Shown here piece by piece: positions 1 to 64,000 of a DNA stretch of 64,000 bases. The position numbers were made by a program, and so were the translations under genes. Within the stretch, counting starts at the first letter, position 1; every line of letters starts with the position of its first letter. The stretch spans positions 992,001-1,056,000 of the forward strand of contig JAUPSS010000001.1 in assembly GCA_040285825.1 (NCBI GenBank). Direction: 5' to 3'. The stretch comes from Eukaryota sp. TZLM1-RC (Eukaryota > Protista > Metamonada: BaSk clade). Below the pieces are notes generated by a model. That model was not told the origin of the DNA and did not search any database. It saw nothing but the letters and a program-made list of their open reading frames with translations.

Positions 1-1839
1 TCAAATTTTGATTTCGACATTGAAAATTTTGATGTTGACAGTAATTGTGCTCCCAACTTGTCAAGTCTCAATATCACCAAAATTTTTGACTTGAATTTTT
101 CAAATCAATTACTCAAGTTGAATAAAGAAAAAAGTATTCAATGTGGTGAAATCAGCAACTCGAATGTCGAAAGAGCTCATCCAAAAGGTGAGTTTGAAAT
201 ATTGGAGATGTCACTGAATTCTTTGGAAACCAGTATTATGTTTAATAATGATAAAACTTCCCAATTTTTAGCCATCATAAATGACAATCAAAAAGAAATC
301 ACAGGACTTCAGGATTCCTTGTCGGAAGTCGATGACAAGTTGAAACTTTCATTAAAGGAGAATGAAGAGTTGAGATCAAAATTAAAAATTGAACTCAAGT
401 ATCGACAAAATTTAGAAAAGAATATGACAATAATGGCTCTTCGTCAACAGAATTCTTCCCCCGCTCAAAAATCACCCGCTCAAAAATCAAAAAGATTGCA
501 AGAAACACCTAGACAAAAGAGTCCACTAGGATCAAATGACAATGATTCCGAAATCTCTGAGTTGAGGACTAAGATTTCGTCTCTATCACAACAAAATTCT
601 GTGTTGAGAGAAGCAAAGTCAGTTCTGGAATCACTAAATTCTGAATTGAGCTCACAACTGTCGCGAGAACGGCAAAGTACCAGTCACTTGAAAAATTTAA
701 ATTACAAACAAGCTGAAATTTTGGCAAGTAAGGAGGAAGAGCTCATCAAAGCCCAATCAACAATGACTCAACTCCGCCAGAAAATTTCGACATTATCACA
801 GAAAATTGTGACTTTAGAATCATTAGATCATGTTAGTGAGATCTCCAGATTGTCTCAAACTGTTGATAAGTTGACATCTGTCAATGATCTCTTTTCGAGC
901 TCTATTCAATCTATTTCAGACCGTATTTCCGGCTTGGAAGCTGTTTTTGATGAGTTGAAAAATTCATCCAATCTTGACACTTCGACCATCAGTCAAAATT
1001 TCATTAGTTCTTTACTTTCGGAAACTGAAACAGTCAAAAACGCAATCAATTATGTCAATCAAATCCACAATCAGGTCAATGATCAAAAATCTGAGGAAAT
1101 TTCACGTCTTTTGGAAATAATTGCACTGGCTGATTACGAACTTTCAATTCAAAACCAGGTGAATCAAACCCTTTCGTTCAATCAAACGTTGTCAAGATGT
1201 CCCTCTGTGGAAAGTTTACCATCAAATCTGACTGATTACACTAGTCAACTTTCACGTGTAATGTCGACAGATGATTTGCTGGCACCTTTTCACCAGAAAT
1301 CTACTGACAACTTTGAAAAATGCGGACTTTGTGCACACTTAAATCAGGAAACATCCAAAATAATGGTTCAATATCGATCTTTAAAACAAATTTATTCAAG
1401 TTCTAACCAATATTCAGAATTTGTATCCCAATTGGAAGCTTTATCTGAACAAATTATTTCCCTGAAAGCTCAATTGTCAGGACAAATTCCACCATCTTAT
1501 AGTTATTTGGATCAAACAATAGTTGCACTTGGCCTGTCACCATTAGATCATGACACGTGTCAAGGTATTGGTGATCTTATATCTTGTTTATTGAAAATTT
1601 GGCCACCTTCTGATTTTCATAGAGTTCGAAATATTTCCAAGGCGTTTATCAAAATGAAACTGGCTTTACAGTCTGCATATGCGCTTTATCGAAAGTTTCC
1701 GGAAAAATTAGCCTTGAAAGCTATATCATCTAGTCTATTTGGAAGTCATTCAAAGAGTTTACTGGATATTATACAAAGTCCTGAGCTCGAAAACTTTGCG
1801 TATTCGGTTGCAAAAAGACCAGTTCCTTTCAAAATGTAG
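1..1839 (+). CDS. Long coiled-coil protein of unknown function, 5'-partial
   Basis: Frame 1 is open from position 1 to TAG at 1837-1839. Heptad-like L/E/K/Q/S-rich composition; no catalytic motif recognised. Confidence 0.75.
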   Translation, partial: SNFDFDIENFDVDSNCAPNLSSLNITKIFDLNFSNQLLKLNKEKSIQCGEISNSNVERAHPKGEFEILEMSLNSLETSIMFNNDKTSQFLAIINDNQKEITGLQDSLSEVDDKLKLSLKENEELRSKLKIELKYRQNLEKNMTIMALRQQNSSPAQKSPAQKSKRLQETPRQKSPLGSNDNDSEISELRTKISSLSQQNSVLREAKSVLESLNSELSSQLSRERQSTSHLKNLNYKQAEILASKEEELIKAQSTMTQLRQKISTLSQKIVTLESLDHVSEISRLSQTVDKLTSVNDLFSSSIQSISDRISGLEAVFDELKNSSNLDTSTISQNFISSLLSETETVKNAINYVNQIHNQVNDQKSEEISRLLEIIALADYELSIQNQVNQTLSFNQTLSRCPSVESLPSNLTDYTSQLSRVMSTDDLLAPFHQKSTDNFEKCGLCAHLNQETSKIMVQYRSLKQIYSSSNQYSEFVSQLEALSEQIISLKAQLSGQIPPSYSYLDQTIVALGLSPLDHDTCQGIGDLISCLLKIWPPSDFHRVRNISKAFIKMKLALQSAYALYRKFPEKLALKAISSSLFGSHSKSLLDIIQSPELENFAYSVAKRPVPFKM

Positions 1840-1894
1840 AATTAGTTTTACTCAATTTTGTATAATAAATCCCATTTCTCTTCTGTCACCATTA

Positions 1895-2290
1895 TTAATA
1901 TTTAATATTTAATTTTTATTATTTATTTTATTATTATTATTATAGAGTGACAACATACAGCCAAGAGCTAGAACTTATAAGAAGAAAAATTCTCCACATC
2001 TACCCTTACACTTCTATATAACTTTTTGAATATCTGAGACAAGTATTTGGAAAAGCTGCGAAATAAAGCAAAGATGATTCTATTACGCCAAATGGAGATG
2101 TTAAATATTTTGTTACGTTCAAGACATAACTTTGCAAAAGAATCAAGAAACTTTTGACCTATCTTACCAATACTTCAAAAAATCGAAATTGCAAACGGAA
2201 TGAAGACAAAAGAAGAGTATAAATTTTGATTAAGATTCCTCATAACTTCATCATACAACTGATTCTTACGTTCAATTAATTGTAAAAAAT
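1895..2290 (-). mobile_element. Decayed 3' fragment of an RLE non-LTR retrotransposon
   Basis: Minus strand reads YDEVMRNL..FVFIPFAISIF..GKIGQKFLDSF..IWRNRIIFALFRS, matching the C-terminal PF.S.G...W.NRI.F pattern of the other RLE copies. A TAA/A-rich tail lies at about 1895-1942. Confidence 0.65.
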
Positions 2291-2981
2291 TATATTTCCA
2301 TTAATGTTCTTGTTGTTTAAACCATTTTGACTGAATGATGGCAAATTGTTCACAATAAGTGCAGGTGAATTGTCGGCATTTTTGAACACTTTATTTTTTT
2401 AGAAAGAAACAGTTTCTTTTAATACCCCAACAGCTGCAAGTACAGAGGAAACTAATACCAAATTGAGGCAATCAATTTGCGAAGATCGTGAGTCATGATG
2501 GGAAAACATGTTTAAAGAGTGAAAGATGTCACCTGTTATGTCCTTAAGTTGATATTTTGATGCTTTATGAATGTTTCAATTATTCATTTTCCATCAATTT
2601 CTTGTGCATGAATTTAGTGGCAATATCTGTTATTATTTCAGTTCTGTTCTGTCTCGCATGACAAACCCAATTCAGTTATCAGTCATCGAGAATGATGATT
2701 TGAATAAAACTTTATTTATTTATTTATTTTAAATACAAATTAACATTAGTAACAAACATTGGATTAGTGTTGCTCATGAAGTCATGAACCGACGGAAATT
2801 AACAAAACTATTGTAATGACGATTTTGTCAACAATGGTTTTGAGAGTTTCTAGTTCGTGCATTATAAAAAAGTTGATTTTCACATAATTTATTTCCACAA
2901 AACAAAAATGTTGATGCGAAGGGTTCCACAATATTGACAATTCATCTTTTTACACTTCCAATAATTCAATTATTACAGAAA

Positions 2982-5712
2982 CTATGGTGGTGGAAGTGCT
3001 TCTTGGCCTGCTGTCGTCTGTAACTGTTGCTTTCTACTAGGTGGACGTATTGGAACCGATTCATCCTTTTGGAATACTGCTTTTGGTGTTCTTTGCTTTG
3101 CAATTGGTGATCTTATTATTTTCGGTGAAGGTGAAATAGGTCTTCCTATTATGTCCATGAAGGTAGGCTTGGTGGTAGTTTGAGGAAGTGGAGTCGTACG
3201 TTTGGGTGGCATATCTGTTCCCAAAATAGGTTGCCCGGATGGTATCTCTGATCTTCTTGAAACATGAGCGAGATGAGTTGATTCAGGAGGTAGCTTCCTT
3301 GAAGATGGATGACCAGAACTTGGAATGGCAGAAACAGCTGGTGACTTTGCACCTATTTTGGTACTGGTGATAGGCGGTACAGAAGGCGAAGCTGGCCTTG
3401 ATAGCCACTCTCTTGGGGTTGGAACTTTACCTGTCCGAGGAGAAGGAGATTGAACTATCCTTGTAGTGGATGTCGGCACCGTGTCAATTATAGCAGATTT
3501 CTGCCTTTTGATTGGGAAAGAGACCGATCCAGCAACATGTCGTCGTGGAGACTTTTGGAAAATGGCACCAACGCCTGATGGAGAAGCTACGGGAGAGGCA
3601 GGTCGTGAGAGCCATTGCTTGGGAGTGGGGATACTTTTGACAGTAGGTGATGGAGACCTTACTACTCTAGTAGAATCTGATAATTTCCTTGGTGAAACCA
3701 GTGGTGATGCAGTGGGTTGGGAACTTGGTACTGCTAGGGAAGAAGCACTCGCAGAAGGGGGTAGTGCCTCTCGTTCTTGTAAAGGTCCATTACTTCCCTC
3801 AATGAGATAATCTGGCGTATAGAACGGTTCCGTTGTATCTGGAGAAACCCCTTTCTCTTGACCTTCTTCAACCTCCTCCTCATGACTCAAATGGTATGTG
3901 TATCCTGATTCAAGAAGTCCCATTTTCTTCAATTGTTCAGGAGAGAGTAATGATAAAACCTCTTCTGCCATTCCTTCAAATGTTCTCGTGGTGACTGCCA
4001 CATCAAGAGACGTAGGTAAACCTCTTTGTCTACCAGCAAGCATGGTGATTATTAATATTAGCTGTCCTGTTGCAGGCAACACTCCTACGAAAGCCGCCTC
4101 CACCCCAGGCCAACCTAAGCTTAATCCAACGTTACCATAAGCACTTGCAATTTCAAAAAACAAAGGAAACAACACACCAGCTAATGTTGTGGTTGCTGAA
4201 ATTGCAAATAAACTAAAGAATATCCAAGCTAAATCTCTAAGAACAACTTCTTCTATGGTTAGACAATCTGAATCACTAAACCTTGTTGAAATTTCCATAG
4301 TTTCCTTAGAGCCGCAACCAATCCAGATGGTTCTGCTTCTTCCTCTACGAAAGCCTTCCTTGATGTTCTTCTCAGAATAAATATAAATGGAGTGGGAGCG
4401 AGCTGAAAATTAGGAAGTGTGTAAACAATCATACAAGCATGACCAAAGTGATAACCACCAGCTGAAATTAATAAGTGAATATAGGATACCATTCCTGGAG
4501 CAAGAATTCTTAGATCTATTGTTGAAAATCCAGCCATTATAAGATTAGAGTTTTTGCAACATTTACAACATACCTTGTGGTTATCGACATAAAATAAGCA
4601 TTCATGACTCCCACAAAGAATGGTCCTGGTAATGTTCCAAAGTTGAAGATAATGTAGGCGAAGAATTGAGTAAAAAAAAGGACAAACCACAAAAAAGTTA
4701 GCAACATTGTTTCAACTCTGCTAAACACATGGGTGTAGATCTCACGTCCTCGGTGTAGAACAAAATCATAAACCCGGCCAAACTCAGATGTTTTGGATCT
4801 AAGCACCAGAAAAAGGCGTAATAGTATCGGAAATCCTTAAATTAATTATATTAAATAACTAAACTAACCTGTCTTCAATTAATAAAGACCATTTAACAAA
4901 CCTGACCTGCAATCATCAATATGGATATTGGAATGATGATGAACGGATCTGTGCGAAATGGTGCAAGACTCGCGAATAAAAGCGCGATACCAGCGTTATT
5001 GAAAGCTATGGTGAGTTTTTTAATATTAATTTTCCATTAATACCTGAAATGGTGTGAAAAACAGTCCACCAACCCCAACCACCAACAGTACTAGCGGTCT
5101 GTCGTGCTGCCGGAGATGTAAGAAAGCGAATCGTCAGTGTGAGCAAACCAAAGGTGTAAAAGATCGCAACGTACATCAGAACTGATCGAATCACCTTGTG
5201 TAAGACCTAAAGCAGAAACCAAACCAATGTTTTTGCGTGATATTCAATTGAATATTCGTATAGAGGAACAGGTTCTGCAATGAGTTTCAAGCGTATGTCA
5301 ACATACCATGTTCTTCAACCTCGTGCTCAAGTTCTTCTTCAACAGCATCACCAGCTTCAGAATGGTTTTGCTCAGGTTCACTTTCGTATCGATCGAGTAC
5401 TTCTGTAGGTACAATTTGAACATCTTTGAATCGATGTATTATGTAACTTCGCCGTATGATCACCGGTGCTATTGTTAGAAACACCATCGAACCTGATTGA
5501 ATGAGAAGAAGCATGAGAAGCTGCGTTATGAAGGGAACAGTTTCGACGTCATATGTGAGCAGTCCTGTGCATGTAATTGCTGAAAAGCTTGTGAAGATGG
5601 AATCACTGAGAGTAATTGGACTTGTAATCAGGAATAGAACTGAACCCAAAGTGCCCATAACAAGGAAGTAACTAGCGTGGAGCGCATAGTAGTTCAGTAG
5701 GGAGAAGGCCAT
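2982..5712 (-). CDS. Trk/Ktr/HKT (TrkH-family) cation transporter, multi-exon, with long Pro/Ser-rich C-terminal tail
   Basis: Pore-loop motifs SFSAITCTGL, WWTVFHTI-SAFNNAG, MAGFSTIDL and FEIASAYGNVGLSLG lie in separate ORFs. Short GT-AG introns at 5275-5306 and 5006-5043 rejoin the frame (HEPVPLYEY; TISAFNNAG). Exons between about 4300 and 4900 are not fully resolved. Confidence 0.85.
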
Positions 5713-6549
5713 TATAAGTTCAGATGTTTACAGTGTTTTGGAATGTAATCCAAATTCTGATCGATCGGACGATCATTTGTATATTGAATGATAACCATCT
5801 GATAAACCTTCTCTAGAATCAAACAACACCGTTCACTAACCCACAATAAAGGCCAAAATAATGCAATTATCAATTCATTAAATTTTAATCACCTTGATTG
5901 GCTTATGTGCACGGAAACTAATAGACAAACATTTAAACTGATAATAACGTGATACTATCTTAATCTGGAAGGTCACGTTTAGCCTTGAAACTATAACTTC
6001 TGTTCCAGTGAATAGAACGTTGAAGTCTAGGTTAGCTATCACTTAAACTGCTAATGTGGATTCCTTGTAACTACCTCAATGCATAAGTGATTCTGGTTTC
6101 TCCTATATTATCTTATTTTTAAAAAGAAAGTCAAATTCAAAAATAGCTTGTTTTGCACAATTATTTTGATACTGAGTTGAGAAATTGATTTGAAATAACA
6201 AAGAAAAGGAAAGTATTTGAGAACCGAACTTAATTCCAATTAGAAAATTGAGAAAATAATCAACATTTGAAGAAAAAAATAAACTGGCAGATTTCCAACT
6301 TCATGATCAATTGATATTGTTAAAATAGTACAATTTTAATCAAAAGAGTTGATATGTTTAAGTGATGTAAAATATAAGCAATATTGAGTAGTGTCATAAT
6401 TTTCAGTGAAAAGGTCAGCCTTACATTTGTGTGATTGAAAAATAATGATATTAAATCAGAGAACACAAATCGAAATTTGTTGGTAGGTGATATTTCACAT
6501 TGAATGATGAAGTACACTTTCGTTATCCAAAAAATTTTTCTGGATGAAT

Positions 6550-7150
6550 TTTTATTGATCTAAATTACTATCTAGAATTCAATATCCTCCAAAAAAAACA
6601 TCACAATTGCTAAACCTACTCACAACATTTCGTTGATATTCTACACCAATGGCTAAAAGAGCTTTAGATAACATTGTTGGAATAGACTTAAAAATGCAAA
6701 TAACAATTCTATTTAACCAGAAAATGGAATTCAATTATATACAATATCTGCTTTGCACAACTTAATTAAAACTTTCAAAAAAAGCAGTCCTAAGGTGCCA
6801 ATATTGCCAAAAAGAGAAATAGTAAACAGCACAAACTGATAAATCACATGTTCGACTCCACCTAACTGTGCCAATGGTTCTTCATATTTTATATTTTCTA
6901 TTTTTCCACATTGAATAGTGGAGATTCAGCAGAATACACCAAACGAGCCGCAGAATTCTTAAACACATCGACTGAGACAACATCCACAACATTGAGAACA
7001 CTATCGAGCCTTGGAGCCTGGAATCTACCCTTCTTTTACCAACAAATTCGTCAGTCTGATCTGGAGATAGCTTACGTACTAACGGCTCAATAGAAGACTG
7101 CCTATTGAAGCTTATAGAAGCCACATAGTATACAATTGATCACGAACTGA
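6550..7150 (-). mobile_element. Decayed 3' fragment of a CRE-like RLE retrotransposon
   Basis: IEPLVRKLSPDQTDEFVGKRRVD and C-terminal EDIEF* closely match the copies at 12.8 kb and 63.2-63.7 kb; frameshifted. Confidence 0.85.
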
Positions 7151-7695
7151 ATAATGAACAATTAATGTTATCAAGAATTGTATATTGTATTAATTTATTA
7201 TAAAATTGAACAGACATAAATTAACTCTCACCGGGTTTGTTACACACAGTGACACCACTTTCAATTAAAACCACCTGTTCAATTGAATTGATAATACCGT
7301 TTACACATGCTACATATTGACACTACAAACAGAAACAAATCTCTTGGCTTCAATAAGAGTAGAGTCCGAATGTGATTTCTGGTGAACTCGTCTTGTAAAG
7401 TGCGAAAAACCCTTGTCCATGCATTTTAAAGATCAGTAATGATCAGGTCTTCAATCAAATACATTAATTTATGCTGTTTTCCTTATTTTTAATATTGTTG
7501 AACAAACTATTTTTAGTTGCAGACAGGAAGCAAAGCGTCGGGTAATGATCTTTCAAAAAGCAAGTCCACTGGTTGACCTACTGTTAGTCACCAATAGGTG
7601 TTATTTGACTATTTCTTGCTGTGAATAATGAATAACTATTTGATTCAAGAAACCTCTCACTCCACTGAACCTTCTCAACTCTTCCTCTCCATTCA

Positions 7696-8073
7696 ATGTC
7701 TCGCAATGTGTCTTCCATAATATCTGTTCGAGAACTTAAGGCTCGTTTAGTTCAACAAGAAGAAGATCACAAGAAATCTGAAACCAAAATGCTTGCTGCC
7801 ATTAAACGTTGGCGAGATCGATGTCGAAAGATGGAAGAAACAACGTCTTCAATCAAAGCCGAAAAAGATGAACTTCTTGCAAAGCTCAAGGACCTTGAAA
7901 GCCAACCAACACAACCAACACAAGCTCCACAGCCTATTTCTTCTGAACAGTGCAATTGTGCTGATGGAGTTTGGGTTTCTGATGTACTAGATCAAATTGC
8001 TCGTACATCTTTTGAGTTGGACAACTTAGAAACCAAGGTTTGTGGTTTTGTTCGTATGACGTCGGATTTGTAG
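7696..8073 (+). CDS. Small coiled-coil hypothetical protein (125 aa)
   Basis: ATG-initiated ORF, GC-richer than its flanks, preceded by a pyrimidine-rich leader and followed by a T-rich 3' region like neighbouring host genes. Confidence 0.6.
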   Translation: MSRNVSSIISVRELKARLVQQEEDHKKSETKMLAAIKRWRDRCRKMEETTSSIKAEKDELLAKLKDLESQPTQPTQAPQPISSEQCNCADGVWVSDVLDQIARTSFELDNLETKVCGFVRMTSDL

Positions 8074-8479
8074 TTTTCATGGGATTAATGTTTAATTTAA
8101 TTGGATATTTTTTTACTAATATTGCTTTATTGTATTTGTTTTGCCATCCTGTATTACTATTATTTGTTTCATTATTGTTTTTTTGTAATTTCGATTCAGT
8201 AATTGTTTTTCACTGGTTCAGCTATCATTAAATATTTTTTTTTCAATTCTGAAAATGTTTCAATGTGCTGATAAATGGATTCTACTCCTTATTTCGTGAT
8301 AAATGTATTATTCAACATTCAATTTTCTCAAATTAATGTGTACAATCAAGATAAAATAGAGTTTAATATTAAAATAATATCAAACAACACTATATATCAT
8401 GAAGATTACTGTATGTGACTACTTCTTCAATCAATTTTGGCCGCCATAATTTTTTTTGGAGAGTAAATATTCACTTATA

Positions 8480-9803
8480 TTGAGAATGAGTCCTCAAATT
8501 ACTAGATTACCAGACATTGATATGGATATTCAGGCAGAATTATTCTCTGACGAAACAACCTTGCTTTTTGGGTTTTTAAACATTATAGGTAATCTTCAAC
8601 ATCATTGTTTTTTAATCACGATTTAATGCAGCTAGATTTACAGGTTTTAAAAAATAGATTTAATTATTTTGATTTACCATTCCTCATTGTTCCAGCTGAT
8701 TCAATAATTAATGCATTCAATCAACTTTCACCAAGATGGAGGGAAGTTTTCATCAGGGAAAATGGCTTTTATCTTTTAGATAGACTGGTATTTGCCAAGA
8801 AATTCATCAAAATCCAATATGATCATAGTTTAGGCAATCTGGCATATAAAATGATAAATGAAAAGAAAATCAAATTTCATCAGGAATTTACCAACATTTT
8901 ACCTGTTGATTGATTAGCCACTGCTCCACTTAGACAAAATTTAATTCAATATAACCTTCATGATTGTATACCATGTCTCAAACTTTTTATTTTGTTTCAA
9001 AAAGATAAATTCATTTTACCATTTTACAAAACCATTCGTGCAACCGTCAACTCAATGACTATACATTCATATGATATATTGAAACCGAAAAAAATGCTTT
9101 AAAATTTCATCAGTTACTACACATACTGCATGTTGCCTGAAGCTGTATATTCAGTTCCGTTTTAAACGCAAGTTGTCATTACCTCGTATTTCTGCCAAAA
9201 TGTGTGAATCGTAGTATGAATCAATTCAGCAACTTTTATAGATTTTGCCAACATTGTGGTTGCCAAATTTCGGCAAATCTTTTTGACAATTGACTTTTAC
9301 AGTCTAGACTTGTGGAGCTATCATAAAATGCAAGCTTTTATTCACAAGCAAAAGACTGAAAGTTGGTTGTTAAAAGTCTTGTTCAGCATTTTGGCAACCC
9401 AAAAAACATTTTGATACTAATGGGTGATCGTGGTAAAAAAGGCTCCAAAAATTTGAAACATCAGAGACCAACTCGAGGCATTGGATGGACTCAATTGCTG
9501 AAAAGGTACAGATTTGAAATATTGATGATTGATGAAGCTTTCACTTCAGCAAAATGTCCTGTTTGTTTTAAAAAGGTTGCTACGTTTTTGAGAGTATCAA
9601 ATACCGGATTCGATAGAAGAGAAAAGTCTCCAATTACTTCGTGTCATGGTTTATTAACTTGTAATAGTCAAAGTTGCAAATTCAGTAACCAAGGCTCAAC
9701 AAAGCTTTTCAATAGAAACAAGCGGGCCTATCTTATTGTGTTTCCAATTACTGAAGCCAGAATGAGTGGTAATGAAAAGCCTCAGTATCTGTGTAATAGA
9801 TAG
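8480..9803 (+). pseudogene. Degenerate, internally deleted DEDDy exonuclease-Fanzor copy (copy D)
   Basis: 8605-9050 reads RWREV..LDRLVFAKKFIKIQYDHSLGNLAY..EFTNILPVD..YNLHD..KLFILFQKDK..KTIRATV, homologous to the exonuclease/Fanzor-N junction of ORF 54616-56424. 9290-9803 reads LMGD..NLKH..PT..IDEAFTSAKCPVC..HGLLTC..FNRNK..PQYL (Fanzor RuvC/zinc finger). Confidence 0.85.
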
Positions 9804-9874
9804 ATTTTGTAATTATTTTGTGGAAGTTGAGGGAATTTCCCATACATTTATCTTCACCTACTTTCAATACATTT

Positions 9875-11473
9875 ATGAATCCTATAGACCAAGCCGAAGC
9901 TTTTATAGCTGCTGAGGCTCTTTTTCATCATGAATATGATCCTACTCTTGCAGACGGTTCTTTTTGCCCATACTGCCATTACCAAGTTGAAGCTTGCATT
10001 TGTGGTGAGGAAGAGTATTCTGACGACGACATACCTAAACCTGCACCTCACATTCTCTCCACAAACAAACATCGCACTCCCCAAGCACCTGTCCCACCCC
10101 AAGACTCACTTGACCTCTCCACTCTGACGGATACTGTCGCTAATCCCGTCAAGGCAGCTGTAAGACGTCAGGATGAGTCCAGGGTTCGCGTTCGGGATAC
10201 GAACAAGAGGGCCACTGTGGAACAAGTCCTTGACCACAAGACCAGAATGATGTTGTTCAAACTCATTGATAAGGGTAAAATTGACTCTGTTAATGGTGTA
10301 GTCAGCACTGGAAAAGAAGCAAATGTTTACCATGGAATGGGAAGAGTTGACGTCATCAATCAGAAAGATGACGTGACTGATGACGTGGCGACCAAGAAAA
10401 CTATTGAAATGGCGGTTAAAGTGTTTAAAACTTCTATTTTACAGTTTAAAGACCGGGAAAAATACCTTACTGGTGATTGGAGATTTCGCCGAGGTTATTC
10501 CAAGCATAATAGTAAAAAAATGGTTGCTCTATGGGCAGAAAAGGAATTTAGGAACCTCTCTAGAGTTCATTGTGCCGGAATTCCTTCTCCAAGACCTATT
10601 TTTATCACAAAACATATCATTTTAATGGAATTTATTGGGGAAAAGGGACATGCAGCTCCTAGACTGAAAGATGTAGGTGATCAGTTATCATTTGAACGAC
10701 TGTCTTTGCTTTATTTCTCTGCTATCCATATAGTACGTGATCTTTGGGTTTTGTGTAAGCTAGTCCACGGTGATTATTCAGAGTATAACTTGCTGGTTGA
10801 TAAGACAAAGAATCTGGTTGTGATTGATGTGGGACAGGCTGTTGAGAGCGACAATCCTTTGGCATTTGAATTCTTAAGGAATGATTTAAATAACATTAAT
10901 AAGTTTTTCAGAAAGTTTAATGTTGCAACTATTTCGCTTAAAGAATTGTTTTCACTGGTGAAAATTAGTGACGAAGATTTGTTTATACAAAAATTTGATG
11001 AACTGTTGGAATATTTCAAGTCTATTTCTGATGCTGAATTTGCAGAAGTTGCTAGAAATGATGACGTTTTCCTCAAATCATTTATCCCGCAAACCTTGGA
11101 CGAGGTTCCAAATGTGCTTAGAGATACTTTGGTTACAAGGGAAGTTCGCAGTGAGCTGTTATATTCATCGTTGTTAGCTGATGAGGAGGAGGTCAAAAAT
11201 GATAGTGATGAGGTGTCAGGTGACGTGACGACTGAAGAGGAAAGTGATGAGGAATCTGATTGTTCTAGTGGTGATTTGATTGGTGATTTTGAAGGTCAAG
11301 ATGATCTGTCAGCTCATAAAGATGACGTGGACCAAGAAACTGAAGGACTTTCCAGAAAAGAAAGGACGAAACTGGCCAAGCAAAAGCAAAGAGAAAAGAG
11401 GCAAACAAAGATACCAAAACATGTTAAAAAAAGGCATCATTCTCTAGCTGTAAAGAAAAGAAAAGGCCGATAA
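9875..11473 (+). CDS. RIO1: RIO1 atypical Ser/Thr kinase (40S maturation)
   Basis: RATVEQVLD, GVVSTGKEANVYH, AVKVFKTSILQFKDR.KY..GDWRFR, WAEKEFRNL, LVHGDYSEYN, IDVGQAVE, and C-terminal KIPKHVKK. First ATG at 9875. Confidence 0.97.
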   Translation: MNPIDQAEAFIAAEALFHHEYDPTLADGSFCPYCHYQVEACICGEEEYSDDDIPKPAPHILSTNKHRTPQAPVPPQDSLDLSTLTDTVANPVKAAVRRQDESRVRVRDTNKRATVEQVLDHKTRMMLFKLIDKGKIDSVNGVVSTGKEANVYHGMGRVDVINQKDDVTDDVATKKTIEMAVKVFKTSILQFKDREKYLTGDWRFRRGYSKHNSKKMVALWAEKEFRNLSRVHCAGIPSPRPIFITKHIILMEFIGEKGHAAPRLKDVGDQLSFERLSLLYFSAIHIVRDLWVLCKLVHGDYSEYNLLVDKTKNLVVIDVGQAVESDNPLAFEFLRNDLNNINKFFRKFNVATISLKELFSLVKISDEDLFIQKFDELLEYFKSISDAEFAEVARNDDVFLKSFIPQTLDEVPNVLRDTLVTREVRSELLYSSLLADEEEVKNDSDEVSGDVTTEEESDEESDCSSGDLIGDFEGQDDLSAHKDDVDQETEGLSRKERTKLAKQKQREKRQTKIPKHVKKRHHSLAVKKRKGR

Positions 11474-11962
11474 TGGATTTTTTCTTAGTTTTTTGGGGTT
11501 TATTTCGGAATTTTGTTAGTTTTTCAGATTGTTTGATGGAATAAATGGGGTTTCGTTTGAACAATGCTCAATACTGGTTGAAGACTCAAATCCAACATTC
11601 TAATAACTAGCTCTACTTATATAAACAATGAATTACAATCAACGGTTTCATGCCCGTACTGATCTATCTCCATCAAGTCAATACGAGATGGCATCTTTTA
11701 TTGATTTATACATTATAATGAAATATGCGAAATCGTCTCAATACTGAATTAAAGTGAGATAAGGGCGAAGTTGAAACTGTTTCTGTTTCTGTTTGAAGAA
11801 TAAATTTGGTTTAATATCATTTCCTCAATTCTTCTGGCCATCATTTGTGACAAATTGAAAAAATTTAAACGGTTTTTAATGTCAGATGATCCAACACGTC
11901 CCAGTAACGTGTAAACCATTGAAATTGTACCACCTTTCTTGATAGGTCACCATCTTTTGGAA

Positions 11963-12036
11963 TCTCCTGTGGCGTAGTGGCTTAACGCATCAGTCTTATG
12001 TACTGAGGATCGCGGGTTCGATCCCCGCCAGGAGAA
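11963..12036 (+). tRNA. tRNA-Ile (anticodon UAU)
   Basis: Cloverleaf: acceptor TCTCCTG/CAGGAGA, D stem GCGT/ACGC, anticodon stem TCAGT/ACTGA with loop CT-TAT-GT, T arm GCGGG-TTCGATC-CCCGC, discriminator A. TTTT follows at 12043-12046. Confidence 0.95.
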
Positions 12037-12267
12037 AGCTGGTTTTAACGCAGTTATTTGTGTTGTGTACAAACATGCCATTTTATATAACTAATTTTTT
12101 CTTTGACGAACAAGGAATAAAAAATCCTCAAATACACAATTAAAGCGCTACATCCTCAAAATCTGACTTCTCTACATCAAATCAATAAATAACTTACGAT
12201 TTAGAAATTTTCCTAAAAGAAGCGAATGAATCAGAAATTAATTTCATCATTGCCTCAAAAACTATTC

Positions 12268-15200
12268 TTTGACTTTGTGAATCGCTTTTCAGAGAAAATT
12301 CATCTCATTGAAAACTGTGCCAGCTCTTATCTTATTTCTTTGCAACAGGAAATTGAAATTCTTTCACCAAATATCTGGTCTAAGTGTTTTCCCTCTGATA
12401 CTGTGGAACTTCCTTCATGAAGCTTGCTCTACTTACCCCTGACTTTTGCAAAATTGTAGAAAAAAATTAAAAGTTTTAGAAAACTTGGATTATATTGTAC
12501 GTCTTAGCTTGGCTAAAGAAAAAAATCCCGTTTTTGCAAACTTTATGATTGATCTTGAAGACAGTTGCTCAAGTTGCCTAATCTCCCAAATTCCCAACAT
12601 TTATGGCCTTCGACTTAATGATCACCAATGGACCACTGCAATGAGAATGAGATGTTTTCTATGGCCTTGTTCTTTACCAAATGATTTAATTTGTCGCTGC
12701 AAGAGTGTTGTTACGCTTTCCCATATTTTAAACTGTAAGTATTTTATAACTTATCGCTCAATTGTTCATGACTCAGTTCGTGATCAATTATATGCCATGT
12801 GCAAAAGTTTCAATATAGAGGCATTTATTGAGCCACTAGTACGTAAGCTGTCTTCAGATCAAACTGATGATTCCTTTGGCAAAAGAAGGGCAGATTTAGT
12901 AGCTCCAGGGATCGATGGTGTTCTCAATGTTGATTTTGTCAAATCGATTTTGTCAGGTATTTTGGGAAAATCGAAGAGCAACTTTTTGCTATTCAAAATC
13001 TTGAAATTGACGAACATTTAGCGTTTTCGGTCCTAAATGTATGCTTTGGATTAAAATTAATCACCTTCTTCGTTCTTCGTCCAATTGCAATTGGAGAATC
13101 GTTTTCAAGAATTCTTGCGTCTCTTGTTTTCAATAGAATTGGGAAAAAAGCCAAGAAATTTTTCAGTCCGTTTCAATTTGGAATCAAGACAATTGATGGT
13201 GCTTCTTCTGCTGCTCTTTCGTCGGATGTGTTTTTTAATTCTAGTGATTCTAATTACATCTTCAATTTAGATTTTAAGAATGCTTTCAATTCTGTATCTC
13301 GTTCTTCCATTTTACCTTTGCTGCAAAAACATTTTCCTGAAGTTGAGCCTTTTTTCTATTCATTTTATGGAAAATCATCCACATTGGTCTATGAAAACTT
13401 TGACCTGCTTTCGTCTTCAGGTGTTAAACAAGGTGATCCACTTGGTCCTTTTTTCTTTTGTCTGGCAATTCATCCATTAATGTGCGAATTGAAAGAAAAA
13501 TTCCCAGAATTAGATATTGCAGCATATATGGATGACATTTCTGTAATTGCTCCTATTACAATTCTGAAACAAATAGCAACTTTTATTCAACAGCGTTATG
13601 AAGATATTGGTCTCTCATTGAATGTCTCCAAATGTTTGATTATTGGCCATGAACCAATTGATTTTTTCATTAATGATGTCAATGTCTCCTTAATCAATTA
13701 TGATCAGTCTGGTTTTCGTTTTTTGTGTTGTTATCTCGGAAATATTGATGAAGTCAAAAACCAACTTTCGACTCTGTTGACTCAATTTGGAAATGAATTA
13801 GAATCAATAGAAAATTTAAATATTGAGAAACATTTGAAATTCTTTTGTCTAAAAATTTGATATTTTTGGAAAGTTTACTCATATTTTGAGATCAACATCA
13901 CCATCAATTTCTTTGGAGTTTTGTCGCCTTTTTAATGAACAAACAACCAATTTTTTTAGCAAAATTATTGGAAATTGATGCATCTCAATTACGAAGACCC
14001 ATTTTTTGTGGTACAAATTTTGGTGGTGTTGATTTCCATAAATCAAGCTACCTTTGTAAAAGCTGCCTTTATAGGAGTTGGTAAAAATTTTATTTAAGAA
14101 TTTGTGAATCGTTTTCTCGAAAAAATTGATCTCATTGAAAATTGTGGCAGCTTTTTATCTTATTTCTTTGCAACAGAAAATTGAAAATCTTTCACCCAAT
14201 ATTTGGTCTAAATATTTCCCCTCTGTTATTGTGGAACTTCCTCCAAAAAGCTTGCTCTCCCTACCACTGACTTTTTGCAAAATTGTAGAAAAAAATTAAA
14301 AGTTTTAGAAAACTTGGATTATATTGTACGTCTTAGCTTGGCTAAAGAAAAAAATCCCGTTTTTGCAAACTTTATGATTGATCTTGAAGACAGTTGCTCA
14401 AGTTGCCTAATCTCCCAAATTCCCAACATTTATGGCCTTCGACTTAATGATCACCAATGGACCACTGCAATGAGAATGAGATGTTTTCTATGGCCTTGTT
14501 CTTTTACCAAATGATTTAATTTGTCGCTGCAAGAGTGTTGTTACGCTTTCCCATATTTTAAACTGTAAGTATTTTATAACTTATCGCTCAATTGTTCATG
14601 ACTCAGTTCGTGATCAATTATATGCCATGTGCAAAAGTTTCAATATAGAGGCATTTATTGAGCCACTAGTACGTAAGCTGTCTTCAGATCAAACTGATGA
14701 TTCCTTTGGCAAAAGAAGGGCAGATTTAGTAGCTCCAGGGATCGATGGTGTTCTCAATGTTGATTTTGTCAAATCGATTTTGTCAGGTATTTTGGGAAAA
14801 TCGAAGAGCAACTTTTTGCTATTCAAAATCTTGAAATTGACGAACATTTAGCGTTTTCGGTCCTAAATGTATGCTTTGGATTAAAATTAATCACCTTCTT
14901 CGTTCTTCGTCCAATTGCAATTGGAGAATCGTTTTCAAGAATTCTTGCGTCTCTTGTTTTCAATAGAATTGGGAAAAAAGCCAAGAAATTTTTCAGTCCG
15001 TTTCAATTTGGAATCAAGACAATTGATGGTGCTTCTTCTGCTGCTCTTTCGTCGGATGTGTTTTTTAATTCTAGTGATTCTAATTACATCTTCAATTTAG
15101 ATTTTAAGAATGCTTTCAATTCTGTATCTCGTTCTTCCATTTTACCTTTGCTGCAAAAACATTTTCCTGCAGTTGAGCCTTTTTTCTATTCATTTTATGG

Positions 15201-18200
15201 AAAATCATCCACATTGGTCTATGAAAACTTTGACCTGCTTTCGTCTTCAGGTGTTAAACAAGGTGATCCACTTGGTCCTTTTTTCTTTTGTCTGGCAATT
15301 CATCCATTAATGTGCGAATTGAAAGAAAAATTCCCAGAATTAGATATTGCAGCATATATGGATGACATTTCTGTAATTGCTCCAATTACAATTCTGAAAC
15401 AAATAGCAACTTTTATTCAACAGCGTTATGAAGATATTGGTCTCTCATTGAATGTCTCCAAATGTTTGATTATTGGCCATGAACCAATTGATTTTTTCAT
15501 TAATGATGTCAATGTCTCCTTAATCAATTATGATCAGTCTGGTTTTCGTTTTTTGTGTTGTTATCTCGGAAATATTGATGAAGTCAAAAACCAACTTTCG
15601 ACTCTGTTGACTCAATTTGGAAATGAATTAGAATCAATAGAAAATTTAAATATTGAGAAACATTTGAAATTCTTTTGTCTAAAAATTTGATATTTTGGAA
15701 AGTTTACTCATATTTTGAGATCAACATCACCATCAATTTCTTTGGAGTTTTGTCGCCTTTTTAATGAACAAACAACCAATTTTTTAGCAAAATTATTGGA
15801 AATTGATGCATCTCAATTACGAAGACCCATTTTTTGTGGTACAAATTTTGGTGGTGTTGATTTCCATAAATCAAGCTACCTTTGTAAAGCTGCCTTTATA
15901 GGAGTTGGTAAAAATTTTATTTAAGAATTTGTGAATCGTTTTCTCGAAAAAATTGATCTCATTGAAAATTGTGGCAGCTTTTATCTTATTTCTTTGCAAC
16001 AGAAAATTGAAAATCTTTCACCCAATATTTGGTCTAAATATTTCCCCTCTGTTATTGTGGAACTTCCTCCAAAAAGCTTGCTCTCCCTACCACTGACTTT
16101 TGCAAAATTGTAGAAAAAAATTAAAAGTTTAAGAAAACTTGGATTATATTGTACGTCTTAGCTTGGCTAAAGAAAAAAAATCCCGTTTTTGCAAACTTTA
16201 TGATTGATCTTGAAGACAGTTGCTCAAGTTGCCTAATCTCCCAAATTCCCAACATTTATGGCCTTCGACTTAATGATCACCAATGGACCACTGCAATGAG
16301 AATGAGATGTTTTCTATGGCCTTGTTCTTTACCAAATGATTTAATTTGTCGCTGCAAGAGTGTTGTTACGCTTTCCCATATTTTAAACTGTAAGTATTTT
16401 ATAACTTATCGCTCAATTGTTCATGACTCAGTTCGTGATCAATTATATGCCATGTGCAAAAGTTTCAATATAGAGGCATTTATTGAGCCACTAGTACGTA
16501 AGCTGTCTTCAGATCAAACTGATGATTCCTTTGGCAAAAGAAGGGCAGATTTAGTAGCTCCAGGGATCGATGGTGTTCTCAATGTTGATTTTGTCAAATC
16601 GATTTTGTCAGGTATTTTGGGAAAATCGAAGAGCAACTTTTGCTATTCAAAATCTTGAAATTGACGAACATTTAGCGTTTTCGGTCCTAAATGTATGCTT
16701 TGGATTAAAATTAATCACCTTCTTCGATCTTCGTCCAATTGCAATTGGAGAATCGTTTTCAAGAATTCTTGCGTCTCTTGTTTTCAATAGAATTGGGAAA
16801 AAAGCCAAGAAATTTTTCAGTCCGTTTCAATTTGGAATCAAGACAATTGATGGTGCTTCTTCTGCTGCTCTTTCGTCGGATGTGTTTTTTAATTCTAGTG
16901 ATTCTAATTACATCTTCAATTTAGATTTTAAGAATGCTTTCAATTCTGTATCTCGTTCTTCCATTTTACCTTTGCTGCAAAAACATTTTCCTGAAGTTGA
17001 GCCTTTTTTCTATTCATTTTATGGAAAATCATCCACATTGGTCTATGAAAACTTTGACCTGCTTTCGTCTTCAGGTGTTAAACAAGGTGATCCACTTGGT
17101 CCTTTTTTCTTTTGTCTGGCAATTCATCCATTAATGTGCGAATTGAAAGAAAAATTCCCAGAATTAGATATTGCAGCATATATGGATGACATTTCTGTAA
17201 TTGCTCCTATTACAATTCTGAAACAAATAGCAACTTTTATTCAACAGCGTTATGAAGATATTGGTGTCTCATTGAATATCTTCAAATGTTTGATTATTGG
17301 CCATGAACCAATTGATTTTTTCATTAATGATGTCAATGTCTCCTTAATCAATTATGATCAGTCTGGTTTTCGTTTTTTGTGTTGTTATCTCGGAAATATT
17401 GATGAAGTCAAAAACCAACTTTCGACTCTGTTGACTCAATTTGGAAATGAAGTAGAATCAATAGAAAATTTAAATATTGAGAAACATTTGAAATTCTTTT
17501 GTCTAAAAATTTGATATTTTGGAAAGTTTACTCATATTTTGAGATCAACATCACCATCAATTTCTTTTGGAGTTTTGTCGCCTTTTTAATGAACAAACAA
17601 CCAATTTTTTTAGCAAAATTATTGGAAATTGATGCATCTCAATTACGAAGACCCATTTTTTGTGGTACAAATTTTGGTGGTGTTGATTTCCATAAATCAA
17701 GCTACCTTTGTAAAGCTGCCTTTATAGGAGTTGGTAAAAATTTTATTTAAGAATTTGTGAATCGTTTTCTCGAAAAAATTGATCTCATTGAAAATTGTGG
17801 CAGCTTTGATCTTATTTCTTTGCAACAGAAAATTGAAAATCTTTCACCCAATATTTGGTCTAAATATTTCCCCTCTGTTATTGTGGAACTTCCTCCAAAA
17901 AGCTTGCTCTCCCTACCACTGACTTTTGCAAAATTGCAGAAAAAAATCTTGAAAGTTTTAGAAAACTTGGATTATATTGTACGTCGTAGCTTGGCTAAAG
18001 AAAAAAAATCCCGTTTTTGCAAACTTTATGATTGATCTTGAAGACAGTTGCTCAAGTTGCCTAATCTCCCAAATTCCCAACATTTATGGCCTTCGACTTA
18101 ATGATCACCAATGGACCACTGCAATGAGAATGAGATGTTTTGTATGGCCTTGTTCTTTACCAGATGATTTAATTCGTCGCTGAAAAAATGTGGTTATACT

Positions 18201-18870
18201 TTCCCATATTTTAAACTGCAAGTATTTTATAACTTTTCGCTCGATTGTTCATGATTCAGTTCGTGATCAATTATATGATATGTGACTAAGTTTCAGTCTT
18301 GGGGCATTTATTGAACCTTTAGTACGTAAGCTATGTCTAGATCAAACTGATGATTCCTTTGGTAAAATGAGGGCAGATTTAGTAGCTCCCGGTGGTGTTC
18401 TCAACGTTGTGGATGATGTTTAAGTAGATTTCTGCAAAAATTCTGCTGCTCGTTTGGTGTATTTCGCTGATTCGGCACTATCTAACGCCGACAAAAGAAA
18501 ATAAACAAATATGAAGAACCATTGGCACGGTTAGGTAGAGTTGAACATGTGAAATACCAGTTTGTGCCGTTTGCTATTTCTCTTTTTGGCAATGTTGTGC
18601 CTCAGGACTGCATTTTTCTTGATTATTTTAAGCCATTTTTACTAACTAAATTTCTTCAAAAATGAATTTTTACTTTCTGGTTAAATGGAACTGTTTTTTG
18701 AATTTTCAAGTCTATTTCAACAATGATTTTTAAAGCTCTTTTACCAATTGGTGAAGAATATGAAAGAAAAGCTGTGAGTAGGTTTAGTAATAATGATGCT
18801 TGTTTGGAGGATATTGATTATTAGACTGAATTCTGGTTTAATGAAAAAACAGTTTACAAAAAAATAATGA
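12268..18870 (+). mobile_element. Tandem array (about 3.5 units of ~1.83 kb) of an inactivated CRE-like RT-RLE non-LTR retrotransposon
   Basis: RT motifs RPIAIGE, QFGI, LDFKNAFNSVSR, GVKQGDPLGP, AYMDD; CxC..H..C zinc finger; HDSVRD; RRADL. Equivalent positions recur at 13228/15058 and 14915/16739. Only the last unit has the complete endonuclease C-terminus and an A-rich tail. Confidence 0.95.
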
Positions 18871-18927
18871 AGACAATTTTTAGTTTTACGATGGTCTTGT
18901 AAACCATCCTTAATTTCGTGACTGTTG

Positions 18928-19001
18928 TCTCCTGTGGCGTAGTGGCTTAACGCATCAGTCTTATGTACTGAGGATCGCGGGTTCGATCCCCGCCAGGAGA
19001 A
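18928..19001 (+). tRNA. tRNA-Ile (anticodon UAU), identical to 11963-12036
   Basis: Same 74-nt cloverleaf, followed by a TTTTT Pol III terminator at 19006-19010. Confidence 0.95.
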
Positions 19002-19128
19002 ATTATTTTTAAACAATGAGTAATCCGCATTGAATCCAAAAGCCTCTTTTGAGAGCAAAGCACTTTAAGTCAATTTTTTCAATGCTGGAAAAAATCATTT
19101 TTCCAAAAATCTGTAAAGAAATTGAGTA

Positions 19129-19659
19129 TTGCAGATGCATCCATGTGGATTGTGCAGTACAAAAAGGCAAAATATTTGTATATCCAATTGGGGAACAATT
19201 ACTAAAGATAGCCCAACATTTATTGAACTTCTTGAATGCAATACAACCTCCATTTCTGAAACCAAAAACAAAAATACATCACTTTTGAACCTTTTGAGGT
19301 TAGCGTGTTTTACATCAAATAATGATTTTGCTTATATTGGATATTTAGCATCATTATTTGAACATTCAATTGATAAAGAAATATTTATTCAATCACGTGA
19401 TGCAGAAACATTATGTGGCTTATATAATCCTAATGTTGATGGAAATCATGATGATGGTTCGAATGATACAAATAATGAATCAGGTGATGAACGAGATGAA
19501 GATTTTGAAAAATATACTTCAACAATAACTAAGGTTGAATATTTCGAAGTGGAACAACAACCTAATATTGAAAGTATTACTGATGATGACATTCTTATTG
19601 GAAAAATCCTGATGATATTGTTTGATAGTGAAGTTGAACATAAAATCAGTAATTATTAA
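19129..19659 (+). CDS. Hypothetical ORF or gene remnant with an acidic low-complexity segment
   Basis: 176-codon ORF in AT-rich DNA; overlapping short ORFs suggest a decayed gene. No domain recognised. Confidence 0.3.
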   Translation: MQMHPCGLCSTKRQNICISNWGTITKDSPTFIELLECNTTSISETKNKNTSLLNLLRLACFTSNNDFAYIGYLASLFEHSIDKEIFIQSRDAETLCGLYNPNVDGNHDDGSNDTNNESGDERDEDFEKYTSTITKVEYFEVEQQPNIESITDDDILIGKILMILFDSEVEHKISNY

Positions 19660-20355
19660 TGAACTTTTTAATAAGTTCAGAGAATCAAATTTTATTCATA
19701 AAGATGATTTAGATATCATATTAGAATCTATCGATGGCTTTGTTGAAAGACTTAATTAAGAAACGAGTTCACGAGTTCACTTTATGCATCTGCATAAAGT
19801 ATGATGAAATGTCTTTGAGTGAATCACATCCTTTATTGAAGTGTCTCGATAATATGGTGCAATAATTACCTATTGATTTTGTAGTTCAAAATTTCAGTAT
19901 CTTCAAGGGTTAGAAGAAATTTGATTTGGTAAATTCATTGAAATCTGGAGCCCAGACCACTTCGATTTTCATCCATACGATTTTCTATTGAGTGGGTTAC
20001 GGGATATATGAGCCTACTGCTGGGGCGGTGGATGCGTGGGAATAGAAAGTTGTTCGGGGAGGAGCTGTGGAAAGGCGTGATTGGCCGAAGCTTTGCTTGG
20101 AGGGAAGTCTTGGATTGTAATACACGGGTCCAGGTGTATGAAGTCTTTGCTTAAAGTGTCATTTTCATTATGAGGATTCTCATGTAGCACGATATGCCCA
20201 AAATTGAGTAATAAATGGTGGTCTAGATGGGGCACATATAGAATGTAACAAATATGTGAAATATGTTGTGTGAAATGGCACCTAGTAACGATGACCAAAG
20301 GGAAATAGAAATTATTCATTGTCAATTTTGGTAATTATCATATTTTCTCGCATTG

Positions 20356-20445
20356 CTCTCGTGCCCACATTGTTCAATGGATTTCAACGAGGAGTCTCGT
20401 GTACCACTGGTAGTTTGCAGTCAGCGCCATAGTGTATGCGGTGTA
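20356..20445 (+). pseudogene. Truncated RING-finger gene fragment
   Basis: Translates LSCPHCSMDFNEESRVPLVVCSQRHSVCG, the first half of a RING (C-x2-C...P...C-x3-H-x2-C). It lies 300 bp upstream of the intact RING-kinase gene. Confidence 0.6.
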
Positions 20446-20743
20446 ATTAACAATAATATAAAATCTTTATTGAACTGCGACCTTTAGTGAAATTGAATCA
20501 CCCAAGACAGTTTCTATACCATTTGATCTGCTTATATTTCAAAAATTCTTTATCGTGCGTGCTTAAGTCCTAAGTTTGCTGGAGTTGGCTTTTCAAAAGC
20601 AACATATTTATGCAGAAGTGCTTTCAGTGACAGCAGGAAAAATTGACACCATCTGTAAGGAAAATAAGATTTTGATATGGTTTTGAATCTCGGTTTTAAT
20701 CGCAAGCGAAGAGCCAACAAATTGTTTCATTTTCCTCGCTGCC

Positions 20744-22669
20744 ATGGTTGATCATCCTGATAGTTTCTTGTGTATGGTACACAGAGGGTTGCTCCTTGAG
20801 CCTCGTGCTCTTCCGTGTGGCCATTCCTTTTGCCTTTCGTGCATTGAGGAGTGGTTGGGTTTGAATCAAACCTGTCCTTCCTGCAGAACTGCAGTGTCTC
20901 TGCATGATGTTACACGAAACTATCAATTGGAAGATCTAATGCAGGATGTGCTGAAGCCATATGTTATCCAGTCGGCTGATCTAGCACAGTTATCTATCCT
21001 AAAGCGGGCACCTCGGGCCACGATCCACGCCGCGGAGCTGAATCAAAGAGAAGTAATCTGGAAGCAACCATACTTTTCTGCAGACGATGTTGAAGTTGTC
21101 CGTGAAGTTGTATCTCGTGTTTATCAAGTTTATCGAACGCTCAGTTCACCAACTCAGGTAGTGAGTGTTTTGGGTGTTACTCTTGATCCCCCTGGTATTG
21201 TTCAAGAATGTCTTTCATGTTCACTCCAAGATCTTTTTAACCAAAAGCGAGTCCTCAATCCAATGGAAGCTTTTCTCGTTATCGAAGAAGTATCCCAGGC
21301 TGTTTCGTGCTTTCACCTAGCTGGTTTTGTTCACCGTGATGTTTCTGCCGGAAATGTGTTACTCAAACTCCGTGGCAAGGCAATTGTATCTGCAAAACTG
21401 GGCGATTTCGATGACTCCAGGGCATGTGACGTCACCCTCACACAAATGATGTTAGGAACTGTCGCCTACATGGCTCCTGAAGTTCTATTTGGTGAATTAC
21501 GTAGAGCTCATTCTGAAGTAGACATCTTCTCTTTGGGTGTGCTCTTTTGGGGAATTTTAGCCGATACAGATCCTTCAAAAGTAGTTACGAATCCTGCTCA
21601 ACTACAGGTTAGTCGAATTTCTTCCCACGGTGCTGCACTGATTAATTTGGATAAGCTACCGACATTATGGAGGCCATTAATTGCAAGCATGGTTAGTCTT
21701 AAGGCTGAGAACCGTCCCAAAATTGAAAGTGTTCTTCAAGGTGTGCGAAATGCAAGATTAAACATTGAAGAATTGGATAGATACCAACTGCAGCCAGCCA
21801 ACTCTTCAATTGAATCCCTTCAGAAACAAATAACCGACCTTGAATCCATAAATCAACAACTCAACAGAATTTTGGAGGAACGTGATGCTGGAATTGCCAG
21901 GTTGGAAAAGGAAAAGAATGCTGTGGAGCAAGCCTACAATGCCACTTTTGCGCAGAAAAATGCCGAAATTGCCAACCTTAGATCTACCATTGATGAATCG
22001 GAAAAGCAAAATACTCTACTCAGTAGAACTAATTCTGATTTAGCAAGCAGAATTGCTGACCTTGAAGCGTTGTTGAAAGAGTGCCGTTGTAATCAACCTT
22101 TGAACAATATCGATGATCATCATCCTCCATCTAAGGAAGAAATTTTGGAAGACATCAAGTCGAATGTAAATTGGAATGGATTGGGGGATAAGGTGAAGAA
22201 GGTTGTTGAGGACTTGGTTAATGGTTCCACTCTGACTGAATTGAATCTTTGGTCCAACAACATTACCTCTGAAGGCGCTATTGCTCTCGCCCGTGCTCTG
22301 GAGAGCAATTCCACTCTGACTGAATTGGATCTTCAGTACAACAACATTACCTCTGAAGGCGCTATTGCTCTCGCCCGTGCTCTGGAGAGCAATTCCACTC
22401 TGACTGAATTGAATCTTATGGGCAACAATATTACCTCTGAAGGCGCTAGTGCTCTCGCCCGTGCTCTGGAGAGCAATTCCACTCTGACTGGATTGTATCT
22501 TGGGGACAACAACATTACCTCTGAAGGCGCTAGTGCTCTCGCCCGTGCTCTGGAGAGGAATTCCACTCTGACTGAATTGCATCTTGTGTCCAACGACATT
22601 AGCAATCCAACTAAATCCAAACTTCGACAAATAGCATCTAATCGTCCTTATCTTCAAATTTCCGTTTAA
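20744..22669 (+). CDS. RING finger - protein kinase - coiled coil - LRR (RI-like) protein
   Basis: LPCGHSFCLSC...CPSCR RING; HRDVSAGN, LGDFD, GTVAYMAPE and DIFSLG kinase motifs; coiled coil; C-terminal 28-aa LRRs (NSTLTELxLxxNNITSEGAxALARALE). Confidence 0.93.
   Translation: MVDHPDSFLCMVHRGLLLEPRALPCGHSFCLSCIEEWLGLNQTCPSCRTAVSLHDVTRNYQLEDLMQDVLKPYVIQSADLAQLSILKRAPRATIHAAELNQREVIWKQPYFSADDVEVVREVVSRVYQVYRTLSSPTQVVSVLGVTLDPPGIVQECLSCSLQDLFNQKRVLNPMEAFLVIEEVSQAVSCFHLAGFVHRDVSAGNVLLKLRGKAIVSAKLGDFDDSRACDVTLTQMMLGTVAYMAPEVLFGELRRAHSEVDIFSLGVLFWGILADTDPSKVVTNPAQLQVSRISSHGAALINLDKLPTLWRPLIASMVSLKAENRPKIESVLQGVRNARLNIEELDRYQLQPANSSIESLQKQITDLESINQQLNRILEERDAGIARLEKEKNAVEQAYNATFAQKNAEIANLRSTIDESEKQNTLLSRTNSDLASRIADLEALLKECRCNQPLNNIDDHHPPSKEEILEDIKSNVNWNGLGDKVKKVVEDLVNGSTLTELNLWSNNITSEGAIALARALESNSTLTELDLQYNNITSEGAIALARALESNSTLTELNLMGNNITSEGASALARALESNSTLTGLYLGDNNITSEGASALARALERNSTLTELHLVSNDISNPTKSKLRQIASNRPYLQISV
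22222..22600 (+). repeat. 84-bp tandem repeat encoding 28-aa LRR units (about 4.5 copies)
   Basis: Near-identical TTCCACTCTGACTGAATTG...AACATTACCTCTGAAGGCGCTA.TGCTCTCGCCCGTGCTCTGGAGAG units spaced 84 bp apart. Confidence 0.95.
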
Positions 22670-22779
22670 TAAACACATTTTAATCACTTTTTTCATCAAC
22701 ACAAAACCAACTAAAAAATTCTCCAACACCAATACAAATCAAAACCCAATATAAACTGGAAAAAACAACATAACCAACT

Positions 22780-22964
22780 GCCAACATCGTAGTCCAGTGG
22801 GTTTGCTCTTCGTTCTCTGCTTTGGCAACAGGGTTCGAATCCTATCAGCTGCACTTCTGGCAAAAGGGGACCCCAAAGTGGGAGCCAGCGTTTCCTTTCC
22901 CACTTTCCGGGTCTGACTGCATGGTGCTTGATCAATGAGGGTGATTCTGAAGATTGGGCATTTT
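22780..22964 (+). ncRNA. Candidate structured Pol III ncRNA or tRNA-derived SINE of unknown class
   Basis: A-box-like TAGTCCAGTGG (22790-22800), B box GGTTCGAATCC (22832-22842), hairpin GACCC-c-AAAGTGGGA...TCCCACTTT-cc-GGGTC and a TTTT end, forming a GC-rich island in AT-rich intergenic DNA. Confidence 0.45.
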
Positions 22965-23289
22965 CGGTATTTGTGGATCTTGATTTTGTGTATTAATCGC
23001 CAAAACTTCCTTTAATCGCCAAAACACGTGAAAAGAGTAAAATTAAAGAGTACAACGTACCCTTAACGCAGCTAGGATGTGTTGCGCATGTTAAGTATTA
23101 TTTTACAATTCTTATGACTCACAGCAAACGCTTATCAAAAAAGATTGTAATTTCATATCATCTGGTGTCAATAAGATTATCCGTTGTGTCCTATCTTTTT
23201 CTGCTTTGCTATTCATCCTTTAATGAATGAATTAATACAAGAATTTCAAGCAATTTAAATTACTGCTTATATAAATGAAATTTTAATTA

Positions 23290-24950
23290 TTGGTCCAATT
23301 GCTTCATTGAGAAAAATTGTTAGAATTGTTCAACAACTATTATCAAATTGGTCTTTCCTTAAATATTTCTAAATGCTTGTTGATTGGTAAAGAGATTGCT
23401 GAACTGGTTATTGATGATCAAATTGTTCCTTTCATTAACTCTTTTGAATCAGGATTCGATTTTTAGGTGGTTATTTAGCCAATTTTGAGGATATATGAAA
23501 TCACTTTTCCTCCCTTTTTGCAAATTTTGAACAGGAAATTGCTGTTCTTTCAGATTTAGATATTCAAAGACATCCTAAATTTTTCTTTCTCAGAATTTGT
23601 TATTCAGAAGAATTTAGTCATATCCTACGATCAACCTTACCATCTCTCTCTCGAATTTTGCAGAATTTTTAATGAATTAAGAACAAAATTGTTGGATGAT
23701 TTGCTCAATATTGATTCTTCTGTTTTCCGTGGTCATATTTGTTTATCACAGAATTAGGAGGCTTAGATTTTAACAAATCTAAATATTTGTGTAAAACTGC
23801 ATCGATTGGTGGATGCAAAATTTTTAAATTATTGAAACGTTTTCCTGAAAACAAACATTTAATAGAATGTTGTGGTAGTGATTATTTGGTGAAGGAAATT
23901 GGAGAACGAAATCGAATCCCTCTCTCCTCACATCTGGTCCAAATGCTTTCCTACCGATATTGAAGAAATTCCTGCCAGAACTTTGATTTCTTGAAGATCT
24001 GCATACACCAAATTGCAGAAATAAGTACTAAGGGTTTTTGAAAACTTGCATTTTATTGTTGATCTTAGCTTGCATAAAGAGAAGAATCTCGTTTTTACCA
24101 ACTGTTTTATTGATCTTAAGGAAAGTAGCTCAAGTTGTCTCATTTACCAAATTCTAGATGTTTATGTTTTATTCTTAAATCGCCATCAATGGACAACTGC
24201 CTTAAAAATGAGGTTATTTTCTGTGGCCATGCAGTTTGCCAAATGATTTGATTTGTCGTTGTGGTCAGCTTCTTATGTTGAATCATTTATATTATTGCTA
24301 ATTTAATATTACCTAACGATCAGTTGTTGATGATGTTGTTAGTTACCAACTGTAAGCCATGTGCAAAAGTCACCATATTGAAGCTTTTGTTGAACCACTT
24401 CTGCGTAAATTGCCACCTGAGAATGATGATAATACTTTTGGAAAACGCCGTGCTGATTTAATGACTTCTGCGTCTGATGGTGTGATGACAGTTGTTGATG
24501 GTTGTGAAGATTCAGCAATTGATTTTGCCAAAAAAGATGAAACTCCACTCTGCTTCATTGAAAAGAGCAAAATCAAGAGCCTTTATCTCGCCTAGGGTTT
24601 GTTGAGCATGTAAAATATCAGTTGGTTCCATTTGCTGTTTCTCTTTTTGGTAACTTTGGAATCTTTGGTATAAAATTTGTCGAAGGATTCTGATGTTTCC
24701 TAAAAGAAAGAGCAGGAAACGAGCTGATCATTAATTTCAGGTACATTAGAGTTGTTTTTAGTATACTTAAAACAATTTCAGAAATGATAACCAAAACAGT
24801 TACAATTATCACTAGAGTATACAGATCGTGCACTTGAGATATTAGATAATGTAGATGGGTGTAGATGATGTGGATGGGTGTATTGAGAAATTATTGAGTT
24901 CTAGTTAGTTGTTTATTTGTTTTGTTCGCGTTTCAAAATAAAAGAAAACA
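23290..24950 (+). mobile_element. Heavily decayed, 5'-truncated RT-RLE retrotransposon (second subfamily)
   Basis: GGLDFNKSKYLCK, KEKNLVFTN..IDLKESSSSCLI, HQWTTALKM, MCKSHHIEAFVEPLL..FGKRRADL; many stops and frameshifts. Similar to the element at 59306-60280. Confidence 0.9.
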
Positions 24951-26283
24951 TGATAGAAGATGCTGCTGAAAATGAGTACTAGAAATACGATACTGTATAT
25001 AACCACAGCCATTGTAAAAGAAATCTCCTGTTGAGTTTACAAAAGCTGAATTCCCAACTTCGATTCCCTTCATCAATCCCCCAAACCCAATGTAGTCTTT
25101 TGAGAGCATCGTAAAAAAGCTCTGACATCAATGAAGCTGATGACACTTAAAGCCAACAACCTCTGTGCTTTTCCTTTGTTCAAAATGATGGTTGGGTCAT
25201 AATCATACCCTCTTTTAGACGAATGAATGCTACTTTTGAAGCCTTATGTAATCTACCACGCAAAACAAAGAAGTGCTAATCTTTATGGAATAAATGAGAA
25301 ACAACTAGTACCCTGGGACTGTTTCAAAAACCTTCGATCTATTTATAAATCAGTCTTTCCAAATTGGATTGAGAACAATATCTCTTTGTATTTTCTTGTT
25401 AGTAAACATTTGTTTATGTTATTTCTCTTACAATGATTAAAGTTCATTAAATAACTACTAATAAAATCTACCTGAATTGGCTCTAAGCCTACACAGCGGT
25501 CCATTACGAGTCTATATCCAATAATATCCTTCAGAAAGGGTGGCGCGGAAACCTTTGGTAAATTGATGATGACAGGTTTTCCAACATGAAACCAGGACAT
25601 CGTTGGTGAGAGTTCTTACAAACAGAAGAGATGTCTGATGTCTCCTGAACAATGCAAATTAAGTTATAAAAGCCGTTGACTTGGTTTGACTCCAGAAAGT
25701 ATGCGAAAAGTCAGCGGCACATGGTTTGACGGAGGTTTGGAGGGAAACTGAAATTGGGTGAATAGTATTCAACATAAAAGTCAACCAAAGAGTTTAATGG
25801 ATTTGATCAACAATATAATCATCAGCTCGAACAAGTTCATTCTCCCACATTGTATTCTCACATAACCTGAAGTAAAACTCTGATAAACAGATATCAAGTA
25901 GAATAGGAAACTAAGTCCCCTCCACGTAATAATAGCTTTGGAAAGGGGTTACAACGGTGAAGACCCTTCAATTCTTCTTTTCAGTTCAATTAATATGTAC
26001 ATACCATTTGATTCGATTGTTGCAGCTTTGGTTTTTTGAAATCTTAATAATGAAACCACTCAATTACAATAACTCAACCATACTTGTTCCCCTTGCACCC
26101 CATCCCCCCACTTCCAACAAGAAAATAAAAAAATAGCTCAGAAAATAATTGTTTAGTGGAATAGATGAAAGTTTACTAAAGACAAAAATCTACAAATTAA
26201 TATTAAATTATAAAACTGACAAAAATCAAACTAAAACTTGTGTACAATAAACCAAAAACTAAAGAAAAAACTGAACAAAATAA

Positions 26284-27615
26284 CTAAATAACCAATGAAA
26301 GCACATCCAATTGAGCAATTTCACACTGAATTCCTAGCAAAAAAGCCAATGAAGGTCTTGTTCGGCCTAAATCAGAATGAATGAATTCCTTAACATAAGT
26401 GCCCGCAGTGGTAGTTAGATCTAAAACAAACCAAAATTTTGAAATGATCTCTATTTTGTCGATGCTGACGTGTCGGTGACGTGTCATTAACGTTCGCCTA
26501 TGAAGTACCCTCAATGGTGTTTCTTGCTCTATATCAAAGCTTTGACCTTGTAATGAAACAATTTTTTCCAAAAATTTGACATAAGTTTGATCTCCTTTCT
26601 GAAAATTTTGCCCATCAACATGAACAAGACATGTATATTTCTTTGACTTATTTCCTTCAGCAAACTTTACAAAATTTCGCAGTTGATCCCCACAAAGTGT
26701 CAGTTCTAACTGTGACAACTTGACAACTTCCGGATCGAGTAAGTTACACGTCATGATGACGTCATCAATGCCGATGTTAGCACGTTTAGGATTGTATAAG
26801 GTTGCCACAAAAGGTCGTCCTTCCAGACACCTTACGTCGATATCTTCACGACCGCTTGCCTCAAAACGGAAAGAGTCACAATCAATCAATGTGATTAATG
26901 GACTGATTGCAATGGTCGACAAGTCAGTGGGATAGCCAGGAAAAGGAGTTTGAGGTAAATTTCGAATTAATTTTTGATAATATCCAAATAAATACAATGG
27001 ATTGTGATTTAATTCAAACTTGATTTTGCAAGGTTGAGTGGGTGAAAATTTGGAAATCAAAATTTTGGCCTGTTCAAATGTGACCTTTTCTTCCACAAAC
27101 TTCAAAATTTCAGCTTGTGTGACAAGCGGCTTTTCATTACCTTCTTTACTGTTCCTTCGTCTACTACTTCTCCTCTTCCTATTACCAAAGCCCAGTTCCT
27201 TCCTCACCACCTCATCAAACTCTGGAGTGTCGACTTGTACGCTAATTGCGAGGTTTGAAGAAGTGGAGACTGGTTTGTTCAGAATGGAAGCGATTTGTGT
27301 AGAGAAGATGATACGAAGAGCATCTTTGTGGGGTGCTAGAGGTTGTGTGGAGTGGATCTTAGCATAGAGAAGATCTACAAGACGAAGTGTGATAGATGGG
27401 GTAAGATGGATCGCAATGTCTGGACATGAATATTGAGAGGCAAGAGAGGTCATGGAAGGTAAAGATTCCAAGAGGATATTGTTAGAGGTTGAAAGAAGAT
27501 TGTGGCAAAGATGACAGATATAAGACATATCATCTTTAACAGGTTCAAAAGGAAGAAAGTGGGAAGATTTAGTACGATGGATGCACACCGAGCAACATGG
27601 AACTGTGCTGTACAT
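26284..27615 (-). CDS. PUS10: tRNA pseudouridine synthase Pus10
   Basis: GYYQKLIRNLPQTP, catalytic SGREDIDVRCL..RPF, QETPLRVLHRRTL..R, AGTYVKEFIHSDLGRTRPSL, QLDV. Confidence 0.97.
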   Translation of the reverse strand: MYSTVPCCSVCIHRTKSSHFLPFEPVKDDMSYICHLCHNLLSTSNNILLESLPSMTSLASQYSCPDIAIHLTPSITLRLVDLLYAKIHSTQPLAPHKDALRIIFSTQIASILNKPVSTSSNLAISVQVDTPEFDEVVRKELGFGNRKRRSSRRRNSKEGNEKPLVTQAEILKFVEEKVTFEQAKILISKFSPTQPCKIKFELNHNPLYLFGYYQKLIRNLPQTPFPGYPTDLSTIAISPLITLIDCDSFRFEASGREDIDVRCLEGRPFVATLYNPKRANIGIDDVIMTCNLLDPEVVKLSQLELTLCGDQLRNFVKFAEGNKSKKYTCLVHVDGQNFQKGDQTYVKFLEKIVSLQGQSFDIEQETPLRVLHRRTLMTRHRHVSIDKIEIISKFWFVLDLTTTAGTYVKEFIHSDLGRTRPSLAFLLGIQCEIAQLDVLSLVI

Positions 27616-28243
27616 CGAGAAAGCAGGAAGTATTGATGTATTCGAGATGTTGGGTTGGTCTTGATCCAGATAAGTTTGATTTTGATTTGAGTCGAGTTAG
27701 CTGGAGTCATACTTCCGAGTTTATTTTTGGTAAAGTTTTTGATAAGGTTTTTTTCTAAAAATTTTACAATAACATATACTTTTCATCAGGGTTGTAGTTG
27801 TTTTGGGAGTTTTTATGAAACGTTATATTAGATATGAAAATTCAAGCAGTTACAGTCCAATTGTAAAAATACAAAAGAGTCTAGAGAACCACCGTTGTGA
27901 GTTAAGATTGATGGTAGCCTCTCAATCAAATTCGTGTCAAAAAATATCCGCTTCACGTCCAATAATGAATTTTATGAATTAGGGGTATTATTTTATCAGT
28001 ATCTTATTGTAATTTCATCATTGTGAGCAAAATGTCGATATATCGAAGGCAAAAACTATAAAGTAATTGTTTTCTGGATGTTGGAATGTGAGATCTAGAC
28101 AAGGACTATTTTTGAGTTATAAAGATTTCATTTCTTTAAATACAATTGAGATGACACCGGTAATTTCTACAAAAAACAAAACACATTTTTTATAACTTGA
28201 TTCAAAAAGGAAAATAAATGCAAAAACTCAACTACTACTACCT

Positions 28244-30205
28244 CTACAAATCCTCATAATCATCATAAGCATCACCAGGACCTGCACCACCGCCTTGTTG
28301 GGCTTGGGCCTTCTGCATAATTGGTGCCACAACATCTTCGAATTCCTTTTTCTTCTCTTCAAATTCGTCAGAAGTACCAGCAGAAGCAGGATGCGAGTCC
28401 AACCAATCAACAGTTTCTTCAACAATCTTTTTAATTTCTTCCTTATCATCTTCTGAAAGACTGGCCAAAGGACCATCCTCATCAAGTGAATTTTTAACTT
28501 GATAAACATACCCTTCGAGGGTGTTTCTTGCTTCAACAGTTTCTCTAATCTTTCTATCTTCTTCAGCATAAAGTTTTTCTTCTTCCACCATTCTATCAAT
28601 TTCATCCTGAGAAAGACGACCACCAGTACTTTCAATGGTGATAGAGTCCTTGGTGCCTGAATCCTTATCTTCTGCTGAAACATGCAGAATACCATTAGAA
28701 TCAATGGAAAACTCTACATTAATCTGAGGCACACCACGTGGAGCTTCTTTAATGCCCTTCAATTCAAACTGACCCAGCTGGTTGTTATCCTTTGTCATTG
28801 CACGTTCACCTTCATAAACCTGAATGAGCACAGAGGTTTGCTTGTCAGCGGCTGTCGAAAATGTTTGACTCTTTCTAGTGGGAATTGGAGTGTTTCTTGG
28901 GATGAGCTTGGTCATGATTCCTCCGACCGTTTCAATACCGAGAGTAAGGGGGGTAACATCAAGCAAAACTACTTGATCAAATCCACTTTTTGAGAGAATA
29001 GCTCCTTGAACAGCTGCACCATAAGCAACAGCTTCATCGGGATTGACACCTTGAGAAGGTTCTTTTCCATTAAAATAGTCCTTGATAAGAGATCTAATCT
29101 TGGGAATACGGGTAGAACCACCAACAAGGACAATCTCGTTTACTTCAGATTTGTCAATACCAGCGTCCTTCAAGACACGATCAACGGGGCGGAGAGTTTT
29201 CTTAAACAAATCCATGTTAAGTTCTTCAAACTTGGCACGTGTGAGAGTATATGAAAAATCAATTCCTTCATAAAGGGCATCAATCTCAATACGCTCGGAT
29301 ACCTTTGTAGATAAAGCTCTCTTGGCGTTTTCAGCGGCTCTACGGAGTTTCTGGATGGATTTGAGAGATTTTGATGGATCCACGTTATGTTGACGTTTGA
29401 CAACCTTGATGAGATAATCCACAAGTCTATTGTCAAAATCTTCACCTCCAAGATGAGTATCTCCAGATGTAGACACGACTTCAAAGACACCAGCTTCAAC
29501 AGAGAGAAGTGAGACATCAAAGGTACCACCACCAAGATCGTAGACCAAGATGTAACGTTCATTATCATCTTCTACCTGAGTAACACCATAAGCTAGGGAG
29601 GCAGCGGTGGGTTCGTTAATGATACGTACAACATTGAGACCAGCGATTGTTCCGGCATCCTTGGTGGCTTGTCGTTGAGCATCATTAAAGTAGGCGGGGA
29701 CAGTGACAACGGCGTTCTTCACGGGTTGGCCAATGTATGCTTCAGCGGTTTGCTTCATTCTGGTAAGAACCATGGCGGAGATCTCTTCAGGGGAGAACCT
29801 CTTATCGGAAGTGGTGGTCTCAATGTAGGGACGGTTATCTTGGTTGACTACCTTGAAAGGATAACGTTTGGCTTCCTCCTGGACTTCTTTGTCATCGAAA
29901 CGGCGACCTATGATACGTTTAATATCATAGACCGTGTTATGGGGATTGGCGGCGGCTGCATATTTGGCAGAATCACCAACGAGACGTTCTTCTTCTGAGA
30001 AGGAAACATAGGAAGGAGTGATACGATTACCAAGATCATTGGCAATGACTTCGACGTTACCGGCTTTGGTCTTGACGGCGACACATGAGTAAGTCGTACC
30101 AAGATCGATACCAATAACGGGCCATTCCACAGTTTGAGACTCATCCTTGGCCACAGAGGCCACAACGAGTATGAAGAGTATATACAGTATAGGTTTCATC
30201 GACAT
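28244..30205 (-). CDS. BiP: ER Hsp70 chaperone BiP/GRP78
   Basis: Signal peptide [19 protein letters not shown]; [46 protein letters not shown]; C-terminal KDEL-like YEDL. Confidence 0.97.
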
Positions 30206-31003
30206 AGAGAGGATGGTGAAGGTGATGTAGTTGGATCCATGGAAGTGTTTCACTTTTATCCAAAGGCCAACAAGGTGCCAGCTCATCACCTAAATTCTCA
30301 CATTCCCAAATCATCATCCTCCCACTATGCATGCGTACAAGTTGTCCTTCTCACGATCCTGATTCCACAGGCAGATTCCACTGACATTCTTATGTTGTCT
30401 TCAATGTTTCTGTTTGTATAGTTTTTCACTTTCCACATTCGACATTGTACTTTGAAAATAATTGCTTTTAATTTATCAATGCTGATGATGGTTTTATCTA
30501 TCTCATACTCTAGGTTGATTTGATTCTGAAGGTCCTAAAATCACTAATTACCTGCTGGTAACGTCACTGTCCATCGGGTGTTTGTAAAGAGTTTACTTTT
30601 GTTGCCAGTTACTTTCAAGGCACAGCGTTGTGGTTTGTTCCTTATGGGGTTTCTATTAGGGTATCTGGGGTAGCTTTGGACATCATTCGACGTGATTGGG
30701 GATTTCTAGCTGTTGTTTATTGATAAATCAGCAAGGAGAGTAACATACAGTAGTTGTTCTTAAGCATTTACGTATATTTGATAATGCCTTGATCATACAA
30801 TTTTCGATACAGCAATTTCAACGCAGTAGTAGATCATTTATTAATTGCTATTATCAGTTTTAGCAAGAAATGTCTATTCTGTTACATCAATAGCACTAGT
30901 AATGATGCGTCTTTGAGAAAATAGGAAATAATTAAATTATCCTTAATTTTTAATTTATTGAGCATGATCTTATACGTACACACCAATTTAAATCAAGTAA
31001 AAT

Positions 31004-32002
31004 TAGGGTTTCGACTTGAGTTGAGTCATCCATTATCCGAATGAGTCAACTCGACTCAGAATTACTAAACTTGTGACATAAGACTTCTTCCTCTCCTGTT
31101 CTTCGATTCAACACAGGACTACGAAGTTCATCCTTAGCAAATCATTAAACTGTCTCTAACATCAACGGAGTAGGTGATATTCGTAGATATTGTACATTCT
31201 AGACTAGGATATAAATGATCATCTTCTTGCAGTAGAACAATATAAAATTGCTAAGTATGCGAAACCCATTTCCTCGATTATTGAAAATTCCCATGTCCAA
31301 TATAACTTATGTCCCTTTGTTTTTTCTTTGCTTGGATCTTTAGGTAAGGCTGCTATGGCTTTCCTTGAGGATTTTGTTGTAGTTGTAAAGGAAAGAATCG
31401 GAAGAATTTTCAATAGTGTTCACTGGCAAAACAGGATTGTCTTTTTCATTTTTAAGAGAATGGTGAAATTAATTTCTGATTCACTTTTTTCTATTGGGAA
31501 ATTTTCCGAATCTTTGGCAATTAATTGTTTTGATGTAGGGGAGGCAGGTTTTGAAATTGTGGAGTTTTAATTGTTGATTTTATGTTTTCATATTTGTTGT
31601 GGAAAAAAGACTTGTAATAAAAACACTTTTTCACAACATATATTTCGACTTATATTTATTCTGTTATTAATGTTCAAAAAACCTGTTCTTGACGTAGATC
31701 AATTTCAAGAGTTTCGACCCCAGAAATTAGAAACTTTGCTCTACCCATTTCTACAATTTCACACAAATTCGATTCCCCAAACCACAAAAAAATTAGATCA
31801 AATGCAGGTTAGTAGATTTTAGTCCATTTGTTTGCTTTGTTTCAAATACAATGTGTTTTTTATTTGAAATAACATAATATGTGAAGAGCATTGTCTAAGA
31901 TGATGTTGAACAAGATTTGAGTCATTGGATGTAAGAATGACTCGAGTCGAGTCAGATGAGTTTGACTCGAGTTAAGTTGTCTCGACTCAAATCGAAATCC
32001 TA
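31004..32002. mobile_element. Non-autonomous hAT-like DNA transposon with 22-bp TIRs and subterminal GAGTC/GACTC repeats
   Basis: Left end TAGGGTTTCGACTTGAGTTGAG versus reverse complement of right end TAGGATTTCGATTTGAGTCGAG (19/22 match). The flanking 8-mers match only 4/8, so the TSD is degraded or absent. Confidence 0.75.
31165..31610 (+). mobile_element. 3' RLE retrotransposon fragment nested in the hAT-like element
   Basis: KIAKYAKPI..YNLCPFVFSLLGSLGKAAMAFLEDF..HWQNRIVFFIFK, similar to 37064-37573; short A run at about 31603-31608. Confidence 0.8.
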
Positions 32003-32690
32003 GGTATTAATACTTGTACAATTTCATCAATACAGTTCTTGACCATTATTCAGATTAATTGATTGAACACTAGCTCGTAGTGGATTTTGGGACAAACTAT
32101 CCAAAATTACCGTTTGTCAAGAATGGAAATGAAACACAAAATTGTTGCTTGCTATAAGTACGCTTCAGTGTCAATAGAACATATGATTGTCAAAACAATA
32201 GTCTGTTTTGTTGAGGTTCTTATGTTCAAGTTTAAGCATTTACACCAGTTTTTTTATCTTCATCGCTTCCCAGTTTTTGGAATTGTATCACTTAACATAA
32301 GTTCCAAGACCGTTCAATGAAAAATACCGCACCACTTATACAAAAATAGAGCAAAGCACTCATTACCTTAGTAGATGCTTGGTACACTTCAAATTCACTG
32401 AAAAAATGTACCACTTGAAAATCACTTCAATCAATTTTTAATAGAACAAAAACAGACATTACGTTTCTGAATAGGTCCATGTGTTCAGTAAACCACAGTT
32501 GTACAATGTCCTAAAGAAAATGATCCCCGTAGACTAACTGTGAAAATACAATATGTATCAGTGGCATGAATGTTGCTATCCAAGAGCTAGTGGTGATTTA
32601 TGTTGTGTTGATTCAAGATTTTATTAGAAGCCAAAGGTCAGAATGTCAAAGTGTCGACAGATCAAACTATCATCGATTTTCTCAGTGTCA

Positions 32691-33109
32691 ATGAAGTACG
32701 TCTTCTTATGTATTACCCTCTATTGTGTTCTCCAAGCTAGTGCTCACACGCACACGATGAAAATCATCAATGACAAATCAAGTGACAGTACTTTGGCAAG
32801 TAGCGAACTCATTGATGGTAGTATGTCTTCTGATCTTCATTGACAATAGCTGTTTGGGATCCCAATCCTCCTCCTAAAAAAATTTATGGGCGACAAGCTG
32901 CGATCACTGGTTTTATTGGCACCATGGCTCGCTTCACCTACGGAAGCTCAGCTTGGAGTGAAAACGTTTCTGTCAGATTTGGACTTAAGTATGATGGAGA
33001 ACCTTACTGTGATGTGTCCACTGGTTACAAGCGAAAAGCAAAGTGTCACTTTGAAAACCATCCTGAGAACGAAGAGACCTTTTACACCCTCATCATGCAA
33101 GTAGCGTAG
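32691..33109 (+). CDS. Small secreted protein (two exons), possibly aegerolysin/actinoporin-like beta-sandwich
   Basis: Signal peptide MKYVFLCITLYCVLQASA. A 29-nt GTATGT...AATAG intron at 32821-32849 joins ORFs 32643-32843 and 32840-33109 in frame (ELIDGTVWDPNPP). The fold assignment is inference only. Confidence 0.7.
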
Positions 33110-34110
33110 TGTATTGACTGTGTCATTGTTAAAGTTTCATGTATAAAGTTTGTGTTATAGAACAGTTCTTCTTCATTATGATATTTGAGCAAATGGTTGT
33201 CATAGCTAGAGCTAGACTACAAACTACTCTAGTCTGTAATTGGCTCTCTGTTCTAGTTTATGTTGGAAATACAGGGTAGTCTATATAATTGTCTTGTGTA
33301 GTTCGTGCGTTCATCACTTAGTTTAGTTCACAGTTCATCCGTTCAATTTTCTTCAAGACTGTAATCTATCAAACGTACTTGTTCGTAGAATGATTAGTCC
33401 GGATGATCTCCATCTCTAGCCATAGCTCAACAGATTGACAAAGTAACGCTAATAAACTAGTGTGAACAACAATAAAGGACACCTCGGCTGTTATGGACGA
33501 AGTTCTTTACCCATTGTTTTGAGGAGTCATCAAATTTATCGTTGTTGTCTCATTTGTTCCGGAATTGTTTGATTTTGAAATGCAGGCTCATGTCAATAAC
33601 CAAAGAATAATAAAAATAAATAATGGAGATATAATTTTGGAACAATTTAAAAATTTTGAACAATTCAAATTTGTTCAACATCAATCAAATCAATCGACTG
33701 TTGTTTGTCTTCCTTCAAGTTGAGAACAGTGCATTTGCATTGAAAACGAGTTTTTGCTTACCAATGATGTCAGAAACAGAAACCATGTGGATTCCCTTTT
33801 ATTTTAATAATAAGTGCAAAAAATGATATTCAATAGTGTTTACAGGGTAAATGTTGATAGAAAAATACCTATATTACTAATCCATCATTTATGAAAACAA
33901 CTACAGCAGAAAAAATGATTCTGAACTTAGTTCAATACTGAGTTTGACAAATTTATATACTTACCATTTTAAGAATCAATTGTGTCGTTTGAATAATTAG
34001 CTGTACATAACTCTAAGCATTTAATACTACAATGATTTAGTCATTAAGAAAACACAATATAAACCAACAAAAATATAAACAAAAGGGACAAATACAAACC
34101 AATGTTCGAA

Positions 34111-36357
34111 TCATTCATCACTACAACAACGATAATTGTATTCTCCCTTGTTGAAGCAATGGCAAATACGTATAGAAGTTCCATTCACTGCACAAAGCAG
34201 TGCCTCTATTCCCCGATTTTCCAATTTACAATTGTGAACGGACATAAATGTGAGTGTTGTTGTGAATTTAAGAGCATTTGCTAATGAAATCGCTCCATCG
34301 TCTCCTATTTCATTTCCATCAAGATACAGTTGTTTCAGCCCATAGTTTTGTGCTAGTCCTTCTGCCAAAGCTGAGGCACCAGCTGTTCCTATTCGAGTGG
34401 ATTTCAAATTTAGTATTTTTAAGGAGCGATTTACCTTTAACATTTCTGATAAGTAGACAGCTCCCTCGTCTTTGATGTAATTTTCGTCTGTATCACTACA
34501 AGAAATATCCCCCAATTGTAATTGTGTCAAGGTATAATTGAACTTGAGTGCATCAGCAAGTGCTTCAGTTCCTTTCTCTTCAATCCTATTATCGTAAACG
34601 ATGAGCTTCTTCAATGATGTGTTAACCTTGAGCGCTTCTGCAAGAGGTACGGTACCTTTATCTTCAAGATTGGCATTTGTAAGCACCATAGTCTTGACAG
34701 TCTTGTTCACTTTAAGTCCTTCTCCAAGCATGAAAGCACCTGGATGACCTAGCTTAAGACCTCTAATATTTAGCTCAGTGACTCCCTGATTCATAGAGAT
34801 CAAAAATCTTTCTGCCATTTTTAAACCAGCATACACCCATGTATTAGAACTTGGTAAGGAATTTGCTTCGGCAAAGATCTTGTTAACATCAACTTTAGGG
34901 AATTGAACAGGTAGATAAACCTCGTTAAGCTCTTGTAAGAGCTGTGATATGAACTGAACTTCTGGGCTCTTTTTGGGTTTGAACTTTTTAGAATTGATGT
35001 AATCCAATGCCTGAACACATCGACCTTCCAGACAAAGATCAGGCAAAGAGGTGTTTGAAAGTAAGTTAATCTTGGAAATCATGTCGTTTTGCTTCTCGAT
35101 GGCTGCATTGAGTGCTTCTTCTTGGCATACAGATGCAGACTTTAGTTGCTCAAGCTCTTCAACAACACGTGCAAGCTTGCCATCTTTGGCAGAGAGAGCT
35201 GCATTGTACTCGGACTGTTTTTCTGATAAAGTTTGATTCACCGTTTTAACTTCAGAACGTAAAATCTTCTTTTCTTTTCGTAATTGTTCATTTGAAGTCG
35301 TTAGTTGTTGTTTCTCTTCGCAGAGAACCCGAACATTATCAGTCAATTCCTTCTTCTTCCTGTTCAACTCTTTAATTTTTTCATTCATATTAACCAAAGA
35401 TTGTTCCATCTTCATGCGATACTCTTGATGACTGTCTATCTGTCCAACAAGCTTTCTGTTTTCTTGCTCGAGTAGACGAATTTTATGATGTAAATGCTCA
35501 ACAGCGTTATTATCTATATTATTACCATCGCCATTAACCATTTCAATCTCTGAATGAGGGTTGGTATCAGTGCAAGATTCCAACGTATTCAAAACTGCGA
35601 TAATGGTGTCAACAGACGGTCTTTCTGCAGGATGATTCACCAAGCATTGTTTAATAATGCTCTCCAATTCTTTTGGAACATTTTCATCAAATTCCAAAAC
35701 ACTACCCATACATTTTGCTCCAAACAAAGCAACCTGGGTCTTGATGTCTTCGAAAGCTACTCTATTCGTGAGAAGTTCATAGATAATGAGACCAAGTGAA
35801 TAAATGTCAGAAGCTTGAACAGGTTCACTTTCGTACACTTCTAATGGAGCATACTTTGGAGTGAATGCAGTTGGAGACGATTTTAAAGTAGTATTGTTTG
35901 CAATAATCTTGGACGTTCCAAAGTCAGCCAAGCGAATATCTCCGTGTACCAGCAGGATGTTTTCAGGCTTGAGATCTCCATGTATTACTGACTTAGAATG
36001 TAAGAGCTTGATGGCACAGCAAAGTTCTTTTGCAATCTTGAGAGTTTTTGCGTTGAAAGAAGAAGGTACGTTGAGTGATGAAGAAGCTCGTTCCATAACG
36101 ATCCCAATGGATTTATCAATGTATGCGATGCCGAAAACACGGAGAATTACAGGACTGTTGAGAAGCGATAGAAGGCCGATCTCCTTCTTCAGCTGGGCCT
36201 TTCCTTCTTCTGAAAGAGAAACCATCTTGACAGCAACTTCAACTTGAAACCAGTGGGCAGCATAGACAGAAGCAAAGCCACCTTCGCCGATATTGTATCC
36301 AAGTTGTAGATCATCTGCACTGATCTCGGGACAAGAGAGACCTTGCGGTGAGGGCAT
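34111..36357 (-). CDS. TKL-like protein kinase - coiled coil - LRR (RI-like) protein
   Basis: GEGGFASVY, VAVK, IHGDLKPENIL, ADFG, YAPLE, SDIYSLG; coiled coil; LRRs such as LKQLYLDGNEIGDDGAISLANALK. Confidence 0.93.
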   Translation of the reverse strand: MPSPQGLSCPEISADDLQLGYNIGEGGFASVYAAHWFQVEVAVKMVSLSEEGKAQLKKEIGLLSLLNSPVILRVFGIAYIDKSIGIVMERASSSLNVPSSFNAKTLKIAKELCCAIKLLHSKSVIHGDLKPENILLVHGDIRLADFGTSKIIANNTTLKSSPTAFTPKYAPLEVYESEPVQASDIYSLGLIIYELLTNRVAFEDIKTQVALFGAKCMGSVLEFDENVPKELESIIKQCLVNHPAERPSVDTIIAVLNTLESCTDTNPHSEIEMVNGDGNNIDNNAVEHLHHKIRLLEQENRKLVGQIDSHQEYRMKMEQSLVNMNEKIKELNRKKKELTDNVRVLCEEKQQLTTSNEQLRKEKKILRSEVKTVNQTLSEKQSEYNAALSAKDGKLARVVEELEQLKSASVCQEEALNAAIEKQNDMISKINLLSNTSLPDLCLEGRCVQALDYINSKKFKPKKSPEVQFISQLLQELNEVYLPVQFPKVDVNKIFAEANSLPSSNTWVYAGLKMAERFLISMNQGVTELNIRGLKLGHPGAFMLGEGLKVNKTVKTMVLTNANLEDKGTVPLAEALKVNTSLKKLIVYDNRIEEKGTEALADALKFNYTLTQLQLGDISCSDTDENYIKDEGAVYLSEMLKVNRSLKILNLKSTRIGTAGASALAEGLAQNYGLKQLYLDGNEIGDDGAISLANALKFTTTLTFMSVHNCKLENRGIEALLCAVNGTSIRICHCFNKGEYNYRCCSDE

Positions 36358-36443
36358 TGTGAACTTCTAGGTTGGTTTGTCGATAATGGAATTTGATTAA
36401 ATCACATCAATCTCAACCAACTCTAACACCCACATTTTGGTTT

Positions 36444-36984
36444 AGTGTAGGTGTCAAAATAAGCTTAGTTCCCAAGTAGAGCCAATAGTTTTTATAATTT
36501 CTCATTAACAACATTATATGTCAACAATACATTTACTGATATGAATAGGACACAAATGAACACCTCATGTCCTTCTTGCTGATGTATTTACAATGTAATC
36601 CTCGGTGTCAATTAACAACTTCAGTTAGTTCACTTTTTCCAACACTCATTACAAGGTATTGAAATTTTTGAAAATTCGAACACAAAAATTTGAATGGAAA
36701 ACAGTAGTAAAGACTATTTATTGGTATTCTACGGTTATTAACAAGACGTTCCATCAGTTTCTCATAATGAGGTAGCAGTAAAATCTTTGATTTGTTTTGA
36801 ATTGTTTGAAGTTTTGAAGAATCGTGTGCAAGTATTGGTGATACATCAGCAAGAAGGACATGAGGTGTTCATTTGTGTCCTATTCATATCAGTAAATGTA
36901 TTGTTGACATATAATGTTGTTAATGAGAAATTATAAAAACTATTGGCTCTACTTGGGAACTAAGCTTATTTTGACACCTACACT
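36444..36984. repeat. 144-bp inverted repeat (36444-36587 and 36841-36984)
   Basis: The second arm is the reverse complement of the first as read by eye, and it directly abuts the 5' end of the retro-insertion. Confidence 0.95.
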
Positions 36985-37602
36985 TAGAAGCAAGGTTCAT
37001 GATGCTGTAAGAGACCAGTTATATTGTAAATCTCATAGAATTGAATCCTTCTTGTAACCTCTGTTGTCAAATCTGTTTGATGCTGAAAATGATTTTCATA
37101 AGAATAATAGAGGTGATGTCATATTACCTGGATTAGATGGAAGCTTCATTTTATTGGATGTAATGTCTGTTGATCCTTGTAATGCCTCAAATGAAAGGCT
37201 TGTTAATTCTGAAATTCATAATCCCCTTTCAAATGCTGAAAATTTTAAATTCAAAAAATACAATGAACCTTTGTCCAAATTGGCCAGTCTACAGCATGCA
37301 AAATACAATTTGTATCCATTTGTATTTTCCCTTTTTGGCTCACTTGCACCAACTGCTTTACGTTTTTTGGATGATTTTGAAATGATTGTAAAGAGAAGAA
37401 CTGGCAGAAATTTCAACAGATTGTTTTGGCAAAATAGAATTGTGTTTTCTATTTTTAAGGGGATGTTGAAGATGGTTTCTGATGCTGTGCTTTCTCTTGG
37501 ATCTCACTATGAGAGAGTTGCATCTAGTGTTTTTGTTTTGGGAGAGATGGATTTTTTAGATGTTGATTTATAGGTTTAGAATAAAATTATATTTAAAAAA
37601 AA
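36985..37602 (+). mobile_element. 5'-truncated RLE retrotransposon with poly(A) tail and 16-bp TSD
   Basis: HDAVRDQLY, NRGDVILPG..LDV, KFKKY, PFVFSLFG, FWQNRI; A8 tail. AAGTATTGGTGATACA occurs at 36830-36845 and 37601-37616. Confidence 0.93.
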
Positions 37603-38173
37603 GTATTGGTGATACAAATTAATGTCTGGTCAAATGCGATGTCTTGGTGCATGATTACAAGTTGAAAGTTCCTTGAAGCATAACAAAAGTGACAACAATT
37701 ATGGTTAAAAGTTTACTACGCCTCAAAGCTATATAAATCTAGTTCAATTACGACTATTTTCTTGAATTAAAAAAACTTAAATTAAAGTTCAATTCAATGA
37801 GACAACGCCCTTCATGAACGCTTGTCTCACCATCGATGCATTTTACACTAACAGAAAAACCTCTTATCACTGCTGAAACAGGCTAAATAATTGATCAACA
37901 ACATATGATGTTTTGATTGTATAAGTTGGTTAAACAGAACCTATTCTATCGATAAACCATAGCATTTAATGTGACCCTATCTCATTTCTAGTATGGTGGA
38001 AGCAAAATAGTGTTCACAGTTTGTGTTTCATAAGTGGTTTTTGTTACATTCAAAGATTCAGACAGAGATGACAATCACTACAATATGGATGACACGATGG
38101 GTATATCTTGGTTTGTTATTGCCAAAATCACTTCCTCTAGAAAACATCCAACTTATCTTTATATCCATCAAAC

Positions 38174-39973
38174 ATGACTCTTCGAACTAAATCCACGCTA
38201 AAACGCCTCAAAATGTACCGATCAAAGGTCAAGGTTGACCCTCGCGGTAAAGTGATTGGAGGTGCTTTCATGTCCAGCACTCCTTCAACAGATGGTCGCA
38301 TTCTTCCTAATCGCAAATGGTTCGGTAACACTCGTGTTGTTGGCCAAAACCAACTGAGTCAATTCCGTGAAGCCATTGAAGCCACCAACTCTCCATATTC
38401 TGTCCTTCTTCGCCAACGTAAGCTTCCCCTTTCTCTCGTCTCCGATTCCACACCCTCATCTGGTAACGCCAAGATCCTTGATATAGAACCATATGACGAA
38501 ACCTTTGGTGCCACCAGACGCCGTAAAAGAGCCAAGATCAACGCCTCTTCTCTTGAAGAACTTGCTGCTTCCACCCTTCCCTCCAACGATTCTCTCGTCA
38601 ATGACACTCTACCCAACCCCATCCAGGCAGAAGAAGAAGATAAGTTCATTCCTGAACCAGCTTTTGATAAGGGCACGTCCAAACGTATCTGGGGCGAATT
38701 GTTTAGAGTGGTCGACTCATCAGACGTCATCATTCAGGTACTCGATGCACGTGACCCTATTGGAACAAGATCACAGCACTTGGAACGAATGTTGAAACGT
38801 CCCGAGCACAAGCATAGACATTTAGTATTGTTGATAAACAAGGTGGATCTGGTACCGGTGTCCTGTACACGGCAATACGTCAAACTTTTTTCGTCAGAAT
38901 ATCCTTGTTTGGCGTTCAAAGCGTCAGTTGAAAAACCCTTTGGTAAAGGATCATTGGTTAATCTGCTACGTCAATTCGCCAAGCTTCATCATGACAAGCC
39001 TCAGATTTCAGTAGGGTTTGTAGGGTATCCAAATGTGGGTAAGAGCTCAGTCATCAATGCTTTGAAAGGAAAGAAGGCTGTTAATGTGGCTCCAATCCCG
39101 GGAGAGACGAAATTTTGGCAGTTTGTGACCCTCATGAAACGAATCTATTTGATTGATTGTCCGGGAACGATTGGATTAGGAGCAGAATCACCGGAAACTG
39201 CCGTTTTGAAGGGTGCAATTAGAACAGAATTGATACCAGATCCAGTTGCCGTTATCCCTCTGATTTTTGACCGGGTCAACAATCAACATTTGATTGATTT
39301 ATATGATATTAATCAATGGACTGATTATGAAGATTTTCTGTCTCAAATTGCTTTTGCTCAAGGTAAATTGCTCAAAGGTGGAGAACCAGATATTAATATC
39401 ACAGCCAGGATTGTTTTGAATGATTTTCTTCGAGGAAAAATCGCTTGGTTTGTTAAACCTCCGAATTACGATGATAATATAAAGAAGGAGAAGGGAAAGA
39501 AGGTCAAAAATCAAAACGATGACGTGATTGATGATGTGACAGGCCAAAATGATGAAGTGTCAGAAGAGGAAAGTGATTATGAATCAGAGGAAACTGTTGA
39601 CTGGGATGATGTTTTTGATGCTGATGAGGTTCAAGAATCAGATACTGATGATGAATTTGATGAACAGGAAACAGTGGGTGCACCAGATGAACGAGAAGTG
39701 GAAATCAGTCAAAATGATGACGATTCACAGTCAGAAGCAGAAACTATCAAATCAAATCAATCAGAAGGTCATAAAGAAGGTTCAATAAGTTCAGATTCTG
39801 AAGAAAGTCAAGAAGAATCGGAAACAAAACAGACGACTTCTGTGCCGATAGTTCCTTTAAAAAGGATGACTACCAATAAAAAGAAGGTTGGTAATCATTT
39901 TTACGATCGAGTTGACGTCAGAAATAGGAGGAAAGGGGGAAAGAAGGTTCAAAATAAAAGGAGGAGAATGTAA
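38174..39973 (+). CDS. NOG2: Nucleolar GTPase Nog2/GNL2
   Basis: N-terminal LKRLKMY..RILPNRKWFGNTRVV, KGTSKRIWGELFRVVDSSDV, DARDP, NKVDL, GYPNVGKSS, DCPG (circularly permuted GTPase); acidic tail. Confidence 0.97.
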   Translation: MTLRTKSTLKRLKMYRSKVKVDPRGKVIGGAFMSSTPSTDGRILPNRKWFGNTRVVGQNQLSQFREAIEATNSPYSVLLRQRKLPLSLVSDSTPSSGNAKILDIEPYDETFGATRRRKRAKINASSLEELAASTLPSNDSLVNDTLPNPIQAEEEDKFIPEPAFDKGTSKRIWGELFRVVDSSDVIIQVLDARDPIGTRSQHLERMLKRPEHKHRHLVLLINKVDLVPVSCTRQYVKLFSSEYPCLAFKASVEKPFGKGSLVNLLRQFAKLHHDKPQISVGFVGYPNVGKSSVINALKGKKAVNVAPIPGETKFWQFVTLMKRIYLIDCPGTIGLGAESPETAVLKGAIRTELIPDPVAVIPLIFDRVNNQHLIDLYDINQWTDYEDFLSQIAFAQGKLLKGGEPDINITARIVLNDFLRGKIAWFVKPPNYDDNIKKEKGKKVKNQNDDVIDDVTGQNDEVSEEESDYESEETVDWDDVFDADEVQESDTDDEFDEQETVGAPDEREVEISQNDDDSQSEAETIKSNQSEGHKEGSISSDSEESQEESETKQTTSVPIVPLKRMTTNKKKVGNHFYDRVDVRNRRKGGKKVQNKRRRM

Positions 39974-40409
39974 AAATTTAGTCATCTTTGGTTATTTTAG
40001 ACTTTTTAGTTTTTCTTTTTCTAGTTTTAGTGTTTTTTCAGTAAAATATATATTTTGTTTAGTAACAATAATATCCAAATGTTTGTTGGTTGTGTTTTTT
40101 TGATCAATTATTGCTTTATCCTTATAAAGTAAACCTTGAATAGTCTTTATATTCCAGATAACAGGTTGGGTAGAACAATATAGAGAACATATTTATTGAA
40201 TGAAAGCATTAGAGGTTCTTGACAATTAATTTCTCTTATCGAAGGTCTTGGTGACTTTGCTCCTGAATAGTAGTTTTCTTTTTAGTTTTCAACTGAGCAA
40301 TAAATGTGAATACACTCAAAAAATGTAAGAAAACCAGAATTTTCTGCAGTATCACTTGGAAACTCTTAAATTAAAAAAACCACATCCAATTAAATAATAC
40401 TTTTATAAC

Positions 40410-43400
40410 TCAGAAATCCACACTCAAAACCTTACTTGAACCATTACACTGATAGACACCCACCAATCTATTACAAATTTCATACATTTGTCTCCTCAGT
40501 GAAACAACTAAAATTTGTTTTGGATTAACTTCAGTATGTGACAGCATTTGTAAAACTTTTGCAACTCGTTGAACTGCTACTGTATCTAAAGAAGCATCTA
40601 TTTCATCTGCAACCAATATAGGAGTTGGAAAGGCTAAAAATAACGACAGTGAAACTCCAAGTGCACTAATTGCTTGTTGCCCACCAGACAATCTGTTGTA
40701 TTCTGTCCACGTATCATTTGGTAGTTTAACAGAAATACCAACTCCTTCATTGTCTAGTGACTCTGGATTTGTACTCAGTTCCAATCTTAATGATCCACCA
40801 TTGGTTAAAGAGGAGAAAAGCCTTGATAATTGGCGATTTAATAATGTTATTACCTTAGTCAGTAAGGTAAATCTGGTTGACAAAAGCCGATCTATATTGG
40901 ACTTAAGGATGGCTTCTTGGGAGGTTAAAGTATCTATTTGAGTTTTTAATTGGACTGAACGCTTTGATTTGTTTAAAAACTCTGATAGACATTCTTTATC
41001 AATTCTTTGTTCCAGAGCAATGATTTTATGGTGAATATCTTCCAAGTTTTGTTCAATGTTGGAGATAAATACTGTAGAATTTTCCACTACCTTGTCAAAT
41101 TTTGACCGTCTATTGAAAAATTTCTTAAAATGTTTAAACTCACTTTGAATTTCTTTTGCATCATTTTGTTCTTTTAATTGCTGACATATGTCATCAGTTT
41201 CTTTACCAAGAACTTCCAATTTACCTTCAAGTGTTGATAGTTCAGCTTCCTTTTCAACATTGACTGCTTCCAGTTCGATTAAGATATTCTGATTTTGTTC
41301 TTGTTTTTCTAAATTTTTGGTAATTTTCCCCTGTATTAGCTCGCATTTTTTCTCAATTTCACGCTTGGAACTCAATATTTCTTGAATAGAATCTTGATGA
41401 GCTTGATCAATTTCAGAGAACTGATCAACTGTGTCCTGAAGTTCCTTAATTTCAGACTCCAATTTGGCTATTTTTGTTTTTAAAACAGTTTGCTTTTGTT
41501 GATTTTCTTTAATGAATTCACTAGTGAGGTCCAAATTGCTGATTAATTGTTGGCTTTTGGTTTTAAGCAAAATGAACTCGGAATTGTTTTCATTATATTT
41601 CCTTACCAATTCCACAAACATTGACAATTTTTGGGATTTAACAGGAAGATCTTCAATTTCAGATAATTTTTCTTCCGCTTTGTTTAATTTTTCGACAGTT
41701 TTTGCTATTTCATTTTCTATTCTTATCATTGTACTGTTGGTTCTATTCAAATTATTGGACGTTGCTGTTTCTTTTTTAACTAAATTACTAATCTGAGCTT
41801 CAATTGTTTGAATCTCCAAATGTAAACAATTCCTTTCGTCTTTAAGTTTTTCCAAATCCTTTTCCAACTTCTCATTCTGGACAGTCAATTTTCTTTTCTC
41901 CTCTAGAACAATTTCCAATTCATTCCTTAAAGCAGCCAATTGACTATCAATTTCACTCCTACTCCAAGCAGAAGACTGTTCTGAAATAGATCTAATTAAG
42001 GTTCCTCGTATGGCCGTTTTCAACACTTCACCATTACTTTTGAATATAATACCATCATTGGAAACAACAGTGTATCCTTTGAGTTTCTTAAATGTTTCCT
42101 TGGCTGAACGGAGTGAACCTTCCAAAACTGTTCGATTTCCTAATTTATTGATGAAAGCAGTAACTAATTCATTAGGTGAAACGGATTGTAATATTTGACT
42201 CAACAAGACCAATTTGTCAGAATTCACAAGATTTCTGGATCCTGTGAAGCTATTGCTGACAAAATTTTGGTCCAATATTTCACAGGAAACAGTAAAGCCA
42301 GGAGGTGCTTTTTGTTTCACGAAATTGATAAATTTGGTTGCAATACTTCTTGACTTGACCAAAATACTGTTATTTCGCAAGTTAGCAGGAAGAGCCGAAT
42401 TAACAGCAACAGAATATTTTTTACAAGTAATTCCGACTAATTCTGAGAAAATTCCAATTATTTCGTTATTTGGGTGTAATTGATGAAACTCTGACAAAAA
42501 ATTGGATAATGAATCAGAATTGTTTTTCATAGAAATGCTGGATTCAAAATTTTCAATTTTCCTACACAAATCAAATTCAGAACGTTCCAAATATTTCAGT
42601 CGTTCCCCTAGCTCAAAATTATCTCTTTCCATGGCTTCTATATCAGCTACTTTCTGTTTAAATTCTGTTGAATTACAATTAAAAACTTGCTTCAACTTTG
42701 CCAAATCACACCTCAAATCTAATAATTCAGATGTCAAAGACGCAACTTTGCTTTCGGCTTTTGAATAACTTTCCACTGAATTTGTTTTGGAATTACTTAG
42801 ATTAGTAATTTCCTTTTCCAATTGAATCTTCATTTCACTAGATTTTCGGATTAAATCACATTGTTTTTTTTCTTTTGAGTTAAGCTTTGATCTCTTCATT
42901 TTGGATTCTAAATCTTCTATCATTTTCTCTTTCTCGCCTTTTTCCAATTCTACTTCTTCAATTTGTGCCTGTAACCCATTGAATTCCTCAGTTAATTGGT
43001 TTTCATTCTTAACTAATCTAGTTAAACTCTTTTTATCGTTAGTTTTTTGATTGGATTTACTTTTGAGAGTTAGCTTGATTTCCTCAATCTTCAGAAGTTC
43101 TTGATTTCTTTCAGATTGAATCCTATTCATTTCTGATTCAACATGCTGTAGCTCAATATTCAATTCATTTTTGACACTTTCTAACTTGTCTTGTTTAGCA
43201 CTGATACTACTCAATTGATCTTTTAATTTACTAATATTGAGGTCAATTTCGTTTAATTCCTCAACAACGTTCTGCTTTTGCTTCTCAAAATGTTTTGTTT
43301 CAAAGTCAGTCCTGAATCTTTTACACTTTAATAACAATAAATTCTTTTGTTTTTTCACCATCAAGCAATTTTTCACCTCGCAATAGTCATGATAATGTGT

Positions 43401-44367
43401 CCTGAGTACCTCTATCCTCTCATCAATTATTGCCTTTTCATTTTCTAAATCCTTGATTTCCGAATCAACTCTTTTTTTCTCAATAAATAGCCTATTTTGA
43501 TGTTCAAATAGTGGAAAAATCCCAGAAATTCTTTCAATTAAGGTTAGAAATCCTACAGCTGATCTTCGAAGCAATGCTATAGTATCTTGCTGTCTACAAA
43601 TCCATCTTTCTGGCACAGATACATCTAGACCGATTTGAGTTAACATTTCCTGAGCTTTAATTTTGGTAATAGTGGTGACTTTTGAATAATCAAAACCATC
43701 ATTTTCAGCATAACAACAGACATAACTTAGATTTGAATTTGTTAGTTTTCTACCAATTGCCACAAATGGTAAAAGCTCATTCTTGGTGAAAAATTCAGCA
43801 AACACTACAACTTCAAGTGAAGCATTGTTATTAAAACTCAATGAAGATGTACCATTTGATCTCAAATCATTAGATTTGTACCCACAAATAAAGCATAGAG
43901 CTTCAATGATGTTGCTTTTTCCTGACCTAAAATTAGCAAATGACAGATGGAAAAAGCCCATACCCATTTACCCCACAAATACAGTTTAACTTGGGAGAGA
44001 GATCAACTACTTGGGGGGACTGGTGCGAGTAGGATTTGAAACCTTTAAGGATGATGCGGTGAAGGAAGTATTTGGAAGTGTTATGGTTGGCTAGAGTGAC
44101 TTCGGCTTGGTCAATGGTAGCAGAGACAGCAGTGGTTATTGGATCAGTGGGTTTGGGTGGGCTAGGGTTTGGAACTCGGGAACAAGGTGGGGTCACATCC
44201 TCCATGGAAGATGATGACGAGGTGTAGTCGTCGCTCTCACTGGGGGATGTATAGTCTGATTCGAGAGGGACAGATGATTTGGGTTGAGGTATGTCAGATT
44301 CAGGTTGAGATGTATCACGAGCGACGATCCTACGCTTACTAGATCGAGTTTGGTAAGCTTGAGACAT
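40410..44367 (-). CDS. SMC-family ATPase (divergent; subfamily not assigned), two exons
   Basis: LKGFKSY. The 37-nt intron at 43927-43963 (GTATGG...CTAATTTTAG) restores Walker A GVNGSGKSN. Coiled coil-hinge-coiled coil; signature LSGGQQ, Walker B ILVADEIDASLD, VVSLR. Confidence 0.92.
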
Positions 44368-44951
44368 CAGTCAATTGAGTGCCGGCAAATTTCATTGGTA
44401 ATTGAACTTCCTCAAGGTTCATAAACATTCACTGTTTTGCCTAATGAAGTAAATTTGTAAATCGTTTCAGGTGTCACTACTTCTAGATATTCTGTTTATG
44501 ATTGCTGTCTTAACATATTTACTTCCGTTTCAACCCAATGTATTCTCTGTATTCCTATACAACCAATCGTTTTGCTTAAAAGAGCTTGGAATTGTTGTTG
44601 TTTCATAAGTAAATGTGTTATAATGTAATGCACGGTACTGATTTCTGTTATATAGTTATAAAGGGTTTTGTTCTATGCTTCCGTCAATAAAATCTTGATT
44701 TCTCCAAACAACAGGAGAGATTTTGTCAGGCTTAAGCCTTCTTTGAGATGTTATCATACTCTGTGAGATTGGTGCAGTTGCCAATTTTATTGAACTTCTC
44801 TTTCCAATATAATGAATTTATGAATCAAAACTGGAAAAAGTGGAAAAGACCTCCAACAGGACCAGCTGTTAATGTAGCAAAAAATAATAAACATCCAAAA
44901 AGATTTAATTATATTTTATGTGAAAATGAAAAAGACTAACGACTAATAAGA

Positions 44952-45608
44952 CTATTCATCAAACCTCAAAAACTCCCCTTTACTCCATTTGGCAAAAATA
45001 TGTACCTTGAACGAAGCAAGCTTGACCCCAAATTGTTTGAGTAAATTGGCTTTTTCAGGAGTGAGAGCGACACCGGGACTGGAAACAGTGAATGGACATC
45101 GACAGTGAACAACACCGTTCTTCATCTCTGTGGGAAGTCCCAGCGACCGTAGGAAAGGCTCTTGTGTATGTGAGAAGTTTTCGAGGGGACCTTCTGGAAT
45201 CACAAACTCTTCAGTGGGGATGAAGCCTGCTCTGGCATACTCTGGGACTTCAAAGTTTTCAAAGAAGTTGACCACTTCCTCATGAGAACGATTAGTGAAG
45301 AGAAGACCGCAGTCGCCTTCAATCACCTTAGCGAGATGACAGACGTTATCAGCTATTTCTGATTCTGGGGTAGGTCCAAGAGCGTATTGGATGACTTTAT
45401 TACGACCAAAGAGAAAAACAGAGTCGTTCCAATCTTTTCGTAGATCCTTGATCAGAACATTACGCATGTTACTGACTCTGAAGACGTAAATGGTTTCATA
45501 ATTCGGCACAATCTGTCTTATCCGTTCAACTAAGAGGTTTTTCTGGTCGCGTCCCTTTTTATCAGTCTTTGTAAGTGAGACTACTCTAGCACGTTTGGAA
45601 GCAGGCAT
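44952..45608 (-). CDS. MRT4: Ribosome assembly factor Mrt4 (uL10 paralog)
   Basis: MPASKRARVVSLTKTDKKG, NMRN, FGRNKV..ALG, GLLFTN, YARAG, EPFLRSLGLPT. Confidence 0.96.
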   Translation of the reverse strand: MPASKRARVVSLTKTDKKGRDQKNLLVERIRQIVPNYETIYVFRVSNMRNVLIKDLRKDWNDSVFLFGRNKVIQYALGPTPESEIADNVCHLAKVIEGDCGLLFTNRSHEEVVNFFENFEVPEYARAGFIPTEEFVIPEGPLENFSHTQEPFLRSLGLPTEMKNGVVHCRCPFTVSSPGVALTPEKANLLKQFGVKLASFKVHIFAKWSKGEFLRFDE

Positions 45609-45657
45609 CTAAAAGTATCTAAGTAGTGATTGAAGTTCTTGGAATTCCTAGTTTCAG

Positions 45658-46983
45658 ATGAATCTCCTCAACTGTTCTCCTTCATCAACTGTTGTTTTCA
45701 ACCTTCTCTGCATTCATTTTCTATCGTTTTGCCTGATTGCTGCTGCAGATAATGTTGATATTTCAGATTACATTGACCAACCCGCTTATGTTATCCAGCA
45801 AAAAACCCATGTTCCAACCCTCTCTTCACCTTTCGTTGATACTTATTCATTCTTCACCACAGTAGATCACAATATCTCTCTTTACTCTGTACTAACAGTT
45901 CCAAAGAACATTAAATCTAATAACTTGTTGATTTATTTACCAGGTGGACCCGGATTTTCGTTATTTACCGCTTTATTTGAAGAAATAGGTCCATTTAAAA
46001 TAGTAATTGATGATGAATTTCACCATTCTAATCACACTACTTTTCCTAACCATAAGTCCAAATTCTTCTTTAATCATCATTCAATTGGTTCAATATTACC
46101 AATACTGTTTATAGATCAACCTCCCAAGACTGGTTTTTCCAAAGGCGATTTAAATCTTGATTTAAACCAAACATGTAAATTATTGGTTAAATTATTAAAT
46201 CAATTTTATAAAGCTTTTCCTCAATTTAATAATCACAAATTGATTATTGGAGGAAGTTCTTTCGGAATTAAATTTAGTTTACGCTTGGCCATCTTAATTC
46301 CGAATAGAGTACTTGGAATTATCAGTGGAAATCCAATTATTTCATGCAAACAGGCGAATTCCTTAATTAATTTTGGTAAATCGTTTGGAATTTGTGGTGG
46401 TTCTGAACAAGTTTTTTTGGAAGAAAAGCTGTATAATTTGAACCATTTTTTGAATATCGGCGACATTACTACTGCTAGTAACTCTTTCTTGAATTTAATT
46501 CTTGAATTTTCTAGTTATTTAGATATATCACCACATCATATCTTACAAAAATATTATGGCTTTAATGCTGAATTCATTTTAAACTTTGTCAATTCAAATC
46601 TGGATAAATTACATGCTTCTGGAACTAATTTTTCCTCAATCATTTCAAATGATGTGAGAAGTTATTATAAACAGTACACTTGTATAGACGACACTCAATT
46701 GTTGAGCAATTTTCTAAATCAAGGGAAGAAAATTTTATTGTATTCTGGACAATTTGATTTAATGTGTAATTCCTTAGGATTACTAGAATTGCTAGAATCA
46801 ATTAATTTCAATAACATGTGGTCAAGTTTACCTTTGAAGTTGAGTGTTTATGGTGGCAAGTCAATTGGCAGTGTAAAGGGAGATGATTCCTTGCTGTATT
46901 TAAATATCAATTTAGCAGGTCATTTTGCAGGAAAGGATAACTTTAAGCTTTTACTAGATCATTTTCAAATGTTTTTTGCTTAA
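45658..46983 (+). CDS. Serine carboxypeptidase (peptidase S10), secreted, divergent
   Basis: Signal peptide; PGGPGFS, EIGPF, IDQPPKTGFS, GGSSFG (nucleophile Ser), SGQFDLMC (Asp), AGH (His). Divergent from MRT4 with only 49 bp between the start codons. Confidence 0.9.
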   Translation: MNLLNCSPSSTVVFNLLCIHFLSFCLIAAADNVDISDYIDQPAYVIQQKTHVPTLSSPFVDTYSFFTTVDHNISLYSVLTVPKNIKSNNLLIYLPGGPGFSLFTALFEEIGPFKIVIDDEFHHSNHTTFPNHKSKFFFNHHSIGSILPILFIDQPPKTGFSKGDLNLDLNQTCKLLVKLLNQFYKAFPQFNNHKLIIGGSSFGIKFSLRLAILIPNRVLGIISGNPIISCKQANSLINFGKSFGICGGSEQVFLEEKLYNLNHFLNIGDITTASNSFLNLILEFSSYLDISPHHILQKYYGFNAEFILNFVNSNLDKLHASGTNFSSIISNDVRSYYKQYTCIDDTQLLSNFLNQGKKILLYSGQFDLMCNSLGLLELLESINFNNMWSSLPLKLSVYGGKSIGSVKGDDSLLYLNINLAGHFAGKDNFKLLLDHFQMFFA

Positions 46984-47552
46984 AATTGCTTAATATCTTT
47001 GTTTAGTGGAATTCTGATTACCAGTAATTAATGTTGTCATTATTATAAACAGAATCACGTACTAAAAGAATGTATAAAGAAAAAATCAAAACAATTTTTA
47101 TTAAGAAAAAGCAGAATATTAGATATTAATAATGCACATTAAAGTGATGAACAGCAACAACTACCAAAAAGGTTGCCTCCATCCAAAAGTGTTTCATATT
47201 CAATTACAATTTGCAGGTTATCAACTATAATTTGGATACTAATTTTTTACTCGAGCAAAAAAAGTGAATTTACAACATTCTGTGTTATTGAAGGACTAAG
47301 ACTTGGAGATAATACTTTTATGATTTCAAATAACTTGAATTTTTTACCTTCTCATCACCTCTGTCCCCGTTAACAGAGTAGGTGAAATTGGCTTAAACAT
47401 GACTGGTTGAGATGTTTTTGTGGGCGAATCCCATTGAGAGTGATTAGAGCTGTGCCGACTGTAAAAATAGACTAATTTCCAAAATAAACATATGAAAACT
47501 GGAAATTAATCAACAAAAAAATACAAAAGTTCTAGATAAATACAAACAATAA

Positions 47553-49877
47553 TCAAAAGTATTCATAATCTTTACCTACAAAGTCACGGAAAATATCAAT
47601 CACATACCTTTCAGCTGAATACTGAATCCACCATGGAAAACAGGATAATTCTGCTAAATATTCATTCTTGATTAGTGTAACAGATTTAATTAAACCTTGA
47701 TTAATAAGTTTTGTTGGAGATAGGGTAGAACCTGACAGACTGTCTTCATCAGGGGCAATCACTTGAATGAATTTCAAAGAAGGAAAGTTTTGTTCAGTGA
47801 TATTGCCGGGAACATAACCATGAATTAACAACTCCTTCAAATTAAACAACTGGATTTCATTATCAGCAGGATCATCCAACTGAAACTCAAACCTGAAAAT
47901 AGTTTGGCTCAAGGCTATTTGACTTGCAAAAATATTATAGGAAATAGCATCATATAATGCCACCAATTCGATCAATGATGTGAGATAGCTTAAATCGGAA
48001 ACTTCAATGTAATCGGGACCAAGTACTAACTTCACTAGTGAAGTGGGTAATGGTTCTATTTCGAATGCATTAGTAAGCTCTAGACATTTGAGTTTTGATA
48101 ATTGGGGTATATTTAGAGATAAAATCTTTGTGTGTGCTGGACCTCCAGCAAGCTTAATAACCTCAACATTTGGGAACAAAGAAAAGAATTGTGGATCATA
48201 CTCGACTGTGTCAAGATCATCATAGTAAACATCAAGTTTTTTAATTCTAGTATTAATTACTGTAGGACCACTATAACCAGTAACAAATCGCAATTGTAAT
48301 TCACAAATATTTTCATTTAAATTGAAATCTTCAGGATCTTTTAAAAACATCTTGTTTCGAAAAGGATGAACATTAAACACCTCTTGAGCAAATTGAGCTA
48401 CCCTTTTACTAATACCACATTTGGTGTAGAAAAACCCTTTAAAATATGGGTGATATTCATAGACCTCTTGTAAATAATTTAAATATTCCCAATAAACAAG
48501 CTTAATAAGACAACTAAACATTCTATCCAAAGGTTGTTTTGGATATTGCAAAATTTTAAAATATTCATCTCCAAAAACTTTTACAGGTCGATGTCGATGA
48601 ATCCAATCACCTGTACCTAATTGACCTTTATCGTTCCTTCCCCAAGCCCAAACAGTGTTTTCGTTGTAAGCAAAAAGGAAGTCATCACCTACAGAAAAAC
48701 CTTCTATATTGGTTAAAGCTTGAACACGAATCGGTTTATCACAATCTTCAAAATCTTCAAAATCTTCACTCATTCTTCTTAAACTACCCCAAACAAAAAC
48801 TTTACCATCACTATCAATAGCAGTGAATATACCACGACATCCATTAATAGAAACTACATTGCTTAACCCTGGAACTTTGGTGGGTTTGTTTTTGAAAGGA
48901 TCTTTATCATCCCCCTTGTTGAACTTCCATACAACACCATTAGTGTCAATTATAAATAGGTAAACATTATTCCAAATACCTCCAATTGATGAAAGAAAAC
49001 CCTTGAATGGTTCTCTAGGAGTGAAATACTGATTTACTGGTATCTGAAAGAAATTAATTTCATCACAGTAGAAATAATTACCAACAGAATCAATTGCGAT
49101 AAATGCATCACCATCAACGCAAAGGAAATCAATATTGTCTAACCCTTCAATTACTTCAAATGATTTTCCCTCTCCCCACTTAACAACTTGACCTTCTTTG
49201 GTCAAAGCTAACGAAAAACAAGCCCCACTATGGATTTGATTCATATTGTAAGGAATTTGTATTGGGGTGATTGGTAGAGATTGAATACTGGACATATTGA
49301 TCTGATTAAATCTATTGCAGCCCCAACCATACAGGTTGCCGCTAGAAGAAATGGCAAGGTAATGACTGAGGCCAGCAGAAATAGAAGTAATGTTAGCTAG
49401 AGGTAATTTGATTGGTGATTTGATTGGTGATTTGATTGCATCCAATCCTTGAAACACAACTTGACCACAATCATTGTCCCCCCAACCATAAACCTCACCT
49501 GAATAAGTGAGTAGAAGTGTATGTGTGGTACCACTAAAAATAGACTTTACTCCAACCAATGGATCCGATCGATTGGGGTAAGTCGACGTGTCAGGAAAAT
49601 TACTGTTTGAAAGCAATTGTTGCAGTGAAGGAGAAGTAGTGGAGAGAGAGTTGGATGTGTGGTAGCAAGGATGAGGAGAACAAGAGGCAGACCGTGATAA
49701 ATCTGCCTGAGCAGAGAAAACATGGTGAAGCGGTTGCGAGGTGCGGGTGTTGTTGCAATGAAGTCCATCAATCTCCCCTATAATTGATCGGGGATTTGAA
49801 TTGGAAGATGCACTTGACGAGTGTTGGTGGATGTCTTCTGTATCAGAAAAGTACGGCGCATATTGGTTGTAAGACAT
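47553..49877 (-). CDS. RCC1-repeat protein with LRR-like C-terminus
   Basis: Repeated SG..HTLLL..GEVYGWG.N..GQ, AG.SH..AI..G.LYGWG and VWAWGRNDKGQLG blades; C-terminal LPTSLVKL / LSYLTSLIEL motifs. Confidence 0.88.
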   Translation of the reverse strand: MSYNQYAPYFSDTEDIHQHSSSASSNSNPRSIIGEIDGLHCNNTRTSQPLHHVFSAQADLSRSASCSPHPCYHTSNSLSTTSPSLQQLLSNSNFPDTSTYPNRSDPLVGVKSIFSGTTHTLLLTYSGEVYGWGDNDCGQVVFQGLDAIKSPIKSPIKLPLANITSISAGLSHYLAISSSGNLYGWGCNRFNQINMSSIQSLPITPIQIPYNMNQIHSGACFSLALTKEGQVVKWGEGKSFEVIEGLDNIDFLCVDGDAFIAIDSVGNYFYCDEINFFQIPVNQYFTPREPFKGFLSSIGGIWNNVYLFIIDTNGVVWKFNKGDDKDPFKNKPTKVPGLSNVVSINGCRGIFTAIDSDGKVFVWGSLRRMSEDFEDFEDCDKPIRVQALTNIEGFSVGDDFLFAYNENTVWAWGRNDKGQLGTGDWIHRHRPVKVFGDEYFKILQYPKQPLDRMFSCLIKLVYWEYLNYLQEVYEYHPYFKGFFYTKCGISKRVAQFAQEVFNVHPFRNKMFLKDPEDFNLNENICELQLRFVTGYSGPTVINTRIKKLDVYYDDLDTVEYDPQFFSLFPNVEVIKLAGGPAHTKILSLNIPQLSKLKCLELTNAFEIEPLPTSLVKLVLGPDYIEVSDLSYLTSLIELVALYDAISYNIFASQIALSQTIFRFEFQLDDPADNEIQLFNLKELLIHGYVPGNITEQNFPSLKFIQVIAPDEDSLSGSTLSPTKLINQGLIKSVTLIKNEYLAELSCFPWWIQYSAERYVIDIFRDFVGKDYEYF

Positions 49878-49894
49878 TGATTCAACGAAAACCA

Positions 49895-50835
49895 GATCAT
49901 GTCAAAATCACATGAAATTGTTTCCTATTTAGAATAGGGTGACCAAGTTCAGTTCAGTTCAGTTCAGGAAAATTTTTGGAACCTGAACTGAACTGGACCA
50001 CTGTCCCTATGAACTTGAACTGAACTGGACCAGTTCCGAACCGGTATAATTAAAGAATAGTCTTTTTAAAAAAAATTATTTTGAAAATAATACAAGTAGA
50101 GTTCTCATTTCGCGGAGATGACACATTAAGGTTCCATTTCCGGTGTTTTTACAACAGGGATTGGCATTTCGTTCACAGGTAGTATCGTCACAAACGGACA
50201 AGACCATTTGGGAGACAGGTCACATATTTCAAAGCCCAGGACCTGTTGGGTTAGAAGATTTTGTGTGTTCTTCCATAGAAATAAAACGAAAGATGTCTAA
50301 TACAAAATTTTAACTTTGATTTGACAGTTTGAAAAACCAAATTAAACAAAAATTAATCATATATTGATTAATTACTGGTTGTATTCATTTATTTTCTGTC
50401 AACGCAATAACTGAATACAAGTTATAAGGAGTAGTAGAATAACAAGCTGAGACATTGGGTGAACTGGTTCAGAACCAGTTTAAACTAGTTCGCAACCTGA
50501 ACTTATCATTCTTGAACTGAACTGAACTGAACCAGTTCAAGAAGTTCAGAACCAGTTTCGAACTCAACCTAAACATTTCTAATTTAGAACCAATACTCTC
50601 CCGTTTGGTTGATGAAGATACTTTGAATTCTTTTGGTCCGAAATAGGGTTGATTTAATGCTTGAAGGTCTTGAAGGTACTACCAATATTGCGGATCTGAG
50701 ATCCGCTGATGTGTGTAATGATTCTCTTATTCCAATGACTCAATCAAAATATAAGGACTCCTTATCTCTTTCCGAAAAATCCAAAATTGAGAAATATAAA
50801 GCAAAATTGTTGTCATTGTCTGAAAGCTGCTGAAT
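49895..50835 (+). mobile_element. RLE retrotransposon fragment interrupted by the hAT-like insert
   Basis: Removing 49935-50589 gives contiguous MSKSHEIVSYLEPILSRLVDEDTLNSFG, followed by NRVDLMLEG..D..KIEKYK, homologous to MCKSHHIEAFVEPLL..FGKRRADL. Confidence 0.8.
49935..50581. mobile_element. Non-autonomous hAT-like element (647 bp) with 8-bp TSD and subterminal AGTTC/GAACT repeats
   Basis: Starts TAGGG and ends CTA; ATTTAGAA is duplicated at 49927-49934 and 50582-50589. Both ends are rich in (AGTTC)n/(GAACT)n. Confidence 0.85.
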
Positions 50836-50844
50836 ATTTAAGGT

Positions 50845-52150
50845 CAGTTTTTGTCATTGAACTGAAATAAAATCAATAAATGAATTTCCAGCTAAAAAAA
50901 ATGAATAAAAACATGAACGAAATGAGGAGCAAAGAGGCTGAAAAAAGTGAGCGATGAAGAACAATTACTATGGGTCAATAATCAAGAAGTTTTCATAATA
51001 TCTGATGTCTTTGGGCTATTTGAGAAAAAATGAATTTTATATGCAAAATTTTTTTGTTGCTTCATGGGCGAAAAACCTCAAGGGACGTTGAAATTTACTG
51101 ATCATTGTGACAATATTAACTTCTTTGATACGAAGGAAGAACTATTATTATTTTTTGTTCAATTTGTAACTCATCACAAACCTGGTGTTTTGATGGGTCT
51201 TAATTCTATAAAATTTGATGTTCCAATATAATGCATCAGGTTGGAAATTTATGGAAACGCTTTCCCAAAATTAAGGGGATCCGAAGATATTTAGTCGTTT
51301 TTTATCCGTTTTTGACAGAAAGTTCCCTCTAATTTCAATGGTTTAAATATCTGTAATTCATTTATGTATGCTAAAAAATTTATTACATAAAAGTTGAATA
51401 AATCCTTGAGATCTCTTAGTTGGTTCCTGTCAAATGAGTCTAAAGGGTATCTTCATGATACATTTAAGAACCTTTTACCAATTGATTGTTTTATAAGTAT
51501 ACCTCAAGATACCATTAATTATTGTTTCAGAGATAGTGTGCTTGGTTTAAAATTATTATTTTAAAATAATTAAAAGACCAACTTAAAAGAGATCAACAAT
51601 ATAAGTGGCTGAGATTAACAGAATTGGAGTGGTCAAGGGCATCGAGATTTCTTCAAAAATTCAGAAAATTCAAAAGAAAAGAGTAGATTATACACAATGA
51701 AATCACAGTGGAAGAAACAGAAGCTACACTATCAAAAGAATCATTAAAAACTTCCATTTATAATATTTTCTAGTCTTTTGTTGCTTCCAGTCTGGTGAAC
51801 ATAATAATTACATTTGATTACTACTGTTCAATAATATGGGTCATTCAAAAAATGTCCAACTTGCGATAACCCAGTAAATATATTTCTTGATGTTGAGAAT
51901 CCTAGACCACGGATGAGAGAGAAATATCCTATTGTGAAATGTCATGCTTTGTTAAGATGTGGATCTGATGTTTGTAGAGGAGAATGTGATGGAAAGGATC
52001 AGGTGTGGAGTCGAAACAAGTTAGCTTGTATCAACATCAAGGCAATTGTAGATTTTTTTGTAGAGGATAGTGATGGTGATAGGCCTCCATATTTGTCTTA
52101 AGTTATATCTTTTTACTACAGTAAATCTGAAGCAATTTTGGATATTTGCA
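50845..52150 (+). pseudogene. Degenerate, internally deleted DEDDy exonuclease-Fanzor copy (copy C)
   Basis: DEEQLLWVNNQEVFIIS, GVLMGLNSIKFDVP, FMYAKKFI..SLRSLSWFL..LHDTFKNLLPID..NYCFRD (exonuclease), then YKWLRLTELEWSR, SKKCPTC, CHALLRC..C, WSRNKLACINI, RPPYL (Fanzor). Confidence 0.85.
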
Positions 52151-52548
52151 TTCAATCTATCAATTGGTTCTGGAAATTCTTTTATTATTATTTTTCTCAT
52201 AGTTTCTAGAACCTCATCATCAAATCCATTAATCGCAGACAACAAAAGGACATAATAAATAAAAAAGAAATACACTCAAAAAAGTTAATTGTTATTGATC
52301 GAAGATGGACCAGTGGAAAAGAATAGCAAGACTAAATCATTGAAAACGTCTTCATGCCTCCCTTTTTAGAGATCAAGCTGTGGAACAAGACTTGTCTGGT
52401 CCTTGTTGCCAAATGTATCTATTGCAGGTTGTAGCTGGTCATTAATGGATGATTTAAAAGGATGAATTTGTCCGGATTGATCCCGTAATTAAGTAAAAAC
52501 AATATTGAAAGCTTCTTTTTTGCTGGGTCTGTAACTTGGATTATTGTA

Positions 52549-52595
52549 TGGCGTATGCCAACTATGACTAGATTTTACTAGTCAGTAAAAATGAA
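52549..52595 (-). ncRNA. Candidate omegaRNA scaffold downstream of Fanzor copy A (true boundaries unknown)
   Basis: Sense strand after the stop reads TTTTACT-gact-AGTAAAA-TCTAGTCATAGT-TGGC-atac-GCCA. The same two-hairpin layout occurs at 58763-58810 with a compensatory pair, and the first hairpin also at 52110-52127. Confidence 0.55.
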
Positions 52596-54629
52596 CTAAG
52601 TTCTAAGATAAACAGGCCTACCTTCTTCACCGGATAACCAGTGATCAAATACATTCAACATATTCAAACAAGCCATCTTGTTCCTATTCCAATACTTTGC
52701 CTTGACTGCTTCTCTACTTTCTGACTTTTTACATCGTGCTTTTGCATCATTAATACACTGAGAACTTCTACATTCCAAAAGCCCATGAGGAAATTTGAAC
52801 GGTGTTTTTTCAGCACTTTTAGGAATTGGATTCCTTGTTTTGATAGTTGTTTCAAACACTTTTTCAAAGCAAGAAGGACACTTTGAAGAAGTATGGCTTT
52901 CATCAATTAGAACAGTTTGAAAACCTCGTCTAAGAAAACAACTTATCCATCTATTGGAAGGAGTTGGGGGACTATGTTTGAGATTACTGATTGGTTTACG
53001 ACCCAAGTCCCCAATACACAATACCATTTTGTCTTTACCACCGAATGTTGTCAATAACTTGTTCACAATTCTTTCTTCAGTTTTTTGCCTATGGATATAA
53101 CTTTGGATATTATGTATCCTCCATAAGGGTAAACTATAAAATTGTTTCACTGCATTGTAGTGTTTACACTTGGCCAACATAAACTCTCTGAATTTGTGGT
53201 AATCAACAGTTTTTGAATCATGATCACGTAACCACGAATTCCATTCCTCAATGGTCATTGTCTGGTCTTCAATATTACCATTATTTTGTCTAACACAAAA
53301 TTGTAACACTTGTTTGTGTTTTCTATTGAGACGTGACCATTCACCATATGTTAGCCTCATCCATTCATATTTTTTCAGTGGATTTGAATTGGATTCTTCC
53401 GACTGTGCTCCAAATTGAATTAAATCTCTCTTTCCAAGATCACCAAAAACCACATTTTTATCACTATAATCTTCAGGATCAAGGTGATCAAAATAAGAGA
53501 CTGATACCTTGGCAATATTTGAATCAGGTTTAAAGGTTAATCCTGCGAGATCTTTTCTCACAAACTGAAAACAAATACTAATACCATTGGTTACTGCGTA
53601 ATTATTGAATTTGAAACCATTTTTTTTGAAAGATTTGTTATTAGTGTTGAACCATCTGTTCCAATAAGAATTCTGTTGATTGTGAGTTAGACTACCAATA
53701 TCAGACATACACATATAATTTTGGACTTGTTTAAATCGAGGTTTACCATCTAAATTACCCATAGCATTTTTCCCAATACCGCACAATGTTCGCGTGTCTA
53801 TTGGAAAGTATCCAGGTTTACTACCCATATTAAGTGGAATGACATTAAACAATTTTGCTTCAATTCCTTCTAAATATTGAATTATTTGAAATGATGGTTT
53901 CAGAAAATGTAAAGGATACTTTTCAAGGGTGTATTGCAGTATTTTAACTTGCACATTTTCTGTTCCATTGCCCTCATTAATTTGGATAATATTTGGGAAA
54001 ATTATAGACATCCAGTGCTCCAATAATAATGTAACACCTTCTTCCATCAAATAATTTGTGGTTTCAAACACAACATCGGTTGTAGAATCATCAAAATATT
54101 TAATAACTTCTTGTAAAAAATATACATTAGATGGGTGATCAGAATTTCCAAAATTTTGCAAGTAATTAATTAATTCATCTCGCTCCCCACCAGTCATAAA
54201 ATCCTTCACAATTTTCAAACGAAATCTAAAGAAACTGAGAAATCTTTGGCGTTGCATATAATTCAAATATTGCAAACTATCTGGAAGAACTTCCGTCCAA
54301 TTTTCCTTCATTAGATCTTCCAAATCTTTTTTTCCCATTATATGATTAATGAACCTTTTGATATATAAATGATAATTTCTTTTGATATTCAGTTCAAAAG
54401 CAGGCCACATTTCATATTGACTCATGTATTCAAATGATCTATTTACATGGTTATAATCTAGTCTAGGCATATGGCAAATTGATGAAGTGTCGGTGTATTC
54501 AGTAACACAATGGCGATACCCAGGGAATTCAGAGTTGTTATCATAAGTTCCTAACCCAAAAATAAAGTTGTTCAAATCATCACTTAACGTTGGTATTGGT
54601 TTATCGAATGCTAATTTAAACCGATGCAC
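52596..54629 (-). CDS. Fanzor1-like (TnpB family) RNA-guided nuclease body, copy A; continues ORF 54616-56424 across a 1-nt frameshift
   Basis: FNNYAVTNGISICF (WED), VFGDLGKRDL (RuvC-I), LCIGD..PPTP, LIDESHTSSKCPSC (shifted RuvC-II Glu plus CxxC), HGLLEC..C, WNRNKMACLNM (RuvC-III), RPVYL. Confidence 0.92.
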   Translation of the reverse strand: MHRFKLAFDKPIPTLSDDLNNFIFGLGTYDNNSEFPGYRHCVTEYTDTSSICHMPRLDYNHVNRSFEYMSQYEMWPAFELNIKRNYHLYIKRFINHIMGKKDLEDLMKENWTEVLPDSLQYLNYMQRQRFLSFFRFRLKIVKDFMTGGERDELINYLQNFGNSDHPSNVYFLQEVIKYFDDSTTDVVFETTNYLMEEGVTLLLEHWMSIIFPNIIQINEGNGTENVQVKILQYTLEKYPLHFLKPSFQIIQYLEGIEAKLFNVIPLNMGSKPGYFPIDTRTLCGIGKNAMGNLDGKPRFKQVQNYMCMSDIGSLTHNQQNSYWNRWFNTNNKSFKKNGFKFNNYAVTNGISICFQFVRKDLAGLTFKPDSNIAKVSVSYFDHLDPEDYSDKNVVFGDLGKRDLIQFGAQSEESNSNPLKKYEWMRLTYGEWSRLNRKHKQVLQFCVRQNNGNIEDQTMTIEEWNSWLRDHDSKTVDYHKFREFMLAKCKHYNAVKQFYSLPLWRIHNIQSYIHRQKTEERIVNKLLTTFGGKDKMVLCIGDLGRKPISNLKHSPPTPSNRWISCFLRRGFQTVLIDESHTSSKCPSCFEKVFETTIKTRNPIPKSAEKTPFKFPHGLLECRSSQCINDAKARCKKSESREAVKAKYWNRNKMACLNMLNVFDHWLSGEEGRPVYLRT

Positions 54630-56424
54630 TTTTGAAGAAAAATTTTTTCAAACATATCATTGTGTGATAGAATAGTTTGTAGTCAAAATTTGTCAAATCT
54701 TCGTTCTTCATGAATTTGACTAAAAGATACTGTTTGACACAAAATGAAGTTTGTTGTCTCACAGCAGTCATTACCTCAGATGCTATAAGTAACTCTTCTT
54801 GTAATTCTCTATACCTTGCTGTAGATGAAACAGAGGTCTTTACTGTAGACCATGACTGATTTATTATTTTATCCCTTTGGAATAGAATAAATAATTTGAA
54901 AACAAGAATTGCATCCTGAAGACAATAAGATCCTAATGTTCTCAATGCCTTATTTGAATAGAGGCTATCAATAGGTAATAAATTTTTAAACTCATCATGA
55001 AGTTTAAGTTTTGTTTCAGCAAGTAAATGGTATGCTAAATTGTTCAATGAAGCTCCATATCTAATTTTAATGAATTTTCTGGCAAACAAAAAAGTGTCCA
55101 AAATAGTGAAATTTTCATAAAACTGAATTACTTCTCTCCAACGTCGATGAAGATATAATTCATTTAGACTTATTCTTTGGGACAAAATTGGAAAAGCGAT
55201 TCCAAAATGTGATAATCGCACAGCCAACACAGGTAAATCAAAATTAAAAATATTATGGCCTAAGAAACCAACAATTTTTTTATCATAAGTGAATTCTGCA
55301 AATGACTTCAATAGATGTTGTTCATGATCAAATTTATTCAATGAGACATCAAAAACTGGTTTGTTATCATTGGTCCATGATAACACTCGTCTCGTTCCCT
55401 CTAAATTAGCAACATAATTTATACTCGAGGAATGGAAAATAGTATCCCCATTATGGTCAATTTCAAACAAAATCATAGAAATCATTAAAATTTCATGCCG
55501 TTCTAAAAAAACCTGTTGTTCTAACAATTGCTCATCTTCAGTCATTTGGCGACGTCGCTCTGACTGTGATTGCTTTTGTTGAGCTCGCAAATTGTCTAAA
55601 GTTTTATTAATATCTTTTTTCTTGGTTATTTCAACACCAATTTCCTTGGTTTCAATATCAATTGAACAAATAAGAGGGCGATCAGAGGTACTAACTTCTT
55701 GATTAAGGACAGGATCATCAATAAAAGGTTTCTTTTTAACCTTTTTCTTCTTTCCTCGAATCACATCAATTTTTTTAAATTCATTAACACTTGAAACAGA
55801 AGATTTAGGTGCAACAAGATTTTGAAAATCTCTGGGTTTCTGAGGCAGTTCAGTACTACCTCTACTTTGGACAAACCTACGTCGACTCCTCTTTGATGAA
55901 TTTTCGGCCGGAATCGGAAATCTTTGACTGTTTCTTAATGATTTTGAATAACCCAATGATTTTCTAATTTTGTTATATTGGGTCCTACGTTGTATTGGGG
56001 TCAAGGATGAATCTTTTCCAATTTGGGATAGTGTTGAAGGTTCTTGTTGCACGCTGTCTTGCTGATTGGAAGAAATCACGGCAGAAGTGATTGGTCTCAT
56101 AATTTTTACAGAAAAAACAACCTTTGTGGGAACAACAGACGATGATGATCGTCTGACAGTTTTTGAAGGTGGGGTTGATTCCACTGATGACTTTCTCTTT
56201 TTGGGCTGACAATATGGACCAGGGTTCGCCTCTACATCACCATGTTCTGTGAGCAACTGTTGTTTCAATGCTGCGCGGAACTGATATACATTGACTGAAA
56301 TATTGGCTGTTTCCGTCAACATCTCGTTTAAAGAAACAAAGTTGTGATGATTTTCTATAAAGTACTGTACATATTTCAAACAAAAAATTCCACAATCATT
56401 CACACTTTGAAGCATTTGTAACAA
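54616..56424 (-). CDS. Polyprotein segment: Ulp1-protease C-terminus - 2A - basic linker - PolB-type DEDDy exonuclease - Fanzor N-terminus
   Basis: QSVNDCGIFCL; HGDVEANPGP; PKKRK; ExoI SIDIET, ExoII GHNIFNFDL, LDTF..SLNNLA, ExoIII YCLQD; then TVKTSV..EVMTAVRQQTSFCVKQYLL, resembling the Fanzor1 first WED strand and REC helix. Confidence 0.85.
   Translation of the reverse strand: MLQMLQSVNDCGIFCLKYVQYFIENHHNFVSLNEMLTETANISVNVYQFRAALKQQLLTEHGDVEANPGPYCQPKKRKSSVESTPPSKTVRRSSSSVVPTKVVFSVKIMRPITSAVISSNQQDSVQQEPSTLSQIGKDSSLTPIQRRTQYNKIRKSLGYSKSLRNSQRFPIPAENSSKRSRRRFVQSRGSTELPQKPRDFQNLVAPKSSVSSVNEFKKIDVIRGKKKKVKKKPFIDDPVLNQEVSTSDRPLICSIDIETKEIGVEITKKKDINKTLDNLRAQQKQSQSERRRQMTEDEQLLEQQVFLERHEILMISMILFEIDHNGDTIFHSSSINYVANLEGTRRVLSWTNDNKPVFDVSLNKFDHEQHLLKSFAEFTYDKKIVGFLGHNIFNFDLPVLAVRLSHFGIAFPILSQRISLNELYLHRRWREVIQFYENFTILDTFLFARKFIKIRYGASLNNLAYHLLAETKLKLHDEFKNLLPIDSLYSNKALRTLGSYCLQDAILVFKLFILFQRDKIINQSWSTVKTSVSSTARYRELQEELLIASEVMTAVRQQTSFCVKQYLLVKFMKNEDLTNFDYKLFYHTMICLKKFFFKSASV
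56215..56241 (-). other. 2A/StopGo ribosomal skipping motif 2 (GDVEANPG/P)
   Basis: Matches the D(V/I)ExNPGP consensus, in frame within ORF 54616-56424 and preceded by LKQQLLTEH. Confidence 0.9.
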
Positions 56425-57172
56425 AAATGAGATTATATTTGAACATCCCCATTAACCAATTATTATCAAAAGAAAAATGTATTTGTTCGAATTCACCTCA
56501 ACTCACTTTGCGCCATGCTCTAAATTGCTCTAAATTGATAACTTATCGTTCTTCATTACATGATGCTGTTAGAGACACTGTTTTCAATATGGCACAAACT
56601 GCAAGGATATCGTGTATCCAAGAGCCCCTGCTGAAAGAAACACTTTCTCTGAATAATTTTGGTTCTGATGATAGAGGTGATGTATACTGTGATTGGATTG
56701 ATAATTCTGAAGCTATTGTTGACTTTGTCTCATGTAATGTTGCAAACGATACTTTGGTTCACAGAAGGAAACTTAATCCTGTGGCTGCTCTGGATTTTAA
56801 AGCAAAAGAAAAACATAGAAAATATGATAAAGAAATTGAAGATGCAAATATCGATAGAAATACACAGCTGGTTTTTATTGCTTTTCCATTTTCGATAAAT
56901 GGAAGATTATCAGTTGAAGCAGAAACTTTTTTGGATGACTTCCAAAAAATGGTTAAAGAAAAAACAATGAAAAGATTTGATATTTTTTTATGGCGTTCAC
57001 GGATTCAATTTGCCATTATTAATAGATTACCGCGGTTTTTCAATCGAATTAGAGAAGCTTTAGCTAGACAGCAAGCAAATCAAGATTTTGTAGAGGAAAT
57101 CTTGGTTTAATGATAGTCGTCCCATTAGTTATGATTTTATTTAATCAAGTGTGCAAATTCAATAAATTAGTA
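56425..57172 (+). mobile_element. 5'-truncated RLE retrotransposon (distinct subfamily) inserted antisense into the protease domain
   Basis: CICS..HALNC, HDAVRD, DRGD..VDF, KEKHRKY, FPFSINGRL, LWRSRIQF. It sits exactly between the His/Asp half and the Cys half of the protease. Confidence 0.92.
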
Positions 57173-58633
57173 TTAACTTTTAACTCTAGGCACAGGAAAA
57201 ATTTTAATACCATCAAGGCAACTTAAAATCACTGCAAATTTGTGCAATACAGCTGCAATATTGTGAGATACTTCTTGACCTTGAGTAACCATGGAATCTA
57301 TGGCACCACAATATAAATTGTAGTCTTCGTTGTTCAATTTTTTCAAAAAACCCATGACATCAATAACTAAAACAATCCAATGATTTCCCATTCCTCCAGA
57401 TTTTATGTCCATTGATGAGACAGTCTTACCAAAAACATCATTGATTGGAATAATGACAAAGCGACAATTGTGATTGTTAAGGATGGGTGTTATAATGTAA
57501 TTACGCATGGTCCGAACCATTGACTCATGCTCATCAAGGAGAGCACTCTGAACCACATTCACATTCAAAATTGAAACATGATTGGATTGGATCATCCACT
57601 TGGCTGAAAAATAATTTATTACCTCATCTACAACAAATTCCATTGGTTCTAATGATTTAATGGAGGAAAGATCGATCGAGGGACCTGGATTTGCTTCTAC
57701 GTCACCATGCGTTGTGAGGTCAGGAACCCAGTCTGAAGATAATTCGCAAATAGTGGAAGAACCAATAGTAGAAGCATCAGTAACTATCATTGGATCATTA
57801 TTGCTAGAAACAACAGTTTTAAAATGAATAGTGAAATTAGTAGCAACAAAAAATTGAGACTGGCAATCAACAACAACTACTTCATCAGAATAATAATTGA
57901 AAAATACAAAGCAGCATAAATAATAAAGAATGGATAACAAATAGACTATACAGATACATATAGACAAATCTTTCTTCACCGTAATCAACAACAAACAGTC
58001 AAAAACTGAATGATTAATGATTAGGCAGTCGTTTATGTATCTATAAACAAAGACTCTGGATAAAGAGAATTGCTCTCGATATTGCATAGAGACTTGATAT
58101 TTTGGTTTTTGGGTCTGATTATGGTTATTAGTACCCCTACTAATAACCATAATCAGACACCCCAAATTTCCCACACAATAATAAACATTTGAACCCTCGA
58201 CTTTAAAATCACTTTTTAGGTCAAAAACCTTGCCTTCAAGATTCTTAAATTCAACATTAGTTAGTTTGAGGTCAGAATTAGTTAATTCAAAGTTACCATC
58301 GTTAGCAGTAGAATGACGAACAAGAACAGTTTCTAAATCAATAATAGAATCAGTAGTAACAATAGATTGAGATTGAAAACCAACAACAACTACATCATCA
58401 AAATCAACAATAGACTTAACAAGGGTAATAAGAGGTTCATCATTAGCACATCCACTAATGACTTTTCCATCAGAATCAACTGGACCTAAAGTTTTGACAT
58501 TGGTGAAATCCAAGGTTGAGTCATCAGCATTGATGAATGAACCTGAATAAGAAGAAAAATTGATGAGAACCAAATTAGTTAAAGTAGATGGTTGAAAGTG
58601 AACCATGGATGGTTTTTCCATGGTGTGAGCCAA
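57173..58633 (-). CDS. Polyprotein 5' segment: leader - 2A - Ulp1/SENP (C48)-like protease N-terminal part
   Basis: WVPDLTTHGDVEANPGP, then SLEPMEFVVDEVINYF..FVIIPIND..GGMGNHWIVLVID..AIDS. The frame stops at the retroelement boundary. The true start codon is uncertain. Confidence 0.8.
   Translation of the reverse strand: MAHTMEKPSMVHFQPSTLTNLVLINFSSYSGSFINADDSTLDFTNVKTLGPVDSDGKVISGCANDEPLITLVKSIVDFDDVVVVGFQSQSIVTTDSIIDLETVLVRHSTANDGNFELTNSDLKLTNVEFKNLEGKVFDLKSDFKVEGSNVYYCVGNLGCLIMVISRGTNNHNQTQKPKYQVSMQYREQFSLSRVFVYRYINDCLIINHSVFDCLLLITVKKDLSICICIVYLLSILYYLCCFVFFNYYSDEVVVVDCQSQFFVATNFTIHFKTVVSSNNDPMIVTDASTIGSSTICELSSDWVPDLTTHGDVEANPGPSIDLSSIKSLEPMEFVVDEVINYFSAKWMIQSNHVSILNVNVVQSALLDEHESMVRTMRNYIITPILNNHNCRFVIIPINDVFGKTVSSMDIKSGGMGNHWIVLVIDVMGFLKKLNNEDYNLYCGAIDSMVTQGQEVSHNIAAVLHKFAVILSCLDGIKIFPVPRVKS
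57680..57706 (-). other. 2A/StopGo ribosomal skipping motif 1 (GDVEANPG/P)
   Basis: D(V/I)ExNPGP consensus with W-x-x-DLT upstream context. Confidence 0.9.
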
Positions 58634-58762
58634 CTACTGTTGTTGTTGAACTCAAATTGAATTAGTAGGTTTCTTTGTATTTCGACTGATGACGTGATAC
58701 TCATTTATGAATCAGTTTTATTAATTAACAACAGATTTCTCTCTCTCCTTCGTGTGTTCATC

Positions 58763-60435
58763 TGCCTAACGGCATACTACGACTCGATTTTACTACTTAG
58801 TAAAAATAAACCAATTTCTACGGTAAACAGGTCTTCCCCCCACAACCAGTACTCAGATACATTCAAAATATTCAAACAAGCCAGCTTGCATATTCCAATA
58901 CTTTTCCTTGATTGCTTCTCTAATTTTCAGGTGTTTACATCGTGCTTTCGCATCATTGATATAATGATCACTTCTACATTTCAACAACCCATGTTGAGAC
59001 TTGAAAAATGTTTTTTCAGAGCTGTTAGGTATTGGATTGTTTGTTTTAATCGTCGCTCCAAACATTTTTTCAAGAAGGACAATTTGAATAAGTATGGCTT
59101 TCGTCTATTAGAACAGTTGGAAACCTCGTCTACCAAAACAACTTATCCATCTATGGGAAAGTGTGAGGGGCATGTGTTTGAGATTACTGATTGGTTTTCC
59201 ACCCAAGTCCCCAATACACTATACTTATTTCTTTTTTTACCACCGTATGTTGTTGATAAATTGTTTACACTGTTTTTTTCATTTTTTTGCCTATGGATAT
59301 AACTTTTTTTTAATAGGATAAATTTATTTTCAACGCAAACAAAACATTAAACAAAAAACTAGAACTCAATATCCTCAATACACGCATCAACATCATCAAA
59401 TCTTTTAAGCGCGCGATTTTCATACTCTATTCCTAATTGTAACAGTGCTTTGGTCAACATTTCTGGAATTGCTTTAAGAATACTGAAAACAATTCTATTG
59501 TGCCAGAAATTGAAGTTCAATTCTTTTCCTGCTCTTTCTTTTATTAAACTTCTGAAACCTTCAAGAAATTTAATGCCAGATATTCCAATGTTACCAAAAA
59601 GAGAAACAGCAAATGGAACCAACTGATACTTAACATGCTCAACACGTCCTAGCTGAGATAAGGGTTCATTGTACTTTTTGATTTTGCTCTTTTCAGCAAA
59701 GCAAAGTGGAGTTTCATCTCTTTTAGCAAAGTCAATTGCTGAGTCTTTACAAACATCAACAGTGACAACATCAACAACTTTAATAACACCATCAGAAGGC
59801 AGGAGTAATTAAATCAGCACGGCGTTTCCCAAAAGTATTTTCATTTTCATTTTCAGATGACAACCTTGGCACAAGTAGTTCGACAAAAGCTTCAATGTGA
59901 TGGCTTTTGCACATAGCGTATAGTTGGTCTCTAACAGCATCGTGAACAACTGAGCGATATGTAATATTAAATTTGCAATTAAATAAATGATTCAGATTAA
60001 TGAGCTGACCACAACGACAAATCAAATCATTTGGCACACTACATGGCCACAGGAAACACTTCATCCTGAAGGCAGTTGTCCATTGATGATCATTTAATAA
60101 TAGACCATATACATTTGGAATCTGGGAAATAAGACAACTTGAGCTACTATCCTTGAGGTCAATTAAAAAGTTTGCAAAAACGGGATTCTTTTCTTTAGCC
60201 AAGCCAAGACGAACAGTGAAATCCAAGTTTTCAAAAACTTTTAATATCTTTTTCTGCAATTTAGCATATGCAAATTTCAAGGATATAACTTGAAATATTT
60301 TGTATCCTCCATGAACTCTCTCAATTCGGAATTATTAACAGTTTTTGAATCGTGTGCACGCAAAAATGAATTCCAATCCTCAGTGGTCATTAACTGATCT
60401 TCTCTATCACCATTATTTTGTCAAACACAAAATGA
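58763..60435 (-). pseudogene. Degenerate Fanzor 3' fragment (copy B), split by a retroelement
   Basis: 58763-59305 and 60281-60435 align at DNA level to copy A 52549-53300 (HGLLKCRS..INDAKARCK..KYWN), with frameshifts. Confidence 0.9.
59306..60280 (-). mobile_element. 5'-truncated RLE retrotransposon with poly(A) and 11-bp TSD, inserted in Fanzor copy B
   Basis: GGATATAACTT at 59295-59305 and 60281-60291; T8 run at the left end; CRC..HLFNC, HDAVRD, RRADL, VPFAVSLFG, EDIEF*. Confidence 0.95.
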
Positions 60436-61289
60436 AGTTTTGTGAATTGAAAATCATGGTGATTGAGTGGTGGGTTAGGATATTGATGAAAGGAGTCTTT
60501 TGCAAAATCTGAGATTTAACTTAACTTCGCTTATACATTGATCAATAATCTATCAACACTATATTTATACATAAGAGCTTAAAACACTTCTCAAATACCC
60601 TTTGATTTTGTTGATCGATCTAAATCAGATGGCTGCTTCAGTTGGCCAACACACTTATTTTAGCAAAAGTTAGCATTTAGATTATACCTAATGAGCCCAC
60701 CACTCAGCTTAAGCCGGTTACATTGAATCCAGCTAACAACCATACTGTTTTCTCACCGATGTCATTTATTGCAACTGTATCCACATCCTCAATGTAATAA
60801 TGCTATGAACTCCTACAAAAAAAGGTTTCAATAACTCAATACAAAAACTAAGTCAATTTCTCCAATGAAATAATCAATGATCCAAAGCAGAACTGCAAGT
60901 AGTTGTTGGAATTGTATCTTTGCAAAGAAAACTTACTCTTTATTACAATTGACCATTTCTTACATGTGAAGAGGTCAAAATTATAACGTATCTTCAAAAA
61001 ACATCAATTTGAGATCAAACTCATAAAACCAATACCTTTTGTGTCCTTTCGCATTTTGTCTATTTGGTGCCTTAGTGAGAATAGCATCATTTTTTCTGGT
61101 TGATGTTTCATAAAATCACAAAGGGTTGTTTCGATAAAAGAAACCTACTAATGGAAAAATGGAAAAATTTGATTTTGAATTCTTGACAATCTTTATTAAT
61201 GTCTTTCAATAACGTCTTAATTCCTGATAACTAGGGCAAAGGCACCTGTTTTAAGTAATACACCAACTACCTCAACTCATTCTGAATTG

Positions 61290-61650
61290 ACCGAGTTTAA
61301 ACAATTGTGTAGCCATTTATGGACATGCGAGTACCATTAAGATTCTAAAGCAAAATCTGCTGCTGGATTAATCCATCAGTTTCAATGGGCACACATTTGC
61401 CATTTTGCTGACTTGTGTAAGAACAAGAGTGATTCACAACACTGTGCATCTTTTTGCCATATCAAACGTGAAGAATGTTCCAATAGAGAGAAATGTGTCA
61501 ACAGTGCTGATCCTAAACATCGCTTTGAATATGCTCATGCTAGAATACCACTGATTCCTTTTAAATGTAAGTATTGGTCTAATTGTAAAAGTAGAAAGAA
61601 CTTAGTTCATTGTAGAAGTTACGGTCATTGGAACGTCAACGATGATCCTA
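61290..61650 (+). pseudogene. Tandem CCHH (PBZ-like) zinc-finger gene fragment
   Basis: Repeated C-x5-C-x6/7-H-x5-H units: CHFADLCKNKSDSQHCASFCH, CSNREKCVNSADPKHRFEYAH, CKYWSNCKSRKNLVHCRSYGH. An in-frame TAA lies upstream, and the downstream part runs into a retroelement. Confidence 0.55.
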
Positions 61651-61919
61651 TTGGTGTGCCGATGCCAAAGTTATGCGGAACAAGAGCTCATGATGTTGAT
61701 GATGTTGAGAGGCACAAGATTATTTCTATTGATCAATTATTTCCAATTTTCAACCGAAAAAAGGCCAAAATATTGTACTTTCTCAAATATTTCTCCAGTG
61801 CCCAAAACGCTCAACATAACACAGGCTAAATCTATGAGTGCAACTGAGACAAAGCCACAAAATAATCAAAGAACAAAAATTGGATCATCACACATTAAAA
61901 CTTCACAACCAACAAGAAA

Positions 61920-63780
61920 TGCGTCTTTTGTTTTTAATAGAATTGGGAAAAAAGCCAAAGAATTTTTCGGTCCTTTGCAATTTGGAATCAAGACAATTGA
62001 TGGTGCTTCATCTGCTGCTCTTTCGTCTGATGTGTTTTTTTAATTCTAGTGATTCAAATTACATCTTCAATTTAGATTTTAAGAATGCTTTGGATGATAT
62101 TTCTGTAATTGCTCCTATTAAAATTCTCAAACAAATAGCAACTTTTATTCAAAAGCGTTATGAAGATATTGGTCTCTCATTGAATATCTCCAAATGTTTG
62201 ATTATTGGCCATGAACCAATTGATTTTTTCATTAATGGTGTCAATGTCCCCTTTATCAATTATGATCAGTCTGATTTTCGATTTTTGAATTTGTTATCTC
62301 AAGAATATTGAAGAAGTCAAAAGTCAACTTTCGACACTGTTGACTCAATTTGGAAATGAATTAGAATCAATAGAAAATTTAAATATTGAGAAACATTTGA
62401 AATTTTTTTTTCTAAAAATTTGATATTTTGGAAAATTTACTCATCTTTTGAGACCAACATCACCATCAATTTCTTTGGAGTTTTGTCGCATTTTCAATGA
62501 ACAAAACACCAATTTTTTAGCTAAATTATTGGAAATTGATGCATCTCAGTTACAAAACCACATTTTTTGTGGTACAAATTTTGGTGGTGTTGATTTTCAT
62601 AAATCAAGCTACCTTTGTAAAGCTGCCTTTATTGGAGGTGGAAAGAATTTTATTTATGAATTTGTGAATCGTTTTCCTGAAAAAATTCATCTCATTGAAA
62701 ATTGTGGCAGCTCTTAGCTTATTTCATTGCAACAAGAAATTGAAACTCTTTCACCCAATATTTGGACTAAATGTTTCCCCTCTGATATTGTGGAACTTCC
62801 TTCAAGAAGCTTGCTCTCCTTACCACTGACTTTTGCAAAATTGCAGAAAAAAAATCTTGAAAGTTTTAGAAAACGTGGATTATATTGTACGTCTTAGCTT
62901 GGCTAAAGAAAAAAAATCCCGTTTTTGCAAACTTCATGATTGATCTTGAAGACAGTTGCTCAAGTTGTCTAATCTACCAAATTCCCAAAATTTATGGTCT
63001 TCGACTTAATGATCACCAATGGACCACTGCAATGAGAATGAGATGTTTTCTATGGCCTTGTTCTTTACCAAATGATTTAATTGGTCGCTGCAAGAGCGTT
63101 GTTACGCCTTCCCATATTTTAAACTGTAAGTATTTCATAACTTATCGCTCAATTGTTCATGACTCAGTTCGTGATCAATTATATGCCACGTGCAAAAGTT
63201 TCAATATAGAGGCATTTATTGAGACATCAGTACGTACGCTGTCTTCAGATCAAAATGATGATTCCTTTGGTAAAAGAAGGGCAGATTCAGTGGCTCCAGG
63301 GATCGATGGTGTTCTCAATGTTGTAGATGTTGTCTCAGTTGCTGTTTGCAAAAATTCTGCTGCTCGTTTAGTGTATTTCGCTGATTCGCCGTTATCTAAC
63401 GCCCAACAAAAAGACGATAAAAAATATGAAGAACCTTTGGCACAGTTAGGTAGAGTGGAACATGTGAAATATCAGTTTGTGCCGTTTTCAATTTCTCTTT
63501 CTGGCAATATTGGACATTCAGGGTTGCACTTTTTTGAAAATTTCAAAAAAGTGTTACTGAATAGGTCTGGTAAAACAATGAATTCCACTTTCTGGTTAAA
63601 TAGAATGGTTTTTTGCATTTTCAAGTCTATTCCAATAATGATTTCAAAGGCACTTTTAGCTATTGGTGTAGAATATGAACGTAATGCTGTGAGTAGGTTT
63701 AGTAATAGTGACGCTTGTTTGGAGGATATTGATTTCTAGATGGGTTTTTTATCTCAACAAATATTCCAGTTAAAAAAAGG
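61920..63780 (+). mobile_element. Internally deleted CRE-like RT-RLE retrotransposon, same subfamily as the 12-18 kb array
   Basis: High identity to the array unit. DFKNA is fused directly to DDISV, so the QGDPLGP core is deleted. The endonuclease C-terminus is complete (..VVDVVSV..KKY..VPFSISL..EDIDF*). Confidence 0.93.
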
Positions 63781-64000
63781 TACCTATATTTATTGCTCAG
63801 TTAAAAATGTTATTGATCAATTACTCAATTTTTTTCAACTCTGTGAAATAGAACCCAAAATGAATAACTGATAAACCTACATTGCGTTGTTTAAAAAATT
63901 GAGTTTCTCTAAATTAAAACATTCCAAAAACAGAAAATTTGAATCATTACTAAAGTCACCAATAACGCACTTTTCTGTTACGAATAAAAGACATGAATTA

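Follow-up and report, generated by a model that had tools for sequence, protein, structure and literature searches.

The locus at 52549-58633 of the window (the whole 64,000-nucleotide stretch of contig JAUPSS010000001.1 that was analysed) is a defunct copy of a mobile element from Skoliomonas litria, ~5.9 kb long and made up almost entirely of one ORF. Its source, Eukaryota sp. TZLM1-RC, is Skoliomonas litria, a soda-lake protist (PMC11603281), and the Fanzor ORF of the window matches an NCBI protein of this organism. In an alignment of three S. litria copies, the ancestral ORF spans 1,957 codons with all modules in a single frame, ordered as leader (~520 aa), 2A, C48 protease (231 aa), 2A, and an NLS followed by a PolB-type DEDDy exonuclease::Fanzor1 fusion (~1,206 aa). 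Canonical 2A (StopGo) peptides sit precisely at both module borders. Taking the evidence together, the element probably encoded a 2A-split leader/protease/exonuclease::Fanzor polyprotein, the products of which would be released by skipping. The sequence-only reading knew of no Fanzor with such a virus-like layout, and no published description of one was found in the literature searched. The window copy has lost its 5' end, is interrupted by a retroelement and carries a frameshift; as a pseudogene it cannot express any product.

Table 1. Positions of the element's features in the window.
Feature	Position	Strand	Remark
ORF 1	57173-58633	-	486 aa
ORF 2	54616-56424	-	602 aa
ORF 3	52596-54629	-	677 aa
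Leader remnant, 5'-truncated	57731..58587	-	homology to L005/L006 starts at 58587
2A site 1, WVPDLTTHGDVEANPG/P	57680..57730	-	W..DLT..G context class-B-like; GDVExNPGP core canonical
Protease N-terminal 169 aa (Ulp1/SENP8-like)	57176..57682	-	alignment with TZLM3-RCL paralogs passing PF02902
Protease catalytic His, in NHW	57382-57380	-	
Protease catalytic Asp, in GAIDSM	57290-57307	-	
Insertion in protease: antisense piece of a non-LTR-like, high-copy retroelement, 5'-truncated	56412..57175	+	
Protease C-terminal part, QSVNDCG nucleophile	56218..56411	-	Cys codon within 56383-56403; uninterrupted in P0040
2A site 2, QQLLTEHGDVEANPG/P	56215..56262	-	LL where F2A has hydrophobic leucines
NLS-like PKKRK	56191..56205	-	directly after second 2A, five residues past new N-terminus of last product
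PolB-type DEDDy 3'-5' exonuclease domain	54640..55740	-	PF03104, Pol delta match, AF2/Foldseek
ExoI DIE	55645-55665	-	
ExoII NIFNFD	55225-55260	-	
ExoIII YCLQD	54904-54927	-	
A-run with private +1 frameshift	54643..54648	-	between exonuclease frame and Fanzor frame
Fanzor1 moiety	52596..54642	-	stop codon 52596-52598
RuvC-I D	53424-53447	-	GDLGKRD
RuvC-II E (LIDES) and zinc finger	52755-52910	-	
RuvC-III N, in WNRN	52662-52694	-	
3' end of repeat unit, two short hairpins (TGACTAG...CTAGTCA; TGGC...GCCA)	52548..52595	-	L005 homology stops at 52548

Lesions of the window copy and the ancestral frame

The three co-linear minus-strand ORFs described in the sequence-only reading are present as claimed, and the antisense retroelement said to separate ORF 1 from ORF 2 is real. 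The inserted fragment spans 56408-57167 in public contigs at several-hundred-fold depth and has 98-99% identical copies at other sites; the ORF it contains is similar to an RVT_1 protein over the part that follows the RT domain (E 4e-10). Because an 8-bp target duplication flanks it (57176-57183 and 56404-56411, 7/8 positions matching), the real interruption amounts to 772 nt, made up of 56412-57175 and one copy of the duplication; the excision originally suggested, 56425-57172, was a few bases off. Deleting the 772 nt restores the frame and yields ...PRVQSVNDCG..., the same residues as in the paralog protein P0040. The 1-nt frameshift placed in the A-run was also recovered, both by alignment with the GEM-RC1 copy, in which exonuclease and Fanzor share one frame, and in the three-copy alignment, where the insertion is private to the window. 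A 5' truncation of the leader had been missed: homology to full copies begins at 58587, and ~660 nt with the ATG and a signal-peptide-like start (the full leader is seen in P0038) are absent.

Two S. litria paralogs at other loci (L005, L006) are 98% identical to the window copy over 5.3-5.7 kb, and both are free of the insertion and of the frameshift. L006 keeps a single frame between 10723 and 15234, apart from three point stops; its 789-codon open stretch covers the C-terminal half of the protease, the 2A, the NLS, the exonuclease and the Fanzor N-terminus. No internal stop or frameshift occurs in more than one of the three copies, and the terminal stop (codon 1958) is common to all. Since all lesions are private, the common ancestor had one ORF of the length given above, and the proposed co-linearity of protease, exonuclease and Fanzor in one frame holds.

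Relics crowd the region: three more Fanzor fragments lie within 10 kb, as do several pieces of retroelements. In such a transposon graveyard the three ORFs could be unrelated neighbouring fragments, and the polyprotein a read-through artefact. We find this hardly credible and regard it as refuted by L005, L006 and the private lesions: the same arrangement recurs at other loci without the insertion and the frameshift, in one case in a single frame throughout, and orthologous layouts exist in two other species.

Skoliomonas sp. TZLM3-RCL carries intact exonuclease::Fanzor ORFs of 1,096-1,281 aa. Three of its proteins (P0006, P0028, P0029) carry the exonuclease and a complete Fanzor, and P0034 is a leader-2A-exonuclease-Fanzor in a single frame. 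An exhaustive HMMER search that set the exonuclease ORF against 1.84 billion representatives recovered relatives sharing the architecture only in three Skoliomonas genomes. The second 2A is absent from the protease-bearing TZLM3-RCL subfamily, so the double-2A layout is lineage-specific, a point against the polyprotein explanation.

Protease, exonuclease and Fanzor1 domains

The protease is a C48 cysteine protease, nearest to the deNEDDylase SENP8/NEDP1. Its NHW, GAIDSM and QSVNDCG motifs align to HWSLL, HYDSH and QQNSYDCG of SENP8, giving the His-Asp-Cys triad and the Gln before the Cys. The window pieces of the protease fall below the Pfam threshold and give no PF02902 match, and P0040 matches weakly on its C-terminal stretch (16.1 bits; cut-off 20.7); P0043 (37.9 bits) and P0041 (23.0 bits) of TZLM3-RCL both pass. 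With a profile built from the TZLM3-RCL relatives, the match extends along the entire S. litria protease (27.7 bits, in a paralog with X at its stop). For the 169-aa window piece, the low-confidence model (pLDDT 50.7) has only C48/CE proteases among its top 15 Foldseek matches, with NEDP1/SENP8 as the best (E 3e-3, TM 0.3). The protease foreseen from the sequence as a free product of ~235 aa is borne out in its C48 identity and predicted size. In the window, the codon of the Gln before the Cys belongs to the downstream one of the two target-duplication copies.

The exonuclease had been recognised by its DEDDy motifs (ExoI DxE, ExoII Nx2-3(F/Y)D, ExoIII Yx3D), the columns of which hardly vary across an alignment of 25 sequences, and its PolB type was recovered by several routes. 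PF03104 scores 30.8 bits on the window ORF (cut-off 23) with relatives reaching 52 bits, and Pol delta (6s1m) is matched with E 1.9e-3. The AF2 model (pLDDT 78.6) has nothing but family-B polymerases and complexes containing them among its top 50 Foldseek PDB matches (Pol delta, alpha, epsilon, HSV, RB69; best E 1e-8). The ORF continues from the exonuclease straight to the Fanzor, with no palm or fingers of a polymerase in between. The predicted fusion product agrees with the ~1200 aa and the NLS-like PKKRK originally proposed; the intact relative P0006 begins with PPKRRK, and N-terminal NLSs are known in Fanzors (PMC10530073).

The RuvC and zinc-finger motifs assigned to Fanzor were likewise found. 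The moiety matches SpuFz1 (8gkh, E 1e-15 to 2.9e-15) and PpFz1 (9cf0, E 3e-12) in phmmer searches against the PDB, and its catalytic columns map onto D383, E541 and D606 of SpuFz1. The third position is Asn (WNRN) in each skoliomonad copy seen, in three species. GtFz1 is active with a D-E-N triad, and the D606N variant of SpuFz1 is hyperactive, exceeding the wild type (PMC11423790); by analogy with GtFz1, the skoliomonad RuvC would not be nuclease-dead. The zinc finger HTSSKCPSC ... HGLLECRSSQC satisfies the motif of Bao and Jurka, [TS][TS]-x-x-C4 between RuvC-II and RuvC-III.

Like SpuFz1, PpFz1 and GtFz1, the skoliomonad protein has the RuvC-I Asp, the relocated RuvC-II Glu, the zinc ribbon and an N-terminal NLS, with the C-terminal 370 aa aligning to SpuFz1 and PpFz1, the third catalytic Asn shared with GtFz1, and the gene lying on a multi-copy element. 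It differs in ~530 additional N-terminal residues, which are the PolB-type exonuclease, and in forming part of a 2A polyprotein that also includes a protease. SpuFz1 elements have 30-nt inverted repeats, whereas the skoliomonad element has none; its 5.9-kb repeat unit contains no TIR or TSD, nor any transposase, as the sequence-only reading had stated. The 3' end of the unit is where the 3' part of the omegaRNA and the guide junction would be expected; no omegaRNA was recognised, the last 253 nt folding no better than shuffles (z -0.56) with only two short terminal hairpins.

The 2A sites and the leader

Both HGDVEANPGP motifs reported earlier lie in the ORF frames with an exact GDVEANPGP, site 1 at the leader/protease border and site 2 at the protease/NLS-exonuclease border. 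From composition, 3e-5 occurrences of D[VI]ExNPGP are expected per window against the two observed, and 300 Markov simulations produced none. Across HGDVEANPGP the two sites differ by six synonymous and no non-synonymous changes, and the 2A core is under amino-acid constraint with synonymous drift. The pattern W..DLT..GD(V/I)(E/H)xNPGP is kept in 10/11 leader-bearing relatives from two species, and the site 1 context is conserved in relatives from three species. Functional 2A determinants are hydrophobic leucines in class A or W...DLT in class B (bioRxiv 10.64898/2026.09.24.754024). The W-x-x-D-L-T-x-x-G of site 1 agrees with the class B motif published as active; site 2 carries LL at -13/-12, like L6/L7 of F2A; and the E-to-H variants of TZLM3-RCL carry the sole substitution tolerated at that position in P2A. 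Judged by their residues, both sites fit the published determinants.

A protease between the two sites could itself process the polyprotein, mainly or additionally, as a maturation enzyme rather than a host-directed deNEDDylase/deSUMOylase, with NPGP conserved for another reason or skipping inefficient. The protease-bearing TZLM3-RCL subfamily, without a 2A between protease and exonuclease, presumably frees or tolerates its protease, and 2A and proteases are often combined in viral polyproteins. We nevertheless consider self-processing quite improbable: C48 enzymes cleave after the Gly-Gly of a UBL, and neither a UBL nor a GG site is visible at the borders; subfamilies that lack the protease (P0034, P0007) still retain the 2A; and the constrained core with its fit to published determinants favours release by skipping.

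The leader is variable; it contains repeats and a TM-like hydrophobic segment (57899-57961, by hydropathy) and shows a weak beta-helix resemblance. It may have no part in the element's own function and be a captured or trapped fragment of a host surface-protein gene that provided promoter and start codon, the first 2A serving only to shed it and the repeat unit having spread as a composite. The unit begins only 13 nt before the leader ATG, the signal-peptide-like start and TM-like segment look like those of a secreted or membrane protein, and identity between subfamilies is 30%; non-LTR retrotransposons, too, reportedly bear 2A peptides at the start of their ORFs. This origin seems somewhat unlikely, given that the leader is 96-98% identical among three copies at unrelated loci and that a search for a stand-alone host homolog found none. 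Moreover, the residues right before the 2A are homologous in S. litria and TZLM3-RCL, so at least the C-terminal part of the leader travels with the element.

Predicted products and known systems

Ulp1/C48 proteases are cargo of eukaryotic DNA transposons such as plant MULEs. The skoliomonad element likewise carries a C48 domain, but one that is SENP8/NEDP1-like, accompanies a Fanzor instead of a transposase, and lies between two 2A sites, from which a free 231-aa enzyme would result. The tethering of a 3'-5' exonuclease to an RNA-guided DNA nuclease in one polypeptide reportedly has an engineered counterpart in TREX2-SpCas9; the skoliomonad fusion is natural, and in place of TREX2 or T5 it has the proofreading domain of a family-B polymerase. 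The 2A arrangement resembles that of picornavirus-like polyproteins and L1Tc/Ingi-type non-LTR retrotransposons in the D(V/I)ExNPG/P core at module borders of one long ORF, in the class-B-like W..DLT upstream context and, for the retrotransposons, in the N-terminal leader-2A (as reported by Odon et al. 2013). Unlike 2A retrotransposons, the carrier is a DNA-level Fanzor element without a reverse transcriptase. In the literature examined, cellular-genome 2A peptides belong to retrotransposons and a few host gene families, with none reported for TnpB/Fanzor elements.

In the ancestral element, one mRNA carrying all modules would be translated once, and the ribosome would skip the Gly-Pro bond at each 2A, thereby releasing leader, protease and exonuclease::Fanzor as three separate proteins. 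Only the last would bear an NLS and enter the nucleus, where the Fanzor would cut DNA under omegaRNA guidance and the exonuclease attached to it would trim the 3' ends. The benefit of a 3'-5' exonuclease for homology-directed copying is not obvious, which speaks against this explanation.

It also counts against it that all three S. litria copies examined are pseudogenes and that the differences among them look neutral (~2.2 non-synonymous per synonymous differing codon); the element family may have died out in S. litria. The published Fanzor surveys examined make no mention of metamonads, and Skoliomonas is, as far as the literature searched shows, the first metamonad Fanzor host.

Lesions of the window copy and the ancestral frame

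The three minus-strand ORFs described in the sequence-only reading were recovered by ORF listing exactly where it had placed them (see table), with the motif HGDVEANPGP in each of the first two. Among public contigs mapped to 52634-58633, several-hundred-fold depth was confined to 56408-57167, and none of them ran across the retroelement insertion between the first and middle ORFs. Copies of this insert, 98-99% identical, are found at other loci, and its ORF matches an RVT_1 protein in the portion that follows the reverse-transcriptase domain. The insert is therefore a fragment of a non-LTR-like retroelement, antisense and 5'-truncated, with an 8-bp target duplication on both sides (57176-57183 and 56404-56411). 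The proposal that the insert interrupts the frame and that its excision restores it was correct, but the span to be removed is 56412-57183 and not 56425-57172; the joined frames then read PRVQSVNDCG, which is found uninterrupted in the annotated paralog protein P0040. The second break, predicted as a 1-nt frameshift, is one additional A, and with the extra base discounted the junction aligns residue for residue with the GEM-RC1 relative, whose exonuclease and Fanzor share a single frame. A third lesion had been overlooked: homology to full copies starts only at 58587, and therefore the window copy lacks the initial 660 nt of its leader, ATG included.

Coordinates of the ORFs, lesions, relatives and relics discussed in the text
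Feature	Sequence	Positions	Strand	Remark
First ORF	window	57173-58633	-	
Middle ORF	window	54616-56424	-	exonuclease
Last ORF	window	52596-54629	-	Fanzor
A-run with additional A	window	54643-54648	-	
TM-like leader segment	window	57899-57961		
Leader part omitted in one contig	window	58056-58231		174 nt
Signal-peptide-like leader start	L006 (P0038)	10001-10100		
P0011 gene model	L003, TZLM3-RCL	8001-12672		annotated 898 aa
P0007 patch	L007, JAUPSS010000002	11430-11595		166 nt
Exonuclease/Fanzor relic	window	8608-9843 + 9875-11473	+	internal deletion
Older Fanzor relic, split	window	58776-59307 + 60282-60432	-	retroelement piece 59359-60280 between
Third Fanzor relic	window	51112-52095	+	just past right end of element

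Two paralogs, L005 (JAUPSS010000004) and L006 (JAUPSS010000007), were retrieved via their annotated proteins. Both share 98% identity with the window copy and have neither the retroelement nor the frameshift. L006 keeps one frame over 4.5 kb with three point stops. An open stretch of 789 codons between two of these stops starts from the Asp region of the protease, takes in the second 2A, NLS and entire exonuclease, and reaches into the Fanzor, which answers the refuting condition of the sequence-only reading that no uninterrupted copy would join protease, exonuclease and Fanzor. The three copies were aligned and compared one codon at a time, with a majority comparison for the lesion count; database searches were made with the pieces taken singly. 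Every stop and frame-breaking indel, including the extra A of the window, was private to one copy, with a sense codon in the others, while the terminal stop (codon 1958) was common to the window and L005. Because all lesions are private and the terminal stop is shared, the common ancestor was an ORF of 1,957 codons. This ORF would thus have encoded three products: one of ~520 aa ending at the first Gly/Pro, one of 231 aa between both 2A sites and one of ~1,206 aa after the second 2A, the latter two predicted sizes being in concordance with the ~235 and ~1200 aa put forward earlier. All S. litria copies examined (n=3) are dead. Codons that differ between copies show ~2.2 non-synonymous changes per synonymous one, a neutral-looking ratio, as expected for transposon copies that decay once inserted.

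Domains and 2A sites of the predicted products

In the middle ORF, Pfam DNA_pol_B_exo1 scored 30.8 bits (cut-off 23) and the claimed ExoI, ExoII and ExoIII residues were all there. Among sequences with solved structures, human Pol delta came nearest. When the window's own sequence was modelled with AlphaFold (pLDDT 78.6), the Foldseek top 50 contained only family-B polymerases or their complexes (best E 1e-8). The Fanzor assignment was borne out by phmmer against PDB sequences, in which the last ORF matched the Fanzor1 of Spizellomyces (8gkh, 2.9e-15) and that of Parasitella; at NCBI, the same ORF has a match in a hypothetical protein listed under 'Eukaryota sp. TZLM1-RC'. Alignment with SpuFz1 put Asp on D383, Glu on E541 and Asn on D606, the last being found in all skoliomonad copies. 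A nuclease-dead RuvC (the Asn of WNRN) with the exonuclease taking over was considered and rejected: according to the Cell 2024 structure paper (PMC11423790), GtFz1 is active with a natural D-E-N triad and SpuFz1 D606N cleaves better than the wild type.

The putative C48 protease is the weakest domain identification of the element. It stands on relatives from TZLM3-RCL, which exceed the Pfam threshold (P0043, 37.9 bits), with P0011 matching SENP8 in the PDB at 4.8e-5, and on the alignment of His, Asp and Gln..Cys; a profile of the relatives covers the S. litria protease end to end at 27.7 bits, with a paralog read through one stop as X. The window's own protease pieces fall below the Pfam threshold, and the 169-aa piece had no phmmer match in the PDB. 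A model of that piece gave NEDP1/SENP8 first and then only other CE-clan proteases, but because it is poor (pLDDT 50.7) these C48 fold matches are suggestive only.

Both anticipated 2A motifs are present, two being observed in the window versus 3e-5 expected by chance. The two HGDVEANPGP sites differ at six third codon positions with no amino-acid change, which means purifying selection on the peptide and not a recent duplication. The pattern W-x-x-D-L-T-x-x-G-D-(V/I)-(E/H)-x-N-P-G-P describes site 1 together with the corresponding sites of the relatives, and the motif reported as enriched in active class B 2A peptides is W(Y/I)RDLTEEG(V/I)EPNPGP (2026 deep-mutational preprint, bioRxiv 10.64898/2026.09.24.754024). 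Among substitutions at the conserved D, E and N positions, P2A is reported to tolerate E14H alone (same preprint), and exactly this E-to-H change is carried by the TZLM3-RCL variants DVHKNPGP and DIHPNPGP. Site 2 has Leu-Leu where F2A has essential leucines. The predicted third product begins PYCQPKKRK, so that the NLS-like PKKRK noticed earlier is N-terminal, like those shown for other Fanzors (PMC10530073).

The leader had no Pfam match, and its resemblance to a beta-helix in Atlas was weak and came from a low-confidence model. In P0038, the full-length leader has a signal-peptide-like start, MKLLVLLLLLTAVFA, followed by repeats of PNPNPTT and others resembling a beta-helix; ~70 aa ahead of the first 2A lies a TM-like segment of strong hydrophobicity. 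For a gene encoding a nuclear nuclease, such a leader is a strange first product. One same-organism public contig omits 58 codons of the leader in frame and an identical gap is found in L005; leader length therefore differs among copies.

Relatives and module combinations

When the middle ORF was used in an exhaustive HMMER scan, the architecture was found in the three sequenced skoliomonads only, and outside them the scan returned only ordinary family-B polymerases (E ~1e-4). TZLM3-RCL is the deepest branch within the genus Skoliomonas. Its proteins P0006, P0028 and P0029 contain the exonuclease together with a Fanzor that is complete up to the last residue, and P0006 (1,281 aa) has its own ATG with PPKRRK close to the start. 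P0034 is a leader-2A-exonuclease-Fanzor in a single frame interrupted by a Gypsy element, and P0041 and P0043 are leader-2A-C48 protease. Three module sets are found, exonuclease::Fanzor alone, with leader-2A added and with leader-2A-protease added; the second 2A behind the protease was seen in the S. litria family only. Because skoliomonad relatives carry differing combinations, the module set is old and combinatorial.

P0011 was rejected as an uninterrupted protease-exonuclease-Fanzor gene, since its gene model spans two real frameshifts, bridged by short fake 'introns'; its protease is also without the strand bearing the catalytic Asp. Likewise, a number of this family's gene models at NCBI are stitched pseudogenes. 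P0028 (2,027 aa) has a DEAD-box helicase part N-terminal to the exonuclease-Fanzor, which may be an adjacent gene fused into the model.

The P0007 patch, comprising the 2A core and NLS region, shares 96-97% identity with the window family, whereas outside it the P0007 subfamily shows only 30-40% protein identity. The 2A of P0007 is of hybrid type, resembling site 1 in its upstream part (WIPDLT) and identical to site 2 downstream. Subfamilies seem to have recombined, or undergone gene conversion, at the 2A repeat, a process that would also remove or add the protease cassette.

Element ends, surroundings and significance

The repeat unit extends from 13 nt before the leader ATG to ~50 nt past the Fanzor stop. 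No TIR or other inverted repeats, TSD, poly(A) or second gene were found at its ends or within it, and hence, as had been claimed, there is no transposase. Short hairpins occur at the right ends of several subfamilies; the last 253 nt, the putative omegaRNA region, folded no better than shuffles (z -0.56).

Elsewhere in the window, ordinary host genes such as Hsp70, RIO1 kinase, Pus10, SMC and RCC1 are interspersed with transposon debris. The relic with an internal deletion terminates in a GGGAATTTCCC palindrome; ~31 nt further downstream, in frame and on the same strand, is the ATG of the RIO1 kinase (Pfam RIO1, 4e-56), so that this relic comes near the start codon but does not abut it. The older, split relic is ~80% identical in DNA and 53% in protein, and a mere 190 nt separates its 3' end from the shortened leader downstream. 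The clustering of Fanzor relics could reflect insertion close to earlier copies or a mere graveyard.

One speculative and rather unlikely reading is a transposase-free, self-contained RNA-guided homing element, in which one translation would yield a guided nuclease with a tethered end-processing exonuclease and a free SENP8-like deNEDDylase/deSUMOylase redirecting the host double-strand-break response toward element-copying repair. If true, the element would amount to an 'editor plus repair-pathway modulator' cassette of natural origin that uses viral 2A technology for its expression.

Fanzors are eukaryotic RNA-guided nucleases in development as compact genome editors, and little is known of their natural biology, i.e. 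their expression, partners and element spread. In agreement with the sequence-only reading, which knew of no Fanzor with a polyprotein layout, we found no natural exonuclease fusion, protease partner or 2A layout for any Fanzor in the literature searched (full text, including the three surveys and the structure paper in Cell). Within that literature, the predicted virus-like 2A partitioning of a DNA-element gene, the natural fusion to a proofreading-type exonuclease and the putative co-expression of a ubiquitin-like-protein protease are unreported for any Fanzor. The natural exonuclease::Fanzor fusion parallels engineered fusions that alter editing outcomes, and the intact copies of Skoliomonas sp. 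TZLM3-RCL are proteins open to direct testing. TZLM1-RC is the type strain of Skoliomonas litria, an anaerobic haloalkaliphilic metamonad (PMC11603281). From cellular genomes, 2A peptides have been reported in retrotransposons and in a small number of host gene families. The sites described here would add a deep-branching metamonad and an element of non-retro type to the range of StopGo.
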